The notes beneath the pieces were generated by a model. The model searched no databases and was not told the DNA's origin. It saw only the letters and a list, made by a program, of their open reading frames with translations. 64,000 bases of DNA, from NCBI GenBank assembly GCA_023404495.1, contig JAEYBE010000045.1:6970-70969 (forward strand). The letters are read 5' to 3'. The translations under genes and the position numbers were made by a program. Positions 1 to 64,000 of this stretch are shown here, in pieces; positions within the stretch are counted from its first letter, which is position 1; each line of letters starts with the position of its first letter. Source of the DNA: Actinomycetes bacterium. Lineage in GTDB: Bacteria; Actinomycetota; Thermoleophilia; Solirubrobacterales; JACPNS01.

Positions 1-987
1 AGAACCGTTGACAGGATTGAGCGAACCTTGGTCACGCCCGCCGGCAGTGACTGTGAAGAGAAAGTTTTCGATGCTGCTGACATTGCCCGCCGCGTCGATT
101 GCACGCACGCTGCCCAGGTGCAGACCGTTGATGAACTCGCCGGTGTCGACAGAGAACGGCGCAAGGCCACCCGAAGGGCAGGGCTGGCGCAGCGTGTAAG
201 GAGTGCCGCAGCTGCCGCCGGCACTGACAGTGCGGGCCGAGCCGCCGTCAATCGTCAGCTCGACGCGCGCGACGCCGCCCCCGACATCGGTCGCCGTGAC
301 GTCGAGACTCTGGGTGCCTGCGATCGCAGTCGAGCCAGGCAACGTCCCGCCGATCGCCACGATCTGCGGGATCGTTGAGTCTTCCAGGTCGACCCTGGCT
401 GAGACGAACGTGCTGCTGAAGTTCGTCAGGCGATTGGCCGGGCAGCTGCTGGGCGAACCGATGCAGTAGGTGCCGAGCGCCAAGCGGGTGAGCGAGATGC
501 CGGTGCGTTGAACAATCGCCTCGGGAACGACGCAGTCGGTTACGACAGCAGAACAGTCGCGATCGACCACCGTGGATCCGTTGCTCTCGCGTAGGCCGGC
601 CGAAACGGCCGAGTTGCCACTGGAATCGGCGAAGTCCAGATCCACGGACCGGGTCAGCCGGTAGGCGGCGATCGTGGTGCCGGTCGGCGGGTCGAAGACG
701 TACTCTCCGCCGTCGCCACTCTCAAATGCGTCTGTTGTCGAAGCGCTCACGCTGAGATCACCGCACACCGATCCGAAACTGAAGAGCGGCGTCTGGGGCG
801 AGTTCTCCACCGACGTCAGCCACGCGGAATTCGGCAGCGCTTGGCCCGAGGGACCCTCGCACGCGTACACGCTGTACGTCGCAGCACTCGCGGATGAAGT
901 CGTGAAAAGCCCGAGCACGAACAGCGTCAGCGGCAGACTGACTGCCATCAAGATCCGGCTGGTGCGTGTCACGGGATGAATTCGCAT
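1..987 (-). CDS. secreted protein of unknown function (3' end runs off window)
   Basis: Manual translation of the minus strand from ATG at 987 gives MRIHPVTRTSRILMAVSLPLTLFVLGLFTTSSASAATYSVYACEG..., open to position 1. It has a signal-peptide-like N-terminus. It is missing from the ORF track because no stop lies in the window. Confidence 0.6.
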   Translation of the reverse strand, partial: MRIHPVTRTSRILMAVSLPLTLFVLGLFTTSSASAATYSVYACEGPSGQALPNSAWLTSVENSPQTPLFSFGSVCGDLSVSASTTDAFESGDGGEYVFDPPTGTTIAAYRLTRSVDLDFADSSGNSAVSAGLRESNGSTVVDRDCSAVVTDCVVPEAIVQRTGISLTRLALGTYCIGSPSSCPANRLTNFSSTFVSARVDLEDSTIPQIVAIGGTLPGSTAIAGTQSLDVTATDVGGGVARVELTIDGGSARTVSAGGSCGTPYTLRQPCPSGGLAPFSVDTGEFINGLHLGSVRAIDAAGNVSSIENFLFTVTAGGRDQGSLNPVNGS

Positions 988-1484
988 CTCTATGTGAGAA
1001 AGACCCCATTGAAAGTGAATGGTTGTGGTCTACTGAAAATCTAACTGCCGGCCGCATCCGGTAGCTCATTCCCACGGATCGCGACAATACCGCGCGGTGA
1101 GCTGATTTCCGAATGCGACCAGCAGCGGCGTCCCCATGGCAAGGGTGCTGCGGAGTGCCGACCCAACTGGTCCCGATCGTCCTTGATCAAGCGCTCGAGC
1201 AAAGGACTCGAATGACGTTCGCGGCATCTGCCCGAAACCGGAACGTCCGCCATCGCCGAAAGCAGCGCCGGAGCCCCCCGGCGCATAGATGGCTTGTCCT
1301 GCCCTGCCACGTTTCGCACGGGACATCCGACTGACACTGGGGGGCTAAAAGCCGCATCAGCCTCCGCGTGCGAAGTTGCGTGTCCGGAAAACCGCTCCGG
1401 ATCCTTGATGTGAACCTCATGTTCCACATCTGTATGTCGGGACGGGGCGATCTATTCCCCCCCCCTTTGATGCTGCCGGAGGGA

Positions 1485-2279
1485 TTAGCGCTTTCGCGAG
1501 CGCTTGCGGGGCTCGCGTTCGGAGTCCTTCTTCAGACGCAGATCTTCCTTGGCGATGCGCTGGAGGATCTTGCCGAACGCCTCTTCTGCCGCCTGGTCCA
1601 TGTTCACGCGGAACGAGGCGAGCACGGTCTCGGTGGCCAGCGGGCGCAGGGCCTCGATTGCCTCAACAACGCTTGGAAAACTCTCCGGCGGCAGGCCGGC
1701 CTTCTCCTGCGGGCGCACGACGCCGACGTCGACCATCTTCGTGAACGCGTCGGCAATCGCGCGCGAGTGATCGTTGACTTTCTTGAAGAGGTCAAACAGC
1801 ACGTCGACAGGTACGCCGAGCTCGATCGCCTTGATGCCGGCGCGCAGCAGCGTCGGGCTGAGAACTTCGTAGCGGTCATCGCCGAGCGGGATCGCGAAGC
1901 CGAGTTCGACCGACTGCTTGATCATTCGCGAATCGATGTCGCCGATCTCCTTGGCCAGATCCGCGAGGCTCATGACCTCCGACTGCTCTTCGGCGAATGG
2001 CGTCAGCACCAGGTTGCGCAGATCGCCGATGTTGTCGCCGGTCTCTTCGGCGCGCTCGACCAGCCGCTGAATCGCGGTCAGATTGAAGCCGCCGGCCTGC
2101 AACTGCTGTATTAGTTCAAGCCGGGCGATGTGGCGTTCGCCGTAAAAGCCGATACGACCCTGTACGTCGGGTGCGGGGAGCAACCCGCGCGACTGGTGCG
2201 CACGAATGTTGCGCACAGTCATTCCGGTGTGCTGCGCCAGTTCGTCAATCGTCAGTTGGTCAGTGGTTTTGGTCGCCAT
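1485..2279 (-). CDS. MerR family transcriptional regulator with long C-terminal domain
   Basis: N-terminus LTIDELAQHTGMTVRNIRAHQSRGLLPAP is a typical MerR HTH. ATG at 2279. Divergent from the membrane protein gene. Confidence 0.85.
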   Translation of the reverse strand: MATKTTDQLTIDELAQHTGMTVRNIRAHQSRGLLPAPDVQGRIGFYGERHIARLELIQQLQAGGFNLTAIQRLVERAEETGDNIGDLRNLVLTPFAEEQSEVMSLADLAKEIGDIDSRMIKQSVELGFAIPLGDDRYEVLSPTLLRAGIKAIELGVPVDVLFDLFKKVNDHSRAIADAFTKMVDVGVVRPQEKAGLPPESFPSVVEAIEALRPLATETVLASFRVNMDQAAEEAFGKILQRIAKEDLRLKKDSEREPRKRSRKR

Positions 2280-2308
2280 CGAGCAGAAATCCTACATTCA
2301 AGTCGCAC

Positions 2309-2336
2309 TTGCATGGAACATGATTTCATGTAACAT
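2309..2336 (+). promoter_or_regulatory. candidate promoter with spacer palindrome (MerR-type operator)
   Basis: TTGCAT (2309-2314), 16-nt spacer, TAACAT (2331-2336). The spacer holds the palindrome ACATGA-TT-TCATGT (2318-2331). The ATG of the downstream gene lies 7 nt after the -10 box. Confidence 0.35.
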
Positions 2337-2342
2337 AGCCGC

Positions 2343-4250
2343 ATGACACTTGCCTCACTTTCCCCCTTTCTGGCTGCTGCCGAGACCGTCGCCCCAGCAG
2401 GCGGTGCAGCGCTAAAAGAAGTCTTTATCGCCACGATCATGGGCGGCGTCGCCTTCGGTGGCGTCGTATTCCTTGCCCTGGGTCACCGCAGCGGCCGCAT
2501 CCACTGGCTGCAGACAATCGGCGATTTCGCCGGACGCCAGACCGGCCTGCCGGCGTGGGCCGCGCTGCCGCTGGCGCTCTTGACCGGCTCGTTGCTGGCT
2601 GCGGTTTTCGGCCTCTATTGGGACATCTCGCTGCACCTGAACAACGGTCGCGACGAGGGCCCGCTGGCCAACCCCTCGCACTACTTCATCCTGATCGGTC
2701 TGCTCGGCGTCTTCTCCGCCGGCGTGCTCGCGATCACGATGCCCAAGCCGGGCACCAAACCAAGCCCGTGGGCCGTGCGCCTGGCCGAAGGCTGGTACGC
2801 ACCGGTCGGCGGCATTCTGATCGCCGTGTCCGCCGCCTTCGGACTCGTCGGTTTCCCGCTTGACGACCTCTGGCACCGTCTCTTCGGCCAGGACGTGACG
2901 CTCTGGGGTCCGACCCACCTCTTGATGCTGACCGGCGCCGGGCTCTGCTTGATCGGGGCCTCGGTGCTGCTGACCGAAGGCAGCCTTGCGACCGACCGCG
3001 TCCGCGGGGACCGCAAGCCGACTTCGCGCGAGCGCTTCGTCAGCAAGGGCAGGCGCGCGATGGCCGGCGGCGGATTGCTCGCGGCGCTGTCGATCTACAT
3101 GGGCGAGTTCGACTACGGAATTGCGCAGTTCCAGCTCGTCTTCCACCCGCTGATGGCGATGGTCGCCGCCGGCGTGGCACTCGTCTATGCGCGCATGACC
3201 GCCGGCAAGGGCGGTGCGGTGCTTGCGGCGTTGTTCTTCCTGCTCGTGCGCGGCGTGCTCACGCTGATCGTGCATGAGGGTTTTGGCAAGCCGGTTGCCC
3301 ACTTCCCGATCTTCCTCGGCTGCGCTATCGCGGTGGAGCTGGTGGGCCTCGCGATGAGCGGCCGCATCGCCAAGAATCCGGTCCAGTTCGGCATCGCATC
3401 GGGCGCCGCGATCGGAACCCTCGGCCTGATCACCGAATGGGGCTGGAGCCACGTCTGGATGATCTACCCCTGGACCGAGACACTCCTGCCGGAGGGCGCG
3501 ATCATTGGCTTCCTTGCGGCGATCGCCGGAGGTTGCATCGGGGCCTGGATGGCCAACTCGCTGATGTTGCGCGCACGGCCGACCGGCGCTCTGCGTTACG
3601 CGCCGATCGCGTCATTCTTTGTCGTGATCGTGCTCGCCGGCTACGGCCTCGTGCAGGATTCGCCCAAGGGCCTGACCGCGACCTTCACCAACACGCCGGC
3701 GCAGACCGACAAGGCCGGCACCTGGGTGAACACGACCGTCAAGCTCAACACCACCAAGTTCGACCAGGACCAGAAGTGGGCGAAGCAAATTGCTTGGCAG
3801 GGGCCAGGCTTTGTGGTCGCCGATCTCGAGCAGATCGGCCCCGGCGAGTACCGCACGAGCGAGCCGCTCCCGGCGTTTGGCAAGTGGAAGTCGATGGTGC
3901 GCTTCCACAGCGGCAGCTCGATGATGGGCGCGCCGGTCTTCGAGCCCAACGACCCCGCGATCCCGGCGGCAGAGGTGCCTGCCCTGCCGCTCGTCACTCG
4001 CGAGCTCAAGCCCGACCGCGTCGTGCTCCAGCGCGAGGCGAAGTTTGAGGGCGGCTGGCTGCCGATGCTGGGGTACCTCGTGATGTTCGCCGTCGCAATG
4101 CTGCTGCTTGGTCTGCTGGCTTGGGGAATCCAGCGCATCAGCAAGCCACTGACCGACGAACAGGAGTCAGGCGGGGGTCTTGAGGAGCCGAGCCTCGGAC
4201 CCGTGCGCAGCAGCGGGCCCAAACCCAGCGGCACTCCGCGCACCACCTGA
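2343..4250 (+). CDS. polytopic membrane protein of unknown function
   Basis: 635-aa ORF with many hydrophobic segments, a soluble block of about 130 aa near the C-terminus, then a final TM. No family recognised. Confidence 0.7.
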   Translation: MTLASLSPFLAAAETVAPAGGAALKEVFIATIMGGVAFGGVVFLALGHRSGRIHWLQTIGDFAGRQTGLPAWAALPLALLTGSLLAAVFGLYWDISLHLNNGRDEGPLANPSHYFILIGLLGVFSAGVLAITMPKPGTKPSPWAVRLAEGWYAPVGGILIAVSAAFGLVGFPLDDLWHRLFGQDVTLWGPTHLLMLTGAGLCLIGASVLLTEGSLATDRVRGDRKPTSRERFVSKGRRAMAGGGLLAALSIYMGEFDYGIAQFQLVFHPLMAMVAAGVALVYARMTAGKGGAVLAALFFLLVRGVLTLIVHEGFGKPVAHFPIFLGCAIAVELVGLAMSGRIAKNPVQFGIASGAAIGTLGLITEWGWSHVWMIYPWTETLLPEGAIIGFLAAIAGGCIGAWMANSLMLRARPTGALRYAPIASFFVVIVLAGYGLVQDSPKGLTATFTNTPAQTDKAGTWVNTTVKLNTTKFDQDQKWAKQIAWQGPGFVVADLEQIGPGEYRTSEPLPAFGKWKSMVRFHSGSSMMGAPVFEPNDPAIPAAEVPALPLVTRELKPDRVVLQREAKFEGGWLPMLGYLVMFAVAMLLLGLLAWGIQRISKPLTDEQESGGGLEEPSLGPVRSSGPKPSGTPRTT

Positions 4251-4306
4251 TACCAGAGCTACAAGGCCCGGGGGGCGGGAGCCTTTTCAGGTTCTAGGAT
4301 TCCCCC

Positions 4307-4378
4307 GGGTCCTTAGCTCAACTGGTAGAGCATCGGGCTTTTAACCCGACGGACAGGGTTCGAGTCCCTGAGGACCCA
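4307..4378 (+). tRNA. tRNA-Lys (anticodon TTT)
   Basis: Cloverleaf read by eye: acceptor GGGTCCT/AGGACCC, D arm GCTC..GAGC, anticodon stem TCGGG/CCCGA with loop CTTTTAA, T arm CAGGG-TTCGAGT-CCCTG. Confidence 0.9.
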
Positions 4379-4526
4379 CTTTGATTCGCTGACTGGCGCG
4401 ATCTCGTCGATGCTCGCCCGTCAGATTCTCGGTCACGACCGGAAGGTCGCTCCCTCGAACTGTCGGGCTGCGCGTCGACGATCTCACACCATTCAGCGCC
4501 TCAAAGTTTCGTGGGTTGGTTGATGT

Positions 4527-4994
4527 TCAGGCTTCGACCAGGGCTGCCAGCCGGTCGTACGTCTCGAGCATGCCTTCTTCCATGCCGGTGTCCTTCATTG
4601 CTTCCAGCGCTTCGGGCGCGCCGAAGACCGCTGTTGCCGTGAGGCGAGTGCCCTGCTCTGTTGGCTCGAACTCCATCGTCTCCAGGCTGACGTGGCCGGG
4701 GGCTCCCAAGTACTCGAAGGTCTGGACGATGCGCTCGTTCTCTTTGACTTCGTGGTAGACGCCGCGGAAGGCGTGCTCGGGTTCGCCGCCGTCCTGGCCG
4801 ACGTGGACGAATCGCCAAGCTCCGCCGGTGCGGGCGTCGAGTTGCTCGGCGCGGGTCGTGTAGCTGGCCGGGCCCCACCACTGCTCCACCTGTTCTGGCG
4901 TGGTGTAGGCGCGGAAGACCTTCTCGGGCGGCGCGGCCAGCTCGCGTTCCACCCGCAGGTGCTGCTCGTAGTAGGTCACTTTTGATTCGCTCAT
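4527..4994 (-). CDS. SRPBCC / AHSA1 (Aha1-like) domain protein
   Basis: FRAYTTPEQVEQWWGP...GGAWRF... is typical of the Activator-of-Hsp90-ATPase-like SRPBCC family. Start set at internal ATG 4994 (MSESKVTYY), 1 nt after the ArsR stop. Confidence 0.8.
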   Translation of the reverse strand: MSESKVTYYEQHLRVERELAAPPEKVFRAYTTPEQVEQWWGPASYTTRAEQLDARTGGAWRFVHVGQDGGEPEHAFRGVYHEVKENERIVQTFEYLGAPGHVSLETMEFEPTEQGTRLTATAVFGAPEALEAMKDTGMEEGMLETYDRLAALVEA

Positions 4995-4995
4995 C

Positions 4996-5331
4996 TCACT
5001 GCTCCTTTGCCAGGTACTCCGCGAGCGAGTCGATGCGCTGGACGAAGTGCTGCTTGTAGGTCTCCAGTTGATCGATCGCGGCATCGAGCGAACCCTCCAC
5101 CGGCGAGACGATCTGCTGCTTTCCCGACCGCCGCTTTGCGATCAGGCCCGAACGCTCGAGCACCTTGAGGTGCTTCGAGACCGCCGCGAGACTCATCTCA
5201 TAGGGCTCGGCCAGCTCGCTCACTGAGAGTGGCCTGCGCGCGACGCGCGTGAGGATGTCCCTGCGCACGGGGTCTGCGAGGGAACCGAAGATCGAGTCGA
5301 GCGGGGTTGGGGCTGCAATTGATTCAACCAT
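4996..5331 (-). CDS. ArsR/SmtB family transcriptional regulator
   Basis: LADPVRRDILTRV...SVSELAEPYEMSLAAVSKHLKVLERSGLI is a winged HTH. The ArsR-SRPBCC pair is a common operon. ATG 5331 (MVESIAAP) is preferred over the upstream TTG at 5370. Confidence 0.85.
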   Translation of the reverse strand: MVESIAAPTPLDSIFGSLADPVRRDILTRVARRPLSVSELAEPYEMSLAAVSKHLKVLERSGLIAKRRSGKQQIVSPVEGSLDAAIDQLETYKQHFVQRIDSLAEYLAKEQ

Positions 5332-5341
5332 TTGGTTGAAT
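5322..5341. promoter_or_regulatory. 20-bp perfect palindrome, candidate ArsR operator
   Basis: ATTCAACCA-TT-TGGTTGAAT overlaps the proposed ArsR start codon. Confidence 0.35.
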
Positions 5342-5622
5342 GTTAGCCGATCCGCCTCTTTGACGCGCAAGTCGGGGCGCCATTCCTTTGCTATCTAATT
5401 TCTCAGCTAACTCTCAGGAACCGCACATGCACGCTTAACCGCAATCCGCTTAAATGAACCAGTGAGCACAACGGAGCCGATTCGCCGGTTTGAGCGAGCT
5501 TGGCGTCTCGGGTGTGCATCCGGCCTTTGAGCGAGGGCCAGTTGTTTCAAACCGCTGTGCATGACGGCTCCGGCGCCACGAGGTTTCCCCCTCATCCGCC
5601 GGGGCCGTTTCACTTTTGTTGC

Positions 5623-5820
5623 TCAGTGGATGCGGTGGCCCTGGTTGCGCAGGCGCTCGGTGTAGGCACGTGCCTCAACCGCTCGCTCGAGCATCTCGGG
5701 ATCGCGACCGGCGCGGCGCAGGACGTCAGCGGCCGAGGTCCACGACTCTCCTCGCGTGGTCTGCCGTTCGGCGGCTCTCGCCACGGGCTGCTGCTGATCA
5801 ATCGGCCGGCGCCAATCCAT
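5623..5820 (-). CDS. small hypothetical protein (65 aa)
   Basis: This is the only ORF in the 5371-5896 gap whose third codon positions are mostly G/C and whose composition is not Arg/Pro-rich junk. No family recognised. Confidence 0.3.
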   Translation of the reverse strand: MDWRRPIDQQQPVARAAERQTTRGESWTSAADVLRRAGRDPEMLERAVEARAYTERLRNQGHRIH

Positions 5821-5896
5821 GCCATTTCTGTCGGCCGCAGGGCGCGCGTGCTTGAACTAACGCAATGTTGTCCGCGACTTTGGCAGGCGGCGCGGG

Positions 5897-6271
5897 CTAG
5901 GCAGCGTCGCGCTGCGTCGCCGCCCAGACCTGGGCGATGATCGCGAACTGAAGCGGCAGCCGTGCCCACAGTGCCCACGCCGGGAACTGCTTGAAGCGTT
6001 CCGGGTTGACCGCCATGTTGATGTTCGCCGGAAACACGGCGATCAGTAGTGCGATCAGGCCGCGACCGGCGTGCTTTCTGACGCTCGGGATCAGCACGCC
6101 CACGCCGCCGAGGAACTCAGCGACTCCCGAAACGTAGACGAGCGCCTTCGGATTGGGCAGTCCGCGCGGAACGATCGCGGTGAAAAACTTCTCAAGCCAG
6201 AAGTGCGCCGAGCCCGTCGTCATGAACGTGAGCGCGGTGGCGATCTGCAGCGGTGTCGCGCGGCGAACCAT
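5897..6271 (-). CDS. DoxX-like family membrane protein
   Basis: TGSAHFWLEKFFTAIVPRGLPNPKALVYVSGVAEFLGGVGVLIP is a typical DoxX-like pattern. Start set at ATG 6271 (MVRRATPL). Confidence 0.75.
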   Translation of the reverse strand: MVRRATPLQIATALTFMTTGSAHFWLEKFFTAIVPRGLPNPKALVYVSGVAEFLGGVGVLIPSVRKHAGRGLIALLIAVFPANINMAVNPERFKQFPAWALWARLPLQFAIIAQVWAATQRDAA

Positions 6272-6310
6272 CGCCGGGGAGACTACCTGCTTGTTAGCGT
6301 CTGCCCCCAG

Positions 6311-7513
6311 GTGCATCTGGCTGATCAACTCGTCGCGCTGGGCGGAGCCTTTCTGGTGGCCGCGCTGCTCGCGCGCGCCGGCCGTCAGATCGACCTACCG
6401 ACGATCCCGCTCTTCATCCTCGCCGGAATCCTCCTCGGTCCCAACACCCCGGGAATCGTGCTCTTTGAGAACCCGGCGGATCTGAAGCTACTGGCGACGC
6501 TCGGCCTGATTTTTCTGCTCTTCTACCTGGGCCTCGAGTTCTCGATGGAACGGCTCGTGGAAGGCGGTGGCAAGCTCGTGGGGATCGGCGCTGCATACAT
6601 CGCGATCAACGTCGGCGGCGGGTTTGTCTTTGGCCTGACACTCGGATGGGGCTTCGAAGAGGCGCTCGTGCTGGCCGGGGTGCTCGGCATCTCCTCGAGC
6701 GCGATCGCCACGAAGATCCTCGTCGAGCGAAAGCGAATGGACTACCCCGAGACGCCGCTGATTCTTGGGATCATTGTGATCGAGGATCTCTTCCTCGCGC
6801 TCTACCTCGCGGTCGTAACACCAGTGATCTCCGGTGCCGGCGACACGACCGAGATCGCCAAGGATGTGCTCGTCGGGTTTGTTTTCCTTGCGGCACTGGC
6901 CGCCGTCGCCCGCTGGGGAACTGCGATCGTCGCGCGGCTGCTCAACAGCGACTCAGACGAGTTGTTGATCGTCGCGGTTGTGGGACTGACTGTGCTCGTC
7001 TCCGGCATCGCCGAAGAGCTCGGCGTCTCGGACGCGATCGGCGCATTCATGGTCGGGCTGATCATCGGCGAAACCGTGCTGCGCGAGCGCGTCGAAACCA
7101 AGATCCTTCCGCTGCGCGACCTCTTCGGCGCTCTCTTCTTCTTTCATTTCGGTCTGCTGCTCGTGCCGGCCGACGTACTCGATCTCGCCCCCCTGGTCGC
7201 GATCGCCGTTCTGCTGACGATGCTGCTCAACTGGATCGCCGGCGTATTGGCCGCGCGAGTCTCGGAGCTCGGTCGGCTCGAAGCCGCTCGCATCGCGCTG
7301 ACGGTCTTCGCCCGCGGGGAGTTCGCGCTGATTCTGGTCACGCTCGCCGGGACCGCCGGGCTGGACCAGCGGATCTCGTCCTTCACCGCCGGCTACGTCT
7401 TCGTGCTGGCGATCATCGGACCGCTGCTTGCATCGCGCGCCAAGTACCTGCTGGCGTTTTTCCCGCAACGCTTGTTCCCTGCGGAACGAAGCGCCCCCGA
7501 AGGAACCGCCTAG
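6311..7513 (+). CDS. cation:proton antiporter (CPA2/Kef-type membrane domain)
   Basis: LPTIPLFILAGILLGPNTPG, and a Na+/H+ exchanger-like multi-TM pattern throughout. GTG at 6311 is in frame and avoids overlap with the divergent DoxX gene. Confidence 0.85.
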   Translation: MHLADQLVALGGAFLVAALLARAGRQIDLPTIPLFILAGILLGPNTPGIVLFENPADLKLLATLGLIFLLFYLGLEFSMERLVEGGGKLVGIGAAYIAINVGGGFVFGLTLGWGFEEALVLAGVLGISSSAIATKILVERKRMDYPETPLILGIIVIEDLFLALYLAVVTPVISGAGDTTEIAKDVLVGFVFLAALAAVARWGTAIVARLLNSDSDELLIVAVVGLTVLVSGIAEELGVSDAIGAFMVGLIIGETVLRERVETKILPLRDLFGALFFFHFGLLLVPADVLDLAPLVAIAVLLTMLLNWIAGVLAARVSELGRLEAARIALTVFARGEFALILVTLAGTAGLDQRISSFTAGYVFVLAIIGPLLASRAKYLLAFFPQRLFPAERSAPEGTA

Positions 7514-7532
7514 TAATCTCCAGGCCAGCCAC

Positions 7533-7604
7533 GGCCCCATCGTCTAATGGTTAGGACGTCGGCTTTTCAAGCCGAAAACCGGGGTTCGACTCCCCGTGGG
7601 GCTA
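7533..7604 (+). tRNA. tRNA-Glu (anticodon TTC)
   Basis: Acceptor GGCCCCA/TGGGGCT, anticodon stem TCGGC/GCCGA with loop TTTTCAA, T arm CGGGG-TTCGACT-CCCCG. Confidence 0.9.
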
Positions 7605-8132
7605 CTTGCTCGCCAGCTCTCCAGTGGGAGTCACGGCAGACCAGGTCGCACCGAAGGACTCCTTGTCGTTGCCAAGCACACTGTCCTCGCCCTGGTCGTC
7701 CGAGAAGTAATAGAGCGGGTGTCCGCCGTAGGTCAGCTGGTTGGAATCCTTCGCGTACTCGACAGCGCCGACCTTCTCGCGTTCGATCGCGCCGGAGATG
7801 CTCACGCCGCGCCCGACGATCACCGGCAGCCACTTCCAGGCGCACTCGCCGCGACAGTCGAGCGTCTTGCCTGAGTCTGTCCGGAAGGTGTAGAGGGTCC
7901 GCTCTTCCTGGCCGGCGATGACTTCGCCGACCTTCGACTTCTTGGTCGAAAGCGGCACCGCGCCGTCCGCGTCGGTGATCGTCACCTCGACCGATGCCCC
8001 GGGCGCGCCGGTGTACGCGGTCTTGCCCTTGGGCTTGTCGTCGCCGCCGCAGCCGACCAATGTGATCGCCAGCACGGCGATCAGCAGCAGCCCGCTCAGC
8101 TTCGTTCCTTGGCTCATTTTCTCCATGCTCAT
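7602..8132 (-). CDS. lipoprotein with Yx(FWY)xxD repeats (COG4315-like)
   Basis: Lipobox LAITLVGCGG. Motifs RTLYTFRTD and HPLYYFSDD, plus CRGECAWKWLP, are typical of the secreted-repeat lipoprotein family. Confidence 0.8.
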   Translation of the reverse strand: MSMEKMSQGTKLSGLLLIAVLAITLVGCGGDDKPKGKTAYTGAPGASVEVTITDADGAVPLSTKKSKVGEVIAGQEERTLYTFRTDSGKTLDCRGECAWKWLPVIVGRGVSISGAIEREKVGAVEYAKDSNQLTYGGHPLYYFSDDQGEDSVLGNDKESFGATWSAVTPTGELASK

Positions 8133-8289
8133 ATAACAACCGTAAACGAGAAAGGACGCCCTCCCAGGTGGCGCCCTTTCTCTGCTCGGTTTCTACTCGG
8201 GGGGAGTCGCGCGGGCTGCTCGGTAAAGCCGCGCCAACCGAAGTGAGATCCTGATTCCACCCGTGGCCGTGGCTGACCTGCCGGCGCGC

Positions 8290-8916
8290 TCACTCTGGCA
8301 GCGAAGTTGCAGGTGTCAGCACACGCCACATGATCTCGGTGAGGCCCTGCGCCACGCGCGCGGCCTGCTCGTCTGTCGCATCGCGCCCGACCATCTGGTG
8401 CAGCGCACGTTCACCGGTCCAGGCCATAACTTCGGCGATCGTCGCCACCTCCCGATCCGAGAGCCGCGGGTCGCGCTCGCGAATCGCCGGTGCGATTGCG
8501 TCGCCGACGGCCTTGATCACGGACTGCCAGTCCTCGCGCGTCTCGGCGTCGTACTCGGCGAGTTCGATCAGGCTCGAGAGCACACCGGCATGCGCTCGCC
8601 AGAGGCTGACAATCTCCTCGGCAGAAGCCGCGAGCTTCTCGCGTCCGGCGGCTGGCTCGGAAATGAATGTCGCCGTGACCCGCTGGAATTCCCGCAGTTC
8701 TGTGGCGGCAAGTCGCGAGACCAGTGCGCGCTTGTCGCCGAAGTGCAGATAGAACGTCGCGCGAGAAACGCCTGCGGCCTCAACGATCCGATTGACCGAC
8801 AGTCCCGCCAGCGAAGCGCCGGAATCGAGCAGTGTGATCGTCGCGTCGAGGATCCGTTGCTCGGTCTCGCCGCTGGTCATGCGGCGGTCGATCCGTTGTT
8901 GATCGTTGGCGCTCAA
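8290..8916 (-). CDS. TetR/AcrR family transcriptional regulator
   Basis: SVNRIVEAAGVSRATFYLHFGDKRALV is a TetR HTH. The TTG at 8916 lies 2 nt after the P450 stop; an alternative ATG is at 8880. Confidence 0.85.
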   Translation of the reverse strand: MSANDQQRIDRRMTSGETEQRILDATITLLDSGASLAGLSVNRIVEAAGVSRATFYLHFGDKRALVSRLAATELREFQRVTATFISEPAAGREKLAASAEEIVSLWRAHAGVLSSLIELAEYDAETREDWQSVIKAVGDAIAPAIRERDPRLSDREVATIAEVMAWTGERALHQMVGRDATDEQAARVAQGLTEIMWRVLTPATSLPE

Positions 8917-8918
8917 TT

Positions 8919-10169
8919 TCAGGCGGGAGTAAAGCGCACCGGAATCGTCTTGTGCTGGTTCAGAAAAAGCGACTCTGCGCGGACGGGATCGCCGGCGAGC
9001 TCCATGTCGGGCAGCCTGCGCAGCGTCTCCTCGATCATCGTCTTGAGTTCAAGACGCGCAAGTGCCGCGCCGAGGCAGAAGTGACGTCCGCCGGCCCCGA
9101 ACGCCTGATGCTGCACACGCGGCCGCGTCACATCAAACTCCTCCGGGCGATCGAACACCGTCTCGTCGCGATTGCCCGAGACGTACCAAAGGGCGAGCTT
9201 GTCGCCCTCTTTGATCATCTGGCCGTGCATCTCCACGTCGCGGGTGGCGGTCCGGCGCATGTACGCGAACGCCGGGAAGCAGCGCAGGCACTCCTCGACC
9301 GCGTCCTCGATCTTCTCCGGATTGTCGATCAGATACTGCCGCTGGTCGGGGTGCTCGATGAGTGCAAGCATGCTCTGCCCGTAGACCGCACGTGTGCTGT
9401 CGTTGCCCGCGGCCATCAACAGGCCGAAGGTCGCAACCAGCTCCTCGTCGGTCAGCTTTTCGCCGTCGACCTCGGCCTCGGCCAGCGCGGTCGTGAGATC
9501 GTCAGTCGGGTTCTCGCGCCGTTCGGCGATCATCGGAAGCACGTACTCGAAGGCTTCGCCGATGATCTTGATGATGTCGTCAAAGTCAGGGCGATAGTCG
9601 GGATCCTCGTATCCGATAACGCCGTTCGACCAGGCGACCAGCCGCGGGTCATCCTCGATCGGCGTGCCGAGCAGAGAGCCGATCACGCGCGCGGTCACGC
9701 TCGCGCCGATGTCGTGGACGATGTCGCACTCGCCGCGCTCTGCGACTCCGTCGATCGCGTGAGAGACGATCGCGCGGATCGCCTCGGCGTGCGCCGCGAT
9801 CCGGCGCGGGGTGAAGGCTTGCTGGAAGAGTGCCTTCATCCGGTCGTGCCTTGGCGGATCCTGAGCGATCGGCTGCATCCGCATCAGGTCGAGCGGCACC
9901 CCCATGTCGTCGTTGAGCATGATCCCGCCGCGCTCAGACGAGAAGGTCTCCCAGTCGAGGCTGATCGTGCGCAGGTCCTCGTGCCGCACAACGGACCAGA
10001 AGCCGGCCTCCTCGGGGAACTGCGAGATCGGCGAAAAGTGCATCGGGCGCTCGGCGCGCAACCTGGCGAAGATCTCGTACGGAGGCGACTCGCGCCAGAG
10101 CGCGTGGTCGGAGAGGTCGATGTTTTCGAGGTCTGTTGTGATGGTGGCGGGCGTCATACCCGCCACCAT
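8919..10169 (-). CDS. cytochrome P450
   Basis: Heme-binding loop FGAGGRHFCLGAALARLE. Start set at ATG 10169 (or 10157), downstream of the MMPL stop. Confidence 0.9.
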   Translation of the reverse strand: MVAGMTPATITTDLENIDLSDHALWRESPPYEIFARLRAERPMHFSPISQFPEEAGFWSVVRHEDLRTISLDWETFSSERGGIMLNDDMGVPLDLMRMQPIAQDPPRHDRMKALFQQAFTPRRIAAHAEAIRAIVSHAIDGVAERGECDIVHDIGASVTARVIGSLLGTPIEDDPRLVAWSNGVIGYEDPDYRPDFDDIIKIIGEAFEYVLPMIAERRENPTDDLTTALAEAEVDGEKLTDEELVATFGLLMAAGNDSTRAVYGQSMLALIEHPDQRQYLIDNPEKIEDAVEECLRCFPAFAYMRRTATRDVEMHGQMIKEGDKLALWYVSGNRDETVFDRPEEFDVTRPRVQHQAFGAGGRHFCLGAALARLELKTMIEETLRRLPDMELAGDPVRAESLFLNQHKTIPVRFTPA

Positions 10170-10195
10170 AACAGATAGATGGACAGTATGTCTAT

Positions 10196-12481
10196 CTAAA
10201 TTGCGACCCGCGCGGGTTCGGCGCGTGGCGGCGCCACCGGCGCAGATGCTTCGCCGCGAACCTTCGGCAGCCATTCGAGCCAGCGCGGGAGGTACCAATT
10301 GGCTTCGCCGAGCAGCTTCATCGTCGCCGGGAGCATGACCGCGCGGATGATCGTCGCGTCGAGCAGAATCGCCGCGGCCAGGCCCACGCCCATCTGCTTC
10401 ATCGGGAGGAAGCCGAGCGAGGCGAAGATTCCGAACACAGCGACCATCACGATCGCGGCGCTGGTGACAACACCGGCGGTCGAACGGATGCCGAACCTGA
10501 CCGCCTGGTCGCTGGGCATGCCCGATTCACGAGCTTCGCGCATCCTCGAGAGGATGAACACGTGGTAGTCCATCGAGAGACCGAAGAGGACGACGAACAA
10601 AAACAGCGGCAGGAACGGCCAAACCGCGCCGTTGGGCGTGAAGCCGAGCAGTTCGTGCCCCCAACCGTGCTGGAACACGAGTACGAGCACGCCGTAGGCC
10701 GCCGCAACCGAGAGCAGATTGAGCACGATCGCTGTCAACGGAATGACGATCGATCGGAAGGTGATCAGCAGCAGGATGAACGCCAGACTGAGCACGAACG
10801 CGAACACGTAGGGCGCGCGCTGCTTGAGGTTGTCGCTGAAATCAAGCGACGCGGCCGCGTCGCCGGTCACGTTGGCCTGCGATCCAGCAACCGTTCCGAG
10901 CGTCTCCGGAATGATCGTCTCCCGGAGCTCCTTGAGCCGGGCGATGCCGACATCCTTGTCGTCACCGCCGAGCGTCGGGACCACGATCTGGACAACCTTG
11001 CCGTCTCGGCTGTAATTGTGCTCGACCGGAGCCAGGTACCCGTCTGTGTTTGCGACGCGTGTGTCGAACGCGTCGATCGCCGCGCGTGAGTCGGTAGCGC
11101 GGGTGTTCTCGGCCTCGTACACAACAGTCGCCGTCGTGCCCTGACTCGGGAATGCCTTCTCGAGCTTGTTGTAGGCAGAGAGCACGGCGAGGTCCTTCGG
11201 CATGTCGGCGATGCCGATGTCCTGGGTCTTCATCTGCAGGGCGGGATAGGCCATCGCGAGCAGGACAGCCGTGGCGAGCACCGCGGAGACCGCAGGCCGC
11301 TTGAGGACCAGATCGACGATCGTCGCCCACATGCCGCTGGTCTCGCCGGCTGCAGCACGCCGCTCGCGACGCTTGCCGATGAACGGAATCCGCGGCCGAT
11401 CGACCTTTGCGCCCCAGGCTGAAAGGAGCGCCGGAAGGACCGTCAGCGAGCCGATCATCGCGACCGCGACGACCATCATCGTGGCGATCCCGAATGAGAT
11501 GTAGACCTTGTCGCCGGCCATCAGCATCCCGCCCATCGCTGCGATCACGGTGATGCCGCTGATCAGCACTGCGCGACCCGATGTCGCGGCGGCCGCTTCG
11601 ATCGCGGCCAGATCGCTGCGCCCCGCCGCGCGCTCCTCGCGCTCGCGCTTGAGATAGAACAGCGAATAATCGACGCCGACCGCCATCCCGATCAGCACGA
11701 TCACCTCTCCGACCGACGGGTCCATCGGAGCGATCCTGCTGGGAATCGCGATCAAGCCGATTGTCGCGACAACCGCAGTCAGCGCGAGCAACACCGGAAT
11801 GCCCGCCGCGATCAGAGCCCCGAAGGCGAACGCCAGGATCAGCAGCGTGATCGGAACCGAAAGGTTCCGCGCGCGCTCGAGGTCGTCGCTGAACATCTCC
11901 TCGAACTCGTGCTCAGCCGAGGCGTCGCCGAAATGGCTCGCGGTGACGGCGGACTGCTTGGCGCTCGACTGGACGACCTTCTCGATCGCGGCGATCTTGT
12001 CGATCGCCTGCTCCGGATCGCCGGCGACGGTGAAGGCGATGCGGACCGTCCGTCCGTCCTCGCTGACAAAGCCATCGGGGCCGGCACGGCTAAACGGCGA
12101 CTGAACGTTCTCAACGTTCTTCGCGGCGGCCAGATCTTCGGCGACTTGTCTTATCCCGGCGTCAAACCGCGGGTCGCCGAACTTCGCTCCCTCGGCCTCC
12201 AGAATGACGTTCTCGCCGGCAGGAGCTGCCTTGAAGTGATCGTGAACGGCAAGCTCTGCCTTGGCGCTTTCGCCGGAGTAGTTCTGGTAGTCGGGAATGT
12301 TGTGCGTGCCGACCTTGCCACCGATCACCAGCGCCAAAGCGACGAACACGAACCACCCGAGGATCGCAGTCTTGGGGTGAGTAGCGCTCCAACGCCCGGC
12401 GCGCGCCGCGATGTTGCGATCGTTGGCCGGGTTTGGAACGTAATTCCTTCGAACCTGCTTCTTCTTGCCGTGGAACAACAT
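10196..12481 (-). CDS. MMPL family RND-type transporter
   Basis: 761 aa in two 6-TM halves with large loops. DYSLFYLKREREERAAG and DYHVFILSRMREA are typical MMPL motifs. A GGGGGA RBS precedes the ATG at 12481. Confidence 0.9.
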   Translation of the reverse strand: MLFHGKKKQVRRNYVPNPANDRNIAARAGRWSATHPKTAILGWFVFVALALVIGGKVGTHNIPDYQNYSGESAKAELAVHDHFKAAPAGENVILEAEGAKFGDPRFDAGIRQVAEDLAAAKNVENVQSPFSRAGPDGFVSEDGRTVRIAFTVAGDPEQAIDKIAAIEKVVQSSAKQSAVTASHFGDASAEHEFEEMFSDDLERARNLSVPITLLILAFAFGALIAAGIPVLLALTAVVATIGLIAIPSRIAPMDPSVGEVIVLIGMAVGVDYSLFYLKREREERAAGRSDLAAIEAAAATSGRAVLISGITVIAAMGGMLMAGDKVYISFGIATMMVVAVAMIGSLTVLPALLSAWGAKVDRPRIPFIGKRRERRAAAGETSGMWATIVDLVLKRPAVSAVLATAVLLAMAYPALQMKTQDIGIADMPKDLAVLSAYNKLEKAFPSQGTTATVVYEAENTRATDSRAAIDAFDTRVANTDGYLAPVEHNYSRDGKVVQIVVPTLGGDDKDVGIARLKELRETIIPETLGTVAGSQANVTGDAAASLDFSDNLKQRAPYVFAFVLSLAFILLLITFRSIVIPLTAIVLNLLSVAAAYGVLVLVFQHGWGHELLGFTPNGAVWPFLPLFLFVVLFGLSMDYHVFILSRMREARESGMPSDQAVRFGIRSTAGVVTSAAIVMVAVFGIFASLGFLPMKQMGVGLAAAILLDATIIRAVMLPATMKLLGEANWYLPRWLEWLPKVRGEASAPVAPPRAEPARVAI

Positions 12482-12668
12482 GGTTTTCCCCCTTTTGGGA
12501 ACGAGAAATGACTGATGGGCGCAGTCTCACTCGGCGGGGATCGCATTCCAATGCGGCTTTCCGGCAAATCCACTCGCGGCTGTCAGCAGTCTTGCGCGCG
12601 GCCACTCCCACCCGGAAGGTGGGGTTATCCACACCCCGCGGCGCCGCCAGTTCGGCGAGAATCGGCAG

Positions 12669-13049
12669 ATGCTCGAACGTTCACAGAGCAGCTCGGAACA
12701 GCACTCGATACTCGTGGTCGACGACCACGCCGGTTTCCGGACGAGTGCGCGCCTACTGCTCGAATCGCAGGGGTTCACGGTCGTGGGCGAAGTCGGCGAT
12801 GGTGCTTCCGCGCTGGCTGCGGTCGCGCGGCTGCGTCCACATGCCGTCCTGCTCGACGTTCAACTCCCAGACATCGACGGCTTCGAAGTTGCGGAACGGC
12901 TCGCGGCCGGCGAGTACGCGCCGAAGGTCGTGCTCGTCTCCAGCCGTGACCGACACGACTTCGGACCGTTGATCGAGGCCGCGCCGGTTCGCGGCTTTTT
13001 GGACAAATCGGATCTGAGTGCAGAGGCGCTCGCGGAGCTGCTCGGATGA
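12669..13049 (+). CDS. stand-alone response-regulator receiver domain protein
   Basis: ILVVDDHAGFR...HAVLLDVQLPDIDGFEV is a CheY-like receiver with no output domain. Its stop overlaps the kinase start (ATGA). Confidence 0.8.
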   Translation: MLERSQSSSEQHSILVVDDHAGFRTSARLLLESQGFTVVGEVGDGASALAAVARLRPHAVLLDVQLPDIDGFEVAERLAAGEYAPKVVLVSSRDRHDFGPLIEAAPVRGFLDKSDLSAEALAELLG

Positions 13050-14806
13050 GGTCGCTTCGCTGGGCGCTCGCTTTCATCGGCGTTGCGGGACTGGTGTGCG
13101 CACTTCTGCTGGTGTCGGTGGTCGCCCACACCAAGCAGGACTACAGCCAGACCAACGCCGTCGTGTTGACGGTCCTTCCATCGCTCTCGTTCATCGCCAC
13201 CGGTCTGTTCGCCTGGTATCGCCGGCCGGAGAACCGCTGCGGACCGCTGATGACCGCGACCGGCTTCGCCTGGTTTCTGGTCCCGCTCGCTCTGGCCAAC
13301 TCGCCCTGGCTCTACGTGCTCGGTCTGAGCTTCTCGAACACCGTTTGGATTCTGCTCGCAGCGCTCCTGCTGGTCTTCCCGACTGGCCGCTTGGAGGCAC
13401 GCTGGCATCGCTGGGTCCTGGCGGTGCTGGTGCTCGATGCAGTCGTGCTCTCTGTCGCCCAAGTCCTGCTGGGAGGGCCCCAGATCAAGGCCGACAGTTG
13501 CCCCGAGTGCCCGCGCAACCCCCTAGCGATCGCCGACTATCCCGGGGTGTGCGATGTGCTCAGCCCAATCTCAGCATTTGGCGGTGTGCTGTTGATCGGA
13601 CTCGTGATCTTCATCGTCGCGCGCCGTTTTCGAGGCTTTGAGACAGCAAACCGCGTTGCGATTCGACCGCTTCTGGCTGCCGGCAGCGCGACGATCGCGC
13701 TGCTCGCGGTGACGCTGCTCTCCGACAACCTCGGCGCTCCGCAATCGGTCAGCCAGGCCTTCTTTCTCGCCACTGGACTGGCATTGGCGACGGTCCCGGT
13801 CGCTTTCCTGGTGGGCCTGTTGCGCAGCCGGATTACCGGTGCCGAGGCGGTCGGTCGGCTGGTCGAAACACTTGGCGAAGGCGGTGAGGCGGAGCTGGAT
13901 GTCGAGGCCGCGCTCGCCCAAGCGCTCGGCGATCCTGGCCTGCGCCTTCTCTACTGGTTGCCCGAACGGGCGATCTACGCCGATGCCGCGGGGTCGCCCG
14001 TCGAACTGCCAGCCAACGGCGGTCTTCGCGTGACGCCGATCGAACACAACGGCGAACTGATCGCAGCCGTGGTCTGCGACGAGGCGATCGTTGAGGATGA
14101 ACGCCTCGTGGGCGCCGCAGGTTCGGCGGCAGCGCTGGCGCTGCGCAACCGCCGGCTCGCGGTGGAGCTGCGCGCGAGCGTCGAGGAACTTCGCGCCTCG
14201 CGAGCGCGGATCGTACAGTCGTCGGACAGCGCGCGGCGCACACTTGAGCGCAATCTCCACGATGGCGCCCAGCAGCATCTCGTCTCGATGGCGGTCACGC
14301 TTCGCTTGGCACGCGAAAAGCTCGACGCCGACCCCGAGGCGGCGCGAGAATTGCTCGAGCGCGCATCGATCGACCTTGACTCTGCCACCCGCGAGCTGCG
14401 CGAGTTGGCGCGCGGTATTCATCCCGCGATTCTCACTGATCGCGGGCTTGGACCCGCGCTCGACGCGCTCGCGGGACGCGCTTCGGTGCCGGTCGCGCTC
14501 GACATCGACGACTCAGGCCGACTGCCGCAGGCCGTCGAGTCGGCGGCCTATTTCGTCGCAGCCGAGGCCTTGACCAATACAGCCCGCTACGCCGAGGCCG
14601 AGCGCGCGAGCGTGAGCGTCAGCCGCTCGGAGGAATCTGCGACGATCGAGATCGTGGACGACGGAATCGGCGGCGCAGACATTGGCAGCGGCAGCGGACT
14701 GAGCGGACTGCAAGATCGCGTCGCCGCGCTCGGAGGCGTGCTGACCGTTGTCAGCCCGCGTGGCGAAGGCACTCGCGTAAAGGCGGTGTTTCCGTGCGGG
14801 TCGTGA
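13046..14806 (+). CDS. sensor histidine kinase (HisKA_3 / NarX-type), polytopic N-terminus
   Basis: H-box LHDGAQQHLVSMAVTL, and ATPase region YFVAAEALTNTARYA...DDGIGGA...GLSGLQDRVAALGG. Confidence 0.85.
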   Translation: MRSLRWALAFIGVAGLVCALLLVSVVAHTKQDYSQTNAVVLTVLPSLSFIATGLFAWYRRPENRCGPLMTATGFAWFLVPLALANSPWLYVLGLSFSNTVWILLAALLLVFPTGRLEARWHRWVLAVLVLDAVVLSVAQVLLGGPQIKADSCPECPRNPLAIADYPGVCDVLSPISAFGGVLLIGLVIFIVARRFRGFETANRVAIRPLLAAGSATIALLAVTLLSDNLGAPQSVSQAFFLATGLALATVPVAFLVGLLRSRITGAEAVGRLVETLGEGGEAELDVEAALAQALGDPGLRLLYWLPERAIYADAAGSPVELPANGGLRVTPIEHNGELIAAVVCDEAIVEDERLVGAAGSAAALALRNRRLAVELRASVEELRASRARIVQSSDSARRTLERNLHDGAQQHLVSMAVTLRLAREKLDADPEAARELLERASIDLDSATRELRELARGIHPAILTDRGLGPALDALAGRASVPVALDIDDSGRLPQAVESAAYFVAAEALTNTARYAEAERASVSVSRSEESATIEIVDDGIGGADIGSGSGLSGLQDRVAALGGVLTVVSPRGEGTRVKAVFPCGS

Positions 14807-15438
14807 TCGCAGAGGACTCGGTGCTGCTGCGCGAAGGCATCGCGCGCATTCTCGATGACCGCGGGCACGAGGTGGTGGGCCAGGCCGGCGACGGTGAGGA
14901 GCTGCTGCGCAAGACGCGCGCGCACAAACCCGACGTTGCGATCGTCGACGTGCGCATGCCGCCGACCAACACGACCGAAGGACTCGTCGCCGCGCAGGCG
15001 ATCCGCCAGGAACTGCCCGAGACGGCGGTACTCGTGCTTTCGCAGTACGTCGAGCGTGAGTACGCGGTCGAGCTGCTCGCGGACGACAGCGGCGGCGTGG
15101 GCTATTTGCTCAAAGACCGCGTAGCTGACGTTGACGTCTTCATCGACGCAATCGACCGCGTGGCGGGCGGCGGTACCGCGCTCGATCCCCTTGTCGTATC
15201 TGAGTTGCTCGGCCGCAAGCAGACAGACTCTCCGGTGGAACTGCTGACCGACCGCGAACGCGAGGTACTCGAACTGATGGCCCAAGGACGCTCAAACGCC
15301 GCGATTGCCGACGAGCTTTACGTCACCTCGAGCACGGTGGAAAAGCATGTGACGGCAATCTTCGACAAGTTCGATCTCGACTCGCCGACCGAGGGCCACC
15401 GCCGCGTACTAGCGGTACTCAAGTACCTCGGCCAGTGA
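14794..15438 (+). CDS. NarL/LuxR family response regulator
   Basis: Receiver domain (VAIVDVRMPP) plus a LuxR HTH (LTDREREVLELMAQGRSNAAIADELYVTSSTVEKHV). Confidence 0.9.
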   Translation: MRVVIAEDSVLLREGIARILDDRGHEVVGQAGDGEELLRKTRAHKPDVAIVDVRMPPTNTTEGLVAAQAIRQELPETAVLVLSQYVEREYAVELLADDSGGVGYLLKDRVADVDVFIDAIDRVAGGGTALDPLVVSELLGRKQTDSPVELLTDREREVLELMAQGRSNAAIADELYVTSSTVEKHVTAIFDKFDLDSPTEGHRRVLAVLKYLGQ

Positions 15439-15444
15439 ACGTCG

Positions 15445-15480
15445 AAGATGCAGCTTTGTCGTACGACAAAGCTGCATCTT
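15445..15480. terminator. 36-bp perfect palindrome between convergent genes (bidirectional terminator candidate)
   Basis: AAGATGCAGCTTTGTCGTACGACAAAGCTGCATCTT lies between the stops of the two convergent response-regulator genes. Confidence 0.5.
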
Positions 15481-15491
15481 TGTAGGACTCT

Positions 15492-16169
15492 TCAGCGCTG
15501 TTGGAGGTAGTCGACTACTGCCAGGACGCGGCGGTGGTCTTCGCCCGACGGGGCTAGATCCAGCTTGTCGAAGATCTTGCTGATGTGCTTCTCGACTGCG
15601 CCTTCGGTGACGAACAGTTCGCCGGCGATCGCCTTGTTGCTGCGTCCCTGAGCCATCAGGTCGAGAACCTCGCGCTCGCGAACCGTCAGCTCGGCGAATG
15701 GTCCGTCGACTCCGCGCGCGGGACTCATCAACTGGCTGACGGCCTCCGGGTCGAGCGCCATGCCTCCCGCTGCAACGCGACGCACCGCGTCGATGAAGTC
15801 CGAGACGTTTGCCACTCGATCCTTCAGCAGATAGCCAACCCCGCCCTCGCCGTCGGCGAGCAGCTCCGCTGCGTAGGTCTGCTCGACGTACTGCGAGAGG
15901 ATCAGCACCGGTAGCCCGTCGAATCGCTCGCGCGCCTCGATCGCGGCCCGCACGCCCTCGTCGGTGAAGCTCGGCGGCAGCCGCACATCGACGATCGCAA
16001 CGTCAGGTCGCGCGCGCTCAATCGCTGCGAGGAAATCCTCTGGGTTGTCGACCGCGGCCGCAACCTCAACGCCATTGTCCTCGAGCATTCGCGTCAGACC
16101 ATCGCGCAGCAGGGCGAGGTCCTCGACGATGATCGCCGTGAGCTTCGCGTCTACTGGAACGGCAGCCAT
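15492..16169 (-). CDS. NarL/LuxR family response regulator (paralog of 14794..15438)
   Basis: Receiver domain (VAIVDVRLPP) plus a LuxR HTH (LTVREREVLDLMAQGRSNKAIAGELFVTEGAVEKHI). It aligns with the neighbouring regulator along its whole length. Confidence 0.9.
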   Translation of the reverse strand: MAAVPVDAKLTAIIVEDLALLRDGLTRMLEDNGVEVAAAVDNPEDFLAAIERARPDVAIVDVRLPPSFTDEGVRAAIEARERFDGLPVLILSQYVEQTYAAELLADGEGGVGYLLKDRVANVSDFIDAVRRVAAGGMALDPEAVSQLMSPARGVDGPFAELTVREREVLDLMAQGRSNKAIAGELFVTEGAVEKHISKIFDKLDLAPSGEDHRRVLAVVDYLQQR

Positions 16170-17455
16170 GCGTCGATGATCGTCGGCCCACCGGCGGGGC
16201 TGTCCACAAGCAGTCGGCCGTCGACCGACTCAACCCGGGCGCGCAGTCCGCGCAGGCCGGCGCCCTCCGGATCCGCCCGTCCGCTGCCGTTGTCTGAAAC
16301 GCGCAGGTAGAACCACTCGCCGTTGCGCCAGGCATTGATGTTGATCTTTTCGGCGCCGCTGTGTTTGATCGCGTTGGCCAACGCTTCGCTGATCACGAAG
16401 TAGGCGACCTGTTCGACGCGCTCGCCCGGGCGCTCGCCGAGATCGATCTTGATCTCTACCGGGATCGGGCTGCGTGCGGCCAGCGGCACGAGTGCCGCCT
16501 CAAGGCCGCGGTCACGCAGGATCTGGGGACCGATCCCGCGCACCAGATCGCGCAGTTCGGCGAGCGTGCGCTGCGCTTCGTCGCGTGCTTGGGCGACCAG
16601 CTCGCGCGCGGCGACCGGGTCGTCATCGATCTTCTGCTCGGCCATCCCGAGATCCATTGCCAGCGCCACCAGGCGAGCCTGCGCGCCATCGTGCAAGTCG
16701 CGCTCGATCCGCGACATCTCCGTCGACTGCTGCACGATCGTCTCTTCGCGCGTGCGCTCGAGCTCGGTGACGCGACCGCGCAGGAGATCTTCTTCGCTGC
16801 TGGTCAGGCAAACGCGCGCAACTTGCGTCAGCGCGTAGCTCGCCCCGGCGGTCACCCACGTTGCGACGACGATCATCGCGATCCCGACCGGGATCATGAA
16901 GAACGACTCGGCGAAGCTGACATCCGAGCCGAAGACGACGCCCAGCGGCGTGAAATCACCGGGGAGCGACCAGCCGAAGAGCGGATAGAGAATCCAGGAG
17001 AGCGCGATCAACCACGGGCAGATCGCAAGTACGGCGCCCGCAAGTCCGAGCGTCGAGACGAAAACGAACCAGCCGACGTCCTTCCAGCTCTGCTTGTCGA
17101 CAAGCATCGCGGCGGCGCGCTTGAGCGCGTTGCCGCTCACGGCCGGGGCGTACTCAACCAGGGCCGGCCGGTCATCGACGATCGCGATCCGCCGACGCTC
17201 GAGATCGGCGCAGCGGCGAAAGCCCCAGAAGATCAAGAGCGCCACCGGCAGCCCGACGATGATCAACGAGAAGCTCAGCGCGAGCGAGAGTCCGACGCTC
17301 CAGACAATCGACGCGGCGATTCCCGCCGGAATCGTCGAGAGCACGTAGAGCAGCTCACGCCGCGTCTGCCGCTCGAATGGCCGCGCGGCGATCTGCTCCA
17401 TCAACTCGTTGTCGAACTCGAGCGCTGCGAGCCGGCTCTTGATGTCATCAGCCAT
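16151..17455 (-). CDS. sensor histidine kinase (HisKA_3 type)
   Basis: H-box LHDGAQARLVALAMDL, and ATPase region YFVISEALANAIKHS...DNGSGRA...GLRGLRARV. Start set at ATG 17455 (MADDIKSRL). Confidence 0.85.
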   Translation of the reverse strand: MADDIKSRLAALEFDNELMEQIAARPFERQTRRELLYVLSTIPAGIAASIVWSVGLSLALSFSLIIVGLPVALLIFWGFRRCADLERRRIAIVDDRPALVEYAPAVSGNALKRAAAMLVDKQSWKDVGWFVFVSTLGLAGAVLAICPWLIALSWILYPLFGWSLPGDFTPLGVVFGSDVSFAESFFMIPVGIAMIVVATWVTAGASYALTQVARVCLTSSEEDLLRGRVTELERTREETIVQQSTEMSRIERDLHDGAQARLVALAMDLGMAEQKIDDDPVAARELVAQARDEAQRTLAELRDLVRGIGPQILRDRGLEAALVPLAARSPIPVEIKIDLGERPGERVEQVAYFVISEALANAIKHSGAEKININAWRNGEWFYLRVSDNGSGRADPEGAGLRGLRARVESVDGRLLVDSPAGGPTIIDAWLPFQ

Positions 17456-17550
17456 GCGTGCATAATCGCCGATTCGCCCCGGCAAGCCAATACCGCGGGC
17501 TGGCGAACGGCCGGGGGATAACCCGACAACGCAAGCTCGCGATAGTTGGC

Positions 17551-17592
17551 AACCACATACGTCTTATGGCGCTCCATAGGACGTATGTGGTT
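17551..17592. repeat. REP-like palindromic element, copy 1
   Basis: AACCACATACGTCTTATGGCGCTCCATAGGACGTATGTGGTT is near-identical to the copies at 29160..29208 and 30011..30054. Confidence 0.75.
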
Positions 17593-17624
17593 GGTGAAAA
17601 CGGCATTGGCCCTGGTGTTGGGAA

Positions 17625-19748
17625 TCAGCCGTGCCCGAACCGCACATCCGGCAGGACGCGATCTGCCCAGCGCGGCAGATACCACGCCCACTTGCCCATC
17701 AGTCGCAGCAGCACCGGCATCAGCAGCAGGCGGATCAGCATCGTGTCCAGCAGCACGGCGACCCCGAGAATCACTCCCATCTCCTTGGGCGGGAGCGGCC
17801 CTGAGAGCGCGAACGTGAAGAACACGGCGACCATCACGGCGCCGGCGGCGAAGATCACGCGACCCGAGTGGGCAACCCCACCGATCATCGCCTCCTTTGC
17901 GTCGTGACTGTGGTCCCAGTGCTCCTTTGCGCTCGAGAGCAGGAACACGGTGTAGTCCATCGAGATCGCGAACATCATCGCGAAGAAGAACACCGGCCCC
18001 CAAGCGTCGAGGAAGCCCTGCGGCTCGAAGCCGAGCAGAGAGTGCAGCGCGCCGTCCTGAAAGATCCACTTCGCCACGCCGAATGCGGCACCGGCCGCAA
18101 GCAGGTTGGTGAGCACCCCCGCCGCGGCAACCAGCGGTGCCTGCAGCGCCAGCAGCAAGAGCGCGAAGCCGAGCACCAGCACGACGCCGATCACTTCCCA
18201 CGTCTTTCCGTCGAGCGCCGACTTCAGATCGTGGTTTTCGGCCACGACCCCGCCGACCATCGCACCGCTCGGCAGCGATTCGCGCAGCCGGTCGATCGTC
18301 TGTCCGACTGCCGGCGAAGACGGGTCGTTTGCGGGGACGGCGTTGAACATCACCCAATCGCTAGTTGTCTGTGGCGGTGTCGTTGCGGCAATCCCCTCGT
18401 CTGAGACAAGTACCGCCTTGACATCCTGCGATTTGTCCGCGGGCGCGACGACCTGCATCGCTCCAGCAGCACCCGGACCCAGCGCCTGGGCGACCTTCTC
18501 ATAGCCGACTCGCGACTGGTCGCCCTCCGGGACGACCTTGATCGACGGCATCGCCGTCTGGAGTGAGAAGACCGGAATCGTCAAGGCGACCAGGATTGCC
18601 AGCGCGGCGCCGCCGAAGGCCCAAGGGTGACGCCAGAGGCGCTCCGCCCAAGCAGCGAACGCGGCAGAGCGGTGCTCGCCGCTGTGCGCCCACGGCAGAC
18701 CGAGCTTGTCGACGCGCGGCCCGAGCTTCGCCAGCACGGCAGGAAGCAGGGTCATCGTGGCAAGCAGGATGAAGACGACCGACAGCATGATCCCGAGGCT
18801 CATCGAACGAAACGCTGGACTTGGCACCAGCATCACCGCGGAAAGCGAGATCAGAACGGTGGCGCCCGAGAAGAGCACCGCCTTTCCGGCGGTGTCCATC
18901 GTCACCGCCGTCGCGTCGCTCGGCGACATCTCCGAGCCGAAGAGCGCCCCGCGGAAGCGGTGCACTATGAACAGCGCGTAGTCGATGCCCAACGCCAGCG
19001 CGAACATCAATGCGAAATTCATCGCCCAGATCGATACTGGCGTGACCTTCGTCGCCAGGAAGAGGGATCCGGCCGCCGCAACCAACGAGACGATCGTCAA
19101 CATCAGCGGCAATCCCGCGGCAACCAACGACCCGAACGCGATCAGCAGGATGAACAGAGTCACCGGCCACGAGATCAGCTCTGACTTCATCATCGCGTCA
19201 CGATTGGCGACGTTGAAGTCCGACCACATGCCCGGAGCACCGGTGAGATTCGCCGTCACGCCCTGTCCCGACGCTGCCGCCACATCCTCTTTGATGCGAT
19301 CGGCGGCGCGAACCATTTCGTTCGAGCCCTCGGCAGCGCCGGCCTGAAGCACGGCGGTCCTGCCGTCGCGGCTGATCGTCATCCCCATCTGCGGCTGCGC
19401 CACCGAGGTGACCGCCGGATCGGATTCGAGGATCTTCGTCACGTCGGCCAGCGTCTGCTTGAACGGCGCGGCCGAGACGGTTTGACTCTCGGAGCTGACA
19501 ACAACCATCAGGCCGTAGCCGCCAAATCCGGCGAAGTCACGGTCGACGATCGCGCGTGCGGCGACCGACTCAGAGCCAGAAGCCTCCCAGCCCGCGCCGG
19601 AGAGCGCGTGTTCCACTCGCGGCGCGAAGAAGCCGAGCACGAGGATCAGCAGGGTCCACGAGATCATCACCGCCTTGAAGTTCCGAGCCATCAGACCGCC
19701 GAAGCGGCCGATCGGACCCAGCTTGTCTTTGGTTGCCGAGGCGGTCAC
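17625..19748 (-). CDS. MMPL family RND-type transporter
   Basis: 707 aa in two 6-TM halves. Motifs DYALFIVHRFRG and DYTVFLLSSAKEH. The GTG start overlaps the DUF2892 stop (GTGA). Confidence 0.9.
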   Translation of the reverse strand: MTASATKDKLGPIGRFGGLMARNFKAVMISWTLLILVLGFFAPRVEHALSGAGWEASGSESVAARAIVDRDFAGFGGYGLMVVVSSESQTVSAAPFKQTLADVTKILESDPAVTSVAQPQMGMTISRDGRTAVLQAGAAEGSNEMVRAADRIKEDVAAASGQGVTANLTGAPGMWSDFNVANRDAMMKSELISWPVTLFILLIAFGSLVAAGLPLMLTIVSLVAAAGSLFLATKVTPVSIWAMNFALMFALALGIDYALFIVHRFRGALFGSEMSPSDATAVTMDTAGKAVLFSGATVLISLSAVMLVPSPAFRSMSLGIMLSVVFILLATMTLLPAVLAKLGPRVDKLGLPWAHSGEHRSAAFAAWAERLWRHPWAFGGAALAILVALTIPVFSLQTAMPSIKVVPEGDQSRVGYEKVAQALGPGAAGAMQVVAPADKSQDVKAVLVSDEGIAATTPPQTTSDWVMFNAVPANDPSSPAVGQTIDRLRESLPSGAMVGGVVAENHDLKSALDGKTWEVIGVVLVLGFALLLLALQAPLVAAAGVLTNLLAAGAAFGVAKWIFQDGALHSLLGFEPQGFLDAWGPVFFFAMMFAISMDYTVFLLSSAKEHWDHSHDAKEAMIGGVAHSGRVIFAAGAVMVAVFFTFALSGPLPPKEMGVILGVAVLLDTMLIRLLLMPVLLRLMGKWAWYLPRWADRVLPDVRFGHG

Positions 19749-20002
19749 TGGGTGACCTCCTCGGGAGGCGCGCCGCTACCGGGCCGAAGACCCGCGAAGC
19801 GCTCAAGGATCAGCGAAGCGCCGCAGAAGCCGGCCGTCGCGTAGAGCAGTTGGTTGAGCGCCACAAATCCGGTCAGCAGCAAGAACCACGGCGATACGAC
19901 CGCCACGAGGATCGAGCCGATCAGCACCAGGCTTCCGGCGAGCACGAAGAGCACGCGCTCAAGCGGCCAGACGCCGCGCCATGTCGTTCGACACTTGTTC
20001 AT
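19745..20002 (-). CDS. DUF2892 (YgaP-like) small membrane protein
   Basis: WPLERVLFVLAGSLVLIGSIL...GFVALNQLLYATAGFCGASLILE is a typical DUF2892 two-TM pattern. ATGA overlap with the sqr stop. Confidence 0.75.
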   Translation of the reverse strand: MNKCRTTWRGVWPLERVLFVLAGSLVLIGSILVAVVSPWFLLLTGFVALNQLLYATAGFCGASLILERFAGLRPGSGAPPEEVTQ

Positions 20003-21222
20003 AGGATCACCTTCCCGCGCTTGCGCGACCCGAGAAAGATCTTCTCGAACGCAAGCTTTGCCAGGTGCGCCTGGGGCCCGGCCATTGTGTGCGCTTTTGG
20101 AGTCAGGCCGCGCTCGCCGCGGGCGAGCACGTTGTCGGCCTTGAAGATCACGCCGTTGTTTCCGGCGTCGAGCACGCAGATCGCGGAGAGTTCGTCCAGC
20201 GGGAGCGATTCGCTCTTGCCGGAGTTGATCTCGGCGGCGATGTTGCGCGCCGCAACCTTGGCCATCGTCTCGGTCATCTGCCCGGTTTTGGGCACGCCGG
20301 CCGGGACGGGCGTCGGGTCGGGTGGAGCGATCGCGATTGCGACACCGGCGGCGTAGACCTCCGGGTGCTCGGCGTGGCGGTAGTGCTCATCTACCGGCAC
20401 GAAGCCCATCGGGTTGGCCAAGCCTTCCGTGTTCGCGATCACGTCGACTCCGGTGAACGGCGGCACGATCATCGAGTACTTGTGCGGCAGCTTGCGACCC
20501 GAAGCGAGTTCGAACTCGTCTGCTGTCACGCGCGTGATCTCAGTGTTCGGCAGACCCTCGATGTCGAGCCGATCGAAGAACTTCTCAACCAGCTTGTGTG
20601 AGTTGCCGACGCCCCCGAGACCGAAGTGGCCGAGCTCTGGCTCGGCGCTGATGAAGGTCACCGGCGCCTCGTCCGCAAGGCCGGCCTTCTTGATTTGATG
20701 CTTGACGTTGAAAAGGAACTCGTAGGAAGCGCCAAAGCACGATCCGCCCTGCGCGGTTCCGACCACCACGGGACCCGGGTCGTTGAGGAACTCGCTCCAC
20801 GCTTTGCCCGCGCCCTGCGCGTGCTCGAGATTGCAGACCGACTGCGTGTGGCCGGCCTCGAGCCCGAGACCCTCGATCTTCTCAAAGGCCAGGCGGGGTC
20901 CGGTGCCGATGAAGAGGTAGTCGTACGTCAGCTCCTCGCCGCCAACGGTCGTGACCACGCGCGCATCGAGGTCGATCTTGCTCGCTGCGTCGTTGACGAA
21001 GCGGATCCCCTTCTTCGCGTACAGCGGCGCGAGCGGGAAGGTGACGTCCTCGGCCTTGCGTACGCCGAACGGAACCCAGATCAGAGAGGGAATGAATGTG
21101 AAGTCCTCGCGCGGGTCAAGCACGACGATCTCGTGCTCGTCGCCGACTCGCTTGCGCAGCTCCAGCGCGGCGGTGAGGCCGGCGAAGCTCGATCCGAGGA
21201 TGACTGTGCGTTTGGCGTTCAT
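19999..21222 (-). CDS. sqr: sulfide:quinone oxidoreductase-like flavoprotein
   Basis: N-terminus VILGSSFAGLTAALELRK...FTFIPSLIWVPFG is an FAD fold. Cys-containing motifs GGSCFGASYEF and SAICVLDAGNNG lie where SQR redox cysteines are expected. RBS GAGGAA is present. Confidence 0.8.
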   Translation of the reverse strand: MNAKRTVILGSSFAGLTAALELRKRVGDEHEIVVLDPREDFTFIPSLIWVPFGVRKAEDVTFPLAPLYAKKGIRFVNDAASKIDLDARVVTTVGGEELTYDYLFIGTGPRLAFEKIEGLGLEAGHTQSVCNLEHAQGAGKAWSEFLNDPGPVVVGTAQGGSCFGASYEFLFNVKHQIKKAGLADEAPVTFISAEPELGHFGLGGVGNSHKLVEKFFDRLDIEGLPNTEITRVTADEFELASGRKLPHKYSMIVPPFTGVDVIANTEGLANPMGFVPVDEHYRHAEHPEVYAAGVAIAIAPPDPTPVPAGVPKTGQMTETMAKVAARNIAAEINSGKSESLPLDELSAICVLDAGNNGVIFKADNVLARGERGLTPKAHTMAGPQAHLAKLAFEKIFLGSRKRGKVIL

Positions 21223-21274
21223 GGGCGTTTCCTCATGGCTCCTGAGGGGTGAGCTTTGCTTTGCTTTACAACAC

Positions 21275-21296
21275 TATACAACTTTATAGTTGTATA
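21275..21296. promoter_or_regulatory. inverted repeat in AT-rich divergent sqr/arsR promoter region (candidate operator)
   Basis: TATACAACT-TTAT-AGTTGTATA, a 9-bp perfect IR, sits in the 125-bp intergenic region between sqr and the ArsR gene. Confidence 0.4.
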
Positions 21297-21346
21297 TGCG
21301 ATATCATTGTTCAAGTAACCACCTACCCCTCCTTTACGATCAAGCA

Positions 21347-21700
21347 ATGCCGAGCAAAAGAGCCCAGAAGATCGAGATGACCGAGCCGCTGATCGAGCTC
21401 GTCGCCGAGCGCTTCCGCGTTCTCGGGGAGCCGATGCGAATCCGGCTGCTCAACGAGTTGCGCGAGCGAGACCTCAGCGTCGGCGAGCTGCGCGCTGCAA
21501 CCGGCGCCTCGCAGCAGAACGTCTCCAAACACCTCGGCATCCTGCACCAGGCCGGCATGGTCGATCGCGAGAAAGTCGGCAACCAGACGCGCTACAGCAT
21601 CGCCGATCCCGGTGTGTTCGAGCTCTGCGAATTGGTCTGCGGGGGAGTACGCCGGCAGATGGATGCGATCGACACGATTCTGCGCGACGCTGCGGCTTAA
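21347..21700 (+). CDS. ArsR/SmtB family transcriptional regulator
   Basis: FRVLGEPMRIRLLNELRERDLSVGELRAATGASQQNVSKHLGILHQAGMV is a winged HTH. C-terminal CELVC cysteine pair. Start at ATG 21347 is uncertain. Confidence 0.85.
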   Translation: MPSKRAQKIEMTEPLIELVAERFRVLGEPMRIRLLNELRERDLSVGELRAATGASQQNVSKHLGILHQAGMVDREKVGNQTRYSIADPGVFELCELVCGGVRRQMDAIDTILRDAAA

Positions 21701-21756
21701 CGCGCCCTGAACATCGCTTTGTTGGCCGGTCAATTGGGCTGTCGTACATTTGACCC

Positions 21757-22440
21757 ATGGACACCTCAAGTGACTGGACTCTCTGGCTGATCCTGGCGGG
21801 AATCCCCCTGCTGTTCGGCCTCTTCGCTCAGATGTCGGTCAAGCGCACGTTCGCCAAGTACAGCGAGATCAGGCCGGTAAATGGCATGACAGGAGCTGAC
21901 GCGGCGGCCGCTGTGCTTCGTTCATCTGGCCTGCCCGGACTGACGATCAACCCCGTGGAAGGTCACCTGACCGACCACTACGACCCACGCAACAAGACGC
22001 TCAACCTTTCGGCCGATGTCGGCCAAGCGAGCAGCGTCGCCGCGATCGGTGTGGCTGCCCACGAGGCCGGCCATGCAATCCAAGACGCCAAGGGCTATTG
22101 GCCGATGACGGTGCGGCAGACGCTGGTGCCGGCCGCGACGATCGGATCGCAGCTCTGGATCCTGCCGGTCTTCATCGGCTTCATCCTGCAGTCGACCGGA
22201 CTGGTGACGATCGGACTCGTGTTCTTTGCGGCCGTCGTGCTCTTCCAGTTGGTGACGTTGCCGGTCGAGTTCGACGCCTCGAACCGTGCGCTGGTGGCGC
22301 TGGAAGAGAACCACCTGCTCGCGTCCGGCGAGATCGACGGCGCACGCGCGGTGCTGCGCGCCGCCGCACTGACCTACGTCGCGGGCTTCGTCGCCGCGCT
22401 CGGTCAGCTCGTCTACTTCTTCCTGGCCAGCCGCAACTAG
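21757..22440 (+). CDS. YugP-type membrane zinc metallopeptidase (Zn_peptidase_2)
   Basis: NHYDPRNKTLNLS and the HExxH site AAHEAGHAIQD, with TM segments at both ends. Confidence 0.85.
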   Translation: MDTSSDWTLWLILAGIPLLFGLFAQMSVKRTFAKYSEIRPVNGMTGADAAAAVLRSSGLPGLTINPVEGHLTDHYDPRNKTLNLSADVGQASSVAAIGVAAHEAGHAIQDAKGYWPMTVRQTLVPAATIGSQLWILPVFIGFILQSTGLVTIGLVFFAAVVLFQLVTLPVEFDASNRALVALEENHLLASGEIDGARAVLRAAALTYVAGFVAALGQLVYFFLASRN

Positions 22441-23223
22441 CTAACGGATCGAGACCGGCGTGCCCGGCGGCGTGAGCGAGAAGAGCTTGCGCACGTCGCC
22501 GTTGCGCATCCGAACGCTGCGCTCCTTGCCGCGCCCGGGAATGCGCCCCGGCCGGTTGGTTCCATGGATGCCGATAGTGCGGCCGCCCGGCCAGTCCGAT
22601 CCGCCGGCGACCTGGGCGGAGAGGCCCAGCGCAAAAGGTCCAAATCGGCCCTTGGGATTGACCGATTCAAATCGATTGCGCACGTAAAAGCTCCCGGCGG
22701 GAGTCGACGCCTTGCTGTTGCCGACGCCAATGGCCGCGTTGAAGATCGGCTTCTCGTACTTGAGGAGCGTCAGCGTGAGTGCCGTGCGGTCGATTTCGAT
22801 CCTTGTGTGGATCACGCGATACTTCTCGAGGGCGCTCCGCGCGACCCAGCCCCGTGCATCCGACCCGCGCATCGGCAGGCGAACCTCAGTCCAGATCGTG
22901 CCGTCGTCGTAGACGCGCTCGCGCAGAGCGAGCACGAGCTCGCTGGTCTTGTCCGGCGTGCGCGTGGTGAGTTTGCGCAGCTTGATCCCGCGCTGGCCGG
23001 GCTCGCTCCAGGCCGAGGTGCGTCGACCGACGAACGCCCAGCGCGAGGTGTCGCGCTCGTTGGAGAGCAATGTCTCGGTGAATATCCCCTGCGCCCCGCC
23101 GCGTGTTTTGGGTGGCTTGGCGCCCTTCGCGGGCAGCGCTGAGGCGAAGACGAGCAGGACCGCGAATGCGGACAGCAGCGCGAGGGCAGATCGCGCTAGT
23201 CGGGCGGAGGCGACTGCATGCAT
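22441..23223 (-). CDS. YkuD (L,D-transpeptidase) domain protein, Cys-to-Ser variant
   Basis: Signal peptide. YkuD pattern TPAGSFYV...GIHGTNRPGRIPGRGKERSVRMRNGDVRKLF. The canonical SHGC(I/V)RM reads KERSVRM here. Confidence 0.75.
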   Translation of the reverse strand: MHAVASARLARSALALLSAFAVLLVFASALPAKGAKPPKTRGGAQGIFTETLLSNERDTSRWAFVGRRTSAWSEPGQRGIKLRKLTTRTPDKTSELVLALRERVYDDGTIWTEVRLPMRGSDARGWVARSALEKYRVIHTRIEIDRTALTLTLLKYEKPIFNAAIGVGNSKASTPAGSFYVRNRFESVNPKGRFGPFALGLSAQVAGGSDWPGGRTIGIHGTNRPGRIPGRGKERSVRMRNGDVRKLFSLTPPGTPVSIR

Positions 23224-23297
23224 GCACCGGGATTATCGGACGGTCTCAAGCGCGGCCTGACTGCGGATCTGGACGGATAATCTTCGGAGTCCCTCAC

Positions 23298-23371
23298 GGG
23301 CGCGTAGCTCAGTTGGTTAGAGCGCCTGCCTTACAAGCAGGAAGTCGCAAGTTCGAGTCTTGCCGTGCCCA
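23298..23371 (+). tRNA. tRNA-Val (anticodon TAC)
   Basis: Acceptor GGGCGCG/CGTGCCC, anticodon stem CCTGC/GCAGG with loop CTTACAA, T arm GCAAG-TTCGAGT-CTTGC. Confidence 0.9.
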
Positions 23372-23516
23372 TGTCTGATTGTCGCCGGCCGTTTGATTGT
23401 CGCCGCCTTCGCGGCGACGCGTTGCACGCAGCTTGGCCTCAGGATGCCGGGTCAAGGCCCCGCCATCCTGAGTTTGTGTCACGCGCGATCTATCTGCCAC
23501 AATGCTCCGGCATCTT

Positions 23517-23590
23517 GGGGATGTAGCTCAGTTGGTTAGAGCGCCGCCCTGTCAAGGCGGAGGTCGCGAGTTCGAGTCTCGTCATTCCCG
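23517..23590 (+). tRNA. tRNA-Asp (anticodon GTC)
   Basis: Acceptor GGGGATG/CATTCCC, anticodon stem CCGCC/GGCGG with loop CTGTCAA, T arm GCGAG-TTCGAGT-CTCGT. Confidence 0.9.
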
Positions 23591-23640
23591 TTTTTCGTTC
23601 GCTGGTTTGCTCGTTTGCCGCCATCTCGGAGGTTTCAGAC

Positions 23641-24813
23641 TTGGAAGCATCGGCATCTCCCGTTGAAAGCTCGTCGCGGATCAAAGACCACGCGGTCACT
23701 CCGCTTGAGCTGTTCTTCGATCTGGTCTTCGTCCTCGCTTTCACCCAGGTGACCGCCAAACTCGCCGAGGACCTGACTTGGTCCGGAGTCGGCCGATCGG
23801 TCCTGGTGCTCGGCGCTCTCTGGTGGGCGTGGTCTGGCTACGCCTGGCTGACGAATGCCTTCGATCCGAACGAGCGGCTGATGCGGCTGCCGATCTTCTT
23901 GTCGATGGCGGCCCTGTTGATCGTGGCGCTTGCAGTGCCTCAAGCGTTCGGCGAGAACGCGTTGCAGTTTGCGCTCGCCTACTTCGTCGTGCGCGCGGTG
24001 CACGTCCTGATCTTCTACTGGAACTCCTCCGACGAGCCCGATGTGCGTCGCGCGATACTCAAGCTGACACCGACGATGCTGATTGCGCCGGCTCTGATCG
24101 TCCTCTCGACGGCCTTTGACGGCTGGGTCCAAGCAGCAATATTCGCGGCGGCGCTGGCGCTCGACTATGCCGGGCCGTACATTCGCTCGGATGACGGATG
24201 GGCCGTGATGCCCCACCATTTCGCCGAACGCTTCGGCCTGATTGTGATCATCGCGCTAGGAGAGTCGATCGTCGCGATCGGAGCGGGTACGGGGGAAGTC
24301 GAGATCACCGCCGAACTCGCGATCGTGGCGACCTTTGGAATCGGAGTGGTCTGCGCGCTCTGGTGGATCTACTTCGACGTCGTGATCACGGCCGCCCGCA
24401 TGCGCCTGGAGTCTGCCGCGCCGGCCGAACGTGTGAAGCTCGCCCGCGACAGCTACTCGGTGATGCACCTGTTCCTGATACTCGGCATCATCTTCGCGGC
24501 CCTCGGCATCAAGAAGACGCTCGGGCACTACCACGACCCACTCAAGGAGATCCCGGCGTTCACGCTATGTATCGGGCTGGCGCTATACGTCGCCACGCTC
24601 TCAGCGATCCGGCGTCGGAACATCGGATCGTTCAACATCCCGCGGCTCTTTGCGGCCGCCGCGCTTGTCGCGCTCTACCCCGCGGCCCGAGAACTTGAGT
24701 CGATGTACACGCTCGCGGCGGCTTTCACGATCCTGTTGCTGCTGATCCTCTTTGAGAGCTGGCGCTATCGAGAGGTGCGCGCTCGCATCCGCGCCGCCGA
24801 AGCGCAGCACTGA
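23641..24813 (+). CDS. low temperature requirement protein A (LtrA) family membrane protein
   Basis: VTPLELFFDLVFVLAFTQV is the LtrA signature N-terminus, followed by about 10 TM segments. TTG start. Confidence 0.8.
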   Translation: MEASASPVESSSRIKDHAVTPLELFFDLVFVLAFTQVTAKLAEDLTWSGVGRSVLVLGALWWAWSGYAWLTNAFDPNERLMRLPIFLSMAALLIVALAVPQAFGENALQFALAYFVVRAVHVLIFYWNSSDEPDVRRAILKLTPTMLIAPALIVLSTAFDGWVQAAIFAAALALDYAGPYIRSDDGWAVMPHHFAERFGLIVIIALGESIVAIGAGTGEVEITAELAIVATFGIGVVCALWWIYFDVVITAARMRLESAAPAERVKLARDSYSVMHLFLILGIIFAALGIKKTLGHYHDPLKEIPAFTLCIGLALYVATLSAIRRRNIGSFNIPRLFAAAALVALYPAARELESMYTLAAAFTILLLLILFESWRYREVRARIRAAEAQH

Positions 24814-24822
24814 CCGACCAAG

Positions 24823-27024
24823 TCAGTTGACGAACGCGGCGTCAGAAGCGCGGTAGCGCTCCATCAACTCGTCCTGAACATTGCGGCGCTGCTCGCGGCT
24901 CGGCGGCGCAAGCCGCTCCCAGCCCGCGTCGCGCGTCAGCTCCCAGGCGTTTGAGTTGTCAACAAGGCAGCGCTCGAGTGTGTCAAACAGTTCGTCCTTG
25001 AGCGACTCATCCTCGACTGGGGTGACGAGCTCGACGCGGTTGTCGAGATTGCGGCGCATCAGGTCCGCCGAACCAATCAACACGCGCCGCTCGTCTCCGC
25101 GGATGAAGGCGTAGATGCGCGAGTGCTCAAGGAAGCGCCCGACCACTGAGTTGACCCGAATGTTCTCGGAGACCCCGGGGATGCCCGGCCGCAGGCAGCA
25201 GATTCCGCGCACATTGAGCTCGACCGGCACGCCGGCGCGCGAGGCACGAAACAGCGCCTCGATGCAAGCCACATCGACCAGCGAATTCATCTTCATCTTG
25301 ATCTGCGACGGCACACCGGCGCGGTGCGCGGCGATCGTCTTGTCGATCTCCTCGAGAATCCCGCTGCGCATCTGGTTCGGCGCGATCAGCACCTTGCGCA
25401 TCTGGCTCGGTCGCGCAAATCCCGTCAGGAAGTTGAACATGTCGGTCACATCGGCGCCGATCTGCGGATCGGTCGTGAAGAGTCCGAAGTCGGTGTACAG
25501 CCGGGCGGTGGCCGAGTGGTAGTTGCCGGTGCCGATGTGAACGTAGTTGCGCACCCCGTTGCCCTCGCGCCGCACGACAAGCACGCACTTGGTGTGCACC
25601 TTCAACGCCGGCGGCCCATAGACGACGTGCACGCCCGACTGTTCCAACTCGCGCGCCCAGGCGATGTTCGCTCGCTCATCGAATCGCGCCTTCAGCTCCA
25701 CCAGCGCCACCGCCTGCTTGCCGCGCTCGGATGCGCGGATCAGGGCCGGCACCAGCGGCGAGTCGTCGGAGGTGCGATACACCGTGAGCTTGATCGCCAA
25801 AACGTCGGGATCGTTGACCGCCTCGGCGACAAACCGCTCGACCGACGCCGAAAACGACTCGTACGGGTGGTGGACGAGGATGTCGCCCTCGCGCATCGCG
25901 CCGAGCACAGAGAGCTGTTCGCCGTCGGCATCGCGCAGCTTTGCCGGGATCACCGGCGACCACTTGACGTCGCGCAGATCGTCGTGGCCCGAGAGCTTCA
26001 CAACCTGCCAGAGGTCGTTGAGGTCGAGCAGGCCGTCGACCTCGAAGACGTCGCGCTCCTCGATCTCAAGTGACTCGACCAGCTCTTCGCGCAGTTCGCG
26101 CGCGATGCCCTTGCCGACTTCGAGCCGCACGACTTCGCCGAATCGGCGGCGGCGCAGCTCGTCCTCGACCGCGCGCAGCAGGTCGTCAGCTTCGTCGGAG
26201 ACAGTGAAGTCAGCGTCGCGCGTGACCCGGAAAGTCGCGTGGTCGAGAAGCTCCGTACCGGGGAAGAGCATCTCGAGGTTGTCCGCGATCACGTCCTCAA
26301 GCGGCACAAGCACGTCGCCCAAGGTCACGAACCGCGGGAGGATCTCTTTGGGGACCTTGACGCGCGCGAAGATCGTCTGGTCGAGCTGCGGGTCGCGCAG
26401 TAGCACCGCGAGGCTCAACGAGAGGTTCGAGATGTACGGAAACGGCCGGCCCGGCCCGACCGCCAGTGGAGTGAGCACCGGGAAGATCTGCGACTCAAAG
26501 ACGCGCGTCAGCTCCGCGCGCTCTTCGGGATCTAGCTCCTGAGCACGGCGGATGTGAATCTCGTGCTCAGCCAGCTGCGGGATCAGCGTCTCGTGCAGCA
26601 GGCGCGATTGGCGGTCGATCTGGTCCACCGCGCGCTCGCGGATCCCGCTGACGGTCTGCTCGGGCGTGAGGCCGTCGGCGCCGCGCTTTTCGATGCCGGC
26701 GTCGATCAGGTCGTGCATGCCGGCCACGCGGATCATCACGAACTCGTCGAAGTTGCTGGAGAAGATCGCCGTGAACTTGACGCGCTCAAGCAGCGGGGTG
26801 GCTGGGTCTTCGGCCAGCTGCAGCACGCGGTCGTTGAAGTCCATCCACGAGAGTTCGCGGTTGAAGAAATGGTCGCGGTCGCGTAGATCGACCTCGTCTG
26901 CCTGCAACTCCCGTGCGGCCGATTCGGCCGTGGAACGGGCAGCAGCCGGCACCGGCGTCGACTCGAAGGCGTCGCGCGGGATGACCTCGTGTGAGCGTGT
27001 TGTCGCGCTGTCAGGGTCGGTCAT
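24823..27024 (-). CDS. ppk: polyphosphate kinase 1
   Basis: FFNRELSWMDFNDRVLQLAEDP..PLLERVKFTAIFSSNFDEFVMIRVAG and HVVYG...KVHTKCVLVVRRE are classical PPK1 motifs. ATGA overlap with ppx. Confidence 0.95.
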   Translation of the reverse strand: MTDPDSATTRSHEVIPRDAFESTPVPAAARSTAESAARELQADEVDLRDRDHFFNRELSWMDFNDRVLQLAEDPATPLLERVKFTAIFSSNFDEFVMIRVAGMHDLIDAGIEKRGADGLTPEQTVSGIRERAVDQIDRQSRLLHETLIPQLAEHEIHIRRAQELDPEERAELTRVFESQIFPVLTPLAVGPGRPFPYISNLSLSLAVLLRDPQLDQTIFARVKVPKEILPRFVTLGDVLVPLEDVIADNLEMLFPGTELLDHATFRVTRDADFTVSDEADDLLRAVEDELRRRRFGEVVRLEVGKGIARELREELVESLEIEERDVFEVDGLLDLNDLWQVVKLSGHDDLRDVKWSPVIPAKLRDADGEQLSVLGAMREGDILVHHPYESFSASVERFVAEAVNDPDVLAIKLTVYRTSDDSPLVPALIRASERGKQAVALVELKARFDERANIAWARELEQSGVHVVYGPPALKVHTKCVLVVRREGNGVRNYVHIGTGNYHSATARLYTDFGLFTTDPQIGADVTDMFNFLTGFARPSQMRKVLIAPNQMRSGILEEIDKTIAAHRAGVPSQIKMKMNSLVDVACIEALFRASRAGVPVELNVRGICCLRPGIPGVSENIRVNSVVGRFLEHSRIYAFIRGDERRVLIGSADLMRRNLDNRVELVTPVEDESLKDELFDTLERCLVDNSNAWELTRDAGWERLAPPSREQRRNVQDELMERYRASDAAFVN

Positions 27025-27944
27025 GACAGCAATTCCAGCAGCTTTCCTTCACGAAGTCCTCCCTTGCCGATCTTCAGGGGACGAGCGAGGCGGTCGCCGA
27101 TGTCCTCGAGGATCATCACGCCGGCCGGAAGAACCTGCACGCGCTCGATGTCCAGGCCGAATTCTTCGGAGACCTCGTCGGCAGCGTGGCGGGTGATCAG
27201 GCGGATCGCCCGCTCCATCGTTTCGTGTTCGAGCACGTTGCCGACCATGCGCCGAAGCGACGAGGCCGTGCCGCCGATCGCGATCGCTTGATCGACCGTC
27301 GGGAAGGGGAATTGATCGAACATCTCGGCGACCTCTTCGCGCGCGGCGGAAAGATCGGCGGGGCTGGGCGGGTCGTTGTGGATGTGCATGTCCGAGACGA
27401 GCCCCGAGCCGATGCGAAACGAAGTCGACCATTTGACGCCATCGGCGAGCGTGCCAACAGCCACCTCTGTGGACCCGCCGCCGACGTCGATCACCGCGAT
27501 CGACTCGGCCGGATCCTGCGGCAGGTGGTGGGTTGCGCCAAGGAATGCCAGGCGCGCCTCTTCGTGCTCGTCGAGCACGTCGATGCGAACACCGCTCTCG
27601 CCCTCAATGGTCTCGACCAGCTCCTCGCCGTTGGTTGCGTCCCGTGTAGCGGCGGTCGCCATCGCGTAGACGTCCTTCGCACCCATCACCTTGGCGAGTT
27701 TGACCTGGGTCGCGATCGTCCCGGCGAGGTCGTGGATCTTTTTGTCGGGAATCGATCCGTCCTCTTCAAGACCGCGTCCAAGGCGGGTGTAGGCGCGCTG
27801 GCTGAGCAGCTGGCGGAATCCATCGCCGCGCCTCTCGGCGACCAGCAGGCGGGTGGTGTTTGAACCGATGTCGATCACGGCAGCCGGGTGCTTGCCGTTG
27901 GCCGCCTTGCCTCGCTGCTCCTTGCTGATCGGGTTTGTCGCCAT
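27021..27944 (-). CDS. ppx: Ppx/GppA family exopolyphosphatase
   Basis: AAVIDIGSNTTRLLVAE and IAVIDVGGGSTEV are ASKHA-fold phosphate-binding motifs of Ppx/GppA. Confidence 0.9.
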   Translation of the reverse strand: MATNPISKEQRGKAANGKHPAAVIDIGSNTTRLLVAERRGDGFRQLLSQRAYTRLGRGLEEDGSIPDKKIHDLAGTIATQVKLAKVMGAKDVYAMATAATRDATNGEELVETIEGESGVRIDVLDEHEEARLAFLGATHHLPQDPAESIAVIDVGGGSTEVAVGTLADGVKWSTSFRIGSGLVSDMHIHNDPPSPADLSAAREEVAEMFDQFPFPTVDQAIAIGGTASSLRRMVGNVLEHETMERAIRLITRHAADEVSEEFGLDIERVQVLPAGVMILEDIGDRLARPLKIGKGGLREGKLLELLS

Positions 27945-27998
27945 GCGTCTATCTCACCATACGCGGCGGGCAACCCTGCAAAGCGGTTGTGAACGCGG

Positions 27999-29117
27999 TC
28001 AGAGCTTCGGAATCTCGCGCAGGCGCTCGGCCAGCAGGCGGCTGTAGATCTTCTGAACCGGGCCCTCGGGCTGGGCAGTCTCAAGCGAGACGCTGCCGGA
28101 TTCCGTCAGGCGAGCCTTCAGCGGAACGCGTTCGGTGGTAGTGAGCAGGAGGGCTTCGATCTCGCCGTTCATGCCGACGGCGGCTTCGCGAGTGCCCAGC
28201 GCGGCCTCGATCGCCTGGCAGGCGGCGTCGGCCTCCTGCGTTGCAAGTCCACCTTGCTTCACGCGCGCGTCCGTGACGTCGCCAACGGCGAAGAGATTCT
28301 CGGTCCCCTTGACGCGTTGGAGCTCGTCGACCGGGATGAATCCGCCCTCGTCGGTCGGCACGCCTTGGGGGGCGCGCGGCTCGAGTCGCGGCATCGAAAT
28401 CAGGCGCTCGGCGGGGTATGTGGTCGAATCGTCGAGCGTGACTGCGTGTCCGTCGTAGTGGCTGACGGTGGCGTTGGCGTGAACGTGCACGCCGAGTCGG
28501 CGGCAGAAATCCGCGACGTGCGCGCTGTGATCGTCGCCGTAGACGCTCAGTGGGCTGGGTTCGGGGGTGGCGAGGGCGACCTCCACCTGCTGACCGGATT
28601 GGCGCTCGGCGCGATCGGCGGTCATCAGCGCGAGCTCATACAGCGGCAGCCGGTGCGTCGGGCCTTCGGGAACCGCGAAGAAGACCGTGCGCAGCTCACC
28701 GCGATCGACCTCGCCGATCACCGCGGTGACCTCCTCGATCGAGCCAGGCAGCCCGAGCGTGATCGCCGGCTCGGGCAGCGGCGCGCGCGGCGTCGTGCCG
28801 GTCGCGATCACCATCGCGTCGAAGACGAATTCGTCGCCCTCCGGCGAGTGAGCCTTGCCGGCTTCGTGATCGACACGATCGATCACCCCCTGCCACTGGC
28901 GCACATTCGGGTGGGCGATGATCTCCCCGACCGAATAGCGCGCGGTCTCGGAGACGCCGAACGGCTCCATCACGATGTTCGGGCGGTAGTGAAACTCGGT
29001 CTGCGGAGAGATCAGCTCGATGTCGGCGGCCAGGTGCGTGCTGCGGCTGAGCGCAAGCGTCGCCTCAAGCGCGCCCGGTCCACTGCCAGCAACAAGAATC
29101 CGAACCCGCTCGCTCAT
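27999..29117 (-). CDS. NAD(P)/FAD-dependent oxidoreductase (SQR/NDH-2-like fold)
   Basis: RILVAGSGPGALEATLAL dinucleotide-binding motif and LFAVGDVTD. It lacks the Cys motifs seen in the sqr paralog at 19999..21222. Confidence 0.8.
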   Translation of the reverse strand: MSERVRILVAGSGPGALEATLALSRSTHLAADIELISPQTEFHYRPNIVMEPFGVSETARYSVGEIIAHPNVRQWQGVIDRVDHEAGKAHSPEGDEFVFDAMVIATGTTPRAPLPEPAITLGLPGSIEEVTAVIGEVDRGELRTVFFAVPEGPTHRLPLYELALMTADRAERQSGQQVEVALATPEPSPLSVYGDDHSAHVADFCRRLGVHVHANATVSHYDGHAVTLDDSTTYPAERLISMPRLEPRAPQGVPTDEGGFIPVDELQRVKGTENLFAVGDVTDARVKQGGLATQEADAACQAIEAALGTREAAVGMNGEIEALLLTTTERVPLKARLTESGSVSLETAQPEGPVQKIYSRLLAERLREIPKL

Positions 29118-29159
29118 GCGCTGAATCTACTCGGCGCGCACGGTGGCAAGCGGGTTTTT

Positions 29160-29208
29160 CACCATCACATACGTCCTATGGAGCTCCACAAGACGTATGT
29201 GATTGGTG
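29160..29208. repeat. REP-like palindromic element, copy 2 (upstream of RAYT)
   Basis: CACCATCACATACGTCCTATGGAGCTCCACAAGACGTATGTGATTGGTG shares its core with copies 1 and 3. Confidence 0.75.
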
Positions 29209-29324
29209 GATCTGGCTTATCTACGCGGTGTGGCGAAAAGAATTTCGGATTTGGGGGGTGAATTGGCGGGGGCTTTCTCATTAACCCCTCGCAAGTTCAA
29301 TTCGCGACCGGAGAGGGGTGCCGC

Positions 29325-29999
29325 TTGGCATCTGGGATCCAACTCAAACCGAAGAACGCCGCCAACACGAGTTTCCATGTGACTGCTCGCGGAGTCGGCA
29401 ACTTGCGACCGTTTCGTCGAATCGCCGACAAACACGACTTCCTGGCGCGGTTCGCGTGGTACCTCAGCGAGAAGCGCTACGTGGCCGCTTCCGGCCGACC
29501 CTACGACAAGCTGTTCGATGAGGTCGCCGTGCTCGCGTTCTGCATCCTCGACAACCATTTCCACCTGATCCTCCACCAGTTCACGGACAACGGAATGGAG
29601 CGATTGATGCGAAGAGTTCTCTGCGGGTTCGGGAGATCGTTCAATGCGCGAAGCGATTGGCACGGACCCGTCTTTGATGGCAGATACGCGGCCAATCCGC
29701 TGATCCATCCAGATCACCTGCGTGAATCGATCGCATACACGATCCTCAATGACCCGATCGCCCAGCTGGAGAACGAATTCTGTAGCAACGCGATCATGCT
29801 CGGCGATCAGACTTCATCCTGGTTGCGCCGAGACCTTGCGCTGGGCGTATTCGATGGCGTGAAGGGCTATTGCGACTACATGAATCGAACCGGACCACGC
29901 CGAGTCTCTTCGAAGCTGCGCAGCTGGAACATCGATCCGACGCTCCATCCGTACCGCCCGATCTCTTCCCCTCGTGTCCCGACCCACTCACGCTTCTAA
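29325..29999 (+). CDS. REP-associated tyrosine transposase (RAYT, IS200/IS605-like Y1 HUH family)
   Basis: HUH motif LDNHFHLILHQ, and Tyr motif ESIAYTILNDP (compare Y-I-x-x-N-P). TTG start at 29325 preceded by GGAGAGGGG. Confidence 0.75.
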   Translation: MASGIQLKPKNAANTSFHVTARGVGNLRPFRRIADKHDFLARFAWYLSEKRYVAASGRPYDKLFDEVAVLAFCILDNHFHLILHQFTDNGMERLMRRVLCGFGRSFNARSDWHGPVFDGRYAANPLIHPDHLRESIAYTILNDPIAQLENEFCSNAIMLGDQTSSWLRRDLALGVFDGVKGYCDYMNRTGPRRVSSKLRSWNIDPTLHPYRPISSPRVPTHSRF

Positions 30000-30010
30000 G
30001 CGGAATCTCC

Positions 30011-30054
30011 CAACCACATACGTCCTATGGCGTTCCATAGGACGTATGTGGTTG
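30011..30054. repeat. REP-like palindromic element, copy 3 (12 bp after RAYT stop)
   Basis: CAACCACATACGTCCTATGGCGTTCCATAGGACGTATGTGGTTG. Confidence 0.75.
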
Positions 30055-30113
30055 CTAAGGATCACTTGCGACTGTTTCGGCGACGCCCGTAGGTGCGCGG
30101 GGTTCGTCGCGAC

Positions 30114-31484
30114 TTAGATGTGCGGATTCGTCTTGACCAGATGCTTGCGCTGGAGCTCGTGGAGGCCGCCCGTGACTTCGAGACTCTTGCACTCCTGCTC
30201 GATGTCATTCGCCAGGGTTTCGACCATCGTGTAGGTGAAGGTCTCCTTGACCAGGGCGCGCAGCAGCGTGACCTCTTCGGCGTCGGGCGGCAGGGTGTAC
30301 GCCGGAACCATCCATCCGCGCCGCGCCGAAAGCGCGCCGGCCACGTCGAACTCGTCGAAGCCCCAGTCCTTGTTGAGCTTGAACGCGACCAGCGGCAACT
30401 GCGGCTCGCCCTCGAGAATCAGATCGAAGTAGCCGCTCTCCTTGATCCGCCGGCCAAGTTCGATCGCGTTCTGCATCATCAGCTTGATCACTGCCTCGTA
30501 CCCAGCGCGCCCCAGTCGAACGAATTGGTAGTACTGCGCCAGCAGCATCGACGAGCCGGTCGAAAAGTTCAGCGTGAAGGTCGCGTCCTCTTTGCCCAGG
30601 TAGTTCTCCATGAACACGAGGTCCTGACAGAGATCTGCCTTCTCGCGGAAGATCACCCAGCCGATGCCCGGGTAGACGAGTCCGAACTTGTGCCCCGACG
30701 CATTGATCGATCGCACCTGCTCAAGCCGGAAGTCCCACTTGACGTCCGGATAGAGAAACGGCCACACGAACGCGCCCGACGCGCCGTCGACGTGAATCGG
30801 CACGTCGAGCCCTTCCTTCTCCTTCAGCTCGACGAGCATGTCGTTGATCCCGGAGACGTCATCGGAGTGGCCGGTGAAGGTCGTGCCCACGACGGCAGCA
30901 ACACCGATCGTGTTCTCGTCAATGAAAGGCCGAACGTCCTCCGCGTCGATCGTGTACTTGTCGGCCGCGAGCGGAACGATCCGCGGCTCGACATCGAAGT
31001 AGCGGCAGAACTTGTCCCAGACGACATGCACGTCGCCGCCGAAGATCAGGTTGGGCTTGGTCGCGTCCTTCCCCTCGGCCTCGCGACGCTTGCGCCAGTT
31101 CCACTTGAGGTTCAGCGCGCCGAGCATGATCGCCTCGGACGACCCCTGGGTGCGCGCTCCGGTCGTCTCTCCCGGCGCGTTGAAGAGCTCGGCGAGGATC
31201 CGGATGCAGCGCTGCTCGATCTCCGCCGTCTGCGGATACTCGGCGTGGTCGATGAAATTTCGGTGCAGGTTGTCGGCGATCAGCTTCTGCGCCGAGGGCT
31301 CCATCCAAGTGGTTACGAACGTCGCGAGATTTCGCATCGGTTCGCTGTCAAGAAAGAGCTCCGCCTCGATCAACATTCGCGCCTCTTCAGCGCCGATGCC
31401 GTTGTCGTGGAGCCGGTCCGTCGGCAACTTCTCGAGGTTGATCTTGTCGAGAGCTCCCTGCGTGGAATCGTTGAGTGCGTGCAT
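30114..31484 (-). CDS. glutamate decarboxylase (PLP-dependent)
   Basis: NLATFVTTWMEP...AEYPQTAEIEQRC and PLP-lysine motif SINASGHKFGLVYPGIGWVIFR. ATG 31484 gives a length of about 456 aa, typical of GAD. Confidence 0.9.
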   Translation of the reverse strand: MHALNDSTQGALDKINLEKLPTDRLHDNGIGAEEARMLIEAELFLDSEPMRNLATFVTTWMEPSAQKLIADNLHRNFIDHAEYPQTAEIEQRCIRILAELFNAPGETTGARTQGSSEAIMLGALNLKWNWRKRREAEGKDATKPNLIFGGDVHVVWDKFCRYFDVEPRIVPLAADKYTIDAEDVRPFIDENTIGVAAVVGTTFTGHSDDVSGINDMLVELKEKEGLDVPIHVDGASGAFVWPFLYPDVKWDFRLEQVRSINASGHKFGLVYPGIGWVIFREKADLCQDLVFMENYLGKEDATFTLNFSTGSSMLLAQYYQFVRLGRAGYEAVIKLMMQNAIELGRRIKESGYFDLILEGEPQLPLVAFKLNKDWGFDEFDVAGALSARRGWMVPAYTLPPDAEEVTLLRALVKETFTYTMVETLANDIEQECKSLEVTGGLHELQRKHLVKTNPHI

Positions 31485-31602
31485 GCGGCAACTCTGCCAG
31501 ATTGTCCGGAAGCGTGTTGCCAGCTGTTCCGCTGAGAGAACCGCAGAAACACGAACGGCCACCCGAAGGTGGCCGCTCGCATTCGTCATCCTGGGGAGGT
31601 GA

Positions 31603-33423
31603 CTAGTACAACACCGGATCCGGAGGAGACACGGTGAAGCTGTAGGTCTGGCCGGAGCCAGACATCAGGCTGCTCAGTAGCGGACCCTGGAGCCCGCATC
31701 CGGAGAGCGACGCAAAGGTCGTCGTGCCCGAGAAGCCGATCTTGCCGGCGCCAAGGTCCGAGACCGGGCCGCTGTAGGAGAGCGGCAGCGTCGACGGCGA
31801 GGTCGTGCTGCAGCCCGACGGAATCTGGAACGGTCCAGACCCGACCGACTCGAGCGCGATGTTCACCTTCACCTGGCCGTTGATCGAGAGCTGGCCGCCG
31901 TTGCTCACGGCAACTGTGCCGGTGAGTGGACCGCTCTGCGTGATCGAGAGCTTCACGGTGATCGGGATGCCGACCAGGGTGAGGTTCTGGTTGAACGTCG
32001 GGATGTTCAGCGCCGAGTTGTTCAGCTGGCCGGCGGTCACGTTCGCGTCAGTCGTGAACGTCGCGTTGCTCGGCAGCGTGACGTCCTGGTCGAGCGTCTT
32101 CAGGTGTACCTTGCCGCCAAGCTTCCAGTTCTTCATCGAGATGACGAAGTTGCCGGCGTTGTTGTTGGCGTTGGAGGTCGGCTTGGCGCGCAGCGTGAGG
32201 CACGTGCCAAGCGTGTAGTTGCCATTGATGCGGGCCTCCAGGAAGGAGAGCGCGCCCGAAGCACCCTGGAACTGGGTCGCAATGTGCTCTGACGGATAGG
32301 CCTCGTACGTCACATTGGTGCCCTTGTCGCAGTAGGCCTTCTTCAGGTCGATCGACGGCTGCAGCGGGATGAACTCATCGGCGGTGCCGTGGTAGAGGTA
32401 CAGCGGCACCGGGATCTTCGCCGTGCCGAGCTTCTGCGCGTCGACCGCAGCGCCGATCGCCGGGTTGGCCAGCAGCTGGCTGAGCGTCTGGTTGCCGACC
32501 GTGTACTCGGAGAGGCTGTGGTTGAGGTAGGTGAAGAGCGCCTCAAACACGCACATCTGCTTGGCTGCAGCGATCGTCGCCTGTCCGTTTGCATTTGCAA
32601 GCGTGTTCAGGTTGATGGCCGACGGGTACTGCTGCGCCAGGCCGTAAATCGCCATCAGCATGAAAGCCTCACCGTTGCGGCCGTCGAGGTTGGCGGCGGT
32701 GCTGCGCAGGTCCGCGGGAACGCCACCGGCAGCGACGCCGACAACGTTCAGAGCGGAGGCGTATGAGGCCTCGATCTCACCGGCTTCGGCAGCCGTCTGG
32801 CCGCCCTGCGAGTAACCCCAGATCGCGACTTTGGTCGAGCTCTTGAGGCCGACGTTCGGCACCGTGAACGCCGAGCGAACCGCGTCAAGCAGCGCGCGGG
32901 CCGCGTTCTGACCGACGATGTAGGTCGGGTTTGCGCCGTTGGTGTAGCCGTCGTTGTCGGTGATCACAACCGCGTAGCCCTTCTTCAGGGCGGCGACGAT
33001 GTTGGCGATCTCGTAGTCACTGCCGGCAGCAATCTGCTTGCTCGGTGCGCACTGCGAGCCGAGGCCGTGGGTGCCGACTGCGTAGGCGACGACCGGACGT
33101 GGGTTCAGACCGAGGAATCCGGCGTCCCAGCTGGTGGTCGGCACGAGCACCGTCGCGGTTGCCGCCACGCGCGTACCGTCGATCTTCGTGGTCGTGTACT
33201 GCGTGCGCCAGGCGTTCAGGCCAGGCGCGCCGGAGCCGAGGTTGGCGGATGAGCTCGCGTACTTGATCAGCGTGCCGTTGCCGCTGGGCAGTGAGCCCGG
33301 AACGTTGTAGACGTCGGTCGTCGTCGTGGACGTCGCGGCCGAAGCCGATCCGGCCAGCGCCAACGCGATGAGGACCGGCAGCGCAAATGCAGCCAGCCGC
33401 ATCTTCAGTAGATGCTTTTGCAT
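31603..33423 (-). CDS. secretory lipase (LIP family) with C-terminal extension
   Basis: Signal peptide MQKHLLKMRLAAFALPVLIALALAGSASA, nucleophile elbow VAIWGYSQGGQTA, and about 190 aa of extra C-terminal beta-rich domain. A GGGGGA RBS precedes ATG 33423. Confidence 0.8.
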   Translation of the reverse strand: MQKHLLKMRLAAFALPVLIALALAGSASAATSTTTTDVYNVPGSLPSGNGTLIKYASSSANLGSGAPGLNAWRTQYTTTKIDGTRVAATATVLVPTTSWDAGFLGLNPRPVVAYAVGTHGLGSQCAPSKQIAAGSDYEIANIVAALKKGYAVVITDNDGYTNGANPTYIVGQNAARALLDAVRSAFTVPNVGLKSSTKVAIWGYSQGGQTAAEAGEIEASYASALNVVGVAAGGVPADLRSTAANLDGRNGEAFMLMAIYGLAQQYPSAINLNTLANANGQATIAAAKQMCVFEALFTYLNHSLSEYTVGNQTLSQLLANPAIGAAVDAQKLGTAKIPVPLYLYHGTADEFIPLQPSIDLKKAYCDKGTNVTYEAYPSEHIATQFQGASGALSFLEARINGNYTLGTCLTLRAKPTSNANNNAGNFVISMKNWKLGGKVHLKTLDQDVTLPSNATFTTDANVTAGQLNNSALNIPTFNQNLTLVGIPITVKLSITQSGPLTGTVAVSNGGQLSINGQVKVNIALESVGSGPFQIPSGCSTTSPSTLPLSYSGPVSDLGAGKIGFSGTTTFASLSGCGLQGPLLSSLMSGSGQTYSFTVSPPDPVLY

Positions 33424-33508
33424 GAATCCCCCAAAGGACTTGATCTTGATTGAGACTTCCGGCGCAGGACCCCCCAAGGGCTGGCCAGTCGGCCAAAGAT
33501 AACAGATA

Positions 33509-33540
33509 ATCCGAAACTGATTCGGTTTTTGTTTCGGTTT
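33509..33540. promoter_or_regulatory. inverted repeats in lipase/TetR divergent region (candidate TetR operator)
   Basis: CCGAAAC (33511-17) pairs with GTTTCGG (33531-37). A nested pair CCGAA/TTCGG sits in an AT-richer patch. Confidence 0.3.
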
Positions 33541-33581
33541 GAGCGGCGCGGCGCGCGGTACCCTCGCCTGCGGGAGGGGCA

Positions 33582-34268
33582 TTGGCGACCAAGGAACCAC
33601 GCCAGAAACGCAGCCGCGAGCGCGTAGAGAAGATCATGCTGGCGGCCGGCGACCTACTGGCAAAAACGGCTGACGCCGATGCGCTCACGACGACATCGGT
33701 CTCCAAGCGCTCCGGTGTTCCCGTGGCGACGATCTACCGCTACTTCGCCGACCGCTCGGCGATCATCTCTGCCTTGATCGACCGCGAGACGGCCGAGATT
33801 GACGAGGTCGTTATCGAGCGGCTCGCCAGGCTTGAGACGATCAGCTTTTCGATCCTGCTTGAGACGATCATGCAGGCGCACCTTGAGCACTTCCAAGCCA
33901 GTCGCCGCTCGATCGTGCTGTGGTTTGGCGCGCGCAAGAGCAACGAGGTGCTCGGCCGCGTCGAACGCCGATACAAGTACCTCGGCGACTGGCTCAAGAA
34001 CGGGGCGATGAGTTCCGAGATGGCCGTTCCCGAGACTCCCCCATTCGGCCCAGAACTGATCGTCTGGACCTGCGACCGAGCGTTTGAGTTCATGTTCCGC
34101 GAGGAGCGCGGGGTCGAGGTGGAGCAGCAGATCATGGATCTGACCCTTGCGCTGGTCGGCGAGTCGGTCCGAATGTACGACACCCCGCGCGGGCGCGACG
34201 GCATCCCGCGCGACGAGTTTCAGAAGCACTTCGGGCCGTACGCACCGCCTAACGGCCCGGCGAGCTGA
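33582..34268 (+). CDS. TetR/AcrR family transcriptional regulator
   Basis: TTTSVSKRSGVPVATIYRYFADRSAI is a TetR HTH. TTG start. Divergent from the lipase gene. Confidence 0.85.
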   Translation: MATKEPRQKRSRERVEKIMLAAGDLLAKTADADALTTTSVSKRSGVPVATIYRYFADRSAIISALIDRETAEIDEVVIERLARLETISFSILLETIMQAHLEHFQASRRSIVLWFGARKSNEVLGRVERRYKYLGDWLKNGAMSSEMAVPETPPFGPELIVWTCDRAFEFMFREERGVEVEQQIMDLTLALVGESVRMYDTPRGRDGIPRDEFQKHFGPYAPPNGPAS

Positions 34269-34385
34269 TTCGCGTGCGCCGCGTTGCTTCGCAGGCGAAG
34301 CAACGCGGCCAGACCTCCAGTGGTATCAGTGAGGTAAGTCCGCCGGCCCCGGCGGACGCCGCAGTCCCAATCTTTGGAGGAAGTC

Positions 34386-34712
34386 ATGATTTGCGCAATG
34401 ACCGCGCGCCGTATCACCGACGGTCGCGTGGACGAGTTCATCGAGAAGTTCGGCGAGGCGCCGGAGAAGATCCCAGAGGAGATCGCGAGCAAGTTCAAAG
34501 GCGTCTACGCCTGTCGCGACTCCGAAGACCCCAACGTGATTCTCACGTTTGGTCTGTTTGACGGAACGCTCGAGGAGTTCCGCGAGCTGCAGTCGGGCGA
34601 CGAGCGCGCCGAGCAGCTCGACCAGATCGCACCAATGGTCGAGGAGGTCCTGATCGACAGCTCCTTCGAGGTGGTGCGCGATCTATCCCCCGCAATGTCC
34701 CCCGCGCGATAA
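34386..34712 (+). CDS. small hypothetical protein (possible dimeric alpha/beta-barrel fold)
   Basis: GGAGG (34376-80) lies 5 nt before ATG 34386. Acidic 108-aa product. The fold assignment is only a guess. Confidence 0.55.
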   Translation: MICAMTARRITDGRVDEFIEKFGEAPEKIPEEIASKFKGVYACRDSEDPNVILTFGLFDGTLEEFRELQSGDERAEQLDQIAPMVEEVLIDSSFEVVRDLSPAMSPAR

Positions 34713-34754
34713 GTCACGCGCGTCCCGGCAGGAGCGCGAGGACTACGTAAGACA

Positions 34755-34784
34755 CGAAGGGCCGCCCTGGTTGGCGGCCCTTCG
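34755..34784 (+). terminator. stem-loop terminator candidate
   Basis: CGAAGGGCCGCC-CTGGTT-GGCGGCCCTTCG has a perfect 12-bp stem, lies 43 nt after the stop, and is followed by the T-containing tract GTGGTTCTGATTTCC. Confidence 0.55.
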
Positions 34785-35055
34785 TGGTTCTGATTTCCGT
34801 GCAATTGAAGTGAAGCTCGGCTCGGTGCGCGCACACCTTGTCGGCTGCCGCCCCTGGCCGGTGGGACTAGTGATCCGGCCGCCTCACCTCACCGGTGCAA
34901 GGTCTGGATTTCGCTCTCGCGAAGCACGAACGCGTCAGCGCTCCCGCACCTCCAGAGTCCCGCAAAACATATGACTGATACGGACCACCTCCTCTCTCTG
35001 GTGGATTCAGTAAACCACGCAGAGAGGCGGAGGTGTCCGATTCAGTTCGAGTGCG

Positions 35056-35730
35056 CTAGGCCGGCGTCTTGGTCGACGGGTCCGGCACGATGCGGATGTA
35101 CGGCTTGGGGCTCTCCCAGCCTTCCGGGTACTTCTCCTTGGCGGCCTCGTCGGTGACGCTGCCGGCAATGATCACGTCGTCGCCCTTGTTCCACTGGGCC
35201 GGAGTTGCGACGGCCTCCTTGGCGGTCAGCTGCAGCGAGTCGATCACGCGGAGGATCTCGTCGAAGTTGCGTCCGGTGGTCATCGGGTAGATCAGGATCA
35301 GCTTGATCTTCTTGTCCGGGCCGATCACGAAGACGTTGCGCAGGGCGGCGTTCTGAGCCGGGGTGCGCAGCGTCGGGTCGGTGTCGATCAACTCGAGCAT
35401 GCCGTAGGCGTTGGCGATCGAGTGGTCGGTGTCGCCGATGATCGGGTACTGCGGGCGCGTGCCCTGCGTCTCCTCGATGTCGTCGGCCCACTTCTCGTGG
35501 TTGTCGACTGGGTCGGTCGAGATGCCGATCACCTTGACGCCGCGGCTGGTGAATTCGGGTTCGATGCTGGCGAGGTAGCCGAGCTCGGTCGTGCAGACCG
35601 GCGTGAAGTCGCGCGGGTGCGAGAAGAGGACGGCCCAGCCGTCGCCGATCCACTCGTGAAAGTCGATCTCGCCCTGGGTGGTCTGTGCTTTGAAGTTCGG
35701 GGCTTCAGAGCCGATGGTGAGGTTTGACAT
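35056..35730 (-). CDS. 1-Cys peroxiredoxin (Prx6 type)
   Basis: WAVLFSHPRDFTPVCTTELG peroxidatic-Cys motif, with length and C-terminus typical of the Prx6 subfamily. Confidence 0.9.
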   Translation of the reverse strand: MSNLTIGSEAPNFKAQTTQGEIDFHEWIGDGWAVLFSHPRDFTPVCTTELGYLASIEPEFTSRGVKVIGISTDPVDNHEKWADDIEETQGTRPQYPIIGDTDHSIANAYGMLELIDTDPTLRTPAQNAALRNVFVIGPDKKIKLILIYPMTTGRNFDEILRVIDSLQLTAKEAVATPAQWNKGDDVIIAGSVTDEAAKEKYPEGWESPKPYIRIVPDPSTKTPA

Positions 35731-35879
35731 GGTGATGTTCTCCTGGGGTATTGCTTGCTGACCGCCTGCCGGCGGTCGAAATCTGACGTTGTAAACACAA
35801 TACCCCTAATGCCGATCAGATTTGTCGGTGTTTTGTGAAGAATGCCGCTGTGGCTTGTTTATGCGGTTTTTACTCCATG

Positions 35880-35901
35880 AGGCGACCCCTCGGGGTCGCC
35901 T
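35880..35901 (-). terminator. GC-rich hairpin after crotonase stop
   Basis: AGGCGACCCC-TC-GGGGTCGCCT lies 18 nt downstream of the minus-strand stop at 35919. There is no clear U-tract. Confidence 0.3.
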
Positions 35902-35918
35902 GATGGAAGATTTCCCGC

Positions 35919-36710
35919 TTACTTACGGTCGCGCCAGCCATCCGGCGCTCCGCCTGACTTGCGCGCGCGGCGGTGGTTGTCCGTGCGCAGCAGTCGCGCC
36001 TGCTCGCGTGACTCGACCCAAAAGGCCTTGCGCTCGGACGCCGTCCAGCTGCGATGAAATAGCCGCTTCGCCGACCCAGCTGCGTCCGGCGAGCGAGCGC
36101 TGACTTCACGCGCAAGCTCCTCGGCGCCGGCAAGCGGGTCGTCCGCGACCTCGGTGACCAGCCCCAGCTCCAAAGCACGCGCCCCGGAGAAGACTTCCGC
36201 CGTCATCGTCAGCCGCTTTGCGACATCGATCGGCACCAGCTCGCGCAACGTGACGCTGCCAGTCATGTCGGGGATCAAGCCCCACTTGGCCTCCATCACC
36301 GAGAGCTCGCAGTCGGGCGAGGCAACGCGAAAGTCACAGGCAAGCGCCAGCTGCAATCCCCCGCCATAACAACGGCCGTGCAGCGCGGCGACGACCGGCA
36401 CCGGGAGATCGCGCCAGACCCAACAGCAGCGCTGAAACAGATTGAGCTTCTGCAGGCGCGGCACCTTCGCAAACGCCCGCGCAACGGCTGCCGGCTGCTT
36501 GGCGACCGATGCGAAGTCGAGCCCGGCCGAAAATGCATCCCCCTCGCCCGAGAGCAAGACGGCGCGCACCGACTTGTCGCGGCGGATCTCCCTGGCGGCG
36601 TCGACCAGACCGCGCAGCATCGGCAGATCCAGACCGTTGAGCTTCTCGGCGCGGGCCAGCCGTACGTGCGCGAGTCCATCGCCGCGCTCGACGACAACGC
36701 GACCGGCCAT
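35919..36710 (-). CDS. enoyl-CoA hydratase/isomerase (crotonase) family protein
   Basis: ARAEKLNGLD...VLLSGEGDAFSAGLD...ALHGRCYGGGLQLALACD. ATG 36710 overlaps the upstream stop by 1 nt (TGATG). Confidence 0.85.
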   Translation of the reverse strand: MAGRVVVERGDGLAHVRLARAEKLNGLDLPMLRGLVDAAREIRRDKSVRAVLLSGEGDAFSAGLDFASVAKQPAAVARAFAKVPRLQKLNLFQRCCWVWRDLPVPVVAALHGRCYGGGLQLALACDFRVASPDCELSVMEAKWGLIPDMTGSVTLRELVPIDVAKRLTMTAEVFSGARALELGLVTEVADDPLAGAEELAREVSARSPDAAGSAKRLFHRSWTASERKAFWVESREQARLLRTDNHRRARKSGGAPDGWRDRK

Positions 36711-37045
36711 CAGCTCCCAGCCTCGATCGCGCGCTCGCGGAAGTAGAGGAACAGTGGGAGCGCGAAGCACAAACCGATCAGCGTGTTGGCAGGAATCACC
36801 CACCACCAATGCTTGAGGCCATGCAGCACCGCTTCGTGCTGGGCCCAGAACCAGAAGACGATTGAAGAAATTGTGATGTCCATGAAGACCGCGATCGCGA
36901 TCTTGTTGTCAAAAGCAGCATCGAGAATCGCACCGAAGTCGAGCGATCCGTAGTCGATGACGTAGAGCGTGATCAGCGTCGGCGGCACGATGAAGCCGAC
37001 GATCGCCAGGGCGAGATATGCGGTTGCACGTTTCATGCGGCGCAC
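36710..37045 (-). CDS. DUF2834 family membrane protein
   Basis: 111 aa with 3-4 TM segments. AFDNKIAIAVFMDITISSIVFWFWAQHEA is a typical DUF2834 pattern. Confidence 0.7.
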   Translation of the reverse strand: MRRMKRATAYLALAIVGFIVPPTLITLYVIDYGSLDFGAILDAAFDNKIAIAVFMDITISSIVFWFWAQHEAVLHGLKHWWWVIPANTLIGLCFALPLFLYFRERAIEAGS

Positions 37046-37068
37046 ACTACAGGCGCGCCGTCAGTCGG

Positions 37069-37641
37069 CTAGATCTCGCCCGTCGATCCCGTCGGCCCAG
37101 TTGGCCCAGTCTCGCCAGTTGGACCTGTGGGGCCGGTCGGCCCGGTCGGCCCGTTTGTGCCAGGCGGATCGGGCAACGGCGCAAGGATCCTGAACTTCGC
37201 GGCCAGGCAGTTGTTCTTCTCGCGACGTTCTTTCACCGTCTTCAAACCGTCAGCGCAGGAAATCACCCAGTACTTCCCCTGCGGAAAATCTTTGGGCACC
37301 AGGAAGCTGAACTTCCCCTTGCGGCTCACTCCTGGTCGCGTCTTCGCTGTGTTGAAGCCGCCGATCAAGACATCGCCGCTGCTGAGTTTGCTGTCGTAGG
37401 AGATGCTGAACACAGTGGTCGACCTGGCAGCCCGCCGTTTGCCGACGTTGCTGATCGTGCTCTTGGCAAGCACCGACTCGCCAGCCGGAACACTCGAAGG
37501 AGTGAGGGTCGGCTTGGACGAGATCAGATCCGGACGGGGGGATGCGGCAATCGCGTTCGCACTCACGATCATCAGGATCGCTATGCCGAGTGCCGAGATT
37601 GCAGCACCGCGCCGCAGGGGTATCGCGCGCACAAATGCCAT
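37069..37641 (-). CDS. secreted CARDB-like domain protein with C-terminal collagen-like G-x-y repeats
   Basis: Signal peptide. ISNVGKRRA...GKYWVISCADG...ERREKNNC is CARDB-like. The C-terminus reads PGTNGPTGPTGPTGPTGETGPTGPTGSTGEI. Confidence 0.7.
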   Translation of the reverse strand: MAFVRAIPLRRGAAISALGIAILMIVSANAIAASPRPDLISSKPTLTPSSVPAGESVLAKSTISNVGKRRAARSTTVFSISYDSKLSSGDVLIGGFNTAKTRPGVSRKGKFSFLVPKDFPQGKYWVISCADGLKTVKERREKNNCLAAKFRILAPLPDPPGTNGPTGPTGPTGPTGETGPTGPTGSTGEI

Positions 37642-37701
37642 GAATCGAGTTTATTGCGGGATCTGGGATCTGCCAAGGGCCGGCTTCCCGGCGCTGGCAG
37701 G

Positions 37702-38511
37702 CTAGAGACCGAATGCCTTGAGGATCTCCGGTGTGAGCTCGGAGGAGCCGATCGCCAGACGCTTGACTTCTCGAAGCTCGACCCGCGCAGACTGCTCAGA
37801 CCCCGGGGAAATCTCGGCCACCGCGGGGAGCAGTTGCTGATCGACAAACTCCCGCGCCGCCTGCTCGGAGGACCAAACGAGTGTGTTCTTGATCGACTCG
37901 TCGTAACTGACGGCGAGCCGCATCACTATTCCCGGGTCGCAGTTCTCGACCAAATCGAGCTGTAGCCAGAGCGCGTGATCGTCAGCATCGGAGAAGCCGT
38001 CGACAACGAGATCGACTGCCGTCAAGGTCATACCGAGTCGCCGGGCCGCTGCCTCGTCTAGGTCGGCCCCGATGTCGACGAACTCTTTGGCGAGCGGCCC
38101 AAAGGTCAACGTTGTCAGTAGCCGGTTCTGCGGCAGCACGTCGACCGGCCGGAAACCCTCTTCGGAGAGCACTCGAACCGCTTCGGTGAAGCGCTCCACA
38201 CCGATCGTCGTCATGTAGTCGCGCTCGTAGTCCTGGCTGCGCCAGACCGCCTGGATCATCACGCCGTCGGCGTCCGGCCCCGAGAGGCTCAGCAAATAGC
38301 CCTCGGGCCAGTGCTCGTAGATCGCCCACAGTTCATAAAGCCGACGGTTGAAGTTCCAATCCGCAGCGAGTGGCACTTCGGTTCCGAGCGAAAATCCTTC
38401 AACGATCACCGCCGGCACGCGTGCTGCGCGTCCGTCATTCGCGCGCAAGTCCGCAGACTCCCCGAGGCCTGGCTCAGCTGGCAAAGCAGCACCGCCCTTC
38501 TCCCCAACCAC
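37702..38511 (-). CDS. hypothetical protein
   Basis: 269-aa ORF with good coding character. No family recognised. Confidence 0.55.
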   Translation of the reverse strand: MVGEKGGAALPAEPGLGESADLRANDGRAARVPAVIVEGFSLGTEVPLAADWNFNRRLYELWAIYEHWPEGYLLSLSGPDADGVMIQAVWRSQDYERDYMTTIGVERFTEAVRVLSEEGFRPVDVLPQNRLLTTLTFGPLAKEFVDIGADLDEAAARRLGMTLTAVDLVVDGFSDADDHALWLQLDLVENCDPGIVMRLAVSYDESIKNTLVWSSEQAAREFVDQQLLPAVAEISPGSEQSARVELREVKRLAIGSSELTPEILKAFGL

Positions 38512-38565
38512 TAACGAATAACGACGAGCAACTCCACCCTACCGTCGGCGCGGACGGTGCAACGC

Positions 38566-38970
38566 CTACGGTCGACTGGTCAGTGCACCGACGATCTCGT
38601 CGGTCTCAACGATCTCGCGGCCAAACGGCCAGAGGGCGACTGGCACCAGTTTGATGTTGCCGATCGCCAGCGGAATGCCAATGATCGTGATCGCGAGTGC
38701 CGCCGCAGTGACGATGTAGCCGATCGCCAGCCACCAGCCGGCGAGGATCAGCCAGATGACGTTTCCGATCACAGACCAGCCGCCGGCCGTCTCCTTTTTG
38801 ATCACCGTGCGACCAAATGGCCAGAGGCTGTACATCGCGATCTTGAAGGCCTGAAGTCCGAACGGAATCGTGATGATCAAGATGCACATGACGATCCCGG
38901 CGAGCATCCAGCCGAGGAAGAGCCAGAAGCCGGAGAAGATCAGCCAGATGATGTTGAGCAGTGTGCGCAC
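38566..38970 (-). CDS. YccF domain-containing inner membrane protein
   Basis: The duplicated motif NIIWLIFSGFWLFLGW / NVIWLILAGWWLAIGY with IPFGLQ / IPLAIG is typical of YccF (DUF307). Confidence 0.8.
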   Translation of the reverse strand: MRTLLNIIWLIFSGFWLFLGWMLAGIVMCILIITIPFGLQAFKIAMYSLWPFGRTVIKKETAGGWSVIGNVIWLILAGWWLAIGYIVTAAALAITIIGIPLAIGNIKLVPVALWPFGREIVETDEIVGALTSRP

Positions 38971-39022
38971 CGGCTTCTGACTCTAATTCAGTTATGCGCG
39001 AGGCTTGCGCGCTTGCAATCCG

Positions 39023-39637
39023 TCAGCGCGCAGCGGCCGCGGTGCGACGCGATCGCCCGTTGGTCGCGCCCCGAGAACGCGCTCGAGTGCCGGCACGACG
39101 ACGCTGATCGGCCGGCACCTGTTCGGTCGCCACTGCCTTGGCCAGCGTCTGCACCTCGCGTTCCAGGAACTTCGCCATGCGCTCTTCGTCGCGCACAATC
39201 GACCGCGCAAGCTTTGCTGTCTCTGCGTCGCCTGCCTTCTCTGCAAACGCTTCCAGCGAGCGATACATCGCGATCTCCTCGTTCTCTTTCATGAACTCAT
39301 TGCGCGCGTTCGTGAGCATCGTCTCCTGATCGCTGCCGCCGCGCAGTACTTCCACGGGGGCCTTGGCGATCGCCTTGCCCACGCCCACTGCATCTTGCAC
39401 GACTTGCGCGCCCTCAGCAAGGATCGAGTTTCCCGCGCCCAGCTGCCTGAGCCGCTTCTCGATTTCCTTGGCATGGTGCCGCGTCTCGGTCAGATGCTGG
39501 CGGAGCCGCTTCTTGTAGGACATCTTGTCGGTCATCTCGATGTGCGATTGCAGCGACGATTCAAGTTCGCGTTCTTTGCCATGAGCTTCGTTTAGGTACT
39601 GCACGATCTTCGCGTCGCGCTCGTTGAGATTTGACAT
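39023..39637 (-). CDS. ferritin-like DUF892 (YciE/YciF-like) protein
   Basis: IVQYLNEAHGKERELESSLQSHIEMT...HLTETRHHAKEIEKRL is typical of DUF892, followed by an Arg-rich tail. Confidence 0.8.
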   Translation of the reverse strand: MSNLNERDAKIVQYLNEAHGKERELESSLQSHIEMTDKMSYKKRLRQHLTETRHHAKEIEKRLRQLGAGNSILAEGAQVVQDAVGVGKAIAKAPVEVLRGGSDQETMLTNARNEFMKENEEIAMYRSLEAFAEKAGDAETAKLARSIVRDEERMAKFLEREVQTLAKAVATEQVPADQRRRAGTRARSRGATNGRSRRTAAAAR

Positions 39638-39746
39638 GGGTCACCTCTCTCTGCGGAGTTGAGATTGGTCAGCCAATTGGCCGAGCCGGACATTCCGCAA
39701 CTACCCGAAGCTCGGCGCAGAGAAACGACAAAGAGCTGCGCGCGAC

Positions 39747-40559
39747 CTATCCGCGGGGCGGGTAGTCGCTCTTGTCCATCACCTTGTCGACATCACGGCG
39801 GATCGCTTTGGCCATCTGCTTCATCGAGAGCACCCGCGAGCCGAACCAGGTGAGCTTTGCGTTATGGCCGTAGACGATTCGCGACTTGCCGCTGATCACA
39901 GCATTCAGAACCACCTGCGCTATGTCGTCGGGCGAGGTGCGCAGGTACTTCTTGCGGAATTCCTGGCTGCCCTCGACGCGCGCGATGTTCGTGTCGATCC
40001 CGCCCGGGTGCACCAAGTGCACGCCGATCTTCGTCTCCAGCAGCTCGACCGCGAGCGACTCGGTGAAGCCGCGCACGGCGAACTTGCTCGCGCAGTAGTC
40101 AGAGGCGCCGGGCGCGCCGACGAGACCGAAGATGCTCGAGACGTTGACGATCGCGCCCTCGTCGTTGCGGATCAGTTGCGGCAGGAACGCGCGGGTGCCG
40201 TGCACCACGCCGTAGAAATTGACGTCCATCACGCGCTCGTAGAACTCATCGCCGGTGGCCCAGACCGGGCGCGTGCTGCCCTCGATTCCGGCGTTGTTGA
40301 TCACCAGGTGCGCGTCGCCGAGTTCCTCTGAGACTCGGGCGGCGAAGGCATAGGTCGCCGTCTTGTCTGAGACGTCATACGCCTGCGCCAGAACTTTGGT
40401 GCCTGCCGGGAGAAGATCGACAGTCTCCTGCAACTCGGCCTCCGCGTAGTCGTTGAGCGCCAGCACCGCACCACGATCAGCCAGCAGCTTCGCGTAAGAG
40501 CGGCCCATCCCTGAGCCCGCGCCGGTCACAACGCAGACCTTGTCGTTGAAGGTCTTCAT
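39747..40559 (-). CDS. SDR family oxidoreductase
   Basis: VVTGAGSGMGRS cofactor motif and the YCASKFAV catalytic Y-x3-K. Confidence 0.9.
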   Translation of the reverse strand: MKTFNDKVCVVTGAGSGMGRSYAKLLADRGAVLALNDYAEAELQETVDLLPAGTKVLAQAYDVSDKTATYAFAARVSEELGDAHLVINNAGIEGSTRPVWATGDEFYERVMDVNFYGVVHGTRAFLPQLIRNDEGAIVNVSSIFGLVGAPGASDYCASKFAVRGFTESLAVELLETKIGVHLVHPGGIDTNIARVEGSQEFRKKYLRTSPDDIAQVVLNAVISGKSRIVYGHNAKLTWFGSRVLSMKQMAKAIRRDVDKVMDKSDYPPRG

Positions 40560-40573
40560 GCGCCGAGCCTAAT

Positions 40574-41245
40574 TCAGGAGACAACGAAGAACGCGATCAC
40601 CGAGTACTGCAGCGCGATCGCAATCACCACCAAGAGATGGAAGACCTCGTGGTATCCATAGACGCCCGGCACCGGGTTGGGCTTTTGCAGCGCGTAGATG
40701 ATCGCGCCCGCTGTATAGGCCACGCCGCCCAAAGCCAACAGGGCCGTTCCGACGGCGCCGATCTCGCCGACGATCTTCGGGATCGCAATCAGGCTCACCC
40801 AGCCAAGACCGATGCAGATGATCGCCATGATCCATTTGGAGGCGTCGGCCAGCGCGAGCTCCATGATGCTGCCGGCGACCGCGACTGCCCACACGACGAT
40901 CAGCAGCACGGTGGAAAACGTGCCTTCGAGTACCAGCAACGCGAACGGTGTGTAGGTCCCGGCGATCAGCAGGAAAATCATCGAGTGGTCGAGCCGGCGC
41001 AGCTTCATGCGCACCGAGTGCGACCAGTCGCCTCGGTGGTAGAGCGCCGAAACGCCAAGCAGCGCCGAGACGCTGACTGCAAAGACCGCCGCAGCGACGA
41101 TCGCGCGCGCGCCGGTGGCCGCCCAAAGCAGCACGATTCCGCATGCCAGCGAAACAAAGAAGGCCTGCTGGTGGAGCACGCCGCGCTGCTTGGGCTTTAC
41201 GCCCTTGACGGGCGGCTCGGTCTCGGTGGCGGCAGCTTCGGGCAT
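40574..41245 (-). CDS. hemolysin III / PAQR family membrane protein
   Basis: 7-TM pattern with HxxxF...LYHRG...DHSMIFLLIAGTYTPF...HEVFHLLV, the conserved His/Asp positions of the HlyIII family. Confidence 0.85.
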   Translation of the reverse strand: MPEAAATETEPPVKGVKPKQRGVLHQQAFFVSLACGIVLLWAATGARAIVAAAVFAVSVSALLGVSALYHRGDWSHSVRMKLRRLDHSMIFLLIAGTYTPFALLVLEGTFSTVLLIVVWAVAVAGSIMELALADASKWIMAIICIGLGWVSLIAIPKIVGEIGAVGTALLALGGVAYTAGAIIYALQKPNPVPGVYGYHEVFHLLVVIAIALQYSVIAFFVVS

Positions 41246-41450
41246 GGTGGTCGGTTTTTCTTACGCGCAGATGACGCGTTGGTTACTCGGCAGGTTCGGG
41301 CATAAGTATGGCGCTGCGCCGCGATCGAGACAAGCGCAACGAACCGCGCACTTTGTCTTCGCAACTCGAGCTCCGATCGCGGTGTTTAAGAGACAGTTCA
41401 GCCCGGCGCACTTCGTAAGCGCGGGCGAGCAAACTGATGGGGAGGAAACA

Positions 41451-42290
41451 ATGGGCAAGAGACTGATACTCGGAATCGCCGTCGTGGCGGTACTCGCATT
41501 CGGCGCGACCGCATCACACGCCGCGCTGCAGAATGCCGTCTCGGTGAAGGTGAACTTCAAGAAGGCTGGAGGGCCGGGATCGCTCTCGGTTCAACTGATC
41601 AATATGGACGATGTGCCGCTGCCCGAGGGCAAGCCGTTGTCGAAATCGTCAATCAACGCACGGTTGTACGACGGAGGCCTCGTGCCCCAGCGCATCAGCC
41701 GGCTGATCGTGCAGTCGAGTTCGGCGAAGTACAACCGCAAGGCGCTGCCCTACTGCAAGGTGATCTACAACGGGCAGAACAAGATCCCGACGCGCGCCGA
41801 CGGCATCACGGGCGCGGAAGAACTGACCTACGTCCCGGGCGAGAAGAACTCGAGCTCGGTGAGCAAGGCCTGCCCCAAGACGAGCGTGCTGGGCAAGGGG
41901 AACTTCACCGCCGTAGTCGGCACGCCAGGTCAGCCATACGACCCGTCGCAGGCTGGCGCACTCGCCGGAACGGTGATCGCCTACAACTACCAGCCGAGAT
42001 CGGGCGACACGATGGGCTCCGTCGTGCGCCTGCACGTGGACAGCCCGGTGCCGGCCAACCAGTACCTCTACGTTGGCGTGAGCAAGAGCGGCATCTTGCG
42101 GGCGGACGTACCCAGGCGTTCGGAGATCCCGACCAACCTCGACGCCACGATTCCGGCAGGTGAGGTCTCGATGACGAGCCTCGACCTCAAGCTCACGGCG
42201 CCCAAGCCGAAGAGCAAGCGCGGCAAGCCGATCTTCACGATCAAGTCCTTCAAGAGCTTGAACGTGTACGGACAGCTCGTTCGCGAGTAA
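41451..42290 (+). CDS. secreted hypothetical protein
   Basis: GGGGAGGA RBS then ATG 41451. Signal peptide MGKRLILGIAVVAVLAFGATASHA. The longer ORF upstream lacks coding character. Confidence 0.65.
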   Translation: MGKRLILGIAVVAVLAFGATASHAALQNAVSVKVNFKKAGGPGSLSVQLINMDDVPLPEGKPLSKSSINARLYDGGLVPQRISRLIVQSSSAKYNRKALPYCKVIYNGQNKIPTRADGITGAEELTYVPGEKNSSSVSKACPKTSVLGKGNFTAVVGTPGQPYDPSQAGALAGTVIAYNYQPRSGDTMGSVVRLHVDSPVPANQYLYVGVSKSGILRADVPRRSEIPTNLDATIPAGEVSMTSLDLKLTAPKPKSKRGKPIFTIKSFKSLNVYGQLVRE

Positions 42291-42459
42291 CTCCCCGGGC
42301 AATCGCTGGGTTGGGACGCGCCCATTCGCCAGATTGGCGAGTGGGCGCGTCCTCGTTTTGACAGATTCGCCAACCGTTTTGCCGGTGGCTGCGTAATCCC
42401 CTATCGAAGGCCGAACCTCACGACCGGCCGCAAGGAACTTCGATCAGGAGACGCTCACA

Positions 42460-43038
42460 ATGAACGCACGCAAACCACTCACGATGTTGATGGCGGTAGT
42501 CGTCCTCTGTCTGGCCGCATTCACTGCTGCCGGCTGCGGCGACGACAACGAGTCATCGACCGCGGCCACCACGGCCGAGACCGGCACGATGACCGACAGC
42601 ATGGACATCGTCGCAACCGCGTCTGACACCGCGGATCTTTCGACGCTCGTAAAGCTGGTGACCGCGGCCGGACTCGTCGAAACGCTGCAGGGCGAAGGAC
42701 CCTTCACGGTCTTCGCGCCGGACAACGCCGCGTTTGACAAGGTCGACGCTCAGACGCTGAAGGACCTGCAGGACCCGGCCAACAAGGAACAGCTCAAGGC
42801 CGTCCTGACCTACCACGTCGTCGCTGGCGAATACACCGCAGAGGACATCGTCAAGCTGGCCGGTGAGGGCAAGAAGCTCAAGACCGTCCAGGGCGAGGAC
42901 CTCACCCCCGAGGTTGACGGTGAGACGGTGACGCTCAAGGACGCCAACGGCAACACCGCGACGGTGGTGAAGGCAGACGTGATGACGTCGAACGGGGTCG
43001 TGCACGTGATTGATGGAGTGCTGTTGCCGAAGAGCTAG
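42460..43038 (+). CDS. fasciclin (FAS1) domain lipoprotein
   Basis: Lipobox AAFTAAGCG. FTVFAPDNAAFDKV and NGVVHVIDGVLLP are FAS1 H1/H2 motifs. AGGAG RBS. Confidence 0.9.
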   Translation: MNARKPLTMLMAVVVLCLAAFTAAGCGDDNESSTAATTAETGTMTDSMDIVATASDTADLSTLVKLVTAAGLVETLQGEGPFTVFAPDNAAFDKVDAQTLKDLQDPANKEQLKAVLTYHVVAGEYTAEDIVKLAGEGKKLKTVQGEDLTPEVDGETVTLKDANGNTATVVKADVMTSNGVVHVIDGVLLPKS

Positions 43039-43079
43039 GGCCTGCCTGCCCCTGTCGGGTAGCTAGCTAGGCACGATCG

Positions 43080-43116
43080 CCCGGGATCTTCATCTCCCCC
43101 TCTTGGAGGTCCCGGG
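43080..43116. terminator. hairpin between convergent genes
   Basis: CCCGGGA...CTCC..GGAG..TCCCGGG forms a nested stem between the fasciclin stop and the minus-strand stop at 43135. Confidence 0.3.
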
Positions 43117-43134
43117 CTTTCGCGCCGCTTGGCC

Positions 43135-43944
43135 CTAGTCCTGGCAGGTAACCGAGCGATTCTGGAGCTGACCAAGCCAGCCAGAAAAACTGTCGGCTGG
43201 GTTGGTAGCCGCGATTGAGAGCCTGCGGTAGGTGAGATAAGCGCCGCAGTGGCCGGGGTCGGTCGCGAGCAAGTTGACCGAGAACGAACGCTCGCATTCA
43301 CCGCCGTCTTCGCACTCGGGCCAGGTACCGTACGCCTCGGCCGTCGCGGTCGCCGATGCCGTGGCGGTCCCCCAGCCCGACCACTGGCCGACCAGATTCA
43401 CGCTCAACCAATTGTTGGCAACGACAGTGAAAGGCTTGAAACGCGGGAGAAAATCCTGCATTGTCGGATACTCGGCTGAAGAGCTCCACTCGGCGGGAAG
43501 GTGGACACGAGCGTTGGATCCCCCGGATCCGCAGCCGAGAACCGCGTACTTGGACCTCGCCCGCATCCTCTTCCAGAAACCGGCCTTGCGCTTCTGGCGC
43601 CCCTTGAACGACAGCCGGAAGGTCGTGTAGACGCGGTCGGCCCCGCAGACCTTCTTTGACCCCAGGATGATCTTGCCGGATGCGCGGATTCCGCCGCGGT
43701 TGTAACAGTGATCGCAGAGGTACCCGGTGCCGACCGCCTTGGTGCGGCCCCAGTCCTTCCACTTGCTCACCCGGAACGTTGAACCGGAGCCGAACTTGAT
43801 TGCTGTCGGACGATAGGACAGGGGTCCGTACTCGGCGATCGGGTAGACCGACGCGACGGTGCCGGCCTGTGCTTGCGGTGCTGCGGCCGCAATGAGACTT
43901 GCGGCGAGGATCGCGACGGTTGTGGTTCGCCTAACCCGGCGCAC
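43135..43944 (-). CDS. secreted protein, WxxWG-repeat family paralog 1 (two repeats)
   Basis: GTG 43944 overlaps the upstream TAG by 1 nt. Signal peptide TTTVAILAASLIAAAAPQAQA. Repeats: FRVSKWKDWGRTKAVGTG...CGADRVYTTFRL and LVGQWSGWGTATASATA...CGAYLTYRRL. Confidence 0.65.
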   Translation of the reverse strand: MRRVRRTTTVAILAASLIAAAAPQAQAGTVASVYPIAEYGPLSYRPTAIKFGSGSTFRVSKWKDWGRTKAVGTGYLCDHCYNRGGIRASGKIILGSKKVCGADRVYTTFRLSFKGRQKRKAGFWKRMRARSKYAVLGCGSGGSNARVHLPAEWSSSAEYPTMQDFLPRFKPFTVVANNWLSVNLVGQWSGWGTATASATATAEAYGTWPECEDGGECERSFSVNLLATDPGHCGAYLTYRRLSIAATNPADSFSGWLGQLQNRSVTCQD

Positions 43945-44711
43945 TAATTGTCGTCCCAAGGCATCACGTGGAACCAGCTCACCGTACGAACTCCGCGCGC
44001 GCACGCGACGCGTTGGGCTGGATTCCCGCTGCCAACACCGACAAAGAGATCCCCGGTATTTCGGTAGACCTTGCATTTGAATCGGTTTCGCCGAATCTTG
44101 CAACCGCTGCGGGCGCATCGGCTGGTGATCCGGTTGTTGACCTGTCGAGCGAGCTTCAGAGCCCGACTGCAGCTGTACTTGTACGAACGGACATCCGAGC
44201 CGATCCAGACTGTGCGCGGTGGATCGTGCGTGTCGCCGCAGAAGCCGTTACTCGTGTACTCGCCGTACTCGTCCGCGCAGATGCTCGTGAGTGAACCCCA
44301 GCGATTCCAATCGCCAAGCGGTCCGCCGGGCCAGTGGGCTATGCGGAGTTCAATCTGTGTGTACGCCGGACTAGTGCCATCGGAGCATGTGCCGATCTGA
44401 GTCGCGCGCAGGTGTGCTCGCCCGCGTTTGTTCCAGTACCCGCCGCCGGGCCGATAGATCGAGTTGTATCCGCGAGCTGTGGCGGTTGCCGAGCCCCAGT
44501 TCTTCCACTTCAGGTCGTAGAAGACCGTGCTTGGAGGGCCGCCGCTGGTCACGACCGCGGGTGCTTCGGCACCGAATCCCGCACCCATCGGAAACAGGTT
44601 TGGCGACCCGAGCACCACCGCGCCTGCTGATCCAGGGAGAACCGCCAAGAAGGCGATGCCGCAGATGCTTGCGACTGCGAGGTTTCGAATGCTCATCTCA
44701 ACTACACGCAA
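43944..44711 (-). CDS. secreted protein, WxxWG-repeat family paralog 2 (one repeat plus Cys-rich C-terminus)
   Basis: Signal peptide MSIRNLAVASICGIAFLAVLPGSAGA. Repeat: FYDLKWKNWGSATATARG...AYTQIEL. Confidence 0.65.
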   Translation of the reverse strand: MRVVEMSIRNLAVASICGIAFLAVLPGSAGAVVLGSPNLFPMGAGFGAEAPAVVTSGGPPSTVFYDLKWKNWGSATATARGYNSIYRPGGGYWNKRGRAHLRATQIGTCSDGTSPAYTQIELRIAHWPGGPLGDWNRWGSLTSICADEYGEYTSNGFCGDTHDPPRTVWIGSDVRSYKYSCSRALKLARQVNNRITSRCARSGCKIRRNRFKCKVYRNTGDLFVGVGSGNPAQRVACARGVRTVSWFHVMPWDDN

Positions 44712-45525
44712 CTTTCAATTTGAATTGCTTCTTCGGGAATCCATTTGGACGGCCACTGGTGAACGTGGCGTTTATGCGCGTGAAGTAACGCTGTCCGCCG
44801 CACGCTCGAACGCGACTGAGTCTGACCTTCACTGGCCATGACAAGCGACGATTGGCCTGCGGTGAACCGGGCTTCGCCCGCACCAGGTAGCGGCCTCGGC
44901 CTCGCGCTGATGACTTGTTCCACTTCTGCCACTTGAGCTTGCGAAAGCCCTGGTCGCTGCCCACTCCGCCGACGAAGATCTCACGCGGCCTGAGCTTCGG
45001 CACTCCGCCCATGTCCGAACCGCCCAGTGCGTTGAAGATCTTCGGCTTCGAGCTCGGCGTCGTGCAGTCCAAGTCGTAGCCGCCTGGCGAATATGTGCCG
45101 GCGGGTTCCCCATACGGATTTCCGTCGGTGAGCTCCGCGGTCCAATCGACGCGCGTGTAGTAGCTGTCGGCGCCAGTTGGAGACGAACACATTCGGAGTC
45201 CGCTCACCACAAGCGTTGCCGGATAGCTCGCCGTGAAGCCATCGGCGCAGCTCGGTTCGCAGTTGTTTAGCAAGACGTTGCCGCTGGCCACTGCCGTCGC
45301 ACCGCCCCAGCCGGTCCAGGCCAGATTCGTGAAGTAGGGACTCCCGCCGGCGCAGCCTCGGCTCCATTCTGCCGGTGAGGCCTCGTCGCCGTATGCGCCG
45401 ATCACCCCGCACGCGGGGAGCAGAGCAGCATCGGCGGTAGGCGCCGACGCCGCCCATCCGCAGCCAGCCACGGTCGCTATGGCCAAGGCAAACCAACGGG
45501 ATGCCGACGAGCGACGCAAGGTCAC
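44698..45525 (-). CDS. secreted protein, WxxWG-repeat family paralog 3 (two repeats)
   Basis: Signal peptide or lipobox ALAIATVAGCG. Repeats: FTNLAWTGWGGATAVASG...SYYTRVDW and FRKLKWQKWNKSSARGRG...CGGQRYFTRINA. Confidence 0.65.
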   Translation of the reverse strand: MTLRRSSASRWFALAIATVAGCGWAASAPTADAALLPACGVIGAYGDEASPAEWSRGCAGGSPYFTNLAWTGWGGATAVASGNVLLNNCEPSCADGFTASYPATLVVSGLRMCSSPTGADSYYTRVDWTAELTDGNPYGEPAGTYSPGGYDLDCTTPSSKPKIFNALGGSDMGGVPKLRPREIFVGGVGSDQGFRKLKWQKWNKSSARGRGRYLVRAKPGSPQANRRLSWPVKVRLSRVRACGGQRYFTRINATFTSGRPNGFPKKQFKLKVACS

Positions 45526-45657
45526 TTGCTGCCCTTCAGCTCAGATGGTGTAGAGAGCGCACGCAAATCGGATACAGACTATTGATCTCTGACCGTAAGC
45601 CGCATTCGGTAGCAAGGCTGGAGACAGCGACCTCGAGCGGCATACCCCGGAGTCGAC

Positions 45658-46041
45658 TCAGGCGCCGGTCCAAACGCAGGGCTTTGACATCAGCGAAGCC
45701 ATATTGGAGGTCGAATCTCCGGGATTGCGCCATGTCACCCGGGTATAGAGCCAGCTGCCGCAGATTCGCTTCGGGCGCGACAACCTGACCGTCACGCGAG
45801 CGGTGTAGGGCTCAGCCTCCGGGTACTGGGTGTGCACCGTCGCGCGAGCTACCGCCTTCGCGTCGTTCCATTTGGACCATTTCATCTTCGTGAAGTAAGA
45901 GTGGTTCAGGCCGTGGAATTTCTTTGGCTTGTACTTCTTGCCGCTCGAGGTCTTCAGGCGTGGCGAGGCGCTGGCCGTGGTGGGAACCGCCATGGCAAGC
46001 ACAAGTACCGCAGCCAGAATGAGGGTTCTGATTGCCATCAC
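45658..46041 (-). CDS. secreted protein, WxxWG-repeat family paralog 4 (single repeat)
   Basis: Signal peptide MMAIRTLILAAVLVLAMAVPTTASA. Repeat: FTKMKWSKWNDAKAVARA...CGSWLYTRVTW. Confidence 0.65.
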   Translation of the reverse strand: MMAIRTLILAAVLVLAMAVPTTASASPRLKTSSGKKYKPKKFHGLNHSYFTKMKWSKWNDAKAVARATVHTQYPEAEPYTARVTVRLSRPKRICGSWLYTRVTWRNPGDSTSNMASLMSKPCVWTGA

Positions 46042-46127
46042 GAGAGATTATTGCGGAACTGTTCGGGTTAGCGAGTTCGAGTCACATCACCTTTTTTGGA
46101 TCATCAATTTTGCGATAACTTCCGCGC

Positions 46128-46991
46128 ATGGCGAATCTGAATCTGCTCAGCATGCGAGCCAGCATCGTCGCCCTGCTGGCGCTTGGTATCTGCCTGGCCG
46201 GCTGCGGAGGATCTAACGACTCTGCCTCACTTGACTCAATCAATTCTGACGTGCAGGCCAGTACTGAACAGCTCAATACTGCGCTCGGAGAGGCCCGCGC
46301 GACGAACCGAACGTCGATGGTGAACCTGCAGGCAGCTGCGTCCGCAAGCGCGGAGACGATCTCCAACGGAATCGAAGAAGTCGATTCCCTCGATGCGGAT
46401 GGTGAGAACGCGGACGAGATCGAGTCCTACCGCAAGGCGCTCGTCGCTCAGCGTGCGGTTGCGCAGGCGCTCGCTGCGGGCCGCCCGTCAAGTTCTCAGA
46501 TCGAACTCGCCGCCGCCAAGGCCACCCTTGCGCTCAACTCGGTCACCGGCCAACAGCTCACTGCGATTGACGTCAGCGCGCTGGTGCATTCACTAAAGAA
46601 GTCGCGAAAGAAGTCGGCACCGGCCTCAAGCGGTTCAAGCGGGTCCGGCAACAGCGACAGCGCGACCTCAAGCGACGATGCCACGCGAACTTTCTACGTC
46701 GGGCAGGGGAACATCAGCTGCAGCGTCAGCGCGGCCAGCGCCAAATGTTCTGTGGCGAGCAACGGGATCACGTTCGTAGTCGAAGGCGGCTCGCGAGGAA
46801 TGACCGAGGACGGAGCGATTCTCGGACGAGCTTCTGGAAGCAGGCAGGCGTATGGAACTTCGGTCTCGGTCGGAGACTTCACGTGCTCGATCCCGCCAGA
46901 GTCTCAGGCCAGCGGGGTGTCATGCCGGAACACATCGAGCGGTCACGGGTTTGAGGCCAGCCGGGTCGGATCTCGACAGAAAACTTTCTAG
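46128..46991 (+). CDS. lipoprotein of unknown function
   Basis: Lipobox LALGICLAGCGG, a helical Ala/Ser-rich middle, and a Cys-containing C-terminal domain. Confidence 0.65.
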   Translation: MANLNLLSMRASIVALLALGICLAGCGGSNDSASLDSINSDVQASTEQLNTALGEARATNRTSMVNLQAAASASAETISNGIEEVDSLDADGENADEIESYRKALVAQRAVAQALAAGRPSSSQIELAAAKATLALNSVTGQQLTAIDVSALVHSLKKSRKKSAPASSGSSGSGNSDSATSSDDATRTFYVGQGNISCSVSAASAKCSVASNGITFVVEGGSRGMTEDGAILGRASGSRQAYGTSVSVGDFTCSIPPESQASGVSCRNTSSGHGFEASRVGSRQKTF

Positions 46992-47051
46992 TCCGTCGGA
47001 CCACAGACTGCAGGATCGTCGATAGCGATCCGCGCGCCGTTCGCGTACTGC

Positions 47052-47405
47052 TCAGGCCTTCTTCACAACGCTCGACTTGAGCTGCATCGGCCCAAAGCCG
47101 TCGACCCGGCAATCGATGTCGTGATCGCCGACTCCGTCGACCAGCCGTATGCCGCGCACCTTCGTGCCGCGTTTGATCGGGCCGGAGGCGCCTTTGACTT
47201 TGAGGTCGGTGATGACGGTGACGTCGTCGCCGTCCTGGAGAACGTTGCCGGCTGAGTCGCGGATGACGCGCTCGGGTTCCGATGTTGCTTCAGTCTCGGC
47301 GCCGGGAGTCCACTCGTGCTGGCACATTGAGCAGACCTGTTGGCCGTTTTGCTCGTAGGTGTATTCGGATTGGCAGGCTGGGCATGGGGGATCTTGTTCT
47401 GGCAT
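47052..47405 (-). CDS. phnA: PhnA zinc-ribbon protein
   Basis: CPACQSEYTYE...CSMCQHEW zinc ribbon, then DSAGNVLQDGDDVTVITDLKVKG...IKRGTKVRGIRLV...HDIDCRVDGFGPMQLKSSVVKKA is typical PhnA. ATG 47405. Confidence 0.85.
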   Translation of the reverse strand: MPEQDPPCPACQSEYTYEQNGQQVCSMCQHEWTPGAETEATSEPERVIRDSAGNVLQDGDDVTVITDLKVKGASGPIKRGTKVRGIRLVDGVGDHDIDCRVDGFGPMQLKSSVVKKA

Positions 47406-47439
47406 CTGGGGGAGGTTAGGTTGAAAGGCAACGGTGGCT

Positions 47440-47727
47440 TCAGCGATCGGCTGTTGCTGCACCGCCACTGCGCGCGTCTTCAACCGAGACGACTGCAACA
47501 AGTGCTTCGTCGACGAGTTCGTAGACGATCAGCATCCAGGACCAAGGTCCCAGAACGAACCGAAATCCATCCCAGTCGCCCGTCAGTTTCGCCCCGGAAT
47601 CCGGAAACCGCGCGAGGTGTGCGACGCAGCGAGCGACACGCTTCCGGGTATCGGCGGGCAGTTCGTAGACTTCAGTCATTCGATCAAGTTGCGCCAACGC
47701 GCTGGGCGAGAACTCGATGCGTGGCAA
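47440..47727 (-). CDS. type II toxin, RelE/ParE family
   Basis: 95 aa with the pattern ...RFPDSGAKLTGDWDGFRFVLGPWSWMLIVYELVDEALVAVVSVEDAR, typical of a ParE/RelE fold. It starts 2 nt after the antitoxin stop. Confidence 0.7.
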   Translation of the reverse strand: MPRIEFSPSALAQLDRMTEVYELPADTRKRVARCVAHLARFPDSGAKLTGDWDGFRFVLGPWSWMLIVYELVDEALVAVVSVEDARSGGAATADR

Positions 47728-47729
47728 CT

Positions 47730-47996
47730 TCAGATCTTCTCGATCCGTACACCCTTGCCCGCCCGTACCTCACGGGAGCCGGACTGAGCTCGCGCCAGGG
47801 CGCCGGGAATCGAGTCGAGAATCAGGTGAACGTGACCTGCGTCCGGGTCGGCCGCATCAATCGCGACGCTGAGCAGCGACCGCGCAAGCGTGCCCTCCTG
47901 GAGATGGCTCCGTTCAGCCATGCGGCTGAGTTTTTCGGCTTGCTCCGGATCGAGCGAAACGTTGATCCGTTTGGGTCGCGCGCTCATTCGGAGCAA
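47730..47996 (-). CDS. ribbon-helix-helix (CopG-like) antitoxin
   Basis: RINVSLDPEQAEKLSRMAERSHLQEGTLARSLLSVAI is an RHH pattern. It lies upstream of, and is tightly coupled to, the toxin gene. Confidence 0.7.
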   Translation of the reverse strand: MLRMSARPKRINVSLDPEQAEKLSRMAERSHLQEGTLARSLLSVAIDAADPDAGHVHLILDSIPGALARAQSGSREVRAGKGVRIEKI

Positions 47997-48148
47997 TCTA
48001 CACGATATGTAACAGTCTGTGCTCGGCGCCCGCGCTACTCCAGCTGCAACTGACTGCTCACTTCGCTAGTCACTGCCGTGATGGCCGAGCCGTCGTTTCA
48101 GCGCGGACCGGGCAGGCGAGCATGCTCGAGAAAACTGCCGGACAAATA

Positions 48149-48221
48149 AGCCGACGCCCGGATTCGAACCGGGGACCCCTTCATTACGAGTGAAGTGCTC
48201 TACCAACTGAGCTACGTCGGC
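48149..48221 (-). tRNA. tRNA-Thr (anticodon CGT)
   Basis: Minus-strand read: GCCGACG TA GCTC AGTTGGTA GAGC A CTTCA CTCGTAA TGAAG GGGTC CCCGG TTCGAAT CCGGG CGTCGGC T. Confidence 0.9.
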
Positions 48222-48230
48222 GCAGTCTTG
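48175..48230. repeat. attL: 56-bp direct repeat (5' 47 nt of tRNA-Thr plus 9 nt upstream)
   Basis: ACCCCTTCATTACGAGTGAAGTGCTCTACCAACTGAGCTACGTCGGCGCAGTCTTG is identical to 53491..53546 (offset 5316 bp). Confidence 0.85.
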
Positions 48231-48358
48231 CGCCCGCTTGACTAAGGGATTTCGGACGGTCTAGACAGTCCTACGTTTCCCGGACGGTCGACGGAGTGTG
48301 ACCCAATATTGACCCAAGAAAATCGGTCAGGATCGCCACCCCAAGCGGACTCCGAAGT

Positions 48359-49294
48359 TTACCCGCTTATCGCCGCGGTTCCAGATTCAGCGCCCACTGG
48401 GCGTGCCCATGACACATCTCGCCCGATCAGGAGTTCGGTCATGCGTGCATTGTGAGTGTTTTTCATCGCTACTGCCTCGCACTCCAATCCTCGCGAGATT
48501 GCCATTTCTTCAATGTCCTGAGCGTTGTCATAGGTCATGAGAAGGTCATTGGAGGACGCAGCGCAAACGTCAAAGAGCTGGTCGTGATCAAGCTCATGGC
48601 AGTTGTATAGCCGGCGACCGGCTTTCTTCCCAGCCGCGGTGTAAGGCGGATCAACAAAGAGCGCGGTATTGATTTCGTCTGCATGTTTTTCAATCTCCGC
48701 AATGCCGTCGCCCTGGATGAACTCCAAACGATCACGGATTGCGTCTATTCCTTCAATCCTTTTGACCAGAGTTCGCGCATACCAACGCGACCCGATGCCC
48801 TTTCCATTCTCACCGTTCTTCATAGGCGACGAACCGCGGGCGATAATCCCGCCGTGAAACGTCCGGTTCTTCACGATCGTCCGGAAGGCGACGTCAAGCT
48901 CTGCGTCCGTATCGGATGCGAGAAGCTCGTTCACGGTTTCAACGCTCGGTTCGAAAGCTTCAATCATTGACGCGAGCTTGCTGCCGTCACCACTGACCAC
49001 CGTTTTCCAAACCGCAGCAATCTCTGGGTCTAGCTCAACTATCACCGCTCGTTCAACGAGCCGTTCGGCAACGGCGGTAAGACTGACGATGCCACCGCCG
49101 ACGAACGGTTCAAGGATGGCGTCATGGCGTGGCGATGCACTTCCCAGCCATTCGCGCACCCACGGAATTAGCCAAGTCTTTCCCCCTGGATACCGAAACA
49201 AGCTCCGCTGCGGGACTGATGCCACATTCACGATCTTCATCGGCTTTTCCGTGTCCTCAAGAAGTTGAAGCTGCGTAGCCCTGGAAATGCTCAT
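48359..49294 (-). CDS. DNA N6-adenine methyltransferase, D12 (Dam) class
   Basis: FRYPGGKTWLIPWV (compare the Dam K-W-A-G-G-K box) and catalytic FVDPPY. The ATG overlaps the endonuclease stop (ATGA). Confidence 0.85.
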   Translation of the reverse strand: MSISRATQLQLLEDTEKPMKIVNVASVPQRSLFRYPGGKTWLIPWVREWLGSASPRHDAILEPFVGGGIVSLTAVAERLVERAVIVELDPEIAAVWKTVVSGDGSKLASMIEAFEPSVETVNELLASDTDAELDVAFRTIVKNRTFHGGIIARGSSPMKNGENGKGIGSRWYARTLVKRIEGIDAIRDRLEFIQGDGIAEIEKHADEINTALFVDPPYTAAGKKAGRRLYNCHELDHDQLFDVCAASSNDLLMTYDNAQDIEEMAISRGLECEAVAMKNTHNARMTELLIGRDVSWARPVGAESGTAAISG

Positions 49295-50163
49295 ACCAAT
49301 CTTTCCTCCGGTCGCGTCGGTCCTGCGGCAAGCTGCGCGTCCAACCGTGCCTGAAGTGTGGCAACGAAGCCTTCCGGACCCGTCGCTACCGGCTTCGTGA
49401 CTTCAAGCATGGCGTTCTCATATGTGGAGTAGGCGACCTCGCAAAGCTCTAGCGACCTGCGACCGTCGCCAGTTTCAACCAAGTCGTAGACAAACCACGC
49501 AAGGTCGCTTTCTTCCCTCGCGGTTCTTGTCATAGGGGGCAAGGTGTCCCAGAGACCCTTGTTCACAGCAACCGCCTGCTTCTTTCCCCAGCTTTGAAAA
49601 ATCGCGCCCTTGAACATCAGTTGGGGGGCAAGCCGCTTGCGGGTTGATGAAAGGAAGTCGGGACGCGGCCGGTTCACTAGATCGCCGTAGTCCACCCCCA
49701 CGAACTCGGCACGGTGCGCGAGCTGATCCATGTATATGCGAAACGGGTTTCGGATGTTTCCGGAGATATAGACCGCCTGGATTTCCAGCGAACCAAAGTC
49801 AGTCACGCGCCCGCGGTCGTCGTATTCAACGAGCACATAGTCCACATTCCCAGCCGCTCGGCCGTCGCCGCCCTTCAACCGGATCTCTGGGAATGATGTC
49901 CATTTAGCGTCCAACCCGAAGAAGAATTCAGCCGCGTCACTCACCGCTCGCGACTGCTCGCGAAAGCGAACGGGACATATGATGTTGAGTTCCCCGCCAG
50001 CCCAAACAGAGCAAACTCCGAGCGGGTCCTCCACGCTGTCTTTGGTGCAGTTCGGCGTGATGTTTCCGTAGGGGCAAAGCCGATCCCGACGATGCCGCAT
50101 GGCGTCCTCGGAATTGTCATCCGCTGGATATCCAAAAACCTCGCCGAGTAGGTGGTCCGACAT
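49291..50163 (-). CDS. NotI-family (PD-(D/E)XK with N-terminal Cys4 cluster) restriction endonuclease
   Basis: FGYP...CPYGNITPNCTKDSVEDPLGVCSV...IICPVRF and GSLEIQAVYISGN resemble, from my memory of the NotI sequence, FGHRVYP..CPF..C.K...GVC...CPNR and LEIQTMDFHGSY. Start set at ATG 50163. Confidence 0.65.
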   Translation of the reverse strand: MSDHLLGEVFGYPADDNSEDAMRHRRDRLCPYGNITPNCTKDSVEDPLGVCSVWAGGELNIICPVRFREQSRAVSDAAEFFFGLDAKWTSFPEIRLKGGDGRAAGNVDYVLVEYDDRGRVTDFGSLEIQAVYISGNIRNPFRIYMDQLAHRAEFVGVDYGDLVNRPRPDFLSSTRKRLAPQLMFKGAIFQSWGKKQAVAVNKGLWDTLPPMTRTAREESDLAWFVYDLVETGDGRRSLELCEVAYSTYENAMLEVTKPVATGPEGFVATLQARLDAQLAAGPTRPEERLV

Positions 50164-50207
50164 GATCGGCGAGTATCGCACGACCGCGAGACGGCACGAA
50201 ACCGCGC

Positions 50208-51353
50208 TCATTCGCTCTCCTCCGGCGATCCCCAAAGCCCGCGAACTGCGCGAAGAATGTCCCCCATCGGAAAGCCGGCTGCATCCGCCACATGGATTTC
50301 GTCAATTGCGATGCCCAGGTCTCGGAGTTCCGCTTCACGGCGCGACCAGAGATGAGGCTTTCCGTTGCACTTCCACCAGTCTCGACCGATGCCGGCTGCG
50401 CGCATAGCGAGATGACCGATTATCCGCTCCGCCTTGTACGGCTCTACGCGACCGGCTTCAACCTCGCGAATCACCTTTGCCTGAAGCGCAGTGGCGTCCG
50501 CCGCGAGGAAGTCATCCGCACCGCTCCAGGCATTCAGTGGCTTCGCCCACATCGCGGCAATCGTTGCGTCTGACATAACCGACGGTTCAGGCTGCTGATT
50601 TCCCGAAAACCTGAACTGTTGCTCAATCCGAACCCACGAACCAGCTGGACCGGTCCCGCTCTCTATGGACTTGTCATAGGCGCGGAGCTTGACCTGCTTC
50701 CTTGCGGGCGTCCGGAAATAGACAGTTTGAATTTCGCCGTGTTCGTGCCAGACGTTGCGCTTTAGCCGTGGCAAGTCCATAGCCGCTAGCCCCCTCATAA
50801 AGACTTGCCCCTGACGCGGATCGTCAAATTCAAGGTCGCACGCCAGATCCAGTCGGCGGACATATGGAGTTTCACCGAACAATCCATGCGGATGAAGAAA
50901 CTCAGACGCTCGCAAGGAGGCAAGCACCGATCCGTTGTCAAGTTTCCCCGTTGGGGCAAGCCCGGTGGTTTTGTCGGACCCGCCGACGATTGAGGCGAGG
51001 TGACCTTCGCAGTAGATCAACTCATATTTAGGGAAGTAGCCCCAGTGGGCACCGCCGAAGCGCTCCTTGATGTGGGCGGACCCGCGAGTTCCCGGGAAAA
51101 CTTCCGACGATCCGAGCAGTTCGCGATCGCGCTCATCCCAGCCCTGCAAGAGCGTTCCCTTCTCGAGCGGACGGCCAAGGTGCATCCAAAGCTTCCAATC
51201 CTTCGGACGCCAGCAGAACGACACCGTGTCGACCCCCCATCCCGCGAGATGCACGCCCGCAGGGAGTTCGACGAAATCGTTTTGAGAACAACCTGTTAGA
51301 AGCGGTTGTTTTTCCTTACTGACCCCTGGACGACGCCCATCAACTGATCTCAT
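50208..51353 (-). CDS. Rep_trans-like (rolling-circle) replication initiator
   Basis: YVRRLDLACDLEFDD and TVYFRTPARKQVKLRAYDKSIE match the RxDxAxD and LRxYDK motifs of the Rep_trans / RepSA-type initiators of actinomycete integrative elements. Confidence 0.6.
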   Translation of the reverse strand: MRSVDGRRPGVSKEKQPLLTGCSQNDFVELPAGVHLAGWGVDTVSFCWRPKDWKLWMHLGRPLEKGTLLQGWDERDRELLGSSEVFPGTRGSAHIKERFGGAHWGYFPKYELIYCEGHLASIVGGSDKTTGLAPTGKLDNGSVLASLRASEFLHPHGLFGETPYVRRLDLACDLEFDDPRQGQVFMRGLAAMDLPRLKRNVWHEHGEIQTVYFRTPARKQVKLRAYDKSIESGTGPAGSWVRIEQQFRFSGNQQPEPSVMSDATIAAMWAKPLNAWSGADDFLAADATALQAKVIREVEAGRVEPYKAERIIGHLAMRAAGIGRDWWKCNGKPHLWSRREAELRDLGIAIDEIHVADAAGFPMGDILRAVRGLWGSPEESE

Positions 51354-51757
51354 CGCGGGCGCCTCCGCACTTCAAACGAAACCACCCCCTCTCCATCGTG
51401 TTCGGACGGAGCGGTTTCGCCCGTCGCGCCGCCTAGCGGCGTCGCATTCGCGCTCTCCGCAACCACCTCCACGTTGCTCACGGTCAGGCGATAAACATTG
51501 CCGATGTATCGCCCGCCGGTCAAGTCCGCGAGCGAGGCAAAACTAGACGTCAGGTAGAACTTGATTTCTTTCGTGGGGACGCTTGCATTCGCCTCACGAA
51601 TTGCGTTTAGGACTTGCGTCTCGTCGGGAGCAACGAGCTTCATCCGTTCATCCGTCACGCGGTCTCGGATAGTGAGCAGCAAATAGTGACCCTCTGCTTG
51701 CGTGCGCGGTAGCAACCGCTGTGCCCTGATGACTTCGCCTTTGACCCACATTTCCAT
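51350..51757 (-). CDS. hypothetical protein (element-encoded)
   Basis: 135-aa ORF. Its stop overlaps the rep-like start by 4 nt, and an AT-rich promoter-like region lies upstream. No family recognised. Confidence 0.5.
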   Translation of the reverse strand: MEMWVKGEVIRAQRLLPRTQAEGHYLLLTIRDRVTDERMKLVAPDETQVLNAIREANASVPTKEIKFYLTSSFASLADLTGGRYIGNVYRLTVSNVEVVAESANATPLGGATGETAPSEHDGEGVVSFEVRRRPR

Positions 51758-51914
51758 TGCTATCTAATTATTACCTACTTTTCTTTGTTGTCAAGTGATC
51801 TCTCTTAGCCAAATGTTCGACGCACAAAACCGCATAGGTATGCGATTTTCGGAGCCTAGAAAAAAGGTTCGGGGAACTTCCGGCCGTTTTTCTTAGATGT
51901 GATATTTTCGAAAT

Positions 51915-52202
51915 ATGGATAGTAAATACTCAAAAACAACGACGTTTTATACGTCACAGGAGGTAGCTGAACTCTGCAAAATCAGTCCACGCACCGTCAT
52001 GCGTGCAATCGGAAATGGCGAACTGCCGGCGGCGTTGTTCGGCGAGGAGCGGTGCTACCGCATCCTCGCGAGCGACTTCGCAGCATGGGTTGATCGGCGC
52101 ATTGAATACGCCGCATCCAAGGCTAGGTCTCGGAAGGGTTCACGCGGAACGCCCTACGTTCCCGGTTCGCTTCCGAGGGGAGCGTTTCTTCCCACCAACT
52201 AG
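51915..52202 (+). CDS. helix-turn-helix DNA-binding protein (excisionase / HTH_17-like)
   Basis: FYTSQEVAELCKISPRTVMRAIGNGELPA is an Xis/MerR-type HTH. It is convergent with, and overlaps, the 3' end of int. Confidence 0.6.
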   Translation: MDSKYSKTTTFYTSQEVAELCKISPRTVMRAIGNGELPAALFGEERCYRILASDFAAWVDRRIEYAASKARSRKGSRGTPYVPGSLPRGAFLPTN

Positions 52203-53357
52203 TTGATGACCCAACTTCGCGGGCTTCGTGCCCGCGGAGTTCACTTTCTTCCGGGCGCTGATTATTTCGGCGTCCGGATCTATTGCACCTTGACCCACGA
52301 ACTGGTCAATCACCTTCGCGTAGGTCGTCTCGGTCATGGTGAGTTCATGCCCCATTTGGTAAGCGATCTCAAGGTTGCTGAGCCGCTGCTCCTGAATTAG
52401 AAGGCTCGCAAAACTATGCCGAAGGTCATAAGGGCGCAGGCTATTCAGCCCAACCGCCTTTGCTGCCGGCTGGTAGTACCGACGCCGCCAATTCCGATAG
52501 GAGCTGTCCATCCAGGCACCGCCGCCGCGAGTGTAAAAAACCAGATCATCGGCACCGGGGAACGATGACCGTGAACGCCAATCAAGAAGATCCGCGCTCA
52601 AGGAGGGAAGCAGCGAGACCTTTCGCGTCCCCCTTTTTGTTTTCGGTTCTTTCGGGACCCCGTTCGCCAGCGCCTTGTCCACTCGTATGCCGTCCGGCAG
52701 CACATCGTTCCACCGCAATGCAAGTGCTTCCATAGGACGAAGTCCGGCGTATCCCAGCACCCCAACCAAGACCGCATCCATTTCGCGGTTCTGCGCCAAC
52801 AGTTTTGCCCTGACGCCCTCAACTAGAAGTGGACCCGGGACGGGCGGAGCAATTACGCGCTTCGCCGCGGCCGGCTTTCGCACAGCGCGGGCGGGATTAA
52901 CTGAAATGTATTCCAGTTCAACAGCGTGTTCCAACACGCCCTGAAGAATTGACAACGTCCGTCGGATGGTCGGGTCACCGACGCCGTCTCGGATCATTTC
53001 TTGCTTGAAATCAGAAACAGTCTTCGGACGAATTGCGCGAAGCTGCATTTCCCCGAAACGGTTAACGATGCGCTTGAACTGACGCCGATGAACGACCTGC
53101 GTATTTCTCGCAAGCTCGCCCCACCGATTGGGCTGATACTCGTGGAGCATGAATTGCCCGAAAGTCGTCTTTGAAGCCGTCAGTCTCCACTCTTCGCCGC
53201 CACTCCTAGCGAGAGCAATCTCCTTGTCGCGGCGGTTCGCCTCTCTCCACGAGCTGCACGTTTCAGAATGCTTCTTCCCCTGCTGGTCGATCCAGCGCAC
53301 CCGATACGAATGCCCTACGACCTTTCCGTTTTTTGTCCGCTCGCGCTTTTCAATCAT
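52140..53357 (-). CDS. int: tyrosine-type site-specific integrase
   Basis: N-terminus YRVRWIDQQGKKHSE is an arm-binding type. Catalytic R (GLRPMEALALRWNDV), H-x-x-R (YDLRHSFASLL) and H...Y (GHELTMTETTYAKV). Start set at ATG 53357, since the longer ORF runs into attR. Confidence 0.9.
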   Translation of the reverse strand: MIEKRERTKNGKVVGHSYRVRWIDQQGKKHSETCSSWREANRRDKEIALARSGGEEWRLTASKTTFGQFMLHEYQPNRWGELARNTQVVHRRQFKRIVNRFGEMQLRAIRPKTVSDFKQEMIRDGVGDPTIRRTLSILQGVLEHAVELEYISVNPARAVRKPAAAKRVIAPPVPGPLLVEGVRAKLLAQNREMDAVLVGVLGYAGLRPMEALALRWNDVLPDGIRVDKALANGVPKEPKTKRGTRKVSLLPSLSADLLDWRSRSSFPGADDLVFYTRGGGAWMDSSYRNWRRRYYQPAAKAVGLNSLRPYDLRHSFASLLIQEQRLSNLEIAYQMGHELTMTETTYAKVIDQFVGQGAIDPDAEIISARKKVNSAGTKPAKLGHQLVGGKKRSPRKRTGNVGRSA

Positions 53358-53490
53358 TGGCGACAGCCCTTCAGATTGAGTATCGGACACAACGGACAAG
53401 AACTTTGACCCATTTGTGCCCCAAAAACTGATGCGAGACCGGCCAACATGGTCAGAAGAGCTAATAAACACGCCACTCATGAGGGTTTGT

Positions 53491-53546
53491 ACCCCTTCAT
53501 TACGAGTGAAGTGCTCTACCAACTGAGCTACGTCGGCGCAGTCTTG
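53491..53546. repeat. attR: 56-bp direct repeat containing a 5' fragment of tRNA-Thr (no T arm or 3' acceptor)
   Basis: Identical to 48175..48230. It is preceded by non-tRNA sequence (..GAGGGTTTGT). Confidence 0.85.
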
Positions 53547-53619
53547 GGGCTCTGCGCTTGACTACTGCGCCCCAAGCAGCGAATGCAAATCGTATCGTCC
53601 GCGCGGGGCCTGGCCAAGC

Positions 53620-53991
53620 TCAGCGCCCGCGCAGTCGATCCATCTTCCGCCGATCCCGCTTCGTCGGTCGTCCGGCACCGGCTGCACGTTCAAACACCGT
53701 CGGATCGAGCTCGCGCCGTCGCGCCGGACGTGGCCCACTGTGATCGACGAAGCACTCTGCCGCGACCGTGGCGCCCACGCGTTTCTCGATCGGGCGCACC
53801 ACTTCAAGCTCGCGCGTCCAGTCCGGGGCCACCGCCACCGTCAGGCGATCGCCGGAGCGCACCACGGAAGATGGCTTGAGGCTTCGCCCGCCCATCCGGA
53901 CCTTTCCGCCGGTGCACGCGTCCGCGGCGAGCGTGCGTGTCTTGAACACCCGCACTGCGGCAAGCCATTTGTCGATTCGCACGCTCTCCAC
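53620..53991 (-). CDS. S4 domain RNA-binding protein, Hsp15 (HslR)-like
   Basis: VRIDKWLAAVRVFKTRTLAADACTGGKVRMGGRSLKPSSVVRSGDRLTV closely parallels E. coli Hsp15 (VRLDKWLWAARFYKTRALAREMIEGGKVHYNGQRSKPS). In-frame GTG start at 53991. Confidence 0.75.
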   Translation of the reverse strand: MESVRIDKWLAAVRVFKTRTLAADACTGGKVRMGGRSLKPSSVVRSGDRLTVAVAPDWTRELEVVRPIEKRVGATVAAECFVDHSGPRPARRRELDPTVFERAAGAGRPTKRDRRKMDRLRGR

Positions 53992-54156
53992 GATCAGCCC
54001 ATTCTCGCGCAACGCGCGGGGCAGGACGCGCCCCCGGGGCAGCGACCCCGGCCCCCAATAACGGGTACTCGCCGGTAGGATTGCGGGGACTCGGCCGGAT
54101 GATCGCTCGTGCGCGTTGGATCCGCCACCACTGCCCGAAGGAAAGGCACAACAAGA

Positions 54157-56586
54157 ATGCTCAGCTCTCGGCCACTCCCATCGACTCTGCGGCTCGCGCT
54201 CGTCCCGCTGGTCGCATTGCTCACCTTGCTCGTGTTCGCCGCCGACGACGCAGAGTCGAAGCTGCGCAGCCCGCATCTCGAATCCACCTGCCCAGCCGGG
54301 TTCACCTACGGCGAAATACTCAACGGCCCCTGGCGCGTGGAAGGTTGCGCGAAGGGCGCCGATCCGCGCGGATCGGAGCTCAAGCGCACCGTCTTCAGCG
54401 GCACCGTCGAGGTGAACGGAATGCTGATCGAGGGAAGCAACGATCTGATCGCCTACAGCTCAAGTGACGTGGCCAACGCATCACGCGTTTCACTGACCAG
54501 CGGCCAGTTCACCACCTACGGCATCAAGCGCGGCTCGGGTTCAACGATCGTCATCGACCAAGCTGGTCGTCCTGCCAAGCGGGATGAGATCTACCGCGGG
54601 AAGATCGATCTCACGCTCGAGACCAACAAGAAGGTCAAAGATGGCACGGCCTTCACGCTCGATATCCCGACATCCTCCAGCGCGAAGATCAACGGGATGC
54701 GCCTGCGCGAGGCGATCACCGGCGCCACCTTGAAACGCGGCGGCGCCGAGCAGACCCTCAGTCCCGACGACCTGCGCCCGCGCAAGCAGGGGAACTCCGC
54801 CGCGACCGTGCAGACCTCCGACGGCACGATCGAGTTCCGCGGCAAGCTCTCCTTTGCCTCATCGGTTTCCTCGTTGCTGCGCGATTGGACGTCGCCCTCA
54901 AAGTTCAAGCTCGTTGACGGCGAAGGCCTGCAGGTCGACAACATCAAGTTCGAACTCGATGCGGTCGTGATCCCGGGCATCGGCGGGTTCAACGACTTCT
55001 CGATCACCTACAACGCAGCGCGCGACGAATGGGTCGGCTCGGTGGACCTTGATCTCGGCGAGGATTTCGTCGAGATCCACTTCCAGGTCAACGTCGACGG
55101 AACCACCGGGGCGATCCTGCGTATCGAGGCCGACGTTACCGGCCTGCGCATCCCGATCGGAAACACCGGGGCGACCCTGCGCGAGATATCCGGATTCTTC
55201 CAGCCGAACCCGCTCGTATTCGGCGGCGGTGTCGGCGCCACCTACGGCCCCAAGCTCGGCTCGTACTACCTCGTCGAGATCACTGGAACGCTCTCGATCC
55301 AGCTCGAGCCGAATTTCCGGCTGGAGACCGGAGGCGCGGCGCGGCTGCTCGCTACCAGCCCCACGAGCCAGCTCGCGCGCGGTAGCTCCGAGCTGATCTT
55401 CGACTCCCGCGGCCTGCTCGCGGTTTCGGCCGACGCCAATGTGAGCGTCGATATCGGCGGTGGCATCGGCGCCGAGGCCAACGCGCGCGGCTCAGGCGCA
55501 TTCTCGACCAAGAACGCTCGCTTCAACATCGAAGCTTCGGTCAGCGGCGAGCTCTTCCTCGGCTTCCTCGGCGACTTCACTGTGGCGCGCATCGACGCCG
55601 TCATCAGCAGCGAAGGCTGGGGCACATGCGCCCAGCTCGTCGAGTTCATCAAGGGCGGAATCGGTCAGCACTGGGGAGACGGCATCAAAGTCTTCACCGG
55701 CTGCGATCTCTCCGAGTACCAGGTGCCGATCAGCACTTCCGCCGCCGTCGCCGGACAGCGATCGTTCGTCGTGGGTCCGGATGTGGACCGAATCAACATC
55801 GAAGTCACTGCAGACGGTCCGGAGCCGAAGGTCGCGCTGATCGCGCCTGGCGGCACACCGGTCGCAAGTTCCGCCGTGCTCGGCCGGCGCAAGGTCGGCA
55901 ACAACGCATCGGTGATCGCGATGCCAGGACAGAGCCAGCAGATCTTCGCCGTGAACAAGCCCAAGGCCGGCATCTGGAAGGTCGCATGGCCGGACGCGAG
56001 CGCGAATGTCACCGGCGTCCGGATCGCTCGCTCGAAGGCTCCGATCGACGCGGACGTCTCGGTGTCTGAAACCGGTACGCCCGGGCAACGCAAGATCCGC
56101 ATCGCCAAGCTGAAGAACCTCGCCGGTGGCGAACGCGCTGTGATCGGTGTACGCACACCCGCAGGCATCGTCCCACTCGGCGAGAGTGGCGGCAAGGATC
56201 TGACGGCCAACTTTGCCGACACGGTTTCCGGCGCGCGTCAGATCGTTGTGATCCCGCTGCGCGACGGAATCCCCAACCCCAGCCGTATGCGCACGCTCGG
56301 ATCCTTCACCTCGAAGCTTCCAGGTGCCGCCAGCGGAATCAAAGCCAAGCGAAGCGGCTCGAGGCTGAAGGTTTCCGCCACGTTGAGAAAGGGGAAGCTC
56401 AAGCCGGGCGCCTGGGTCTACATCCTGCGCTCAAAGGGCAGGCCGATCGCAGCCCGCCGCGGCAAGCCCGGCAAGTCGGTCACCTTCTCGATTCCCGCCG
56501 GCGCAAAGCAGCTCTCTGTCGCGGCAAGACCGATGATCGGTGGGCGCGTGCTGAAGGTGACTCAGCGGACCAAGTCGATCCGGTGA
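54157..56586 (+). CDS. large secreted protein of unknown function
   Basis: ATG 54157 follows GAAGGAAAGG. Signal peptide MLSSRPLPSTLRLALVPLVALLTLLVFAADDA. About 800 aa, beta-rich with a basic C-terminus. No family recognised. Confidence 0.65.
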   Translation: MLSSRPLPSTLRLALVPLVALLTLLVFAADDAESKLRSPHLESTCPAGFTYGEILNGPWRVEGCAKGADPRGSELKRTVFSGTVEVNGMLIEGSNDLIAYSSSDVANASRVSLTSGQFTTYGIKRGSGSTIVIDQAGRPAKRDEIYRGKIDLTLETNKKVKDGTAFTLDIPTSSSAKINGMRLREAITGATLKRGGAEQTLSPDDLRPRKQGNSAATVQTSDGTIEFRGKLSFASSVSSLLRDWTSPSKFKLVDGEGLQVDNIKFELDAVVIPGIGGFNDFSITYNAARDEWVGSVDLDLGEDFVEIHFQVNVDGTTGAILRIEADVTGLRIPIGNTGATLREISGFFQPNPLVFGGGVGATYGPKLGSYYLVEITGTLSIQLEPNFRLETGGAARLLATSPTSQLARGSSELIFDSRGLLAVSADANVSVDIGGGIGAEANARGSGAFSTKNARFNIEASVSGELFLGFLGDFTVARIDAVISSEGWGTCAQLVEFIKGGIGQHWGDGIKVFTGCDLSEYQVPISTSAAVAGQRSFVVGPDVDRINIEVTADGPEPKVALIAPGGTPVASSAVLGRRKVGNNASVIAMPGQSQQIFAVNKPKAGIWKVAWPDASANVTGVRIARSKAPIDADVSVSETGTPGQRKIRIAKLKNLAGGERAVIGVRTPAGIVPLGESGGKDLTANFADTVSGARQIVVIPLRDGIPNPSRMRTLGSFTSKLPGAASGIKAKRSGSRLKVSATLRKGKLKPGAWVYILRSKGRPIAARRGKPGKSVTFSIPAGAKQLSVAARPMIGGRVLKVTQRTKSIR

Positions 56587-56663
56587 ACGCGGCGTAGCGG
56601 AGAAGGATTTCGCGGCGCATGAGTCGTGGGCGTTGAGCACGCTTGCGTCCGCGCAATTAGTGT

Positions 56664-59012
56664 GTGATCGTGAGCGCGCAACAGCAGACGCCGCCGGCCG
56701 AACTGATCGCCTGCCGCGGCTTCCATGAGATCTCGCTGGCCGACGCAGATTGGGCCGGCGGGAAGGGCGCAAATCTCGGCGAGCTGACCGGGCTAGGCAT
56801 CGCGGTGCCCTCAGGGTTTGTGATCGGCGCACCGGCCTACGCAGCCTTTTGCGACCGCACCGGACTGCGCGAGCGTTTGGCAGAAGTGCTCGACGGCCTG
56901 GACCCCGAAGACTCTGAAGACCTCGCCGCCAGGGCCGACGCCACACACCAACTCGCTGGCCACACGCCGCTTCCCCACGCGATCGCCTCCCAGATCGGAG
57001 CGGCGTACGGGCGGCTGCGTGCGGGCGACCCGGACCTGCCGGTTGCGGTTCGCTCTTCGGCGATCGGCGAGGACGCCTCGGGCGAGTCATTCGCCGGGAT
57101 GCACTCGTCCTACTTGAACGTGCGTGGCGAACAGGAATTACTTGAGGCGGTCAAGCGCTGCTGGGCCTCCCTCTTCTCTGCCCGCACGCTCTACTACCGC
57201 GCCACCCGCGGACTGCCGCTTGCTGAGATGGACATCGCCGTCGTCGTCCAGAAGCAGCTGATGGCCAAACGGTCGGGCGTGATGTTCACTGTCGATCCCA
57301 CCAGTGGGCGCGAAGACCGCCTGGTGATCGAGGCATCGCTCGGGCTGGGCGAATCGATCGTCTCCGGTGCCGTCACGCCTGACCAGTTCGTCTTCGCCAA
57401 GGGCCCGGAGAACGAGTACTCACCGATGCTGGTCGAGAAGCGCGTTTCACGCAAGGAGATCGCGATCGAGCCGCAGGCCGGTGGCGGCACGGCAGAGCGC
57501 TCGCTCGATCACTTCGCTTCGACGCGCGCCGCGATCCTGGAGTCTGAGGCCGCCCAGATCGCTCACGTCGGGTTGCAGATCGAGCGCCATTACGGCGTCG
57601 CACAAGACATCGAATGGGCGTTGGACAACGCCGGCACGCTCTGGATCGTGCAGTCGCGGCCGGTGACGGCAACCGGCGGGGCTTCCGCCGCCCCCGTGCC
57701 GAGCGGCGAGCGTGGCGGCGTGCTCTTGCACGGCGTTGGCGCTGGCCTCGGGAGCGCGACCGGGCCCGTGCGGCTCATCGACTCGCCGAAGCAGGCCGGT
57801 CAGCTGCGCGAGGGCGAGCTGCTGGTCGCGCACACCACGCGTCCCGACTGGGTTCCGCTGATGCGTCGCGCTTCCGGGATCATCACCGACAGCGGCGGGA
57901 TCACCTCGCACGCGGCGATCATCGCGCGCGAACTTGCGATCCCGACAGTCGTCGGGACCGGGCGCGCAACTGAGGTCCTGACCGACGGCGAGATCGTGAC
58001 GATCGATGCCGCCACTGGCCAGGTCTTCTCCGGCGCGCGCAGAGCTTCCGAGATGCCCTTGCCGGACGGTCAGCGCGCGGTGCCTATTGCGACGACCTCG
58101 CCGCCGGCCAACCCGAACGCGCCGGCGATCGAGACCAGGACCAAGCTGCTGGTCAACCTCTCTGACCCCGAGCAGGCCGACCACGCCGCGTCGCTCGAAG
58201 TGGACGGCGTCGGGTTGCTGCGCGCTGAGGTGCTCGTCGTGCATGCGCTCGGCGGACAGCACCCGCAGTTGCTCGTTGAAGAAGGCCGAGGCGCTGAGTT
58301 TGTCGATCGCATGGCCGAGCAGCTGATGCGCTTCACCGCGGCGTTCGATCCGCGACCGGTCACATACCGAACGATCGACTTTCGCACCAACGAGTTCCGC
58401 GACCTCGAAGGCGGCGAGAAGTTCGAGCCGGTCGAGGACAACCCGATGCTCGGCATGCGCGGTGTGCAGCGCTATCTGCGCGACCCGAAATTCTTCGCGC
58501 TCGAACTTGAGGCGATCCACCGCGTCTACGAGCGCGGCTTCAAGAACCTCCACGTGATGCTTCCGTTCGTGCGCAGCGCTGCCGAACTTGAGCGCTGCCG
58601 GGACCTCGTCGCGCGCGCCGGACTTTCCTCCCTGCCGGAGTTCGAGCTGTGGGTGATGGCGGAGGTGCCGTCGATGCTCTTCTTCCTGGAGGACGTCGCA
58701 CGGCTGGGAGTCGCCGGGATCTCGATCGGAACCAACGACCTGACGCAGCTGCTGCTTGGCGCCGACCGCGACTCGGCGACGCTGGCCGAAACCTTCGACG
58801 CGCGCGACCCGGCGGTTGTCGCATACCTACAGCAGCTGATTCCGAAGGCCCGCGAGCTGGGGCTTTCCACGTCGATCTGCGGCCAGGCCCCGTCCGACTA
58901 TCCCGAGTACGCCGAAGTGCTCGTCGCAGCGGGGATCGACGCGATCTCGGTCAGCATCGACGCGGTGCCCTCGACACGCGCCAACATCGCCGCGGCCGAG
59001 GCGAAGGCCTGA
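56664..59012 (+). CDS. ppsA: phosphoenolpyruvate synthase (pyruvate, water dikinase)
   Basis: N-terminal ATP-grasp WAGGKGANLGEL, phosphohistidine swivel GGITSHAAIIARELAIPTVVG, and C-terminal PEP-utilizer TIM barrel GISIGTNDLTQL. Confidence 0.9.
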   Translation: MIVSAQQQTPPAELIACRGFHEISLADADWAGGKGANLGELTGLGIAVPSGFVIGAPAYAAFCDRTGLRERLAEVLDGLDPEDSEDLAARADATHQLAGHTPLPHAIASQIGAAYGRLRAGDPDLPVAVRSSAIGEDASGESFAGMHSSYLNVRGEQELLEAVKRCWASLFSARTLYYRATRGLPLAEMDIAVVVQKQLMAKRSGVMFTVDPTSGREDRLVIEASLGLGESIVSGAVTPDQFVFAKGPENEYSPMLVEKRVSRKEIAIEPQAGGGTAERSLDHFASTRAAILESEAAQIAHVGLQIERHYGVAQDIEWALDNAGTLWIVQSRPVTATGGASAAPVPSGERGGVLLHGVGAGLGSATGPVRLIDSPKQAGQLREGELLVAHTTRPDWVPLMRRASGIITDSGGITSHAAIIARELAIPTVVGTGRATEVLTDGEIVTIDAATGQVFSGARRASEMPLPDGQRAVPIATTSPPANPNAPAIETRTKLLVNLSDPEQADHAASLEVDGVGLLRAEVLVVHALGGQHPQLLVEEGRGAEFVDRMAEQLMRFTAAFDPRPVTYRTIDFRTNEFRDLEGGEKFEPVEDNPMLGMRGVQRYLRDPKFFALELEAIHRVYERGFKNLHVMLPFVRSAAELERCRDLVARAGLSSLPEFELWVMAEVPSMLFFLEDVARLGVAGISIGTNDLTQLLLGADRDSATLAETFDARDPAVVAYLQQLIPKARELGLSTSICGQAPSDYPEYAEVLVAAGIDAISVSIDAVPSTRANIAAAEAKA

Positions 59013-59019
59013 ACATTCG

Positions 59020-59976
59020 ATGCGCGCCGCGCAGTTCACGGCAGTCGGTCAGCCTCTTGAGCTAGTCGATCGAGCGGAGCCGGTCGCGGAGCTCGGCCAG
59101 ATCAAGCTGAAGGTTGAGGCCTGCGCGGTCTGCCGCACCGACCTGCATTTGATCGACGGCGAAGTGCCGATCGCCCAGCCGCCGCGCATCCTCGGCCACC
59201 AGATCGTCGGCCGCGATGAGCACGACGAGCGCTTTGGCGTGCCGTGGCTCGGCTGGACTTGCGGGAGCTGCAAGTACTGCACCAGCGGCCGCGAGAATCT
59301 CTGCCCGGTTGCGAAGTTCACCGGCTGCGATATCGACGGGGGCTTCGCCGAGTACGTCGTTGCCGACGCGCGCTACGCCTTCCCGCTGCCCGAGGCCCGC
59401 GGGGCGATCGACCTTGCCCCGTTGCTCTGCGCGGGGTTGATTGGATACCGCTGCCTGACAATGTGCGGCGAGAGCGCCGAACGGATCGGGATCTACGGCT
59501 TTGGCGCAGCGGCCCACCTGGTCATCCAGGTCGCCGAGCACCAGGGCCGGGGCGTCTACGCCTTCACGCGCGCGGGCGATGAGTCCGCACAGAAGTCTGC
59601 GCTGGGGCTTGGTGCGGCTTGGGCCGGGTCCTCAGATCAAGCGCCACCTGAGGAGCTCGACGCAGCGATCATCTTCGCGCCAGTCGGCGAGCTGGTGCCC
59701 CGCGCGCTCAGCGCAATCGCGCCCGGCGGCACCGTCGTCTGCGGCGGGATCCACATGAGCGAGATCCCGGCGTTCGACTATGCGCTGCTCTGGCACGAGC
59801 GCGAGCTGCGTTCGGTCGCAAACCTCACGCGGCGCGACGCGAAGGAGTTCCTGCGGCTTGCGCCTGAGGTGCCGGTTAGTACTAAGGCCGTGGCGTATCC
59901 GCTGGAAGACGTGAACGTGGCATTAAACGACCTGCGCGCCGGCGCTTTCAACGGTTCGGCGGTTGTGGTGCCCTGA
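59020..59976 (+). CDS. zinc-binding alcohol dehydrogenase family protein
   Basis: VEACAVCRTDLHLIDGE and the structural-zinc Cys cluster CGSCKYCTSGRENLC. GIYGFGAAAHL Rossmann motif. Confidence 0.9.
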   Translation: MRAAQFTAVGQPLELVDRAEPVAELGQIKLKVEACAVCRTDLHLIDGEVPIAQPPRILGHQIVGRDEHDERFGVPWLGWTCGSCKYCTSGRENLCPVAKFTGCDIDGGFAEYVVADARYAFPLPEARGAIDLAPLLCAGLIGYRCLTMCGESAERIGIYGFGAAAHLVIQVAEHQGRGVYAFTRAGDESAQKSALGLGAAWAGSSDQAPPEELDAAIIFAPVGELVPRALSAIAPGGTVVCGGIHMSEIPAFDYALLWHERELRSVANLTRRDAKEFLRLAPEVPVSTKAVAYPLEDVNVALNDLRAGAFNGSAVVVP

Positions 59977-59989
59977 GCGCGCCGCGCAA

Positions 59990-62900
59990 TTAGGAGAGCT
60001 TGCAGCCCTTCTTCTTTTTCTTCTTCTTGTTCTTGTTGGGCTTGCCGCCGCTCGACTTCTTCGGAGGCTTGGTTTCGATGAACCGCGATTGGCCGGCGCG
60101 CAAGTCGAAGCAATTGCCGTGGATTGGGCGCACCTCTACGACTCCGCGCGCGACCTTGAAGAGAGTGCCGCCGTCGTAGTTGGCGACGTACCAAACGGTT
60201 CCGCGGACGGTCGCCGAGCCGCCTTTGCCAGACGTGCGGAAGCGGCCGCGCCCGCTTCCCCAGAGGCCATTCCGCTTCTTTCCACGCCGCGCAATCTGGG
60301 CACCACGGAACGGATTGACCCCTGCCCGCGGGATACTCGCCGCGGCTGCGTTGGCACCCGGCACCAAGTCGTCGCGCAGTTTGACCAGCGAAATCGGGTT
60401 GTCGCCGGGTAGCTGGAAGACCTGGAAGATGCCGCCCCAGAACTCCGAGGTGTAGGTCGACCCGTCCTTGTTCGCCAGCGTGACCTGTGCCTTGCCGGTG
60501 CGAGTGTCGATCACCGTGCCGATCGGGACGTTCACAGCCTCCTGGACCGGGATCCACTCGTCTGAGCCGGGAAGCTTGATCAAGACGTCGCCAGTCTTTG
60601 GTTCGAGGTTTGTCGATTGACGAACGACTGGCTCAACGAACGCGGTGACGGGCGGCGAGTAGGTGACGCTCACGCTGGCAGCGCCCGCGCGGCCGGCCTC
60701 ATCGGTGCACGTCACGGTGATCGTGTTGGCACCTTCTTTCAGGCTCACGTGGGCGCCGCTCTGCAGAGAGCAGCTTGGCTCGGCGTCTGTGTCGTCAGAG
60801 ACGGTGTAGTTGACGATTGCCGAATCAAGCGAGCTGACGTAGCCATCGGTCGGATCAGTGATCTCCACATCCGGCGCCGCGGCGTCATAGGTGACTGTGA
60901 CCTGAGCCTGGGAGAGAGTGCCCGCGGCGTCGCGACATCCGACGAATATCTCATTGGTGCCCGGAGCCAGTTCGCTGGCGCCCGTGTCCGGGTCGCCCGC
61001 GTAACCATCCGGAATGATGACGCTGGTGCACGTGGGCTCCACCGGATAGTTGTCGGTCGCCGTGTACTGAATGTCCGGGTTGGGGTCGGTCAGCAGCGCG
61101 CCGTCTGCCGGCGAGTCAATCGCAATCTCGGGGGCCTCGCCGTCGTAGTAGACGCTGACCGATGCGCTGGCCGCGTTTCCGGCGTTGTCCAGGCAGTTCA
61201 CGGTGATCGTGTTCTCGCCCGGGACCAGGTTGACTGTCTCGCCGTCAGTCTGGTCACAGCTCGGGGACGTATCGTGACCGTCGGAGACGCTGAAGCTGAG
61301 GGTCACGCTCGAGTCGCTGGTGACAGACTGATCGTCCGGCGCGGTGATCTGCACGAGCGGGTCTTCATCGTCGTAGTAGACGCTGACCGACGCACTGGCC
61401 GTATTGCCGGCGTCGTCCTGACAGTTCACGGTGATCGTGTTCTCGCCGGGGGTCAAGCTGACTGTTTCTCCGTCCGTGTGGTCACAGCTCGGGGACGTAT
61501 CGAACGCGTCCGAGACACTGAAGCTCAAGATCGCACTCGACTCGTTGGTCACGGACAGATCTCCCGGCGAGGTGATCTGCACGAGTGGGTCTTCGACGTC
61601 GTAGTAGACCAAGATCGTTGCCTGGCCGACATTGTTGCTCGCGTCGGTACATGAGACGGTGACTTCGTTCTCGCCCGGCATCAGCACGTAGTCGGCACCG
61701 GAAACGAAGTCGCAGTCGGGGCTGGGATCACGGTCGTCGTTGACGCTGAAGACGACCGGAACAGTCGGACTTGTCGTCGAGATCCCATCGTCCGGGTCTT
61801 CGATCGTCACCGTGGGCGGCGACGTGTCCGGCGGTCCAACCTCGATCGACTGGGTGTAGACAGCACTCGGACCGTTGCGCGTCATCACTTTGAACGAGAC
61901 CGCATCCGCGCCCCCATAGTCGTTGTGCGACCGGTAGCTGATCGCACCGTCGTTGTCGACCAGATCGGCACTTCCATGCTCGGGTTCCGTGACGATTGTG
62001 AACTCCTTGATCGTCGATCCGTCGGAGTCCGCGCATTCGAGCGGAAGCGTGGTTGCCGCTTCGCTCACCACGGTGATCGGAGCGCTCGTGTCGCAAGTCG
62101 GCGCATCGCCGGCGGCGAGCCTGTCGGCCCGTATGCCGGTGCTGGTGCCGAAGAAGTCCGAGAGCCCGGGGGCGCCTGAGAAGCCGGCGTTGGCATTGCC
62201 GAAGTCGTCGTCACCGGCGCTGCCCAGGTAGCGACCAGTACCGAGGCCGAAGACCTCGACCACGTCGCTCTTGACGCCAAAGAGTCGGCCAGAGCCATGG
62301 TCGACGTGGAGAGCGATGAAGCCGCCGGCAGTGGGCGAATGGGCAGTCGGCACCCCGACGTCCGTGAAGTCGCGCCCGTAGCCCTGGATCTTGTCCGTGC
62401 CGTCGATTGCCGCGTAGAGCCTGCCATTCACTGGATCGACGGCGAGCGCGCCGGGTCCGACCGTGTTCGTCCAAAGCGAGGCGGGCGATATCTGCCTGAT
62501 CCAGTCGATCGAACTCTTTCCGGTTTTCGTTTTGAACTGGAGGAGCACGCGCCTGCCGACCGAGCTCATGTAGATCGAGGCATACCCGACCCGTGCGGCG
62601 GTCGGATCGACCGCCAGACCTTTGATTTGCTCGATTCGGGCGCCGGTCTTGAAAGTGTCGATCGAGAATTCAGGCTGGACGTTTACTGGATGGCCGTTCG
62701 GATCGAGCTTCGGGCGCGGGTAGACAAATATGCGGTCAAGTCCGCGGTCGGCGACAAACAGCTTGTTGCCGACCGGGTCAAACCCCATGCCGACGACCGT
62801 GTTCAGTCCTGTCGCTGTCGCGATCGGCGAACCGCCGAGCAGTTGGTCAAACCCGCGCAGCTGGTCGCCGCCGGCCCTCCGGTCGACCACCCAGACGTAC

Positions 62901-63127
62901 TTGCCTTGGCCCGCGGTGCCTTCAGCAAGGACGAGTCCAGTGCCCTCAAAGGACGACGTGTTGAGTTGGCCCGTGCTGGAAAACACGCTTGCGCCGGCGG
63001 AAGCCGGGAGCGCCAAGGCCGCGATTGCGAGCAGGGCGGCGCCGACTACCGTCAGAAGTCGGGAGTGCACGCGTGTGAGTGTGGGCGCGAAAAATTGCCG
63101 CACGAAGCTGCCGAGAGTGCCTCGCAT
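59990..63127 (-). CDS. large secreted multidomain protein: beta-propeller-like N-terminus, five HYR-like repeats, FecR-like C-terminal domain, poly-Lys tail
   Basis: Signal peptide LLTVVGAALLAIAALALPASAGA. Five repeats of about 76 aa with the pattern SPSCD..DGETV.L.PGENTITV.C.D.AGN. C-terminus: GDVLIKLPG...VRGTVWYV...VARGVVEV, then KPNKNKKKKKKKGCKLS. Confidence 0.75.
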   Translation of the reverse strand: MRGTLGSFVRQFFAPTLTRVHSRLLTVVGAALLAIAALALPASAGASVFSSTGQLNTSSFEGTGLVLAEGTAGQGKYVWVVDRRAGGDQLRGFDQLLGGSPIATATGLNTVVGMGFDPVGNKLFVADRGLDRIFVYPRPKLDPNGHPVNVQPEFSIDTFKTGARIEQIKGLAVDPTAARVGYASIYMSSVGRRVLLQFKTKTGKSSIDWIRQISPASLWTNTVGPGALAVDPVNGRLYAAIDGTDKIQGYGRDFTDVGVPTAHSPTAGGFIALHVDHGSGRLFGVKSDVVEVFGLGTGRYLGSAGDDDFGNANAGFSGAPGLSDFFGTSTGIRADRLAAGDAPTCDTSAPITVVSEAATTLPLECADSDGSTIKEFTIVTEPEHGSADLVDNDGAISYRSHNDYGGADAVSFKVMTRNGPSAVYTQSIEVGPPDTSPPTVTIEDPDDGISTTSPTVPVVFSVNDDRDPSPDCDFVSGADYVLMPGENEVTVSCTDASNNVGQATILVYYDVEDPLVQITSPGDLSVTNESSAILSFSVSDAFDTSPSCDHTDGETVSLTPGENTITVNCQDDAGNTASASVSVYYDDEDPLVQITAPDDQSVTSDSSVTLSFSVSDGHDTSPSCDQTDGETVNLVPGENTITVNCLDNAGNAASASVSVYYDGEAPEIAIDSPADGALLTDPNPDIQYTATDNYPVEPTCTSVIIPDGYAGDPDTGASELAPGTNEIFVGCRDAAGTLSQAQVTVTYDAAAPDVEITDPTDGYVSSLDSAIVNYTVSDDTDAEPSCSLQSGAHVSLKEGANTITVTCTDEAGRAGAASVSVTYSPPVTAFVEPVVRQSTNLEPKTGDVLIKLPGSDEWIPVQEAVNVPIGTVIDTRTGKAQVTLANKDGSTYTSEFWGGIFQVFQLPGDNPISLVKLRDDLVPGANAAAASIPRAGVNPFRGAQIARRGKKRNGLWGSGRGRFRTSGKGGSATVRGTVWYVANYDGGTLFKVARGVVEVRPIHGNCFDLRAGQSRFIETKPPKKSSGGKPNKNKKKKKKKGCKLS
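61142..61597. repeat. two near-identical tandem 228-bp units inside the HYR-repeat gene
   Basis: The units start with GTCGTAGTAGACGCTGACCGA at 61142 and 61370, and the next unit boundary is at 61598. They stay in frame (76 aa each). Confidence 0.8.
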
Positions 63128-63276
63128 GAACAGCAATGTACGGCAATTCCGCGAGAAACGCAATGTACAAGTGGAGCACGCCGCTAACAGAGCCTTGTAC
63201 AGCTGCGCAACGAATGGCGTTCGTCACGGACTAGGTCGCTCGCACTCTGCTACCCGCTCGGCGTTAGGGTTGCCCC

Positions 63277-64000
63277 ATGAGCGAGGTCACATACGAGCGC
63301 GTCGGCGCGGCAAGCGTCGTGACGATCAATCGGCCCGAACGCCGCAACGCGGTTGACGGCCCGACGGCCGATCAGCTCCAATCAGCATATGAGCAGTTCG
63401 TCGCGGACGACGGAGCGCTCTGCATGGTGCTGACCGGCGCCGGCGGCGAGGCATTCTGCGCGGGCGCGGATCTGAAGAACATCCCGTCGTTTGCCGACCG
63501 GCTGATGTCGGAATCCGGACCAATGGGTTTCTCGCGGATGATCTCGCCCAAGCCGACGATCGCGGCGATCTCCGGCTGGGCACTGGCGGGCGGACTTGAG
63601 CTCGCGCTCTGGTGCGACCTGCGGATCTGCGCTGAAGGGTCGACGTTCGGTTTTGCCGAGCGACGCTGGGGGGTGCCGTTGATCGACGGCGGCACGCAAA
63701 GGATCGCGCGTGTCGTGGGTCTTGGGCGCGCGATGGATCTGCTGCTGACCGGGCGGATGGTCGAGCTCGACGAGGCCGAGGAGATCGGACTTGTGACCCG
63801 TCGCGTGCCGGCCGGCGAACACCTGAATGCGGCGCTGGAGCTGGCCGAGCAGCTCGCAGCATTCCCGCGCGAGACGATGTTGGCCGATCGCACAGCGATG
63901 CTCGCGGGGATCGGCCGGTCGCTTGAAGAGGGCCTGAAGATCGAGGCCGAGAACGGGCCGGCGACCGCGGTCGTAGCAGCAACCGGCGCGGGGAAGTTCG
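63277..64000 (+). CDS. enoyl-CoA hydratase/isomerase family protein (3' end runs off window)
   Basis: Manual translation from ATG 63277 gives MSEVTYERVGAASVVTINRPERRNAVDG...LTGAGGEAFCAGADLK...AAISGWALAGGLELALWCDLRI. No stop lies before the window end. Confidence 0.8.
   Translation, partial: MSEVTYERVGAASVVTINRPERRNAVDGPTADQLQSAYEQFVADDGALCMVLTGAGGEAFCAGADLKNIPSFADRLMSESGPMGFSRMISPKPTIAAISGWALAGGLELALWCDLRICAEGSTFGFAERRWGVPLIDGGTQRIARVVGLGRAMDLLLTGRMVELDEAEEIGLVTRRVPAGEHLNAALELAEQLAAFPRETMLADRTAMLAGIGRSLEEGLKIEAENGPATAVVAATGAGKF

Follow-up and report, generated by a model that had tools for sequence, protein, structure and literature searches.

A likely REPtron-like unit, an HUH/Y1 gene bracketed by two tagged hairpins, in a genome of uncultured Solirubrobacterales

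The stretch of DNA analyzed here (the window) is 64,000 nt long and corresponds to contig C26:6970-70969 of a host assembly (G000) of 2.48 Mb in 64 contigs that is 93% complete; repeat counts given below may run low for that reason. The host is an uncultured member of the Solirubrobacterales/Thermoleophilaceae (Actinomycetota) with a G+C content of 64.7%, in agreement with the GC-rich, actinobacterium-like genome of the preliminary description. Between the start of a gene for a 372-aa flavoprotein and the stop of a glutamate decarboxylase gene lies, at 29325-29999 on the plus strand, an HUH/Y1 gene (TnpA_Y1 class 2-like, RAYT-like) that encodes a protein of 224 aa. Its TTG start codon is supported because homologs begin with MASGIQLKPK and a Shine–Dalgarno-like run, GGAGAGGGG, is located 7 nt upstream. 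The protein contains an HUH motif (NHFHLIL; H78 and H80), a tyrosine motif (AYTILNDP; Y138 and N142) and a conserved C-terminal tail of ~75 aa, FGGVxGY...NRTGP...PYRPI. Both motifs had been named in the preliminary description, and an alignment of 16 homologs and paralogs bears them out, with H78, H80, Y138, and N142 invariant; F30 is invariant as well.

Domain models capture this protein poorly. A Pfam search gives no match to Y1_Tnp (PF01797) at E<1, so the profile comparison proposed earlier fails for the 224-aa protein itself, yet it gives hits for 6 of 17 aligned homologs, and the catalytic tyrosine aligns; the model's cut-off of 23 bits is passed by homolog P0023 (25.6 bits) and by the paralog on contig C47 (28.1 bits). 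The sole NCBIfam match is to NF047646, REP-associated tyrosine transposase, with 20.9 bits against a cut-off of 80 bits, and searches of the PDB by sequence alone (phmmer, profile) return nothing significant (E of 0.4 or worse). Structure is more informative. The top PDB match of an AlphaFold2 model with a pLDDT of 89.8 is 4ER8_A, the Escherichia coli RAYT bound to a REP hairpin (E 1.3e-4, prob 1.0, 172 columns, TM 0.42/0.55), followed by the ISDra2, IS608, and IS200 transposases over ~123 columns. An hhalign alignment to E. coli RayT pairs H78/H80 with H59/H61, Y138 with Y115, and N142 with N119. Within the tyrosine motif, Y138-T-I-L-N142-D-P, the asparagine is placed as in the class 2 signature Y---NP and the proline is one residue off; related motifs are YVHRNP in paralog C10 and YIHENP in the distant homolog P0024. 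Pairs of orthologs have dN/dS values of 0.14-0.24, and the protein is therefore under purifying selection.

A palindrome, CACATACGTCCTATGG-N4-reverse complement, stands on either side of the gene; it occurs three times in the window (29166-29201, 30015-30050, and 17554-17589), and its half-site is matched six times there versus 0.1 times expected from shuffles. The left hairpin element (29148-29218) is composed of AAGC (29148-29151), a 14-nt spacer, the 36-nt core at 29166-29201 with two arm mismatches and the loop AGCT, a second spacer, and GCTT (29215-29218); its predicted DNA fold energy is -12 to -14 kcal/mol. The right element (29998-30069) has an AAGC (29998-30001) that overlaps the TAA stop codon of the HUH gene, a perfect 44-nt palindrome (30011-30054) with a 20-bp stem, the loop CGTT and the 36-nt core at 30015-30050, and a degenerate outer tag, ACTTGC (30064-30069); its predicted fold energy is -23.1 kcal/mol. 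The gaps between hairpins and gene are 123 and 15 nt from the 36-nt cores and 119 and 11 nt from the 44-nt extents, within a few bases of the 117 and 12 bp first reported for palindromes of about 44 bp. Between the left hairpin and the start codon, a comparison of seven orthologous loci reveals a motif pair on the plus strand (29253-29290), GGGGGGTGAA ... CATTAACCCC, that reads GGGGGGTAAAC ... CCCTTAAC in the orthologs and may be a promoter or operator. The third copy is a solo hairpin in intergenic DNA (17533-17593), with AAGC at 17533-17536 and a 44-nt palindrome at 17550-17593. The window holds one more hairpin, at 35874-35907, of the other family TCCATGAGGCGACCCC..., which is a member of the TCCATGAGG family and cognate to a paralog on contig C47.

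The foot of the hairpin in the family under study reads C(A/C)A(C/T)-CACATACG, and a GT[AG]G head was not found there. Loops vary among copies and stems are kept; in the outermost 4 bp of the stem, the signs of compensatory substitution are not convincing. Three copies have G·T wobbles on one strand and A·C mismatches on the other, and are too few to tell which strand is functional. An Rfam search yields sub-threshold miRNA-hairpin noise only and a terminator scan yields nothing, with no T-run, and on these grounds we rejected both a known RNA family and an intrinsic terminator as candidates for the hairpin.

A genome-wide search extends the palindrome beyond the three window loci to a total of six copies, with one on contig C11 and two on contig C47. 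All six are intergenic, 16-70 bp from ORF ends and mostly just 3' of genes, and a related hairpin type also has six copies. The third copy noted earlier at 17551 is real, and the claim of a dispersed family barely holds, with six copies of which three lie in the window. As a REP family this is very small, as tens to hundreds of copies are expected of cognate REPs. An intergenic location just past the 3' ends of genes is also what we would expect if the palindromes were host sites (operators of a dimeric regulator, mRNA-stabilizing hairpins, or bidirectional terminators) and the role of the HUH protein were unrelated; the perfect dyad symmetry is typical of operators, and two of the copies are kept at orthologous sites in the sister species G056. 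Against this reading, the hairpins have neither the T-run signature of a terminator nor a matching Rfam family, and it is their stems that are kept while their loops vary. Further objections come from the paralogs and from other species.

The host genome encodes ~10 paralogs of the 224-aa protein (tblastn), all with HUH and tyrosine motifs and at most 46% identical to it. For six of these, a hairpin of the paralog's own dispersed palindrome family lies no more than 270 bp away, with a separate family for each paralog, and 11 elements lie within 600 bp of a paralog versus ~1 expected from the fraction of the genome that these stretches make up. Several other paralogs are located at contig ends. 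The other hairpin families of the genome comprise 3-37 elements each; they include ACTGCGCACC (37 elements, often in pairs ~210 bp apart), TCCATGAGGCGACCCC (8-10 elements), CAACCTTTGGCACC and ACCTCTGGCC (12 elements each), and the group CAAAGMTGCAKCTTTG (25 elements). To judge from sequence, the studied unit is one of ~10 paralogous enzyme–hairpin pairs, each with its own hairpin sequence. At least six paralogs paired one-to-one with six different palindrome families are difficult to reconcile with host sites that merely adjoin an unrelated gene.

Alignment of the copies on both strands reveals that the element is longer than the palindrome and consists of AAGC, ~13 nt, the hairpin, ~13 nt, and GCTT. 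In at least six families AAGC, often as ACAAGC(C/G), recurs at a constant distance from the hairpin foot that is characteristic of the family: -17/-18 in the studied family, -13 in the TCCATGAGG family (17 of 27 half-sites), -25 in the ACTGCGCACC family, and -18, -16, and -13 in three further families. The chance of AAGC at a given offset is ~0.4%. Among seven orthologous units, six have AAGC no more than 12 nt after the stop codon, and it overlaps the TAA in both G000 and G056. The left end of IS608 is cleaved away from the hairpin, at a site 5' of it, and by analogy we infer that AAGC would be the site of cleavage or the target, with specificity supplied by the stem.

We compared the host with 14 other genomes of its genus and 87 other genomes of the order. 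The HUH family is present in all 14 congeners, with 1-13 matches each (tblastn), and has only three weak matches among the 87; no genus but this one, of small-genome Solirubrobacterales, shows the expansion of enzyme–hairpin pairs. The 23 close homologs (44-70% identity) are all from MAGs of uncultured Solirubrobacterales/Thermoleophilaceae, and more distant relatives (at most 34% identity) are found in Patescibacteria, Clostridia, Flavobacteriia, and other groups. Some of the 23 close homologs have been named RayT by JGI.

Two palindromes likewise enclose the orthologs of five other species (53-66% identity), and their sequence varies along with the protein: ACACATACGTCCTGCC in G041, CTACATACGTCCTGCCGA in G011, GACGTACGACGTGCC in G061, GCATGCCCTGTCCATG in G026 and G051, and AAGTACGTCCTGCCGA in G056. 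Each variant has ~7-10 copies per genome, where only exact, paired matches were counted, as an 11-mer search with one mismatch is at control level. The position of the unit is variable. The junction between the flavoprotein and glutamate decarboxylase genes is occupied in G000, G056, and G041 and empty in G046, G061, and G036, with 35-50 bp between the genes, and the orthologous HUH gene is found at other loci in G046, G011, and G061. A unit that is present at this junction in three species, absent from it in three, and located elsewhere in others has moved or been lost within the time scale of the genus, and the label of a domesticated transposase in the preliminary description is not borne out.

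Even where the slot is occupied, its content differs. Between G000 and G056 the flanking genes have ~90% nucleotide identity, which falls to 55-70% exactly between the two hairpins; synonymous divergence (dS) is 1.48 for the HUH gene versus 0.45 for its neighbor. In the star-like tree of the clade, the two slot alleles do not pair as sisters. These observations are consistent with a cassette that was exchanged for a divergent allele while the slot stayed fixed. Weaker codon bias may explain part of the excess dS (GC3 of 0.73 in the HUH gene versus 0.83-0.85), and rayt genes are reported to evolve much faster than their neighbors (Nunvar et al., PMC2817692).

Solo hairpins differ from site to site. 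G056 has counterparts, at the orthologous positions, of those at C26:24523 (17554 in the window) and C47:42883, and that at C11:10385 is absent from the orthologous site in both sister species, G056 and G041. The C11 insertion, ~130 nt, is longer than the tag-to-tag element, and the empty junctions are too diverged to give the ends of the element. At the site of C47:138440, G056 has a hairpin of another family, CCATACCTCCGCCCGA, and the outer flank AAACCGCTTGGGAATGCGG is common to both genomes. Conversely, the G056-type hairpin, TACGTCYTGCCGA, occurs six times in G000, and three of these occurrences have orthologous counterparts in G056; no gene matching this hairpin was found in the G000 assembly. 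The shared sites indicate that both hairpin types predate the split and that one enzyme allele was retained in each species. A core, TACGTC(C/T)T, is common to the two types, and cross-recognition between them is possible. Insertion polymorphism, the swap of one hairpin type for another at the same site, and the co-variation of palindrome and protein across species all speak against host sites, which we regard as very unlikely and the least probable of the readings considered here.

Some of these data would also suit an ordinary IS200/IS605 insertion sequence, or a relic of one, in which the hairpins are the left and right ends and the solo hairpins are leftovers or MITE-like derivatives. The fold is that of the same superfamily, one and the same junction holds the unit in some congeners and is empty in others, the unit's orthologs occupy other loci in other species, and a tag away from the hairpin foot recalls the IS608 left end. 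Nevertheless, each type is single-copy and the paralogs are at most 46% identical, whereas the mean for elements of class 1.1 is 4.8 copies with 99% identity (PMC6006769, Table 1). The tyrosine motif is Y---N(D)P, as in class 2, rather than Y---Q; the protein has 224 aa, not ~150 aa; both ends are one palindrome instead of distinct left and right ends; the IS200 model NF033573 does not match the protein; and the ORF list of the window has no tnpB-sized ORF adjoining the gene. We consider an insertion sequence of this kind unlikely, although less so than host sites.

In our judgment, 29148-30069 is likely a REPtron-like unit, composed of a single-copy gene for an HUH/Y1 single-stranded DNA endonuclease of the TnpA_REP-like class and the two hairpins that it would recognize. 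Direct support comes from the fold and catalytic residues, the pairing, the co-variation, the presence or absence of units and solo hairpins among species, and purifying selection. The REP-RAYT-REP identity proposed earlier survives in its architecture and in the cognate relation of enzyme and hairpin, which follows from the fold match to 4ER8, the conserved catalytic residues, the co-variation, and the one-to-one pairing; it does not survive as a canonical RAYT, given 20.9 of the 80 bits for NF047646, no Pfam match, and no GT[AG]G head.

The hairpins of IS608 and ISDra2 are recognized in single-stranded DNA. Modeling the mechanism on IS608 TnpA and E. coli TnpA_REP, we infer binding, the cleavage site, and the DNA segment that moves as follows. 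The enzyme would bind its 16-20-bp hairpin in single-stranded DNA, for example the lagging-strand template; H78/H80 would hold a metal ion; and Y138 would cleave and religate the DNA close to the hairpin, probably at the AAGC 13-25 nt 5' of the foot or next to it. The outcome would be solo hairpin elements seeded in, or removed from, intergenic DNA. The very low copy numbers of the hairpins fit an efficient mobilizer poorly, and an active hairpin-specific nuclease might instead be selected for another role, such as processing of single-stranded DNA at forks or restriction of foreign DNA, with solo hairpins as by-products or decoys. Purifying selection on the protein is consistent with such a role, and class 2 subclasses may have diverse roles (Quentin et al., PMC6006769). 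Yet nothing in the ORF list around the HUH gene points to a defense or repair operon, and the presence or absence of hairpins between sister species means that the elements turn over. We view selection for another role as very unlikely and continue with the REPtron-like unit.

The genus may carry a third tagged REP-like superfamily beside GTAG and CGTC, with unrelated stems, AAGC 13-25 nt from the foot, and one subclass-2.1-like enzyme paralog per family, in which the tag would be a shared cleavage or target site and the stem would set specificity. We put this forward tentatively, as an idea with rather more doubt than confidence attached to it. Were it true, hairpin cores would be exchangeable at a fixed tagged scaffold, as at C47:138440 versus G056, and whole enzyme–hairpin cassettes would be swappable at a fixed chromosomal slot; it would also concern a subclass, 2.1, that is thought to be without REPs and a host phylum thought to be without class 2 enzymes. 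Some 10 orthogonal pairs in a 2.5-Mb genome, with recent gain, loss, and replacement between sister species, amount to a natural experiment on an HUH nuclease and a DNA hairpin co-evolving in specificity. They offer a test case for whether cleavage can be guided by a tag at a distance in place of a GTAG foot, and may supply mutually orthogonal HUH proteins with which to couple protein covalently to single-stranded DNA.

The system most similar in architecture is the E. coli REPtron (Nunvar 2010, PMC2817692; Ton-Hoang 2012, PMC3333891; Messing 2012, PMC3479197), whose TnpA_REP (RayT, b0228; PDB 4ER8) with REP/BIME is assigned to subclass 2.2 of Quentin et al. 2018 (PMC6006769). Shared features are the HUH/Y1 fold, as the top structural match, with HUH and tyrosine motifs aligned; a gene bracketed by cognate hairpins, with one gene copy per type; and co-evolution of enzyme and hairpin, with a gene that diverges faster than its neighbors (PMC2817692). 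The differences are substantial. The protein has 12% identity to E. coli RayT in a structural alignment, 224 versus 165 aa, and another C-terminal tail. The NP(L/V)(R/K)xG motif that follows the tyrosine in RAYTs (Nunvar 2010, PMC2817692) is absent, with NDPIAQ in place of the NPVKHG-type motif. Unlike REPs, the hairpins form long palindromes that are almost perfect and lack both a GT[AG]G head and a bulge, have six copies rather than hundreds, and carry a conserved AAGC 13-25 nt off the hairpin foot, not at the foot. The host, moreover, is actinobacterial. The lack of a GT[AG]G head and of NP(L/V)(R/K)xG, the sub-cut-off scores, and the low copy number lead us to conclude that the 224-aa protein is not a canonical RAYT.

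The E. coli RayT type is said to equal group 2 of the scheme that Bertels et al. published in 2017, and subclass 2.1 to equal group 1 of that scheme. Compared by the motifs of Table 1 of PMC6006769 alone, the protein appears closest to subclass 2.1, to which the TIRYT/TIRtron (Di Nocera et al. 2013, PMC3733652) probably corresponds. That subclass is characterized by NH[YF]H, by FQ or W[EQ], by Y[IV]HLNP or YIELNP, by an SS tail, and by a length of ~238 aa (PMC6006769, Table 1). NHFH fits; FD is found here and FQ in P0003, P0005, and P0007; YTILNDP is near Y[IV]HLNP, with YIHLN and YVHRNP among the paralogs; CS is found here and SS in P0002 and P0007; and the length is 224 aa versus ~238 aa. 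As in TIRYTs, copy number is low, with ~49% identity between copies. Unlike TIRYTs, the protein has no detected HTH/Bac_DnaA_C C-terminal domain, the Pfam search finding none of Bac_DnaA_C, HTH_23, or HTH_28 in the tail (the distant homolog P0024 has a weak HTH_23 match), and the flanks are AAGC-tagged hairpins, not TIRs with GGGGWSAS. That consensus is not matched in the flanks, where the G-rich GGGGGGTGAA is off consensus and confined to the upstream side, in the stretch from the left hairpin to the start codon. The principle of the studied unit has a precedent in some TIRYT genes, on whose flanks lie self-complementary repeats belonging to moderately abundant families (PMC3733652). In the broadest survey to date, Quentin et al. 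describe no REP-like structures for subclass 2.1 and only subclass 1.1, enzymes of the IS200 type, in Actinobacteridae (PMC6006769).

To IS608 and ISDra2, of class 1.1, the unit is similar in its catalytic fold and in a tag away from the hairpin foot that recalls the left-end geometry of IS608; not seen here are the Y---Q signature typical of class 1 (class 2 has Y---NP; PMC6006769), a dimer of ~150-aa proteins, identical elements in multiple copies, distinct ends, and a frequent tnpB. REP/RAYT systems have so far been described almost wholly in Proteobacteria, Cyanobacteria, and Bacteroidetes, and a full-text literature search of limited coverage returned no paper joining RAYT or REPIN to Actinobacteria, Actinomycetota, Thermoleophilia, Solirubrobacterales, or Streptomyces. 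Set against these relatives, the unit represents a known, REPtron-like kind of system that is unusual in form and comes from a host group not reported for it before; on the genomic comparisons made here, it is part of a genus-specific radiation of AAGC-tagged enzyme–hairpin pairs in Thermoleophilia with visible turnover.

The stretch that separates the RAYT-like gene's start codon from the left hairpin contains a motif pair, GGGGGGTAAAC followed after about 20 nt by CCCTTAAC (window 29253-29290), which is kept 5' of the start codons in all orthologous units, those at the congeneric loci L006, L008, L009, L010, L011, and L023 as well as that of the window. This pair may serve as a promoter or operator, or it may work at the RNA level as a structural element of the transcript. 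The gene itself (29325-29999) has a GC3 of 0.73, compared with 0.83-0.85 in both adjacent genes. At one of these loci, L009 (contig C52 of the sister species G056), half of the RAYT-like gene is duplicated around a run of N at 1218-1316; this arrangement looks like a scaffolding artefact rather than a genuine tandem gene copy.

Three copies of the cognate hairpin (window 29166-29201 and, in the studied genome G000, C11:10385 and C47:138440) carry CCTATGG in one arm and CTTGTG(G/A) in the other, so that folding produces G·T wobbles on one strand and A·C mismatches on the other. This asymmetry in the hairpin sequences is a hint that folding takes place on one specific strand. At the intergenic site of C47:138440, G056 carries a hairpin of a different family (contig C32, L120), and the outer tagged flank is conserved between the two species; the differing hairpins could reflect either an exchange of the core within the element or a site that has been targeted more than once.

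A second, related family, TGCCAAGARRTACGTCYTGCCGAAWTCGGCARGACGTA, has six copies in G000, all outside the window (C11:15846, C17:39176, C29:11114, C47:95944, C47:141423, and C55:10895), three of which occupy sites orthologous between G000 and G056. The G000 genome lacks an enzyme gene that matches this family; in G056, the gene at the same slot, the junction of the flavoprotein and glutamate decarboxylase genes, is flanked by TGCCAAGARRTACGTCYTGCCGAAWTCGGCARGACGTA-type hairpins.

Within the window, the 34-nt palindrome TCCATGAGGCGACCCCTCGGGGTCGCCTGATGGA (35874-35907; flanks ATGC...GCT) is a member of the family that adjoins the contig C47 paralogue. In G000, ACTGCGCACC-family hairpins are paired (C47:44486/44694, 89468/89698, 147787/147998, and 164537/164744), with approximately 210 bp between partners and the ACAAGCC tag restricted to the outer side, and these pairs look REPIN-like or MITE-like.

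Follow-up and report, generated by a model that had tools for sequence, protein, structure and literature searches.

What do four consecutive minus-strand genes at positions 43135-46041 of the analyzed window (the whole stretch of DNA, 64,000 nucleotides long) encode, and what could be the role of the module with a W-x2-W-G motif that recurs in them six times? As a whole they are best explained, with a probability of roughly 40% in our judgment from the sequences, as an exported six-copy array of binding modules that would act together at the cell envelope. The coordinates of genes and domain copies are collected in Table 1.

Table 1. Genes, domain copies and the additional module of the array, in window coordinates
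Feature	Position	Strand	Description	Basis or profile E-value
Gene D	45658..46038	(-)	126 aa, ATG 46038, alternative GTG 46041; predicted signal peptide and single type II domain	
Gene C	44698..45525	(-)	275 aa from GTG 45525, GAAGGG 8 nt upstream; predicted signal peptide, possible VAGC lipobox, type I then type II domain	
Gene B	43944..44696	(-)	250 aa from ATG 44696; predicted signal peptide, type III domain, then unrecognized Cys-rich C-terminal module	ORF, DNA junctions, public call
Gene A	43135..43944	(-)	269 aa from GTG 43944; predicted signal peptide, type II domain, type III domain	ORF, DNA junctions, public call
Copy D1	45661..45954	(-)	type II, basic, last Cys pair only	3.4e-11
Copy C1	45061..45426	(-)	type I, canonical six-Cys; groups with P0005/P0006/P0009	1.2e-29
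Copy C2	44701..45048	(-)	type II, pI 12.0, 2 Cys; sister P0003/P0004	9e-21
Copy B1	44268..44597	(-)	type III	7.6e-6 genome-wide, 1.9e-11 full HMM
Copy A1	43519..43836	(-)	type II-like, long branch, pI 10.6; tree placement unsure	1.7e-8
Copy A2	43138..43476	(-)	type III-like, acidic, pI 4.6	6.3e-7
B C-terminal module	43947..44267	(-)	6 Cys; not a W-x2-W-G domain copy	

Inspection of the open reading frames places D, C, B and A in the same direction, and public gene calls, made independently, recover all four (126, 257, 250 and 269 aa, respectively). The host is an uncultured soil actinobacterium with a genome of 2.48 Mb. The public call for C begins 18 codons downstream of the GTG at 45525, by which the signal peptide is lost; alignments of C's relatives extend to query residues 4-20, within the N-terminal signal region. 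An intergenic gap of 132 nt separates D from C. The C stop codon (TGA, 44700-44698) is followed by a 1-nt spacer and the ATG of B (an alternative TTG start at 44711 would give a 14-nt overlap with C), and a single G is common to the B stop codon (TAG, 43946-43944) and the A start codon (GTG, 43944-43942), a 1-nt overlap. C, B and A are predicted to be translationally coupled. By inspection, every N-terminus resembles a signal peptide, namely MRRVRRTTTVAILAASLIAAAAPQAQA/G in A, MSIRNLAVASICGIAFLAVLPGSAGA/V in B, MTLRRSSASRWFALAIATVAGC..ADA/A with a VAGC lipobox in C, and MAIRTLILAAVLVLAMAVPTTASA/S in D, which agrees with an initial annotation of this DNA that had described four minus-strand genes for signal-peptide proteins. 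All four products are predicted to be exported, C perhaps as a lipoprotein. The mature proteins have even numbers of Cys (8, 8, 8 and, in D, 2) and are strongly basic (pI 9.6-10.5, with D at 10.5).

With a family HMM trained solely on proteins from other organisms, two domains each are recognized in A and C, and a single one each in B and D (E 3.7e-16 for gene D). In a six-frame search of the entire 2.48-Mb genome with a domain-only profile, exactly six places were returned, all in the array and with E-values from 1.2e-29 to 7.6e-6, and there was no copy elsewhere. The repeated module proposed in the initial annotation is therefore genuine, and the six motif strings quoted there all occur in the translations. 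Its size had been underestimated at 60-70 aa: the domain measures ~100-120 residues, from a conserved Pro ~25-30 residues ahead of W-x2-W-G to a second Cys, ~20-35 residues past C...Y-T-R, that is the positional partner of the 'C-G' Cys. The canonical form is predicted to have three Cys pairs, the last of which is kept in six of the six window copies. C1, which is acidic (pI 4.1), carries C..P..W..GC, W-x2-W-G and N-x-C-E-P-S-C-A-x-G. The C-terminal module of B was rejected as a hidden family member, at ~0 bits with the family HMM. It has no match in Pfam and resembles the C-terminal part of P0008 (BLASTP E 1.5e-9), a protein with the same layout of domain and C-terminal module as B.

The module, which the initial annotation could not assign to a known family, matches none in Pfam-A or NCBIfam. 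Window proteins reach at best E 0.07 in Pfam, far short of the cut-offs, and have no NCBIfam match, and among relatives (6 + 10 + 45 proteins) no model of either library covers the W-x2-W-G domain. Searches of PHROGs gave no convincing match for the window proteins (the sole one being D, with 17 bits and E 0.008), PADLOC gave none, and the best match of the family profile among PDB sequences (hmmsearch, E 0.075) was caused by the signal-peptide region. On the two points by which the initial annotation proposed to judge the module, the repeats do align under profile comparison and match no described Pfam or DUF family. Structure modeling was performed on single domains, as the whole-C alignment is chimeric, with single-domain relatives split over both domains. 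The AlphaFold2 models of C1 (pLDDT 86.8, pTM 0.78) and D1 (pLDDT 78.7, pTM 0.67) contain strands only and no helix according to DSSP. Foldseek returned no match at E<=0.001 for either model (best E 0.27 for C1 and 0.15 for D1, TM 0.2-0.4), nor did BFVD contain a structural match; the AlphaFold check suggested for single-domain protein D thus gave a confident all-beta model with no significant neighbor.

The weak Foldseek matches that recur are to NTF2-like folds (SnoaL-like, CaMKII hub, VirB8, PBP2a N-terminal domain and RsgI9 NTF2 domain), which have in common with both models a curved antiparallel sheet of ~50-65 residues, at non-significant values (E 0.15-2, TM 0.2-0.4). NTF2-like folds are alpha+beta cones in which the sheet is wrapped around helices, and membership in this superfamily was rejected, the models being helix-free and the Foldseek E-values 0.15 or above. 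The W-x2-W-G domain is a ~100-residue, all-beta domain that has no Pfam, NCBIfam or PDB counterpart. Because none of the domain libraries tried recognizes the family, and no structural neighbor was found for its confident models, it merits its own model and an experimental structure.

The phyletic distribution, another check that had been proposed, is wide and almost entirely actinobacterial. Using C as the query, phmmer found 992 matches at E<=1e-3 among 1.84 billion representatives, of which 56 reach E<=1e-10, giving a family of 992 clusters at 50% identity. Members occur in 32% of sampled Solirubrobacterales and in 4% of a phylum-wide sample, with Nocardia, Nocardioides, Streptomyces, Saccharopolyspora, Actinoplanes and Miltoncostaea among the cultured carriers. 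The typical member is a single small protein of 130-170 aa, present in one or two copies per genome; congeners of the host have zero or one copy, and in genus g62 the three large genomes (8-10 Mb) that gave a match contain one each. Signal peptides or lipoboxes are also found by inspection in relatives, with lipoboxes at loci L016-L018, L023, L026, L031 and L094. A word-index protein search is nearly blind to the family, returning D itself only and ten matches for each of two profiles.

Judging by phylogeny, the six copies represent three subtypes that separated long ago: I (C1), II (C2, D1 and A1) and III (A2 and B1). The initial annotation had called the genes paralogs produced by local amplification; this is not supported, as no copy is nearest to another and an AU test rejects a single clade of all six (delta lnL 130, p = 7.5e-5; quick LG+G4 tree computed from 56 domains). 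The exact positions of A1 and A2 are unsure because their branches are long. C1 shares 48-49% identity with foreign proteins, and C2 shares 57% with P0003 and 51% with P0004, while the array copies are ~25-35% identical among themselves; B1 groups in the tree with A2, P0061_d1 and P0154_d2. Relatives with two domains mostly join unlike subtypes in one protein. The paired domains of C and A show acid-base charge complementarity, and pairing of acid with base was rejected as a general rule after it failed on the other two-domain relatives. Three old subtypes held in one cluster hint at cooperation between unlike subtypes.

There is a possible explanation for the function of such a domain. Its invariant and nearly invariant columns are restricted to Pro, Trp, Trp, Ala, Gly and Cys. 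For this reason the domain probably serves in binding at the cell envelope and not as an enzyme, and it would work outside the cytoplasmic membrane. The four basic array proteins would most likely cooperate at the cell envelope, again not as enzymes, by binding a common envelope or extracellular ligand, or one another through the pairing of unlike subtypes.

The neighborhoods of relatives suggest that the family may often partner envelope signal transduction, its member then being a small secreted protein or lipoprotein whose gene adjoins those of a histidine kinase/response regulator pair. A kinase (HAMP+HisKA+HATPase_c) and an OmpR-type regulator adjoin the family gene in Nocardia, Nocardioides and freshwater actinobacterial metagenome-assembled genomes, with the order regulator, kinase, family lipoprotein on one strand at the Nocardia loci L023 and L026. 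The same adjacency occurs in three Solirubrobacterales genera, including an operon of lipoprotein, regulator and kinase at L094. Kinase adjacency is a minority arrangement, seen at 8 of 25 loci outside Solirubrobacterales and at six or seven of 40 inside, and it comes from few independent lineages, with four Solirubrobacterales cases from one genus; by chance, a response regulator would be expected in ~9% of 10-kb intervals, given 23 per 2.48 Mb. The 25 outside loci were found with a narrow six-sequence alignment and are for this reason biased towards the canonical N-x-C-E-P-S-C-A subtype. Three Streptomyces loci (L024, L025 and L028) have no kinase beside the family gene, and the remaining neighborhoods are mutually unrelated. 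An alternative form of the family would be the C-terminal extracytoplasmic domain of a membrane protein associated with an ECF sigma factor. In Saccharopolyspora taberi (L020), an ECF sigma gene overlaps the gene for a single-pass membrane protein of 403 aa that is CU044_5270-like and has a W-x2-W-G domain as its last part; P0079 likewise combines a CU044_5270-like N-terminal part with a C-terminal W-x2-W-G domain, and P0096 is a long protein with the domain at its C-terminus.

Known systems offer partial parallels. In the sigE-cseA-cseB-cseC operon of Streptomyces coelicolor, as outlined in PMC6767563 (citing Hutchings et al. 2006), the gene for the lipoprotein CseA precedes those for the regulator and kinase, and CseA is considered a modulator of the kinase that acts on the outer side of the membrane; the operon is reported as confined to Streptomyces. 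By this description, the family resembles CseA in including exported lipoproteins with no assigned domain, and the gene order of L094 is the same, but the array differs in having no adjacent kinase. In the actinobacterial MtrA-MtrB-LpqB three-component system, the gene of the accessory lipoprotein LpqB directly follows that of the sensor kinase, with which LpqB interacts and whose activity it damps (PMC5845573). Compared by description, the Nocardia loci L023 and L026 have this gene order. LpqB is much larger and has its own Pfam domains, and the fact that no Pfam model matches the family argues against these domains. Proteins A-D have the exported or lipid-anchored character of such accessory lipoproteins, C with its VAGC lipobox by inspection, whereas location in or beside a kinase/regulator operon is a feature of a minority of relatives and not of the array. 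The likeness to CU044_5270 (NF038083) covers only the N-terminal and middle parts (79 bits versus a curated cut-off of 100), the W-x2-W-G domain being an additional C-terminal piece, and the window proteins have no CU044_5270 part. The layout of anti-sigma factor sensors, a C-terminal outer domain encoded beside an ECF sigma gene, is that of L020; the window proteins have neither an N-terminal cytoplasmic part nor a sigma gene nearby.

Taken further, these parallels would make the domain an undescribed, almost exclusively actinobacterial fold that serves as a plug-in module for extracytoplasmic sensing or partner binding in envelope signaling, either fused to ECF-sigma-linked membrane proteins or acting as lipoprotein partner of histidine kinases, with the three old subtypes acting as unlike pairs and the array as a free-standing hetero-oligomeric set. 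We regard this extension as doubtful. Near the array there is neither a kinase nor a regulator nor a sigma gene, and its contig has no sigma gene at all; the nearest receiver domains are ~27 kb distant (window ~12.7-16.1 kb). Were the link to kinases and an ECF sigma system true, it would provide a handle on the stimuli of some orphan actinobacterial envelope sensors, and were it to fail, the domain would merely define another uncharacterized secreted-domain family.

The setting of the array also bears on the possibility, raised in the initial annotation, that its products are surface or adhesion proteins under diversification, such as strain-variable adhesins or matrix-binding proteins, rather than a cooperating set of envelope-binding modules. 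The array lies amid genes for other exported proteins, namely a fasciclin-domain lipoprotein (42460-43038) and two unassigned ones. These neighbors were rejected as hidden family members (~0 bits with the family HMM), and the fasciclin gene has no neighbors common to congeners. Segment 42430-54047, in which the array lies, was not found in the assembly of G008, the closest sampled relative, by use of an HlyIII anchor and a DNA search; the flanks are 85-89% identical between G008 and the host, and at the right flank G008 carries instead a repetitive surface-type protein of >1148 aa. Such variability, the low copy number in congeners and the basic charge of the proteins, which could stick to anionic surfaces, would suit adhesins, but the copies are old subtypes and not recent duplicates, and independent assemblies are 100% identical. 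The array proteins lack a cell-wall anchor, a repeat stalk and any known adhesion domain, and a family of mostly single small proteins in one or two copies per genome is unlike typical adhesin families. This reading is an unlikely one.

It is still less probable that proteins of this kind are secreted to inhibit hydrolases or to act as decoys for them, the targets being proteases, lysozyme-like enzymes or cell-wall enzymes of an enemy or of the cell itself. No known inhibitor family is similar in sequence or fold and a conserved, exposed reactive loop is not evident. What would suit inhibitors is that the proteins are small and exported, have paired Cys, are all-beta and lack catalytic residues, and an enzyme-sensing receptor would agree with the presence of the domain as a sensor in an anti-sigma-like protein. 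In Miltoncostaea oceani the genes on either side of the family gene encode a serine hydrolase and a serine protease, but this hydrolase neighborhood is one case only.

Finally, chance resemblance of motifs or mis-called genes, to which the low pairwise identity of the six copies and their weak BLAST scores might point, is refuted by profile searches, in which E-values go down to 1e-29 and each of the six copies is significant across the whole genome, by hundreds of homologues, and by confident structure models and independent gene calls. Among phages the family has no match; among plasmids it has one, annotated 'hypothetical protein'.

The six repeated modules described in the initial annotation were borne out both by an HMM built from foreign sequences only and by a genome-wide profile search. 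BLAST between pairs of the four array proteins (A-D) gave weak yet consistent matches, and from 1.84 billion representative proteins a phmmer search with C retrieved 992 (E ≤ 1e-3), 56 of them at E ≤ 1e-10; most are 130-170 aa long. The family HMM, made from 74 single-domain relatives with window sequences excluded, counts two domains each in A and C and one each in B and D. A domain-only profile, run in six frames over the entire 2.48-Mb genome, finds exactly six places, every one within the array. We regard the domain and its sixfold presence as solid, at about 100-120 residues rather than the 60-70 aa first proposed: the unit runs from a conserved Pro ~25 residues ahead of W-x2-W-G to a Cys 20-35 residues beyond the 'C-G...Y-T-R' motif. 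Canonical members carry six Cys (C...C-x-G-G/D-G, C-x-P-x-C, and C...C), of which the last pair is kept in 6/6 window copies and all three pairs in C1 only.

The four-gene arrangement also holds, as the minus-strand ORFs seen at 43135-46041 agree with public calls on identical contigs, for which no Pfam hits are on record. D lies 132 nt upstream of C; the TGA of C (44700-44698) is followed one base beyond by the ATG of B at 44696, and the TAG of B (43946-43944) shares a G with the GTG of A (43944-43942). For C, GTG 45525 is the most likely start, because GAAGGG stands 8 nt upstream and alignments of relatives reach query residues 4-20; from there C has a signal peptide resembling those of its relatives. 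The public call of C begins 18 codons inside this ORF (45472-45525, minus strand), losing the signal peptide or lipobox. By inspection, all four N-termini begin with basic residues and contain a hydrophobic core and a site of A-x-A type, with an additional VAGC lipobox in C. The mature A-D have 8, 8, 8 and 2 Cys and pI 9.6-10.5.

Features of the array, its flanks and a plasmid-borne relative (window coordinates unless an accession is given)
Feature	Position	Strand	Description
D		minus	126 aa (independent public gene call, identical contigs)
C		minus	257 aa in public call; longer form from GTG 45525 favoured
B		minus	250 aa (independent public gene call)
A		minus	269 aa (independent public gene call)
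C1	array		genome-wide profile E 1.2e-29
C2	array		genome-wide profile E 9e-21
D1	array		genome-wide profile E 3.4e-11
A1	array		genome-wide profile E 1.7e-8
A2	array		genome-wide profile E 6.3e-7
B1	array		genome-wide profile E 7.6e-6
B C-terminal module	43947-44267	minus	107 residues, Cys-rich, second unrecognised module
Exported protein, signal peptide	41451-42290	plus	279 aa, flanks array
Exported protein, LAGC lipobox	46128-46991	plus	287 aa, flanks array
L069	NZ_CP064357.1 166967-167479		170-aa family member WP_217924911.1, 'hypothetical protein', Miltoncostaea oceani

The C-terminal module of B is common to two homologous proteins, P0008 (BLASTP E 1.5e-9) and P0015, where it stands after a type I domain. 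In another Solirubrobacterales genome, a similar module forms a separate 122-aa exported protein adjoining a family gene (L010, 989-1354, minus strand). The array neighbours are a fasciclin-domain lipoprotein and two unassigned exported proteins (279 and 287 aa). The latter two lack any match in Pfam, NCBIfam, PHROGs and PADLOC and fall outside the family.

The family is undescribed. As first suspected, the module could not be assigned: Pfam-A and NCBIfam models matched neither the window proteins nor the domain in relatives (6 from the same order, 10 diverse and 45 longer), the last of which have only META, Excalibur and zinc ribbon as partner domains, one each. For the window proteins PHROGs gave just one match, of 17 bits for D, and PADLOC none; where proteins are named in databases, the label is 'hypothetical protein'. 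Against all PDB sequences the family profile scored at best E 0.075, on a signal-peptide stretch. The AlphaFold2 model of C1 (46 sequences; pLDDT 86.8, pTM 0.78) is all-beta, with successive strands and no helix, and that of D (44 sequences; pLDDT 78.7, pTM 0.67) has a strand succession of the same kind. Foldseek found zero PDB matches for either at E ≤ 0.001 (best E 0.27 and 0.15, TM 0.2-0.4, mainly sheets of NTF2-like proteins), and a BFVD structure search none. The family makes up a sizeable part of the actinobacterial 'dark' secretome, and its orphan fold is modelled with confidence.

Local amplification, the origin initially proposed, is not supported: an AU test rejects a single clade for the six copies (delta lnL 130, p = 7.5e-5). 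The copies are about 25-35% identical to one another; C1 is 48-49% identical to the homologue P0005, and C2 57% to P0003 and 51% to P0004. Neither in the tree of 175 domains nor in that of 56 does any window copy have another as its nearest neighbour: C1 (subtype I) belongs to a clade made up of canonical six-Cys domains; P0003/P0004 are the sister group of C2, with D1 and A1 close by (subtype II); and A2 and B1 (subtype III) group with P0061_d1 and P0154_d2, internal support being modest and A1 and A2 being long branches. Eighteen relatives have two or three copies, and most two-domain relatives pair domains of different clades; C (I+II) and A (II+III) likewise mix subtypes. Judged by these comparisons of sequence, the six copies are not a recent amplification.

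Family matches occur in at least 16 of 400 other Actinomycetota genomes sampled evenly (at most two copies each) and at least 96 of 300 other Solirubrobacterales genomes (mostly one or two, maximum six), both lower bounds with 12-15 candidates scored per genome. Confirmed loci lie in Nocardioides, Nocardia, Streptomyces, Peterkaempfera, Saccharopolyspora, Actinoplanes, Acidimicrobiales, Conexibacteraceae, several freshwater actinobacterial MAGs, and one MAG each labelled Bifidobacterium and Eremiobacterota. The array's genome ties for top copy number in the Solirubrobacterales sample and, among the places listed, it alone has all its copies gathered into a single 2.9-kb cluster; pairs side by side are also found elsewhere. 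Of 14 genomes from its genus, 4 carry one copy each, in proteins of another build that join an unrelated N-terminal part to a C-terminal copy. The cultured Thermoleophilia species Miltoncostaea oceani is a possible entry point for experiments; its family gene, on an 816-kb megaplasmid, is flanked by genes for a hypothetical protein and a serine protease, and a serine hydrolase is encoded one gene further upstream, beyond the hypothetical protein.

The G+C of the array matches that of the surrounding genome, and that of the adjoining integrative element (48-54 kb) is lower. In the closest sampled relative (G008; contigs C113 and C24, loci L065 and L068) the flanks of the 11.6 kb at 42430-54047 are 85-89% identical in nucleotides, and nothing in the assembly matches that stretch itself, which contig ends make 'not found' rather than 'absent'. 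Within the stretch lie the fasciclin gene, the array, a gene for a lipoprotein, YjdM, a toxin-antitoxin pair, tRNA-Thr and the integrative element. The left contig stops at its boundary, and the right flank abuts a repetitive surface-type exported protein (>1148 aa, repeated GHVTVLK motifs). The stretch marks a variable locus beside a tRNA-Thr integration site. The YjdM/PhnA-type zinc-ribbon ORF (47052-47501, minus strand) has 149 aa from TTG and 91 aa in public calls; matches in congeners start about residue 30.

There are possible explanations for the function of the family. The only invariant or nearly invariant residues are Pro, two Trp, Ala, Gly and Cys, and the lack of a conserved polar catalytic candidate suggests a module for scaffolding or binding. 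Our best available reading, at a probability of roughly 40%, is that the domain binds or senses at the envelope and is not an enzyme. A role of the array proteins in adhesion or diversification seems unlikely, and enzyme inhibition more doubtful still.

Sensing would fit the neighbourhoods of some relatives. The gene neighbourhoods of three single-domain relatives have nothing in common, and clustering of neighbours at 29 loci revealed a histidine kinase (HAMP, HisKA, HATPase_c) and an OmpR-type response regulator as recurring, a minority pattern in few lineages; a regulator would fall in about 9% of 10-kb windows by chance. The pair immediately precedes the family gene on the same strand in two Nocardia species, lies within about 2.6 kb of it at a third Nocardia locus, and is convergent with and abuts it in three Nocardioides and in freshwater MAGs. 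In Solirubrobacterales both genes lie within 5 kb at 6 of 40 loci (three genera); one locus, L094, is a lipoprotein-regulator-kinase operon. An ECF sigma gene (Sigma70_r2, r4_2) of Saccharopolyspora taberi overlaps the gene of a CU044_5270-like single-pass protein, 403 aa long, that carries the W-x2-W-G domain at its C-terminal end. These arrangements resemble LpqB in MtrAB-LpqB, an outer-face lipoprotein that modulates its kinase (PMC5845573), and CseA in sigE-cseABC, an outer-face lipoprotein thought to do likewise (PMC6767563). No kinase, regulator or sigma gene lies within about 27 kb of the array. The putative link to signalling is testable.

Translation genes (rpsL, rpsG, fusA or a tuf-like gene) stand a few kb from the family gene in five freshwater actinobacterial MAGs (L022, L027, L029, L032, L034) and two Nocardia (L023, L026). 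The kinase/regulator pair is also there at L029, L023 and L026, the contigs of the other four being too short to show one. That small freshwater genomes keep the family gene is itself notable.
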